DNA from: Nemertoderma westbladi
Lineage: Eukaryota > Animalia > Xenacoelomorpha
Assembly (NCBI GenBank): GCA_032718475.1
Contig: JAUCBJ010008765.1
Span: forward strand, 1 to 35,150
Direction of reading: 5' to 3'
DNA: 35,150 nt
Shown piece after piece: positions 1-35,150 of the stretch. Numbering within the stretch: the stretch's first letter is position 1; each line of letters opens with the position of its first letter. Both the position numbers and the translations under genes were made by a program. The notes beneath the pieces were generated by a model. It had not been told where the DNA came from, searched no databases, and was given only the letters and a program-made list of their open reading frames with translations.

Positions 1-136
1 GGTGAATGGTCGCGCACGGATTGGTTTCGACTAGTGTAGTGAATCAAATACTTGTCATAGACTAAAAACTGATTTAATATCTAGAAGACATCTTAATTTG
101 GTGGGTTAAACTGCCAAAGGTCTGAAAGCGCGAACA
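1..136 (+). mobile_element. 3' end of a diverged LTR related to the BEL/Pao LTRs at 1031-2222 and 12438-13629 (solo LTR or 3' LTR, truncated by the window edge)
   Basis: Aligns with gaps to the reverse complement of ~1031-1178. Shared blocks include ggtgaatgg.cgcgcac, aaatacttgtcat, ggttaaactgc.aaaggtct and aaagcgcg.aca. Ends in CA at 136. Confidence 0.8.
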
Positions 137-1030
137 CTGCGTGTTAATGTTTTAGAATGCCGAATTTCGGTGTCCATCTTATATTTCGACCTTATGCAGA
201 TATGAAAACAACGTAATGGTACAATATGTTGGGGTTGGGGCGTTAATCGGTTTTAAGTTGATGTTCTATGAGACTTTCAGATTCTCGGTAATTTCTTATA
301 AACTGTTATGTTGTTGCATGACCTACTATAGATACGACCCGCTAAGCTGCTGCAAAGCCCCTAAATTTAGTGGGCCAGTTAATATTTCTCTTAGTTATAA
401 TCCCTGAAATAATAGGTCTAGCGCGTCGAAAGTACTTGTCCCTAACTAAAATTATGTCCTCTTTCAGGTGAGACAAATAAAAATTTAATAGCTCCAGTAG
501 ATTTCGAGATATGAGGAGTTCCTGGCACCCATGCCATATCAGCACCTTTCAGAATTGGAAAAAATACTCAAAATACACCACCCTTCAAAGACTTTGGTAT
601 AACCATACCTACTATGCTTTTTTGGTTTGTTAAATTCATTATTAGTAATCGAAAGTGAGATTAGAAGCAAAATTTAACCTTTTATTTTTTAATAGATGCT
701 AAAAGAGCATCAAAAGTGCAAGTAGCTCAAAATTTTCAAATAGCCAAAGGTGGTAAATTGACCCTGTAATTTAAAAACTGAGGTTTTTTGGCAATGGTTT
801 TATAAATTTGTGTTATTTTCGAAATGGCCAATGTTTCAGTTGGAATTTCGAAGTGCAGAAGTGCCAGTGAACTTGTACAGTACTTTATTTCAGTACCTAC
901 TGCAGTGAGCTGGTCCAGTACTTACGATACCTACCGGTACTATTTTACAGTACTGCACTTCCTTGGTAGGCCTACCGGTCTACGGCACGGATTGGTATGG
1001 CCATGGCTGCATAGTATAAAAGTCGCACTG

Positions 1031-2222
1031 TATACGCGCTTTTGAAGACCTTTAGCAGTTTAACCTGCCAAAATTTATATGTCTTTTGGTTTATAAATAG
1101 ACTTTAGTAAATGACAAGTATTTAATACCAATAAACACAACATTAGCCGAAGCCAGCCTAGTGCGCGTCCATTCACCCGCTGGATATACCCGGGAGACTG
1201 GATTCGGAGGGCTTAGATTGTTATTGCAGTGTAAGCTTACTGTATTATTCGATTGATCGTTAATAAATAATTTCTGACAAATATTATTCACTTTCGGGAA
1301 ATATTAACAGTTCCTTTAGGACGTGGCGCTCTATCTAGGTAAACAGAGATATGACTTATACTAAACACAACGGTAAGTCGGTAAGGCTTATGATTCACGT
1401 ATGAGGCGCATTCTTTAGGAAATGCTTAGTTATCAGCCACAATCATGCACACTATCGGTACCACACAATACTGCACACTAATCTGCCGACCGTCAATGAA
1501 TTTTATCATATATAAAGAGAACAGCAATTGACTCATGTAGTGCCTATCAAATAGCATTAAACTCACTACAAACCACGATAATATAAGTCGCAATCGCTAT
1601 ATGTAACCTGTCTCTCTAACCTGTAGTGTATCAAGAAAATTGGGAAATTTGGGTTCTTTATAGATGTTCTCCAAATAATAATATTCAACCAAAACACAAC
1701 AGTAAAAAGCATTAAGACGGTAGGGTAAGATTATAACAATATAAGATTGTACCGCTGCGCTACTGCGCTGATAAGACTGGACTGATAACAGTTATACGCT
1801 CTATAATCTAAGCCTACTAATGTTTCTTCTAAAGTCTGAAACGAATTGACTCTAGAGCCGGTGTTCTTGGCCTAGATAGAAACAACACAACTATCACAAG
1901 AAAAAACAGTAAGACCGAACACTCCTAGCATGATCTGTAGAATATCTCCCCATCGACAGTAAAAATCGCCCTGATTGGCTGTTGAGCTAAACAAAGAACC
2001 ATGTGTCCAATGGCCGTTTCCATGCCAGCAACCAGCTGTTAGATGTCGTAATCTGAATCATCAAGGCTACGCTGTGCTAGAGTATTTGACGCATTGCGGG
2101 TTTTATGCCTTACCATGTCCGCCAAAGCACACATATAGAAGAATGACTTTTATGTCCGTTAAAACACCTATAACGGTACTTTGCGGGCGAGGGGACTGAT
2201 TATATCCGCAAAAGCTTTTACA
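1031..2222 (-). repeat. 3' LTR (1192 bp)
   Basis: Direct repeat of 12438-13629 with about 8 substitutions counted by eye. Plus-strand ends are TA...CA; the other copy has TG...CA. Confidence 0.95.
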
Positions 2223-2230
2223 CCGCTCCC
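2223..2230 (-). other. Short polypurine tract-like sequence (GGGAGCGG) abutting the 3' LTR
   Basis: The minus strand reads ctGGGAGCGG|TGTAAAAGC, the expected PPT position for a minus-strand element. Confidence 0.55.
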
Positions 2231-2300
2231 AGAAAATGGGATTCAAGTCTATAAATATACAAAAATCACAGTTTCTAATATATGTAAATACTCTAAACAG

Positions 2301-3149
2301 TTAGTCTTTCTTGCGCGGACGGCGTTTACGCAGTTTTTTAAAGCTGGCCAGAGTCCTTTTCTCTTTGGGGCGAGCCACTTTACAAGGAGGGCTATAACTC
2401 CTGGGTGAAGGGTGCAATATGATTGCATCAGAGGGTGTAGGATTATGGTCGGTGTATCCGCCAGTCGAAGTACCGGGTTGATTGACATCAACGTCAGGGG
2501 AGAGGGGTCTAATGGCTTTGAGAGCGCGTTTTAAGACAGCCGCTCTTACGGGTCCTTTACGAGTGGTCTGAACGAGAGCCGTGGGTGGACCATAGGCAGT
2601 CAGAAACCTCCTGGGTTTAATGGTTCTTTCCAACTCGCGTTCGCGGGCTCGGTATTCGTAAGGCCGTCGATATACTTCCTGTAACTCGGGGTGTGAGTTA
2701 ACAAATAAGTCTCCATAGTCCGGATCCTGACGGATATAATTGATTAAGTTATAGGAATGAAGGTCGCTAGGATTAACACTCCTGAGAAATTTGCGTACGA
2801 ATTTGGTTGAAATACATTCTCCGACGCGCTTTAGTAGTTCGTAACTCGATATGCATGATTTCTGTTCGACCGAAGCGAATAGATAAGGATGGAACGCATA
2901 AACTCCTTCGTAAGCGCGTCCAGGATAATAACGATGGCGCGAATCACAATGTAAATCAGCGTTCGCTTCCCAAGCTCTGATGTAACGTAGTGTGATCATT
3001 TCATCTACGCTTTCCAAATCGTGATTAAAAGGGCAATCGAAACTGGCGTGTCCCTTTAGTTGACAATGGTGACATTGAGTCATAAATTGAGGGCAAACCG
3101 CAAAAATGTGCAAGTTATTGAGTCTGCAATACGCGCAATAAATTTCCAT
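2301..3149 (-). CDS. LTR-element accessory protein: tandem CCHC zinc knuckles at the N-terminus, basic NLS-like C-terminus
   Basis: Frame open 2301-3308. The likely ATG is at 3149 (MEIYCAYCRLNNLHIFAVCP...CHHCQLKGHASFDCP), giving 282 aa that end KKLRKRRPRKKD. No TM segment or signal peptide, so not env. Confidence 0.7.
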   Translation of the reverse strand: MEIYCAYCRLNNLHIFAVCPQFMTQCHHCQLKGHASFDCPFNHDLESVDEMITLRYIRAWEANADLHCDSRHRYYPGRAYEGVYAFHPYLFASVEQKSCISSYELLKRVGECISTKFVRKFLRSVNPSDLHSYNLINYIRQDPDYGDLFVNSHPELQEVYRRPYEYRARERELERTIKPRRFLTAYGPPTALVQTTRKGPVRAAVLKRALKAIRPLSPDVDVNQPGTSTGGYTDHNPTPSDAIILHPSPRSYSPPCKVARPKEKRTLASFKKLRKRRPRKKD

Positions 3150-3381
3150 CGCCAGTTGTTCGTGGAAATAGGAACAGCGGACGTTTGTGTCCTTCAGTTT
3201 GTTGGTTGGGTCTAGGGCATTCGTCACAATGACACCAAAGACGTACATCCTGTAGAGGAAACGCGGGTGATCGTTCTCCAGTTTTGCAATATTCTTCCAT
3301 TTGTTCAAAAACTATCCGGGATAACAGGTAGTGGACGATCGGCGGTAAGATACATCATAGTGAAATAGAGCCGTTTGAGTT

Positions 3382-3894
3382 CTACCATGGGTTCATGATG
3401 TATACCTTGAGGATATAGAGTCTCGAGGTTCTGCTGACTGGCGATGTTGAGATAGGTTTCTCCCAAAATTCCAGGTAGTCGTTGAAGTCGATGCGTTTAT
3501 CCGGTTCTTCAACGTTTTCTCTTTCCAGTCTGTTACGAATAGAATTTTCGTGTTCTATTCTCGGTTTATCGTTACGACTCCGCTGGGTATGATATTTAAA
3601 TAGAACCATTTCCCTTTCGGTGTCTACATCGTCCGTATCATGCAAGTCGATAGGATGGCCGGTAGTTAAGAAGTCCATATACGTACCATTACGATGCGTA
3701 TAGCGAGCGGTGAATTTTCGATAGTCCAATTCACGCGTAAGTTGCTCTTGGGACATCGGCGGTTCGATATAACAACCATCGTCCTCCGTAATGGTTGGAT
3801 CGGCTTCACCGCGTATCAAGCTATCCACAAATGCTTGTAAAGGTAGAGTATATCGCTCCATGATACCAAGATCATCTTCTATCAACTCCGTCAT
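3382..3894 (-). CDS. LTR-element accessory ORF of unknown function (170 aa), possibly extending by two frameshifts to 3115
   Basis: ATG-initiated ORF with protein-like composition. Adjacent frames continue as ETYLNIASQQ...PVIPDSF (~3460-3307) and then FEQMEEYCK...VLQTQ (to 3115). Confidence 0.55.
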   Translation of the reverse strand: MTELIEDDLGIMERYTLPLQAFVDSLIRGEADPTITEDDGCYIEPPMSQEQLTRELDYRKFTARYTHRNGTYMDFLTTGHPIDLHDTDDVDTEREMVLFKYHTQRSRNDKPRIEHENSIRNRLERENVEEPDKRIDFNDYLEFWEKPISTSPVSRTSRLYILKVYIMNPW

Positions 3895-4712
3895 ATCTGC
3901 TATTTGGGTTTATTAATATTATAATGAGTTTATGTTTAGGCGAGCGGGCGTCGCTGCCTACCTTTCTTTGCCCCCGGACAGTGGGATTCTCAGCGCCGAT
4001 GTACCATCGTCGCGGTGTTTACGCCAACATGTAGCAACAGCACAACAATGATAACCGGCACAAGTCACTCCACTGTCCGTCCCAAAGGCTTGAATCCACT
4101 TTAGGTTCTTTCTATAGGAGAGTTGGGCTACTTTCACAATTGCGACTAGCTACTGTAAACATACTTTAGCAGTAACATTCACCTATAAACGCACAAATTC
4201 CACACAACTGTCACCAATTGTACACATACAGGCCATTTGTCCGTTAGTCAGTGCCTTCCAGAATGTCACGTTATTACTGTGTATCTTTGGATACTAACAG
4301 TGTGCTATGCATTCTCTATGCTATGCAATGGGACAAGCTTTCTATTGTTCTTTTAACTTGCTTCTAATTCTAGCGTGGTTGTTGCTATGGTGACATTATG
4401 GAAAGCTAGCGGTAGAATTAGGGTAATTCTCATGCATACAGATCTGGAATGCTATTTAATAGTAATTCTTTAATTGTCAATATCCTCTTTATGCATGATT
4501 TTATTAATTTTATCAGCTATTGACTATATGTTGGAGATTCTCGCACTCTAATACACTCAATAGGATGAATATCCGCTCCCATGATCTATTAATTTATGGA
4601 ATTTTGGGAATGTTATAAATTGCACAAAACGACAATTTATGAAATTCATTTAAAATATGAATTTAAATTTATTCCCGTGAATTTTATTATTTGATGTTAA
4701 AATTGACACAAT

Positions 4713-4975
4713 TTTTATTCCAGAGCATGTCTGGGGACTGAGGATCCTGAATTCTATAAAATTGTCTTTTAAGAGTATCGGTAAGTGCTGCGATATCTTA
4801 ATTGACTAGAAATTTTAAAGGATCTGAATTTTACAGATTTTAATAAATATTAAATTAATATTTAAGATGGGCACCGATTTATTCCAGAACTTGTCTGGGG
4901 ACGTTAACCACTGATTCTAGAATTTGTCTTTCAAGTATATCGGTGGGTGCCGCGATATCTTAATCGACTAGAATT
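4713..4975. repeat. Diverged tandem duplication (~165-bp period) in the LTR element's internal non-coding region
   Basis: tttattccaga...gtctggggac...ttgtcttt.aag..tatcggt..gtgc.gcgatatcttaat.gactagaa occurs at ~4713 and ~4878. Confidence 0.8.
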
Positions 4976-5523
4976 ACAGATGGTCAAAAGGTTTAACAGA
5001 TTTATTTGCGTTTTACGCTACTGTTAGAGGGACATCACGCTACTATATGTATTATTTAATATAAGGTAGAAGAGCAATATCGCACGAAGCAATGTCAGTG
5101 TGAAGAGGCAAGTCGTTTCCAAGGTCTACCCAGAGCTTGGTTTAGCCGAGACACGAGGATCTGAACTTTGCATTCCTAATACTCTGCCTACCAATAATAC
5201 TTAAGTATAGTAGGAGCTTTATTGTACTTTAATAAGTACGGACATTTCATCTTACTGTAGTCACGTATTTATAATATGATACGGACAGTAAGGAAAGAGA
5301 AAAAATAATTATTTCTCGCCGTCGCACTAAATATATTATAAGTAATTACGTACGTAATAAACACTAATATATTGCACTAATCTACTAAATAATCACTAAA
5401 ATAACATTCTACTAAATAAAATTAAAGGAAACGATTATAATAAAATTACATAATAATACATACATAAATATAAAATAAAAACAAATATAAAATGATATAG
5501 TCACACGCCCACTCCATATGTTA

Positions 5524-8500
5524 TTACGTTATGGAGTCCCTAGATATTTGTCGGATTAGGGAAGTGGTCGTAGGAAGAGTATCTTGCCTTCCATAGTTTC
5601 CGGACAGTTTTCGGTCTCTTTCCAGTAAACATAAACGACTAGCTGGGCGATTGAGTTGTTGTGTTACTTTCTCCGCTCCCTTGGCCTGTCTAATCTCCGC
5701 CGTGGTAAGATGAGGAGGCCATTCTTCTTCTTCTTTACTTAAGAAGTCGGATCCACCTAACCAGCCTGGAGTATCTATCAGTTCTTGAGGAGTTGCTCCT
5801 CTGGAAGCGATGTCGGCTGGATTAATCGTCCCAAGGCAATGTCTCCATTGATCTACATTGGAGTTAATATCGTCATTATCTGAGGAGTATGGTGTTCCCT
5901 CAGTTGGATCGTCCACATCACTGCTCTCCACTTCCCATTCCTTTACTTGGTATACCTGTTGTTGAGGTAATCTCTCTTTGAGAGTTCTACGGGAAGGGCC
6001 AGTGAAGTACCAACCTACTCTAGTTCTTACCGCATAGGTTTGTAGTGGCTGCGGTTGAGCAGGCCGTTTCTCCAATGTCTCGAGCGCCTCATGCGCGTTT
6101 TGGCCGATGAGTATTTGCACTCCAGGATAATCTGTCTGGAATCGAGGTATCTTAAGCTGTTGGATGCTCTCGTCCTCGTCCCAGTTATAAGGTTCTACTT
6201 GGGTAGTAGCGAAGTTCTTTATAGCCACCATTTTTACTGACCTTATACTTTGTGCTCCTAATTTATCCTGGGGGGTGGACAACGCACCTACATAGTAATC
6301 TGCCGTTATGGTAGATTTCCAAACCTGCATAATTCCGGACATATTCAACTTAGTTTGGAATTTGGGTTGTCCAGCAAAGATATCTTCGGCTAGTTCTTGA
6401 TCGATGAATGTTCCTGTGCTGCCGGAGTCAAGGAGGGCGTTCACTATGTAACTTTTGGTAGGACCGTGAACTCTTACCTGCACTACAGGAAATTCTCTGA
6501 TTCCTACGTTGGAAGTTGGAGCTTTCCAAGATGGTTGTCTGTCAAAGGTAGTTGGGGGGAACTCATTGTCGGTGTCCTTTTCGTAAGTAAGTGCTCGATA
6601 CACCGCGGTATTGATTAGGTAACAGGATTCGTTGGCGTCGGAGAATTCGTCAGTATAGAATCCTTCCATCTCAGACTCTTGATCAGTGTCATTTACATCA
6701 CTGAATTGGACATGTAGTTCGGGCTCACTTACCTGACTCGGGTTGTTTCGTTCGAATTCACTGTGTAACAAGATGTGATGTTTCGCACCGCACTTTGCAC
6801 ACCTTACGTCGGAGTAACAGGTTCGCCGTTGGTGTCCTTGTCTGAGGCAATTATAGCATAACCGCTTATCCCACATGACTTCACGTCTGTCTACCAGGGA
6901 TTTCTTTAGGAATTCAGCACACACACTCAAACGGTGGGGCCCGTCGCACAGCGCACATTTTGGTTTGATGTTACTCACTTTACCTTGGGTAACGTTATGC
7001 ACTCTCGTTCTTTCTTCGGGCTTTCTTCCGTGAATTCTCTTAGGAGACGTAGGAGGAGTTGTTGTTACCTGTTCTCTCCTGTCACTGGTTCGAGACTTAT
7101 ATTTACTTACGTCTTTATAGGTCTTGTTGTCATAGTAAGATTTTGCTGTGTCTTTCCCGCTGTCCTCTTCTTGAGAAGCTTGGCTTTCGCCGTCGTCAGT
7201 ATAACACACTGGTATTATCCTTCTCCTAGAAACGGGTTTCTCACTTACCTTATTTTCCGATGTTTTCTCTCTGGACTGCTTTATGAGTTGTAATTTTACT
7301 TCACTATCTAAGAAGGACATGAGATCAGCCATGGTAGGGCTTCGTCGTTGCTGCTCATTCATATACAACACTTTCTTGTCCCAGCGTGTACATACTCCAC
7401 CCTTTGGTAAAGTAGAGACTACGGCTCCAATAACCATGGAACTCTGATATTCATGAGACTTACCTAACCAGTCCAATTGTCTACAGATCTCCTGAATCTC
7501 ATCGGAAAACTCTATAATCCCGCTACTAAGAAAGTTTCGGGGGGCTACTAATTTTGCATACAAATACTTAGCTATGTTATCCTTGTTACCATACCTGATG
7601 TTTAATGTATCCCAGACTTGTCTTAATCCATCTGGATGTCCAATAAACTTTAACGCCATTAACTTGGGAGGTCCTTCCAAGCACTTGATGAGGAATCTAA
7701 GTTTCTCTCCGTTAGATAGTACAGAGTTCTGTATGCTATCTTTGTAATATTCATTGAAAGGTAACCATTTCATCTCATCTCCATTGAATTTAACGATCTC
7801 TCCCACTTTGACCGCTTGGCGGGCTTCTGTTCTAGCCATCTGACGCGTAAAGCTTTCTTGGGCCATCGTGTTATTTAATATCGAATTATCGGTATATAAA
7901 TTTCTCGGATCATTATCAGGTCTATAGGGAATATCATTAACAACAGGTTTATAATCACCCTTATTAGGGTTTGCTATAGGAGTTTCTACTTCACTAGCAG
8001 TATAGATGCGTGTAGGCTCCACACCTTGCGCATGTAATACTTCAGACCTAACAGGTTGACACAATGTTACTGGGGGTATTGGTATACCCTTTTGTATATT
8101 GACTAATTTGTCGCGTTCTAGCGCGATGCTTTGTTGCACTTCTTGCAATTCTGCCCTACTTTTCCTTACTGTTCCCTTAAGTTGGTGGACAGTCTTCTGC
8201 ATCTGTCCGAGCAGGAGATTCATCCCCCGCCGTCCCTCCTCTACCCACTCGACCGCCGAAGCGGGAGTCGCCAACATTGTAGCGGGCTGACGCGGGACAA
8301 CGGGAGACAAATCTTTGATTTCTCTCTCAGAGTCCAGGACAGGGATTTTCTCATGGACTGTTCTACCGGGTACAGGCAGTGTAGTACTGTGTAAAGGGAA
8401 TTTAGAGTTAAGCTCTGGAAGTACAGGGGTCTCTAGCACAGGAGTGGTTTTGGGAACGACAGGCCTAATTATTTCAGGCTCATCAACTATGGTAGGGAGT

Positions 8501-10131
8501 CTTTTGACCTTAATAATTTGGTCTGCGGGTTCTGTACTACCTAAGTCTGTGCTAGCTAGTTGTCTTCTAACCGCTGGGGGCAAATCAGGCAATTTGTGAC
8601 GGTGAGATGTTTTTCTACGCCTGCTTAGACGAGATCTATTTCCTCCGCCTTCAGGATCGGTGGTCTCGCCTTCCTCCGATGATGTGTATCCTTGCCGTTT
8701 GGGAGTAGATCGACTCATCATCTGCATTTGACTAGCAGTTAACTGTTTATTTATGCAGTCTTGCGTCTCTTGCAGATTTTCCAACTCCAGTTGGGTAGTC
8801 TCCTCAGACGCTCTCCGTTCTGCTTCTGCCACTGCCCTTGTTGCTGCCACAGCCGCTTTTCTTTCCGCTTCTGCTTCCGCCATTGCCGTTGCTACAGTCG
8901 CTTTTCTTTCCGCTTCTGCCTCCGCCATTGCCGCTGCTACTGCCGTTGCCTTTCTGTCTTCTATCCGCCTTTTCTTTACTTGTTCTTCTTGGGCTCTAGC
9001 TATGCGGAGACGTTCATCAAATTTAGCTTGGTTTGCAGCTAGCATTTCAATATCGATTGCGTCCAACACATGCTTGGCTCCTTCACTATTAGGGGAAAGT
9101 CCAGACAGCCGTCTCCTCAACTCTTCGTCTCCTAGGAATCGCTGATAGTCGGACAGATAAATGTCAATAGCGTCTCTAGAGGGCGGCTTCTCTGATGCTG
9201 TCTCTTCGCTTTCCACTTGAGAAAGGGTGGCATCGGTTGGTTCTTCATAGGTTGGTCTCTCAGCCAGCTGGGATTTCCACTGGGCCGTTTCTTGAACTTT
9301 GAGACCTACCCGCTGGAACCAAGTCTTGACAGCAACTTGCAGCGACGTGTCCTGTCTTCTTTTAGAAGTTTCCTCAAAGGCTGATAGGATTAGTCTAATG
9401 CGTAGGGTTCTTTCGCGTACTTGATAAAGCAGCTCTTCCTGCTCTTGAGGTCCTTGGGGTTGTCGAAACAGTTGTTCTTCTAATCGCTCTAAGGAGCCGA
9501 AGAATCCCTGCACATATCCTGCTGCCGACCTCTTCCAAACAGCTGGATCCATCGTATCTTTAGTCACTCCCATCCTGTGTATGTCTTCCCAAGTAGCTTC
9601 GGACAAATCTAACGGGAGTCCGGGTCCGGGAAAGTTCCATTGTGACTCGACAATAGACATCAATTCTTCCCTGGCGTATCCCGCATAACTATCTTGGGTC
9701 GCTCGCTTACTTCTCGCCCAATCGACTTGGTGTTCCTCCACCGCAATCAATATAGTAGTTAGTACTGCGGCAGGAAGGGTGAGAAGGGGATCCGAGTAGG
9801 CTGTAGCCGCCATCTGCACTCCGCGTTCGGGGGTCAGCTCTACAGTATCCGAACTACTGGAGCTATCGGGTCGCTGGGAACAAGTTTCTTGACTAGGATG
9901 TTGCTGCTGTTGGACAGCTGCTTCCTGGTTCCGTTTGACTTGGGCCCGAGTGCCGATGATAGACCTACGGTGTTGGATTAGCCTAGGGTCTGATACTACT
10001 ACTGGAGGGATGACCTTTCTTTCAGTAGGAGGTGAGCTGAACCCCTTTCTTAATCGCTCCACACTCCTATCTGTGTCACAGATGGTTGTATCGATTAGAC
10101 TGTCTGACAGGTTTTGCTGGGTGTCAGACAT
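5524..10131 (-). CDS. gag: BEL/Pao Gag-aspartic protease polyprotein (1535 aa) with only short RNase H and integrase C-terminal remnants
   Basis: Coiled coil, then a DUF1759-like Gag core (KFNGDEMKWLPF...EKLRFLIKCLEG...WDTLNIRYGN). Three BEL-type knuckles: CALCDGPHRLSVC, CYNCLRQGHQRRTC, CAKCGAKHHILLH. Protease ALLDSGST...ILIG. Then QWRH...NPADIASRG...WLGG.DFL...WP (end of RNase H) and RPASRLCLLE (end of integrase). Confidence 0.92.
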   Translation of the reverse strand: MSDTQQNLSDSLIDTTICDTDRSVERLRKGFSSPPTERKVIPPVVVSDPRLIQHRRSIIGTRAQVKRNQEAAVQQQQHPSQETCSQRPDSSSSSDTVELTPERGVQMAATAYSDPLLTLPAAVLTTILIAVEEHQVDWARSKRATQDSYAGYAREELMSIVESQWNFPGPGLPLDLSEATWEDIHRMGVTKDTMDPAVWKRSAAGYVQGFFGSLERLEEQLFRQPQGPQEQEELLYQVRERTLRIRLILSAFEETSKRRQDTSLQVAVKTWFQRVGLKVQETAQWKSQLAERPTYEEPTDATLSQVESEETASEKPPSRDAIDIYLSDYQRFLGDEELRRRLSGLSPNSEGAKHVLDAIDIEMLAANQAKFDERLRIARAQEEQVKKRRIEDRKATAVAAAMAEAEAERKATVATAMAEAEAERKAAVAATRAVAEAERRASEETTQLELENLQETQDCINKQLTASQMQMMSRSTPKRQGYTSSEEGETTDPEGGGNRSRLSRRRKTSHRHKLPDLPPAVRRQLASTDLGSTEPADQIIKVKRLPTIVDEPEIIRPVVPKTTPVLETPVLPELNSKFPLHSTTLPVPGRTVHEKIPVLDSEREIKDLSPVVPRQPATMLATPASAVEWVEEGRRGMNLLLGQMQKTVHQLKGTVRKSRAELQEVQQSIALERDKLVNIQKGIPIPPVTLCQPVRSEVLHAQGVEPTRIYTASEVETPIANPNKGDYKPVVNDIPYRPDNDPRNLYTDNSILNNTMAQESFTRQMARTEARQAVKVGEIVKFNGDEMKWLPFNEYYKDSIQNSVLSNGEKLRFLIKCLEGPPKLMALKFIGHPDGLRQVWDTLNIRYGNKDNIAKYLYAKLVAPRNFLSSGIIEFSDEIQEICRQLDWLGKSHEYQSSMVIGAVVSTLPKGGVCTRWDKKVLYMNEQQRRSPTMADLMSFLDSEVKLQLIKQSREKTSENKVSEKPVSRRRIIPVCYTDDGESQASQEEDSGKDTAKSYYDNKTYKDVSKYKSRTSDRREQVTTTPPTSPKRIHGRKPEERTRVHNVTQGKVSNIKPKCALCDGPHRLSVCAEFLKKSLVDRREVMWDKRLCYNCLRQGHQRRTCYSDVRCAKCGAKHHILLHSEFERNNPSQVSEPELHVQFSDVNDTDQESEMEGFYTDEFSDANESCYLINTAVYRALTYEKDTDNEFPPTTFDRQPSWKAPTSNVGIREFPVVQVRVHGPTKSYIVNALLDSGSTGTFIDQELAEDIFAGQPKFQTKLNMSGIMQVWKSTITADYYVGALSTPQDKLGAQSIRSVKMVAIKNFATTQVEPYNWDEDESIQQLKIPRFQTDYPGVQILIGQNAHEALETLEKRPAQPQPLQTYAVRTRVGWYFTGPSRRTLKERLPQQQVYQVKEWEVESSDVDDPTEGTPYSSDNDDINSNVDQWRHCLGTINPADIASRGATPQELIDTPGWLGGSDFLSKEEEEWPPHLTTAEIRQAKGAEKVTQQLNRPASRLCLLERDRKLSGNYGRQDTLPTTTSLIRQISRDSIT

Positions 10132-11472
10132 GTTTAGCTATACAGTTGAATGCTTACTGCTATAGTTACAGTTAAAGCAAGTCTAGTAATTCAGTATGAC
10201 CGTTGGCCTAGTACCGGTAATTTATTACAGTATATTAGAATACCGGTATACACTTATAATATATAGAAGTATTGTAAACTAGGTTTGTCACAGAGTACCG
10301 GTATATAATTTTAGCACAAATATATATAAATATATAATAGGCCTATCGTGAATACCGGTATACAGCCTACACTTATAGTATATAAGTATAATTTCTGGAC
10401 TAGAATTAAATACAGAATACCGGTATAATTTCAGCCTACATTTATAGAAATAAAGATAATAGGCCTATCGTAAATACCGGTATATCAATTATTTAAATAA
10501 TTGAATTTCTGAATTTTAAAGGTTACTTAGTTACTTTAACTTACTTTATTACCGTTATTTAAGCAGTAGTCCAACTGATATTGAGACCTAGTTGTTGTAT
10601 GGCAGGCCTACTATTTATAAATCGTTTGAGTTGATTTATAATATATATATACCCGTTTAAAATGGGTTTTGTCAATATTTGAAATAAATGTTATTATTTC
10701 TGGGGGAGTCACTACACAGAAGCTGTGCGCTCTCAGTGAAGTGCTACTTGTTGGACACTAAAACAGATAATTCTAATTTACCTAAGTTACTTAATACTAC
10801 AAATTACGTACGATACGGGTGAGATTAATTCTCTAATTAAAACACAACAAAATATTACGTATGAAATTTTAGGGTAATTTTACAGGGAAGTCTACAAACC
10901 AGTCTAACAAAGGGTTAGAATTCTGGTTATTACAACGGACAGGATACTACGGTATTTGAAAATAATAAGTAGTAGTAAATATATTACGCTGTCCAGATAG
11001 GAAAATACCACCGCCTCGACCTAGCCGATATCGCTATAGGTACTACGTTATGTATCACGGAGTGTTCCTACCTGGAAGTTAATTACCGAGGACTACCAGA
11101 TCCAACGTGCCTATTAACCACTTTACAACACAATACACTGCCTACACACTAATTACTTTCGGAAAGTACTGTACACTAAACCCTAAATTAGGTACAAGTA
11201 CTTATTAAAACAGATAACTAGCAGTTAAATATACTTGAACAGTTAAAAGAACCACGGCATCTGCTGGAGTGACCAGAGCACAAAGTCACCAGTCTTTACC
11301 TACGCCAAGCAGCCCGTGTAGTACCGGGGTTAATTTAACTATAACGGTATGTGTAACAAGCACAATTACTGTAGGAATAAACTTGGGGACATGAATGTTG
11401 CGAATAATCGCATAAACTCTGAATAATAAATATTACGCTACCCGTACAGAATACTCAAACAAAATACAAACC

Positions 11473-12000
11473 AAACGCTGGCAGACTACCACCAAGCCTA
11501 AATAAACTACAGTATGTGCAGATTCCAAAATGGTTAGTTAGTATGCGTTCTAACACGGTAGTACGACTTATTCTTTAAGAGGGGATTGACCTTACAGCTC
11601 TGGCTGCCCCAACTTACTAACTGGCACTTTATCAGACAAACTCTACACACGCAGCAATCTCTTCAGACCTAATAATAGCTAGACAACAATCCAGCCTACA
11701 AAATATCTGAGTAATAACTATTACGGTACCTGAACAGACCACACAAACAAACACAGGCTAAAACGCTGGCAGACTACTATCAAGCCTAAATAAACTACAG
11801 TATGTGCAGATTCCAAAATGGTTAGTTAGTATGCGTTCTAACACGGTAGTACGACTTATTCTTTAAGAGGGGATTGACCTTACAGCTCTGGCTGCCCCAA
11901 CTTACTAACTGGCACTTTATCGGACAAACTCCACACACGCCGCAATCTCTCCAGACCCAACAACAGTCAGACAACAGTCCAGCCTACAATTATCTGAACA
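11473..12000. repeat. Two-copy tandem duplication (288-bp period) in the 5' leader of the LTR element
   Basis: aaacgctggcagactac...ccagcctacaa starts at 11473 and again at 11761; the copies are nearly identical over ~230 bp. Confidence 0.9.
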
Positions 12001-12172
12001 ATCTGAGCAGACTTACACATCTTCAGCTCAATATTAACTTACATGTAAATAAAACCGACAGAAATAAGTAAAATCTCAATAAAAAACCAGGGCTGCAGTC
12101 CCTGATTAAATACTAAGACCTACCGGTATACAATAATCAAAATCGAATAACACTAATGTACTTATACTGGAA

Positions 12173-12375
12173 GTACCGGTTAGGACAGTTGGGCCTACAG
12201 ACCTACAGCAGTACCGGTTCAGGCAGTTAGGCCTACGGACCTACAGCAATACCGGTTCAGGCAGTTAGGCCTACGGACCCACAGCAGTACCTGTTCTGGC
12301 AGTTGGGCCTACGGACCTACAGCAGTACCGGTTCTGGCAGTTGGGCCTACGGACCTACAGCAGTACCGGTTCAGG
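12173..12375. repeat. 38-bp minisatellite, five copies plus a partial copy, just inside the 5' LTR
   Basis: Unit gtaccggttcaggcagttaggcctacggacctacagca starts at 12173, 12211, 12249, 12287, 12325 and 12363. Confidence 0.92.
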
Positions 12376-12437
12376 TTTACCGGTCGACCGGTACTTTCAA
12401 CTTTATTGCTTACTGCAATAAAGACAATAACTGTTAT

Positions 12438-13629
12438 TGTACGCGCTTTTGAAGACCTTTAGCAGTTTAACCTGCCAAAATTTATATGTCTTTTGGTTTA
12501 TAAATAGACTTTAGTAAATGACAAGTATTTAATACCAATAAACACAACATTAGCCGAAGCCAGCCTAGTGCGCGTCCATTCACCCGCTGGATATACCCGG
12601 GAGACTGGATTCGGAGGGCTTAGATTGTTATTGCAGTGTAAGCTTACTGTATTATTCGATTGATCGTTAATAAATAATTTCTGACAAATATTATTCACTT
12701 TCGGGAAATATTAACAGTTCCTTTAGGACGTGGCGCTCTATCTAGGTAAACAGAGATATGACTTATACTAAACACAACGGTAAGTCGGTAAGGCTTATGA
12801 TTCACGTATGAGGCGCATTCTTTAGGAAATGCTTAGTTATCAGCCACAATCATGCACAACATCGGTACCACACAATACTGCACACTAATCTGCCGACCGT
12901 CAATGAATTTTATCATATATAAAGAGAACAGCAATTGACTCATGTAGTGCCTATCAAATAGCTTTAAACTCACTACAAACCACGATAATATAAGTCGCAA
13001 TCGCTATATGTAACCTGTCTCTCTAACCTGTAGTGTATCAAGAAAATTGGGAAATTTGGGTTCTTTATAGATGTTCTCCAAATAATAATATTCAACCAAA
13101 ACACAACAGTAAAAAGCATTAAGACGGTAGGGTAAGATTATAACAATATAAGATTGTACCGCTGCGCTACTGCGCTGATAAGACTGGACTGATAACAGTT
13201 ATACGCTCTATAATCTAAGCCTACTAATGTTTCTTCTAAAGTCTGAAACGAATTGACTCTAGAGCCGGTGTTCTTGGCCTAGATAGAAACAACACAACTA
13301 TCACAAGAAAAAACAGTAAGACCAAACACTCCTAGCACGATCTGTAGAATATCTCCCCATCGACAGTAAAAATCGCCCTGATTGGCTGTTAAGCTAAACA
13401 AAGAACCATGTGTCCAATGGCCGTTTCCATGCCAGCAAGCAGCTGTTAGATGTCGTAATCTGAATCATCAAGGCTACGCTGTGCTAGAGTATTTGACGCA
13501 TTGCGGGTTTTATGCCTTACCATGTCCGCCAAAGCACACATATAGAAGAATGACTTTTATGTCCGTTAAAACACCTATAACGGTACTTTGCGGGCGAGGG
13601 GACTGATTATATCCGCAAAAGCTTTTACA
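12438..13629 (-). repeat. 5' LTR (1192 bp)
   Basis: TG...CA termini; direct repeat of 1031-2222; lies upstream of gag on the minus strand. Confidence 0.95.
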
Positions 13630-14029
13630 CACTGTATTATTGTATTACTACTGTATTAATTCTTCTGTACTGCTGTATAAATGGATATACTACTATATAC
13701 AGTGTATTATTCCGTATGTGGTATGTCAGTATGAGCACTGCATTGTGCCACTACTGTGCGTGTGCGACTGTGGTGGTACATGGATGATAGGCATGGCAAT
13801 ACCAGTCTGACTGGATTAGGCGTTTCCAGTTAGGGACAAGTACTTTCGACGCCCTATTATTTCAGGGATTATAACTAAGAGAAATAACTGGCCCACTAAA
13901 TTTAGGGGCTTTGCAGCAGCTTAGCGGGTCGTATCTATAGTAGGTCATGGTTGTTGTGGGGCGAGCCACGAAGTTGGCGGAGCCTTAGCGAATTGACACT
14001 GTTAGGGGGTGGGTCAATTTATGCAAATA

Positions 14030-14095
14030 GTTGTCGTCGTCGTCGTCGTCGTTGTCGTCGTCGTCGTCGTCGTCGTTGTCGTCGTCGTCGTCGTT
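14030..14095. repeat. (GTC)n microsatellite
   Basis: Direct reading; about 22 units with a few GTT variants. Confidence 0.95.
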
Positions 14096-15134
14096 ACGAT
14101 TTTGACATGCTAATAACTTTGTCGGATTTAAAGCTGCCAAGTTGAAAATTTGTAGGTATCAATATGAGCAAAAGTTGAGATTTTTGAGAGACTTTCAGAC
14201 ACCATCAGTGCAATGGTCTCCCGCTAGAGGGCCACATGTCTAAACATTAAATGCCCTCCCATTTCTTTGCTTTTAATCCGTTTAAGCTGAAACTTGGCAG
14301 ATATGTATTAGACCATTAGCTGTGACTTTCAAAGGAGGCGAATCCATCTGCAGTTCTCCAGTCTGCCGCTAGAGGGCCAAAGGTCTGAAAGTGAAATCGT
14401 TGTCATCGTTACGATTTTGACATGCTAATAACTTTGTCGGATTTAAAGCTGCCAAGTTGAAAATTTGTAGGTATCAATATGAGCTAAAGTTGAGACGTTT
14501 GAGAGACTTTCAGACACCATCAGAGCAATAGTCTCCTGCTAGAGGGCCACATGTCTAAACGTTAAATGTCCTCCCATTTCTTTGCTTTTAATCCATTTAT
14601 GCTGAAATTTGGCAGATATGTATTAGACCATTAGCTGTGACTTTGAAAGAAGGAATTGAATTGAATTGAATTGAAGGCTAATCCGTGTGCAGTTCTTCAG
14701 TCTGCCGCTAGAGGGCGAAATGTTTGAAAGTGAAATCTTTCTCCCATCTCGTTATTTATGATCCGTTCAAGCTGAAACGTAGCAGATATGTAGTAGAAGT
14801 CGGCCTGAGTCTTTGGTGGGCAGTAAACGGTCTGGAGTCCTCCAGTCTGCCGCTAGAGGGCGAAATGTATAACTGTCCCCAATTCCTTGATATTAATTTA
14901 TTTAAAGTGAATATTGGCATATGTACTAGAGCACATGCTGCGTCTTTCTGAGGAAGGTGGTCGATCTGCATTTCTCCAGTCTGCCGCTAGAGGTAAGCGG
15001 AAATTCAAGACGCTGGTCACACTACTAAACGCATTATTTCAACATTCTCAAATATACGCTCCATAAATATTTCACGTTACTATTTTATTGATAATCAAGA
15101 TATAAACCAAGCGGAATTGGGGTGTAAACGTTAA

Positions 15135-15392
15135 GCAGACACCTGGTGCAGACACCTGGTGCAGACACCTGGTGCAGACAGCTGGTGCAGACACCTGGTG
15201 CAGACACCTGGTGCAGACACCTGGTGCAGACACCTGGTGCAGACACCTGGTGCAGACACCTGGTGCAGACACCTGGTGCAGACACCTGGTGGGTGCAGAC
15301 ACCTGGTGCAGACACCTGGTGCAGACACCTGGTGCAGACACCTAGTGCAGACACCTGGTGCAGACACCTGGTGCAGACACCTGGTGCAGACA
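15135..15392. repeat. 13-bp minisatellite (GCAGACACCTGGT)n, about 20 copies
   Basis: Direct reading; it accounts for the five overlapping repetitive ORFs at 15072-15521. Confidence 0.97.
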
Positions 15393-17864
15393 GTTAGGCA
15401 GACCGGTACTGAAATGAATTACACAATAGCCTACATTCGCAGAAAAGCCTTTCTAGAATTATCACTTATGACTACTTATTTGCGTGCATTTTTCACTGGG
15501 ATTGGCTGCGTGCGTGTCTAGCGTCGTCTCTTTGATTACGTTGAACCATTGGCAATATACAGAATGTTTTGATTGGGCCTATAGGACTAGGAACTTTGCG
15601 TGGAAGAATATAATGGTAGAAATCATAACAAATAATACTCATATAACTTATATTTCGGCAGTTCTTTTAAATATGTAAACCTCTACCGGACTGCTGATTC
15701 ATATACATTCCTAACATTCCACACCACATTCCAATAATATCCTAATACAGTAATACTTTCGAATTAGTACTTAAATTAAATTTAAGTCACGTGCTGCGCG
15801 AAGGCCCCACTTCGTGTTTATTTTATACACAAAAAAAGTGTTCTAGAACAATTTTGTTTGTTATTTGTTTAACTCTCGTGGAAAAAACAAGAGTATAGGA
15901 TATATATATTGTATGTATAGTCAGTCAACGTAGGTTAAAGAATAAGCAATTAATTATTGTTGGCTAATTGGAATAAGCATTCCCCTTTTAAATTACAATT
16001 TGCTAAAGAATATATTGCCTTACGCTGTGATCCATGATTTCATTTAAAATATTATTTTTTGAAATAATATATTGTATAACTACAATTAGAATGTTTTGTT
16101 TAGGACCTACCAAAAATATATCACAGAGTACACCCCTGGACGATGAATACTCCATTTCCTCTTATGACATCATACGAACTAAGAATACTTACATACCTAA
16201 TTAAGTATTTATTAAATAAAGTGGATTTAGTATTCAAAAATGTCATTATAGAGGGAATCATCTTTACAGAAATCATTTAGGAACAATGATGATAAATATA
16301 TATGGTAAAGTTAATACTAACCTTCTTTTGTGGTAGGTGTCAAGTAATATGTTTGATAGTGTGCATCTGCGTCATCTTTAATTGCATCTGTTGTCAAGGT
16401 AACCTGTGAAGGAGTGGTGTCTGAAATGCTATTTAGATGTCACTTGTTATTTTAAAGTATTGTATTGTAGTGACATTATGATTGATTGCTTTTCATTGAC
16501 ATAAATATTTTGTCATAATTTTGAAACAGAGTGGAATGAGATTAAAATGTTGATAAAGAAAAAGATTTCATACATGGGTATAACTTTGGTACCATATATA
16601 ACCGTTATAACAAAACAAGTTTCGCTCTCAGTATACCAAAATTTTCCAAAACTAATATTCAACAACATGTGACAATTTGTTTTTAAAATAATTATATTGT
16701 TCTAAAATGGTAGCTATTTTTCTAAAACATGCCAGTTTTAATTTAGCAGCGCTCCCATGGCAACAATAATTATATTCCAGAATTTTATGACACATTTAGA
16801 ATTGTTAGGCCAGTAGCTATCTTTTTCAGAAGACGCGAAGAATTTATATTGAGTTCTTAAACTACTACAGCATGTTCGTTATTTTGCCATTTCCATTACA
16901 ACCGGTGATAACACCAAGTCAGCTACCGATTCAGATTTGTTATCATATCAAAATAAATGGCCAGAAGCTAGGTCTTCCCAAAAATATAAGTTCCGGGTGG
17001 TTACCAAAAAGTATCCCCTATGCTGGCTGCTGGCTGCTGGCCGATGGACTAATGTTTATACAGGGCTGAGCAGTGCAACTTTGTTGATAAGCCGCCCTAG
17101 CATTCTTGATGCACGCTGCATTACGTTTGACAATTGTGGATTACATGGTGGTGACAAAATGTTTTTGTTAAGCTGGCTTAGCATCTCAATGTTCAGTTTC
17201 ATTGACATTACATTATTAGTGACATTACAAAAATTAAGATTTTATTTCATTTGAGCTTTTATGTTTAAATAATATTGGGAAATGCTTTTATGAATTTAAA
17301 ATGAATGAATTTTAATATTAAATACTACCAGTAAAACTTTATTATTATAATCTATTCGATCAGAAAAGGAAAAATCAAGGAGAGAATGGTGTGTAAAACG
17401 ATTCCTTATACAACATTATTTCCACTCTAAATATATGTAGGTATACTGCTAATCGTATATATTTTTTTCATTCACCTGACAATGAATCGTTTACTAGTCA
17501 GATAATCCTTACATGATTTCACCCAATTTCTCCATTCCTTGCAGCGTTTGGAACACTTTAAACCTGCCTGCCAACTGAGTATAAACCTTTAACACTAGTA
17601 GTTCGACCCATCTTTGCATTCCTTAATGATTTCAACGTCCAATCAAATAATAGCTCATTAACCAATCCCAGGGCTGCAGCCCGGGCATATCAGTTAGCAA
17701 ACAACAAAACTCTATTTCAATATCGGTGACATTTGGATGTACAGTAGTTATTTTTGATGTTGAAGTATAACAATGAAAACACAATAAATAACAAAATACA
17801 TTCTCACACAAGTATCATATAGATTTCCTATTCGGAATAATACTAATTATTCAGTTTTCTATAC

Positions 17865-18445
17865 CGACAGTATTGTTTGGCCTTGATTTCTGCTTTTTTT
17901 TATGTAATAATATTTCAGATAACAATCGTGATGTAAATAATCTTCTAGTAAACATTATACAGTTAGGACATATCTGTTTATACAAACAATATTTAATCTC
18001 CTTACAGTTGTACAGCTGTTATTGTTTTGTAACGTTTGCATGTATAAGCTATGAAATGTATTTTCAGACGACATAAATAATTCTTTTTTATTTGTTCACA
18101 TTTGCAAACTGGACAATTCAATAATTTTTCCAAATCAAAATAATAAAGTTTAATATTTTCACCAATCCAACATTTAAATCAGTCTGGGAATTCAGATAAC
18201 TGATAATTGTTTTATAAATAATCTCATAATAAATATTAAATGTTGCAGCTGGACTTGTCTGGTTATAAAAACAATATAATTTATTTACAGGCTGTTATTC
18301 TTTTTTTACATCTGAACATCTCTCCATCTGATGATGAAATATTGCATTGGAAACATGTACAGTATAACTAATGAAATATGTCTTTAAGTGTTGTAAATAA
18401 TTTAGTTTAGATGTTTCACCATTACACAATGAACAATACTTTATT
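17865..18445 (-). pseudogene. Two tandem, degenerate, paralogous small zinc-finger ORF remnants
   Basis: Minus-strand translations KYCSLCNGETSKLNYLQHLKTYFISYT (from ~18441) and LNCPVCKCEQIKKNYLCRLKIHFIAYTC (from ~18121) align with each other. Stops and frameshifts follow. Confidence 0.55.
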
Positions 18446-20582
18446 CAATATTAGACAAAGAATTAAAACAATAAATATGAATTGTTATATTAATTACAAT
18501 ATAAATAAATAAAATATACTACCGGTATCACTAATATAGAAAGTTTAATGTTTTCAAAATGAACTCTTATTGATACAATTTAACCATTTATATAGATCGC
18601 TTAGGATCACAACTGAAATTAAAAATGTTAAACCAAATCGCAGCTATATTAATAACTGTTGCAACTATAGAAGAAAGTTTATTTGACAAAGTGAATAATA
18701 TCGTAAACAAACCAAAGTCATAGAATCATTGAAGTTCTACAATTGGTTTAATATATTACTGAAAAATACACTTGAAAAATTTATTGTATAATTACCACTT
18801 AAATATTTAAACAATCCTATTCTTATTTATATATAACTGGCACCTTTACATGAATGATTTGTACTAAAAATTACCTTTTGTCCTATTTATATATAGTAAT
18901 GTTTGAAATTATTAACCACCTTAAAATATAAACTAGTTTATAACAGTAAATATCATTTCGTTGTTAATTTTATTCATATAACTTAAATTGGTGGTCAGAC
19001 AGGTGGAGAAATAGGAAATAATAATAATAAGTCACCTATCCCATGGCTGTACTTGGAATTGTTCCCAAGTAATGGGAAATCAATCTTCGAGAGGAAACCT
19101 CTCGAAGTTGAAGAGTCTGTCTTCCACGTTGGCTAAATATTCTTGGAGGAGATACTCTTCTCCCAACCATTCCTTGGGTTTGTCAACCTCTCTACTTGAT
19201 CCCATTCATGTTCCAGCGCGCTAACTCCGTCTCTATCAATCGATTTTCCTCCTCCACTATCTCCTCTTCCTCCTCCACTACCTCAGATCTTCTATGATAA
19301 AACAAAAAAATGAATTTTAATAAATTTGATTTTGATGTAGAACTAATGTGTAACACAGTTGGGGTTGTTTCCTTTAAGACCCCGCACTCAATATTTTAAT
19401 TGGATTCTTGGTTTGGAAGTTCATTTGAATGGTCAATTGAAAAAAACTGTATACTGATACTTATACTGTGAAAAAACGACCATTGTTTTAAAGAAGGTCC
19501 CTAGTTGGCCTTACCACGGCAATCGCCTATTAATTACTAAATTATTAATTGCTAAATTATTAATCACTAAATTTATAGACCTATTTATTATTGCCATTGT
19601 GGTATTAGGCCCCCTAAGCCTAATAGGCTCTATGGTGCACCCACCTGAAGGTTTGGGGAGCCCCACCGGAAACCTGTCTCTCTCTGTAGGAGGGGGTCTA
19701 TATCGTTCGCTACAGTTGGGAGGTTTGGATGGTTTATTGTTGTGTTTACATCCACACTTACACCTGCAGCACACATTTCCATGACATCACCACCCCCTTC
19801 TGTCGTTAGGTTTAGGATATTACGTTCACCAATTTCCCACGCAGGCCGTTGATATTATAAACTAAATAAACAAAATTAAATTAAATATCAGTAACAATGA
19901 GTTTGGTCTGTGACACAGCGAGCTGTACTGTACTGTTTGTTATATTGAATATAAATTCGGTTTCCGAAGCAGCTGAGCTTTTCTATTTATTGGTATATTA
20001 TATTGGTTAACCGAAGCGGTGTCATCTTACAGATAGTTTAAATTAAAATCATATTGGATTCCAATGTACTGGAACGTATATGGATGATATAATAAGCCGA
20101 TATAACGCGATATAATAATTTATAATAATAAATAAAATTACCCAGGGCCCCTCTCGGGAATCCACTAACGGTTATTCTAACAAAGGATAAATAACAAATA
20201 ATATAATAGCAAACGAAAATATTAGATATTAAAACATTATCTATGTGAACTACAATTATGTAACTATTGTAATAGCTTCCTCGTTTAATTTAGGTGAAAA
20301 TATAAATAAGCTACGCGCGTTAACCGTGTCTGACGACAAATTATTCCAAATTTCGAACAGTATGATTTGCAAAACAAATCTTAGTTACTTGTAATCTATA
20401 TCTATTCATAAAAAGTTTAAAGTTATGACCACATGTGCAATAATTATTGTCACTTGATATCTTAAAGAAAGAATTATGCTAGAGCATATACTGTATATAG
20501 AGCTATAGGTTATTGTGTATCTGGTAATAAAGTTGAAATCAGCTTTATTACCTGATTCTCAGGGGAGAACCAATACCACGAT

Positions 20583-20984
20583 TAGGGTTCAACAGAAGGC
20601 ACTTTATGGGGCCGAACCGAACCGAACCGAAGCAGTGCAAACTTCGGGCCGAACCGAACCGAATCCGAACCGAAGTTCAGAAAGTTTGCAAATTGTGGTC
20701 ATAAATTCGTATTTACCAGCTTATTCGTCAAAAAAAAAATAAGTACTACAAAGTAAAATGGCAATAATTAGCCTAACCTAAACTACATACTGTATAATTT
20801 TTAAGATAATTTTGAAAACTACCCAAGTAAACCGGAAACAATAAAAAAAAAACACAAAAATATTACACTTTCAATGGATGTTTAATTCAATATTAATGGG
20901 TACTGTAGGTACTTCCAATTGCAGAAGCCGAACCGAACCGGAATGGCCAAGCTTCGGCCCGAACCGAACCGAACCGAAGCCGAA
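20583..20984 (+). mobile_element. Left part of a hAT-like MITE with CCGAA(C) subterminal repeats, cut off by the Maverick terminus
   Basis: Starts TAGGG at 20583. Clusters of ccgaaccgaaccgaa at 20612-20674 and 20928-20984, the last abutting AGTAGT at 20985. No right end found. Confidence 0.55.
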
Positions 20985-21674
20985 AGTAGTAATGGTTTGC
21001 CCATTTCGGCGACAGTTAGTCCTACTTCGCACCTTGGGTGTTAAGTAGGTCATTAATTAATTAAAAAATTAATTAATTGGTCGATTAAACAATTAATTAA
21101 TTGTTTAATCAATCGATTTGTATCAAATAATGTTGCCAAAGGCAATTTAATTTGATAAAAATCAATCATATAGGGACGCGAGATGAATAAATTGTACTAC
21201 AGCAAATGAAATATACAATACAATAGGCACTGTGCAATACAATATACAGTACATTTGTATTATTTTTGTCGTACAATAGGTAAAGGTAGAATGAAATATA
21301 AAGCCGCGAGCGGGGCCCAAAACATAAATTACCCTTTCAAGAAAATAAAATGGACCAGTTTGGCCCTGGTTCAATCCCTCAATAATCTGCGGCCGTTTGG
21401 GCTCTTATTAGACGTAGCATGACTAACCCCATCATTGAATCCTATGTTGAGTTATACTGCATGTCAACGTTGGGCTGCCACACATTTTAAATTATTTAAA
21501 TTATCATTCGTTATCATGTCAGACCATTGTCAATTCGCCAGAGAAATTAGAATAAACATCTGGTCTTGCAATAGATTGCATTCTTTCGCATTGTGTTGCG
21601 AAGCAGTCCGCGCATTAGCTCAGTAGATACTGCAGTTTTATGTTTGAAGTAATGCATAACCCCTCGTGCTTGCC
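20985..21674 (+). repeat. Left TIR of Maverick 1 (~690 bp)
   Basis: Inverted copy at 28343-29048; diverged direct copy from 29251, with similarity extending to ~21801/30106. Confidence 0.85.
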
Positions 21675-21802
21675 ATACCATGCCTAAAATATTTGTTCAG
21701 ATACTCTAGTATAACATTAATTAACATACTCATTCATTACACGCACTTTTCTCCAGCGCACTCCCTGCTTTTCAAATCACCCCATTTCCCATCCTAACTA
21801 AC

Positions 21803-21916
21803 CCACAGCCACAGCCACAGCCACAGCCACGGCCACAGCCACAGCCACAGCCACAGCCACAACCACAGCCACAGCCACAGCCACAGCCACAGCCACAGCC
21901 ACAGCCACAGCCATAG
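21803..21916. repeat. (CCACAG)n hexanucleotide microsatellite
   Basis: Direct reading, about 19 units. Confidence 0.95.
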
Positions 21917-22167
21917 CCTCACCTTCACCCACTTTATTGTCAAACAGCCTAAGAAAATTATAATAAACATCTGGTTTACAATAGATTATTCTTTTTTCAC
22001 AACTCCATTCTAGCCTCCCTCTATAATAGCCCCCATTCACCGCATTCCCATTCATTCTCTAATTTTATTTTTAAAAGTTTTATTTATTTTCATAAAAGTT
22101 TTATTTATTTAAAATTTTGTAAAATCATTCAGCGAAAATTCATAATATCAATTGACATTGCTATATA

Positions 22168-23136
22168 ATGCCTAGTTATGAAAGATGTTTGGTTTGTAAT
22201 AAAGAAATGAGACAAGACAATCTATCTCGTCATATGGAAACACATAGAAAGGATAAACTAATGGATCCATTACCAAAGAAATTTAAAAAATCCGAAGATA
22301 TTTTTAGTGAAGAAGAAAAGAAAAAGAGAGTTGAGCGTGATATATTAAAGATAAAACAGACAATGGAAAATAAATTTCATAAAGTTATGAATATTTTGAA
22401 AGGGATACAAAAACAGTTACCCCTAGAAAATGATGAGAATTTGAGTGAGAAAGATGAAGAAGAAGAGGACGATGAGATGGAGAATGAAAATAGTGAGGGT
22501 CAAGATGAAGTTGAAGAGAGTGAGGTTGAGAACGAAGTGAGTGAAGGTCATGAAGATGACGAAGAAAGTGAAGGTCAGGAAGAGGGTGAAGAAAGCGAAG
22601 GTCAGGAAGAGAATGAAGAAAATGAAGAACAGGAAGAGGATGAAGAAAGTGAAGAACAGGAAGAGGATGACGAAAGTGAAGGTCAGAAAGAGGATGAAGA
22701 AAGTGAAGGTCAGGAAGAGGACGAAGAAAGTGAAGGTCAGGAAAGTGAAGAAGATGATGAAAATGATAATAATAAGGAAATATTGAGACAATTACTTGGA
22801 AATAAGAATAAATTGCGGAAAATTATTAAACATTTAGAAGAGAATGATGAAAATAAAGAAGAGATATTGAGACAAATATTAGGAAACAAAAATCAAATGC
22901 GGAAATTTATTAAACAAATGGAAGAAAACGAGGAAAATAGAGAAGAGATATTAAGACAGGTTTTGGGAAATAAAAGTAAATTATTGAAAATTAATGAACA
23001 ATTGAATAAAATTAAGAAACCGTTGGTTAATGAGGAAGATGAAAGTAAAGAAAATCAACCAGCTTTTACTTATTTTCGAAGACCTATGACAGCAAACTCT
23101 CGTACAGTATTTGCCCGCGCAGGCGGACGCTATTGA
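22168..23136 (+). CDS. Maverick accessory protein: N-terminal C2H2 zinc finger, long acidic repeat tract, three helical repeats
   Basis: Intact 322-aa ORF. CLVCNKEMRQDNLSRHMETH; KKFKK NLS-like motif; ~10-aa EESEGQEEDE-type repeats; EILRQxLGNK three times. Confidence 0.85.
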   Translation: MPSYERCLVCNKEMRQDNLSRHMETHRKDKLMDPLPKKFKKSEDIFSEEEKKKRVERDILKIKQTMENKFHKVMNILKGIQKQLPLENDENLSEKDEEEEDDEMENENSEGQDEVEESEVENEVSEGHEDDEESEGQEEGEESEGQEENEENEEQEEDEESEEQEEDDESEGQKEDEESEGQEEDEESEGQESEEDDENDNNKEILRQLLGNKNKLRKIIKHLEENDENKEEILRQILGNKNQMRKFIKQMEENEENREEILRQVLGNKSKLLKINEQLNKIKKPLVNEEDESKENQPAFTYFRRPMTANSRTVFARAGGRY

Positions 23137-23511
23137 CATTTGTTTGTTTGAGTTCCTTTCATAATAGTATTAGGACTATTTATCCATAACAATTATATTG
23201 GTATTAGGAGTATTTATCCTTAATTATTATTAGTATTATAAATGTATTTGCCAACAATATTTATTGCTATTAGGTCTATTTATTCAAGAAATTATATGTT
23301 TTTTATAATATATTTTGGAAAATTAGCCGACTAAGTCATAATTTTTAAAACTTTAAATAAGGGTGGAGTTATTTTATAAAGTTAAGAAGAGTGAATCAAT
23401 GGAGGCAACATGAAGTCTAATCTCTTGCCCTTTACTCATAAGACCGCACATTAACTCCCAAGGTTGCATACTATCACTATAGCTGGGAGAGTCAAAGCTA
23501 GTGTACAGGAA

Positions 23512-26500
23512 TGAGGAAGTGAGGGAGTGAGGGAAGTGAGGGAGTGAGTGAGGGAGTGAGGGAAGTGAGGGAAGTGAGGGAAGTTAGGGAAGTGAGGGAG
23601 TGAGGGAAGTGAGGGAAGTGAGGGAAGTGAGGGAAGTGAGGTAAGTGAGGGAAGTGAGGGAAGTGAGGCAGTGAGGGAAGTGAGGGAGTGAGGCAGTGAG
23701 GGAAGTGAGGGAAGTGAGGGAAGTGAGGCAGTGAGGCAGTGAGGGAAGTGAGGGAAGTGAGGCAGTGAGGGAAGTGAGGGAAGTGAGGGAAGTGAGGGAA
23801 GTGAGGGAGTGAGGGAAGTGAGGGAAGTGAGGGAAGTGAGGGAAGTGAGGGAGTGAGGCAGTGAGGGAAGTGAGGGAAGTGAGGGAAGTGAGGGAAGTGA
23901 GGGAAGTGAGGGAAGTGAGGGAAGTGAGGGAAGTGAGGGAAGAAGTGAGGGAAGTGAGGCAGTGAGGGAAGTGAGGGAAGTGAGGGAAGTGGGGGAAGTG
24001 AGGGAAGTGAGGGAGTGAGGGAAGTGAGGGAAGTGAGGGAAGTGAGGAAAGTGAGGGAGTGAGGCAGTGAGGGAAGTGAGGGAAGTGAGGGAATAAGTGA
24101 GGGAAGTGAGGCAGTGAGGGAAGTGAGGGAAGTGAGGGAGTGAGGCAGTGAGGGAAGTGAGGGAAGTGAGGGAAGTGAGGGAGTGAGGGAAGTGAGGGAA
24201 GTGAGGGAAGTGAGGGAAGTGAGGGAAGTGAAGGAAGTGATGGGAGTGAGGGAAGTGAGGGAGTGAGGGAAGTGAGGGAAGTGAGGGAGTGAGGGAAGTG
24301 AGGGAAGTGAGGGAAGTGTGGGAAGTGAGGGAAGTGAGGGAAGTGAGGGAAGTGAGGGAGTGAGGGAAGTAAGGGAAGTGAGGGAAGTGAGGGAAGTGAG
24401 GGAGTGAGGGAAGTGAGGGAAGTGAGGGAAGTGAGGGAAGTGAGGGAGTGAGGCAGTGAGGGAAGTGAGGGAAGTGAGGGAAGTGAGGGAAGTGAGGGAA
24501 GTGTGGGAAGTGAGGGAAGAAGTGAGGCAGTGAGGGAAGTGAGGTAAGTGAGGGAAGTGAGGGGAGTGAGGGAAGTGAGGGAAGTGAGGGAAGTGAGGGA
24601 AGTGAGGGAAGTGAGGGAAGTGAGGGAGTGAGGGAAGTGAGGGAGTGAGGGAAGTGAGGGAGTGAGGGAAGTGAGGGAAGTGAGGGAAGTGAGGCAGTGA
24701 GGGAAGTGAGGGAGTGAGGCAGTGAGGGAAGTGAGGGAAGTGAGGGAAGTGAGGCAGTGAGGCAGTGAGGGAAGTGAGGGAAGTGAGGCAGTGAGGGAAG
24801 TGAGGGAAGTGAGGGAAGTGAGGGAAGTGAGGGAAGTGAGGGAGTGAGGGAAGTGAGGGAAGTGAGGGAAGTGAGGGAAGTGAGGGAGTGAGGCAGTGAG
24901 GGAAGTGAGGGAAGTGAGGGAAGTGAGGGAAGTGAGGGAAGTGAGGGAAGTGAGGGAAGTGAGGGAAGTGAGGGAAGAAGTGAGGGAAGTGAGGCAGTGA
25001 GGGAAGTGAGGGAAGTGAGGGAAGTGAGGGAAGTGAGGGAAGTGAGGGAAGTGAGGGAAGTGAGGGAGTGAGGGAAGTGAGGGAAGTGAGGGAAGTGAGG
25101 GAAGTGAGGGAGTGAGGCAGTGAGGGAAGTGAGGGAAGTGAGGGGAAGTGAGGGAAGTGAGGCAGTGAGGGAAGTGAGGGAAGTGAGGGAGTGAGGCAGT
25201 GAGGGAAGTGAGGGAAGTGAGGGAAGTGAGGGAGTGAGGGAAGTGAGGGAAGTGAGGGAAGTGAGGGAAGAAGTGAGGGAAGTGAGGCAGTGAGGGAAGT
25301 GAGGGAAGTGAGGGAAGTGAGGGAAGTGAGGGAAGTGAGGGAAGTGAGGGAGTGAGGGAAGTGAGGGAAGTGAGGGAAGTGAGGGAAGTGAGGGAGTGAG
25401 GCAGTGAGGGAAGTGAGGGAAGTGAGGGAAGAAGTGAGGGAAGTGAGGCAGTGAGGGAAGTGAGGGAAGTGAGGGAGTGAGGCAGTGAGGGAAGTGAGGG
25501 AAGTGAGGGAAGTGAGGGAGTGAGGGAAGTGAGGGAAGTGAGGGAAGTGAGGGAAGTGAGGGAAGTGGGGGAAGTGGGGGAAGTGAGGGAGTGAGGGAAG
25601 TGAGGGAAGTGAGGGAAGTGAGGAAAGTGAGGGAGTGAGGCAGTGAGGGAAGTGAGGGAAGTGAGGGAAGAAGTGAGGGAAGTGAGGCAGTGAGGCAGTA
25701 AGGGAAGTGAGGGAAGTGAAGGAAGTGATGGGAGTGAGGGAAGTGAGGGAGTGAGGGAAGTGAGGGAAGTGAGGGAGTGAGGGAAGTGAGGGAAGTGAGG
25801 GAAGTGTGGGAAGTGAGGGAAGTGAGGGAAGTGAGGGAAGTGAGGGAAGTGAGGGAGTGAGGGAAGTAAGGGAAGTGAGGGAAGTGAGGGAAGTGAGGGA
25901 GTGAGGGAAGTGAGGGAAGTGAGGGAAGTGAGGGAAGTGAGGGAGTGAGGCAGTGAGGGAAGTGAGGGAAGTGAGGGAAGTGAGGGAAGTGTGGGAAGTG
26001 AGGGAAGAAGTGAGGCAGTGAGGGAAGTGAGGGAAGTGAGGGAAGTGAGGGGAGTGAGGGAAGTGAGGGAAGTGAGGGAAGTGAGGGAAGTGAGGGAAGT
26101 GAGGGAAGTGAGGGAGTGAGGGAAGTGAGGGAGTGAGGGAAGTGAGGGAGTGAGGGAAGTGAGGGAAGTGAAGGAAGTGAGGGAAGTGAGGGAGTGAGGG
26201 AAGTGAGGGAAGTGTGGGAAGTGAGGGAAGTGAGGGAAGTGAGGGAAGTGAGGGAAGTGAGGGAAGTGAGGGAAGTGAGGGAGTGAGGGAAGTGAGGGAG
26301 TGAGGGAAGTGAGGGAGTGAGGGAAGTGAGGGAAGTGAAGGAAGTGAGGGAAGTGAGGGAGTGAGGGAAGTGAGGGAAGTGAGGGAAGTGAGGGAAGTGA
26401 GGGAAGTGATGGAGTGAGGGAAGTGAGGGAAGTGAGGGAAGTGAGGGGAGTGAGGGAAGTGAGGGAGTGAGGGAAGTGAGGGAAGTGAGGGAAGTGAGGG

Positions 26501-26605
26501 AAGTGAGGGTAGTGAGGGAAGTGAAGGAAGTGAGGCATAGTGAGGGAAGTGAGGGAAGTGAGGGAGTGAGGGAGTGAGGCAGTGAGGCAGTGAGGCATAG
26601 TGAGG
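23512..26605. repeat. ~3.1 kb purine-rich 9-bp satellite (GAGGGAAGT)n with 8-bp variants GAGGGAGT and GAGGCAGT
   Basis: Direct reading; rare variants recur ~1.5 kb apart (24231/25719 and 24370/25867). Confidence 0.97.
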
Positions 26606-27011
26606 TGTGCCAAGTTGTTATATTTGAACCAGGACTATATACGAGTGTAGAAGCCATTATTAATAAAACAATCAACAAATTGATCACCCGAAGTGGCCCC
26701 AAATTCAATATTTCAAATACTCAAATAAAATCGAACTCGCTACTTCGCAACACTTTTCTTTTGAAATTACTGGAGATTTGATTACAATACTCGGTTTTGA
26801 GGAGTTTACGCAGGATTATGATCCGAGGGATGTACCTTATCTAGCTAATTGGTATGATTATTGGAGTGTAAATGTTAGTGGATTTGGCTCTTTAACATTC
26901 AAACAGCAACCGGAACAGCGTGCTCATTTTAGAGGGATACAGTATATTGAGAGACAGTATAATCTCAGACAGTATAGTATAAAGCTATACAAACAGTATA
27001 TAATCACCTGA
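26603..27011 (+). pseudogene. Frameshifted fragment resembling a Polinton/Maverick minor capsid (penton) protein
   Basis: VVIFEPGLYTSVEAIINKTINK...GPK joins, with a 1-nt frameshift near 26704, to QYFKYSNKIEL...FEITGDLITILGF. This matches the remembered PGxYx(6)IN...LxxILGF pattern of Polinton minor capsids. Motif-level recognition only. Confidence 0.5.
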
Positions 27012-27430
27012 ATAATACAAAAACATATACAGTATAATGATATAGTATAATCAATCGAGTTAATTTTACTTATAATTCAATAAACTAAGCAATCTGTATC
27101 ATCAATAGAAAACGCATAAACATATCGTCAATCGGAAATTTCTAATATGTCACAGTTATAGGCAGTATAAATCTTTATTCGTTCTGAAATTATTTCTTCA
27201 TAGTCATCAACGCTGGCGCCAAGGCAGATGGTGGTGGTTTCCTTTACCTGATTGTCTAGTGCTTCCTAACCTGTATAATTCAACAAAGTTTAAAGTTTTT
27301 ACTGTGTGTGTCTTTTTCATAGCCTATGTTAAATCAAATTACATTCATGTAACTATTATAACATTTATATTATAAAATGGATATGGTGAGGGATTGAACT
27401 TATTGTTACTTGTTTAATTTACCTTGTCAA

Positions 27431-27778
27431 TTAATCCCACGCTTCTTCTCTCCATTCTTTTTCTATGCCCCATGCTTCTTCTCTCCATTCTTTTTCTATG
27501 CCCCATGCTTCTTTCGGCCATTCAACGCTAGGGTTTTCGGTTTTGATTTGTTCTTCTTCTTTTATTTTTTCGTGAATGGACTTCCCATTTCGATACTGAC
27601 AGTATCTTAAATGGTATTGTTTTTCTTCCTCGGGAAAGTAATGGCATTGGATGTTTGGGCATTGAACTATTTTTTCACCTGGATAATTTCTTCTACATTT
27701 TCTTAAATGTTTGATAAATCATTCTACATGGATTCTGTGGGTTGTTTCATATGGGCATATTATATACTCATTATCCAT
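27431..27778 (-). pseudogene. GTSF1: GTSF1/Asterix-like protein (two CHHC U11-48K-type zinc fingers plus Trp-rich acidic tail), intronless, with one in-frame stop
   Basis: Manual translation: MDNEYIICPYETTHRIHVE*FIKHLRKCRRNYPGEKIVQCPNIQCHYFPEEEKQYHLRYCQYRNGKSIHEKIKEEEQIKTENPSVEWPKEAWGIEKEWREEAWGIEKEWREEAWD. Both fingers are C-x5-H-x9-H-x3-C. The TGA at 27721-27719 sits at the Arg of the conserved RF motif. Confidence 0.85.
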
Positions 27779-28342
27779 TATAAAAAGTATATGATAAACT
27801 ATATTGTATTTTATATTGTATATTATAAAATTGTTAATTTAATTACTAATAATAATTATTACCTTAGTGAATATTGAATGAATATAGTGAATATTGAATG
27901 AATATAGAGAAGTGGTTTATTATATTATATTAAAGTAATACTCAATCTAAGGCTTATTTATCGACAAATAAATTTATTATAATATATTAACATTTGATGT
28001 ATTTTATTTTTTAGATTTACCAAAATCACGCACTATAATAGAATAATAACTAACTAACTTATCCATCACAATCACAACAGAATAATAACAATAAAAGTTC
28101 GAAAGTACACCCTGCATCCTATGTGTAGCCTTGTATGGGCATATACAGTAATATAATCACTGTTATCCATAGTATCAAAAAGACAAACTTAACTTGAAAG
28201 AAAAATTAACTTGATAGAAAACTTAGTTTAAGTGAGGATTTAATTTAAAAGAAAACTTCACTTTAACGTTTTTTAGAGATAATGATTTAACTTTACATGA
28301 TTTTTATTTATATAGAAAGGTCCAGGCCGTAGTTTTCGGCAA

Positions 28343-29048
28343 GGCAAGCATGAGGGGTTATGCATTACTTCAAACAAAAAAAAAAACTACAGTTTCTACT
28401 GTAGTATAGAGATGGTAGGGGATTAAATTGACACATGGTATTTGGGTATTGGCTTTGTCAATGAGCTAATACGCGCGTAGGCTGCTTCGCAACACAATGC
28501 GAAAGAATGCAATCTATTGCAAACCAGATGTTTATTCTAATTTTCTTATGTGAAAGAATGCAACATTGCTATATAATGCCTAGTTATGAAAAATGCATGG
28601 TCTGACATGATAACGAATGATAATTTAAATAATTTAAAATGTGTGGCAGCCCAACGTTGACATGCAGTATAACTCAACATAGGATTCAATGGTGGGGTTA
28701 GTCATGCTACGTCTAATAAGAGCCCAAACGACCGCAGATTATTGAGGGATTGAACCAGGGCCAAACTGGTCCATTTTATTTTCTTGAAAGGGTAATTTAT
28801 GTTTTGGGTCCCGCACGCGTCTTTTTATTTCATTCTATTATTCCATTGTACGGCAAAAATAATACAAATGTACTGTATATTGTATTGCACAGTGCCTACA
28901 GTATTGTATATTTCATTTGCTGTAGTACAATTTATTCATCTCGCGTCCCTATATGATTGATTTGTGTCAAATTAAATTGCCTTTGGCAACATTATTTGAT
29001 TCAAATCGATTGATTAAACAATTAATTAATTGTTTAATCGACCAATTA
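28343..29048 (-). repeat. Right TIR of Maverick 1, lacking about 90 terminal bp
   Basis: Reverse complement of ~21074-21674 with small insertions. The ORF track shows the mirrored ORFs MNQGQTGPFYFL at 21374(-) and 28750(+). Confidence 0.85.
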
Positions 29049-30572
29049 GCCTACACTGCAATAACTTTCTCTATAACCGAATCCAGATTTAATCCATGCC
29101 ATTCAACCAATAGGAACAGACTGAAGTAATTTTCCTGTGTCCATGCTGATTACTCATGTATAGATCCCAGCTCTGATGCCTACTTGCAAGTTGGAACGCC
29201 AGACCAGTGCTGACGTAGACTTGTCAAGCCTACTGTATACGATAGGTGTGAGTAGTAAGAGTATACCCTTTTCGGCAACAGTTGGACCTACTTCGCACCT
29301 TAGGTGTTAAGTAGGTCATTAATTAATTAAACAATTAATTAATTGGTTGATTAAACAATTAATTAATTGTTTAATCGATTGATTTGTATCAAATAATGTT
29401 GCCAAAGGCAATTTAATTTGACACAAATCAATCAGATAGGGACGCGCGATGAATAGATTGTACTACAGTAGATAAAATATATAATACAATAGGAACAATA
29501 ATACAATATACAATACTTTTGTATTATTTTTGTCACACAATAGAATGATAGAATGAAATAAAAAGATGCGAGCGGGACCCAAAACATAAATTACCCTTTC
29601 AGGAAAATAAAGTGGGCTAGTTTGGTCCTGGTTCAGTCCCTCAATAATCTGAGGCTGTTTGGGCTCTTATTAGACGTAGCATGGCTAATCCCATTGAATC
29701 CTATGTTGAGTTATACTGTATACCAACATGGGGCGGGGCTGCCACGAATTTTAAATTATTTAAACCTCCAGCTTCATTATCATGTAGACCATTGTCAAAT
29801 CGCCTGAGAAATTACAATAAACATCTGGTTTGCAATAGATTGACTTCTTTCACATTGTACAGTACTTTATGATGCAGCCCGCGCACATGTTAAATTAATC
29901 CCCAACCATTTCTATACTAGATACTGTAGTTTTTTGTTTGAAGTAATGCACAATCCCCTCCACTTATACAATGCCTAAAATATTTGTTCAGATGCTGTAG
30001 TTTAACATTAATTAACATACCCAATCTAACGCAGCAGTCCATTACATACACTTTTCTCCGGCACACTCCCTGCTTCTCAAATCACCCCATTTCCCATCGT
30101 AACTAATGTTTTACATTTAATTAACCCAATGAAATGTGTTTATTATTCCCACAATCCAATAGCATGTCTCTCTCTCTTTTTTTATTTCTATTGGTTCCCC
30201 CAAGCTTCACTTTTATTTTCATTGGTTACCCTTTCCCTTATAAACCCCCATCCATCGCTTTAAACTTTACTTACAAAAATATTATCGACCATCTTACTTT
30301 TTATTTAAAGTTATAATACATTTATTGTTATACATAATATATTGTTATGAAACATTTTTTATAACATCAATGTGATTTGATTTTCCTTCTTATTATTCCT
30401 AATCGAGCAATTTTCTTTTCCAACACCACGAATCAATCTGCAGGTAAGAACAATAAATTTGTATTTTTATGAATTCGTTTAGTATTAACATTATTGCCTC
30501 AAAATAAAAACAACCCCGCGAAACCTTCCCAAACTTATTATTATTATTTAGTTTTTTTATTTTATAGCAAAC

Positions 30573-30628
30573 ATGCCTAGATCATCAAAATTCGTTGACT
30601 GTCCTGTCTGCAATAAGAACATGCGAGT
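30573..30628 (+). pseudogene. Truncated paralog of the 22168 C2H2 gene
   Basis: MPRSSKFVDCPVCNKNMR versus MPSYERCLVCNKEMR; similarity stops before the His residues. Preceded by a GT-AG intron-like segment at 30444-30567. Confidence 0.6.
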
Positions 30629-31556
30629 AGTAGGAGAAGCATAGTTCTGAACGAACTCCTCCCTAGCTTGGGCTACGGCTCGCATCTCGGAGGCAATTTA
30701 AAAATGCCAAATTCCGGTGCTAAATCGTGGTGTTTAATGACCATCTGTCACCATCAATATTGATTCGCGTCGTTGCCTTCAACCAATCGTTGCTTATCAC
30801 CTACGCGTAGCCTAACCTCGCGATGCCTACCTTACTCGACAACTGTTACCACCCGCGAGTATTGATTCGCGTCGTTGCATCAACCAACCATCGCATATTC
30901 ATCTTCGCGTAACCTAACTTATCATCGCATGGCTAGCCCCCACTACGCTATTATATTATATCGAATCGATTGCCAACTCACCACCACCACCACCACCGTC
31001 GCTAGCCACGCACGGCTACTCCTCGACGGCTGTCGCCAAACCAATCAATCCAACCAACCAAGCGGTCTGCCTACCCCAACGCTATTATGATACGTGTTGA
31101 AATTCCGCCACGTTCTAGCTACACGTATACGAATATTTCCATAGTTATTTCCTATCCACGCAACCAACCACTGTATACTGTATATGCTGACAACGTGGCC
31201 ACTACACGCATCACGCATATATTATGTTATATTGATTGCCAACTCCACGACTGCTGTCGCCAAATCAACAAACCAACTAGTATGATACATGAGATTCCGT
31301 CACGTTCTAGCTACGCGTATACGAGCATTAGTGATTATTACGCAATAATTTTTTTGTTTATACAGTAGTTACCCACCAGCTAATCAACCAATCAATAAAC
31401 CGAATTTAGGCTATTTCTCAGTTTAAGACCTGTATTATTTTTGAAAATATCTTATATATATAATCTCTTGCTTTAATCGCAATTAATCATTTGTAATGGT
31501 TTTAGTTTAAAAGTTTTTACTTTGTTTGTTTGATTTACAATAAAATAAATTAAATA

Positions 31557-31995
31557 ATGTCTTCTGATTCCAATATGGTTATGCCAATGGTAAGGCATTC
31601 ATTTTTTGCAGAAGATGGTCAAGCCTATATTGTTATTGATTATACAATTTACCGTCAGGGAGATGATAAATATAAAATTGAGAAAAGCCAGGAAAGTTTT
31701 AAGCTCAATTGATATTGATGCTTCTGATAATAGTATTCATCTTTTAGATTACAACCTGAAAGCTGAGCATGGGGGAGGAAAATTAAGCAACATTTTACTA
31801 TTATCCATGATAGAGGGATTTATTGTTATTACACAATACAACGAAGCTGGTGAAAAGTTTGAAATACAGCTAAATCGGCATAGCCCCTACGAAATTATGT
31901 CTTTCTTTATTGTAATGATTTCAAAAGAATCCTTTGTCGAACCTGAAGAATCAGCGGATAATGTTGAATATGTTGATAATATCATTGATTCTTGA
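31557..31995 (+). pseudogene. Maverick ORF of unknown function, probably with one frameshift
   Basis: The ATG-initiated frame MSSDSNMV...GQAYIVIDYTIY (31557) overlaps the TTG-called ORF 31606-31995; both are flanked by AT-rich spacers. Confidence 0.45.
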
Positions 31996-32160
31996 CTTTT
32001 CCCTCTATATTATAAATATTTTATGATTATATATAAAATTTTGTTGTTTTTAAATAATCGAAAATTGTAGTAGTATTTGTATATACAGTATAACAGTTTT
32101 GTTTGTTGTTGTTGTTGTGTATTGTGGTAATTATTTTCAATTTACTTTAAAATTTGGAAA

Positions 32161-32613
32161 ATGGATATTTTAAATGAAAAATGTCCAGTTTGCTATTCTA
32201 AGTTATTGCAACAACATCGAGATTATTATAAATGTGAAAATAAACATGCAACTTGCGTACAATGTATTGCACAATATTCCGAAATGAATAATTATTGTTC
32301 TAAAATTTGTCCTATTTGTCGCGCACCCATATCTAAGTTTAATATAAAGTTGGCAAGATACCAACCCTATTATTGGAAAGAGCTTCGCAATATAACTTAT
32401 ATTTCTGCGAAAAGTAATGATCCGGGAGATTTATTTACAATATTGGAGAATATTTTTTATAGAAACGTAGTACGACGCTGTTGCTACTATATTCCTTATT
32501 TTTTTAGCAGCGAACATAAAAAAATCATTAGCGCGAAATTTTCGGGAAGTGATTTCCAATCCGCCGATGTTACCTATCATTATTTCGCGTATAAAGATGC
32601 TCACCATGCTTGA
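32161..32613 (+). CDS. RING-finger (C3HC4) protein, putative E3 ubiquitin ligase
   Basis: Intact 150 aa: CPVC...CENKHATCVQC...CPICR. Confidence 0.85.
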   Translation: MDILNEKCPVCYSKLLQQHRDYYKCENKHATCVQCIAQYSEMNNYCSKICPICRAPISKFNIKLARYQPYYWKELRNITYISAKSNDPGDLFTILENIFYRNVVRRCCYYIPYFFSSEHKKIISAKFSGSDFQSADVTYHYFAYKDAHHA

Positions 32614-32829
32614 AATTACATCGGTCTATACTATAATTGGAAATAGCACCTTTTGCTGCAGCGAGCGTCACATACTGTAGCGGCGTCGTATGTTAATTAA
32701 ATATACAGTACTCTAATATTGTAGTTGCATCAATTATTGTTATATACATAGTAATGGTGTTGGTTTATTGATATTGATATTGATATTATATTATATTGTA
32801 TTGTTGATATATCTTAATAATAATAATAA

Positions 32830-33080
32830 ATGGCTGACTTTAATTCAGGTCCATATAATTTAAATTTTCAAATGGGAACGAGTATGATAATTTCAGGGCC
32901 ATCTGGCTCCGGAAAGTCTACATTTGTTGGCAATTTAATTAAACACAAGAATGGTTGTTTCAACGAAGCCCCCTTGCGAGTATTGTATTGTTACGGGAGC
33001 AATCCCCCGACTATTCCAGGTATTACTCACCTTTACAAAGGCTTGCCTGAAAATATAGATAGTTTAGTGAATGGCTTGGT
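32830..33080 (+). pseudogene. N-terminal part of a Polinton/Maverick A32/FtsK-like packaging ATPase, disrupted by LINE insertion
   Basis: Walker A IISGPSGSGKST, then F...P.RVLYCYG...YKGLP as in Maverick ATPases. It breaks at GLV, where Walker B (hhhhDD) is expected. Confidence 0.85.
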
Positions 33081-35150
33081 CAGGTCAGGTATTCTAGGTC
33101 ATTGATCAAGAAAACTTGCCACCCCCATGCAGCATAAAGGAGGTGCCACCTGTAGCTGCATAGACCCTCTTACTAGGGCAAATTTGGTCCTGTAACTAGG
33201 ACCCCCTTCGTTCTGGGATAAGGACGCCCTTGGTCATGGATTAAGGACCCATATACTTGGCTGCAGGGGTATATGGCCTGACCAGGCAGATGGTGATCTA
33301 CCAATGGCTGGTCAGGAGTAGAGTGTTCTCATGTCCACTCTGAGAGCACTTCACTGCGACCTGCACCTGGCAGCAAGGGTACAGGGCATGACCCAGCAGA
33401 TGAGCTGCAACAGCCAATGGTGGTTCATGTGCGCCAGAGTAGATATGGGTGATGGGCCTCATATCTGACTCCATTGCGACACCCACCCTGTGGAATGGCA
33501 AACCAGGGTGTGGTATTTGCCCCGAGAGCTGACTCGGCAAAAAAGCACCCCCCAACCCCCACTATGGATTACATTAGCAATGCGGAGGTCCGGCCACTAG
33601 AGGCCAGTGGAATTACCGGACACAATCGGCCTCACAGGCGTCAGTTAACTCCTGACCGGCTGCGTGTCTCACCCCCTACTGGAGAGAGAGCAGCCAACAA
33701 TTCTTTGAGTCCCTTTCCTGATGACCTTTCTGGCCCAAACCCTGGGTCACCAGGAAGGCCAGATTGTGATGGGGAGAGGGATTCTGGAGTTGGAGGCTAC
33801 TCTCATGTTCCACCCCGACCAACAAAGCCATTGGTGAATCTGAGGCAAGTCACAAGACTAGCCTCAGTAAACACCCTAACACTCGGATCCCCAATGCGAC
33901 AAGGTGAGCTGACTGCCTTGGCAGATAAGCTTTCTCTTAGCGCAGTGGGTGTTCAAGAGCACCGAATGCAGACTGGACAGACTGATGAGGTTCTGATTAA
34001 GGACATGGGGGGCGGTTGGCGACTCGCCCTCGCGTCAGCAGATGATAGTGGCAATGGTGGAATTGGTCTATTAATGAATCCAACTGCACATGCAGCATTG
34101 GACAAAATAGACCAAATCTCTAACCGCATCATCCGTTGCCACTTCTCATGTTCTGGAAGACTGGCTAAGAAGTTTCCTAAGGTGGTTCTGATTGTGTGCT
34201 ACTCTCCAACTAGTGTTGCCCCTGTAGAGGAGGTGGAAAATTTCTACCACAATCTACAAGCAGCTACTGATGGAGTGGATCAGCATGCATTCTTAACATT
34301 CCTGGGAGACTTTAATGCAAGTCTGCATCAATCACCTACATCGCCCTGGGTCTATAGCAATAGTGTTAACCGAAATTCTGTCCATCTTCAGGATTTTATC
34401 TCTGGAAATGGATTGTTTTCGGCTGGAACCCAGTTCAAGAAGCGAACTGGAAAGCTATGGACTCATAGTGGACCCAGTGGTCACAAGTCCCAGATAGACC
34501 ATATTCTGTTTCGTAGGAAATACAGGAGCTCATTACAAGACTGTAATGCATTTACACTTCGACCCTTCTCCAGTGATCACCGCCTTATTGTGGCCAAGGT
34601 AAGACTTAGTCTGCGTGCTAGCAGAACAACGAAATCTGCCTTGCCGCGGCATGACTGGTCCTCTCTGCTGCAACAGCCAAGTGTGAGATCCAGCTTCACA
34701 CTACAGCTGAGGAACAGGTATGAGGCTCTTGCCTCTGAGGTGTCAGATCACTGTGAGGGCTATACTGCCTTTACAGAAGCAGTTAAGTTAGCAGCTGCAG
34801 AAACAGTTCCTGTATACCCTCGAAACAGGAAAAGGGCCCCCTGGACTGACAACAAAATTCAGAAGTGCCGAAATGACCTTCATAAGGCGCAGAAAGAGTC
34901 CCGACTCAAACAGACTACAGCAGCCAAGAATGCAGTTAAGGCTGCATCTAGGTCCCTGAACAGGCAGTACTCTGCTAATCTACAGGAGCTAATAAACCAA
35001 CAGGTTGATGCCATCAATGATGCTGACGACAGCAGGCAATCATCCCAGGCATGGAAATCGATCAATCTGCTTACTGGGCGGAAAAGCCAACCAACCACCA
35101 AGGTTAAGGCTGAATCACCAGCCGATCGCCTCAATGGTTGGAAAGCCCAC
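33078..35150 (+). mobile_element. RTE-clade non-LTR retrotransposon, 5' part (5' boundary approximate)
   Basis: Abrupt rise in GC at ~33078, a ~400-bp leader, then a single long ORF starting with an AP endonuclease. Confidence 0.88.
33495..35150 (+). CDS. RTE LINE ORF (APE endonuclease domain; RT expected beyond the window), 3'-partial
   Basis: Frame open from ATG 33495 (alternative 33564) to the window end. Motifs: ASVNTLTL, GVQEHR, GGIGLL, ISNRII, CYSPT, LGDFNA, QIDHIL, SDHRLI, LRNRYEAL. Absent from the ORF track because there is no stop in the window. Confidence 0.92.
   Translation, partial: MANQGVVFAPRADSAKKHPPTPTMDYISNAEVRPLEASGITGHNRPHRRQLTPDRLRVSPPTGERAANNSLSPFPDDLSGPNPGSPGRPDCDGERDSGVGGYSHVPPRPTKPLVNLRQVTRLASVNTLTLGSPMRQGELTALADKLSLSAVGVQEHRMQTGQTDEVLIKDMGGGWRLALASADDSGNGGIGLLMNPTAHAALDKIDQISNRIIRCHFSCSGRLAKKFPKVVLIVCYSPTSVAPVEEVENFYHNLQAATDGVDQHAFLTFLGDFNASLHQSPTSPWVYSNSVNRNSVHLQDFISGNGLFSAGTQFKKRTGKLWTHSGPSGHKSQIDHILFRRKYRSSLQDCNAFTLRPFSSDHRLIVAKVRLSLRASRTTKSALPRHDWSSLLQQPSVRSSFTLQLRNRYEALASEVSDHCEGYTAFTEAVKLAAAETVPVYPRNRKRAPWTDNKIQKCRNDLHKAQKESRLKQTTAAKNAVKAASRSLNRQYSANLQELINQQVDAINDADDSRQSSQAWKSINLLTGRKSQPTTKVKAESPADRLNGWKAH

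Follow-up and report, generated by a model that had tools for sequence, protein, structure and literature searches.

GTSF1 is a protein that animals require for silencing transposons, and the genes of the piRNA pathway evolve fast, with the role of transposons as drivers being debated. What, then, is a GTSF1-like frame doing inside a transposon, and on which side would its product act? This question was raised by a short minus-strand frame in a contig of Nemertoderma westbladi (JAUCBJ010008765.1), of which a stretch of 35,150 nucleotides, hereafter the window, was analysed. The frame and its parts are as follows.

27431..27778, minus strand: GTSF1/Asterix-like frame, intronless, 115 codons, ATG at 27778, stop ending at 27431
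27695..27757, minus strand: CHHC finger 1, codons 8-28, exact C-x5-H-x9-H-x3-C
27599..27661, minus strand: CHHC finger 2, codons 40-60, four ligands kept, core changed
27434..27520, minus strand: acidic Trp tail with six Trp and three W-x4-W units, a 33-bp in-frame tandem repeat

An earlier note on this DNA had described an intronless minus-strand frame of 115 codons with two exact CHHC fingers, the C-terminal end EEAWD and one TGA, and our reading agreed with it on each point. The internal TGA, at codon 20 (27719-27721), breaks the window copy, and the frame was read with X at this codon for protein comparisons. The double C-x5-H-x9-H-x3-C unit occurred once in the window and in 0 of 300 dinucleotide-block shuffles of the window, indicating that it is not a product of chance. 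When the sequences of the PDB were searched, the best match was mouse Gtsf1 (6x46, residues 5-103, E 1.2e-9), with silkworm GTSF1 of 9nhb next (E 3.1e-7), whereas the match to U11-48K was far weaker (E 0.004) and covered one finger; an identity as U11-48K or TRM13 was rejected. With the Pfam profile zf-U11-48K, which the earlier note had proposed for a check, finger 1 reached 21.0 bits, just below the cut-off of 21.1, and finger 2 was unmatched. Scanned in full with HMMER, a set of 1.84 billion representatives yielded 345 matches at E <= 0.001, none at 1e-10, and the names present for nine clusters among 20 matches looked up were those of GTSF1, CHHC-domain or uncharacterised animal proteins. 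Judged by sequence, the closest family of the frame is GTSF1/Asterix, as had been claimed, and a best match outside GTSF did not occur.

A structure model of the protein was confident over residues 1-60 (pLDDT 84-95) when built on a 57-sequence alignment, composed of the query and 56 short sequences picked by length from the best 150 of the 345 matches; the single-sequence fold was unusable (pLDDT 48.6). Foldseek with the model returned mouse Gtsf1 first and the GTSF1 of the SIWI complex next, an agreement that is not independent of the GTSF1 alignment. In a tree obtained by a quick search (137 rows, 61 columns), the protein had no supported sister and an end branch of 0.54 against a median of 0.2, and no donor can be named for these reasons. 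An apparent tunicate-like motif was noticed, which gave no grouping with the query.

The frame lies between the arms of an inverted repeat, designated element 1, which is followed by a sister element 2. Their features are as follows.

20985..21680, plus strand: left terminal inverted repeat of element 1, beginning AGTAGT
22168..23136, plus strand: ORF of 322 aa with a weak C2H2 finger and acidic and coiled repeats (zf-C2H2 E 0.05, below cut-off)
23508..26605, no strand: minisatellite of 3.1 kb, 9-bp unit, 349 copies
26605..26938, plus strand: frameshifted high-copy coding remnant with weak viral-cluster matches
27136..28166, no strand: 1031-bp cassette holding the GTSF1-like gene, with a head-to-tail joint of its ends in two runs
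28338..29048, minus strand: right arm of the inverted repeat of element 1, lacking its outer ~88 bp in the window copy
29251..33105, plus strand: sister element 2, AGTAGT start at 29251, left repeat 82% like that of element 1 over 869 columns
32161-32613, plus strand: RING-like ORF within sister element 2
32830-33105, plus strand: P-loop ATPase fragment of element 2 (Pox_A32-like Atlas clusters), followed by a LINE

The arms of element 1, about 590-700 bp long, are 88.6% complementary overall and 97-98% in their core blocks, and their length falls inside the Maverick range of tens to about 1500 bp. AGTAGT at 20985 and 29251 opens a repeat shared by the two elements; neither an ACTACT end nor a target-site duplication is readable in element 1 because its right tip is lost. 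The marks of Mavericks are described as (AGT)2 ends and long inverted repeats, with accessory ORFs flanking the core modules (PMC8097293), and the GTSF1-like gene is located in such an accessory position, ~560 bp inside the right arm of the 8-kb element 1. Searches of element 1 gave no frame for a polymerase, integrase or major capsid protein, and 22168..23136 is its sole long non-repetitive ORF. Element 1 is a Maverick-like non-autonomous derivative and not an intact Maverick. Of the placement of the gene between the terminal inverted repeats of a Maverick, the flanking inverted repeats stood, while the element proved to be an 8-kb gene-poor copy whose right arm is ~88 bp short. The GC3 of the frame (0.30) fits the ORFs of the element (0.25-0.35) better than the retroelements of the window (0.43-0.45), and no poly(A) tract was found in the 330 nt downstream of the frame.

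The remnant at 26605..26938 matched unnamed viral clusters weakly (score 0.90-0.91) and had no Pfam match; it may resemble a Maverick minor capsid gene. For the ATPase fragment of element 2, the nearest named Atlas clusters were Pox_A32-like (score 0.96), with the family on 18% of members, which makes the assignment a lead; three further checks for relatives confirmed none. The minisatellite is purine-rich, and three minus-strand frames in it are open for more than 1000 codons each, most likely an artefact of the unit. In the right arm, positions 28563-28604 duplicate 42 bp from the beginning of the finger-and-acidic ORF (22155-22196), 90% alike and in the orientation of that ORF. A similar first ORF containing Cys begins in element 2 (30574-30630) and is cut off after ~20 codons, where another AGTAGT lies (30626). 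Directly 3' of the ATPase fragment of element 2, a LINE-type endonuclease ORF occupies 33495-35150 (plus strand). Elsewhere in the window, a minus-strand ORF of 1535 aa (5524-10131) contains DUF1759 and a protease, and presumably belongs to a BEL/Pao-type retroelement; it is flanked by direct repeats that are identical and at least 300 bp long (1033-1332 and 12440-12739) and enclosed by inverted arms at 317-447 and 13828-13949.

Relatives were also sought in other collections. Word-index protein searches gave no relative at near or longer lengths, which is weak evidence. Viral contigs contained no relative of the GTSF1-like protein, and four motif matches were all chance ones by translation and profile search; a repeat motif was likewise unmatched there, and no locus was found for the ATPase fragment or the remnant at 26605-26938. 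The one match in metagenomes was due to chance and lay in an unrelated prokaryotic ORF, and the viral fold library held nothing at E <= 0.001 for the protein. These viral and metagenome negatives say little because few animal genomes are in those collections.

Does the gene occur in other copies? Four public DNA runs of one organism (three samples from three studies) were used, and their contigs were aligned to window positions 26650-29300. Two of the runs, X2 and X3, are one sample, yet they have unlike depth ratios; the samples may be pools, and contig depth is no copy number. With this reservation, the summed depth over the gene was 260-411, 1345-2734, and 359-445 in X1, X2, and X3, respectively, against 31, 45, and 27 in the flank bin 29142-29230; the fourth run had a depth of 0-9 over the gene and 0 in that bin. 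The gene was found at roughly 10-60 times the flank depth in three of the four runs (two samples), and single gene positions were covered by 4-7 contigs in each of X1-X3. The simplest reading is that the GTSF1-like gene is present in several copies.

At codon 20, all seven covering contigs (four runs) read a sense codon, and the stop is therefore private to the window copy or an assembly error. The origin of the stop as CGA>TGA at a CpG, which the earlier note had suggested, was rejected, since the letter in the seven contigs differs from the one that the CpG route requires. The X1 contig nearest to the window had 3 differences in 223 places. A lone, nearly identical retrocopy, which had been considered as an alternative origin, was not what we found: several distinct contigs exist, the poly(A) tract is absent from the 330 nt downstream, and codon 20 is a sense codon elsewhere, so that a single processed pseudogene was rejected.

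All eight listed pieces that lie wholly inside the frame were free of gaps, with up to 16 differences in 169 nt (9%), whereas 11 of 12 listed near-flank pieces were gapped; one listed piece straddles frame and flank. These counts rest on 32 listed of 1570 pieces and 12 listed of 66 indel rows, and the listed pieces correspond to about four distinct haplotypes, which are not independent. AT-rich flanks easily gain gaps. The pattern in frame and flank is a hint, and no test, of selection on the frame, and other copies probably maintain the gene. Apart from the loss of one 33-bp unit (joint 27442-27476), no length change was listed for the frame, and some copies accordingly have one tail unit fewer.

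In X1 and X2, a joint from 28166 to 27136 connects the ends of the 1031-bp cassette head-to-tail, which indicates a tandem duplication of the cassette or a circle. A direct repeat behind this joint was rejected, as none was found between the ends and 127 of 300 shuffles scored as high. Another joint, from 27457 to 28284 in X3, represents copies with most of the gene deleted. Between the gene and the inner boundary of the right arm, depth was level, and it was low at the junction 26939-27100; the deletion joints tie the gene region to sequence beside the right arm, and other copies run on into the right repeat. Among the listed contigs none spanned both gene and repeat, and no autonomous element carrying the gene was seen. 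The copy in the window is either dead, being broken at codon 20, or mis-assembled there, and it sits on an element that is not autonomous. Just upstream of the ATG, an AT-rich stretch of 142-145 bp (27780-27925) is missing in many copies (three runs) and present in others, a variation that may alter the promoter of the gene.

Subsequently, the fingers and the tail were compared with relatives, namely the 136 proteins with the exact double spacing among the best 150 of the 345 HMMER matches; the other 14 were left out. All eight zinc-finger ligand positions (C/H) are kept, and the linker between the fingers has 11 residues, as in 122 of the 136 relatives. Finger 1 is typical of the family and has basic residues in the columns of mouse K36 and, just past the finger, K39. 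The column of mouse R26 holds His, and Arg stands there in just 24% of these relatives; the column of mouse R29 is the broken codon 20 and was left unscored. Of the RNA-binding basic positions of mouse GTSF1, three are scorable here and two of these are kept. In mouse GTSF1, R26, R29, K36, and K39 are reported to be needed for RNA binding and faster PIWI cleavage (PMC9385479). In finger 2, Asn-Ile is found where the relatives carry F/Y (96%) and N (85%), and neither residue is shared by any of the 136 (best 150 of 345). The top identity to any of them was 50% over 42 finger columns.

The tail contains six Trp, located 26-53 residues past finger 2, against 0-3 in the first 70 residues in the 118 relatives (same best 150 of 345) with a tail of at least 50. 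These six Trp result from the in-frame tandem repeat, which has a 33-bp unit in 2.4 copies (27436-27513). The spacing W-x4-W occurs three times in the tail and in 0 of 136 relatives from the best 150, and is equal to that of mouse W107-W112. Mutation of mouse W98, W107, and W112 is described to weaken PIWI binding more than 60-fold, the maximal rate not being lowered (PMC9385479). Of the double-CHHC layout with an acidic Trp tail that had been noted earlier, tail and ligands were confirmed, whereas finger 2 departs from the F/Y-N core and the tail turned out to be a 33-bp repeat. A short tail that stops just after a Trp is also reported for silkworm Gtsf1L, which activates Ago3 (PMC10711660, PMC9808576); such a tail is therefore no sign of a decoy in itself. 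GTSF1 paralogues are described as PIWI-selective (PMC10711660, PMC9385479, PMC9808576), and paralogues in hosts as common (PMC9539491).

To explain these features, we tentatively propose, at somewhat less than an even chance, that the element-borne protein competes with host GTSF1 for PIWI-piRNA complexes and thereby blunts silencing. A host GTSF1 would have been captured long ago via an RNA copy, as suggested by the missing intron, and capture with amplification inside the element is likely. The captured frame may have been kept open in other copies by purifying selection, to which the gap pattern points, and it is reasonably probable that the gene encodes a selected protein. The repeated W-x4-W units could give tighter or multivalent PIWI binding, and the changed finger 2 might fail to deliver full cofactor function. 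The protein with the multiplied tail would then displace host GTSF1 on PIWI-piRNA, silencing would be weaker, and the element would gain. The bolder form of this proposal, in which the GTSF1 mimic of this Maverick family, with its multiplied PIWI-binding tail and a gene cassette able to expand, is a dominant competitor that switches off piRNA silencing as an element-encoded protein suppressor, appears possible and somewhat doubtful.

Competition is preferred because the PIWI-binding part is multiplied, the conserved part is altered, and weaker silencing profits the element. It is weakened by the retention of the eight ligands, of the 11-residue linker and of two of the three scorable basic positions, and by the activity of silkworm Gtsf1L, whose short tail is similar. 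Furthermore, a global PIWI block would also free rival transposons and could cost the host fertility, some copies have lost most of the gene, and an autonomous carrier was not seen. The same observations can be read as neutral cargo, that is, a GTSF1 retrocopy that inserted into one element and multiplied along with a successful non-autonomous family, its protein being inert. This would account for a broken copy in a gene-poor element and for the deletion variant, as tandem repeats and cassette duplications can arise with no selection; besides, four of five listed coding positions that set the window apart from nearly all contigs change the protein, as decay predicts. We consider it rather unlikely, given that the eight coding pieces are gap-free at up to 9% divergence, that the length change in the frame is one of the repeat, that all ligands are kept, and that the poly(A) tract is absent. 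That the protein is a working cofactor, an active GTSF1 paralogue boosting PIWI slicing against competitor transposons or limiting germ-line harm, is in our view unlikely. It would suit the family-typical finger 1 with its basic residue after the last ligand and the confident model of residues 1-60 with mouse Gtsf1 as the top match, which depends on the GTSF1 alignment, and it has a parallel in the short-tailed, Ago3-activating Gtsf1L of silkworm and in the PIWI selectivity of paralogues; on the other hand, the core of finger 2 is unlike that of all 136 relatives from the best 150, and an element would probably profit little from strengthening the system that targets it.

The captured sequence could also act as RNA, making piRNAs that silence host GTSF1 mRNA. 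Captures of nxf2, piwi, and aub fragments in Drosophilid telomeric elements are proposed to work in this manner, one captured piece being amplified to 7-8 copies (PMC13534243), and the 1031-bp cassette has a head-to-tail joint too. However, these captures are fragments of 140-235 bp, and targeting is described as nearly nil at ~80% identity (PMC13534243), whereas a whole frame is kept here with a best protein identity of 50% over the finger columns (best 150 of 345); this route is judged quite improbable. Finally, the gene might be no cargo at all and belong to an array of host GTSF1 paralogues, one member of which was engulfed or mis-assembled between the repeat arms. None of the listed contigs reaches from the gene into the repeat, depth is low at the junction 26939-27100, the arms are 88.6% alike overall, and host paralogues are common (PMC9539491), all of which would fit; nevertheless, the level depth between the gene and the inner boundary of the right arm, the deletion joints reaching arm-side sequence and the 97-98% complementarity of the arm cores make such an array very unlikely. 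Among the listed joints and loose ends, no intron-bearing copy was found at 80% identity or more, which speaks against the RNA route.

The competition proposal was then set beside known systems. The element resembles Mavericks/Polintons in its (AGT)2 left end, its inverted repeats of several hundred bp and its repeat-adjacent accessory ORF, and in the P-loop ATPase fragment of sister element 2 (PMC8097293, PMC10748475); unlike those described there, element 1 measures 8 kb and has neither polymerase, integrase and major capsid frames nor the right tip. GTSF1 as cargo of Mavericks receives no mention in the accounts consulted (PMC8097293, PMC10748475), PMC11125864 contains both GTSF1 and Polinton as separate mentions, and a search of mainly open-access literature found no description of a Maverick or virus with a gene for GTSF1. 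The closest precedent is in Drosophilid telomeric retrotransposons: TART-A is reported to carry a captured fragment of nxf2 (PMC7785250), and for piwi or aub, seven more captured fragments of 140-235 bp are described, which act via piRNAs (PMC13534243). Here as there, part of a piRNA-pathway gene, in some cases amplified, is located in a transposon and interpreted as counter-defence; unlike those fragments with 76-95% identity and a piRNA route, the whole frame found here in a virus-like DNA element suggests action through a protein. The earlier note knew of no description of such a capture, which held for GTSF1 in a Maverick in the literature searched but overlooked this precedent by the RNA route (PMC7785250, PMC13534243). 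A similar case is VANC: VANDAL elements of Arabidopsis are DNA transposons with this accessory gene, whose protein is proposed to act against host silencing (PMC6719617). In contrast to the GTSF1-like protein, VANC acts in plants on the DNA methylation of its own family, and the account in PMC6719617 does not present it as copied from a host silencing factor.

The counter-defence cases in these sources are plant proteins (PMC6719617) or RNA-level tricks (PMC13534243). Apparently new here is a whole GTSF1-like gene in a Maverick-like element; the capture of piRNA-pathway sequence by transposons was already known. Such a gene supplies a concrete protein for existing PIWI slicing assays. If it were an inhibitor, one would have direct evidence for an arms race between proteins at the catalytic step of PIWI; an activator would be as surprising, as a parasite would supply part of the host defence. 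In addition, the naturally multiplied Trp tail and the altered finger 2 offer a way to tell the binding parts of GTSF1 from the activating ones.

Compared with GTSF1/Asterix itself (mouse 6x46 and the SIWI complexes 9nhb/9nhc), the protein shares two N-terminal CHHC fingers at the family spacing, the 11-residue linker, the basic patch past finger 1 and an acidic Trp tail, which is short and Trp-ended as in silkworm Gtsf1L. It differs in being located in a mobile element, intronless and apparently multi-copy, in its six Trp made by tandem repeat, and in a finger 2 that departs from the F/Y-N core, a core that is typical of the family and not defining. Two observations were made on other members of the family. 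An unnamed protein of 156 aa (P0003) contains two GTSF1-like first fingers, each of which is followed by a different Cys/His motif. Two CHHC proteins of a cricket, each of 134 aa (P0088 and P0156), are 13 locus tags apart, probably on one contig, and might be element-borne or in tandem.
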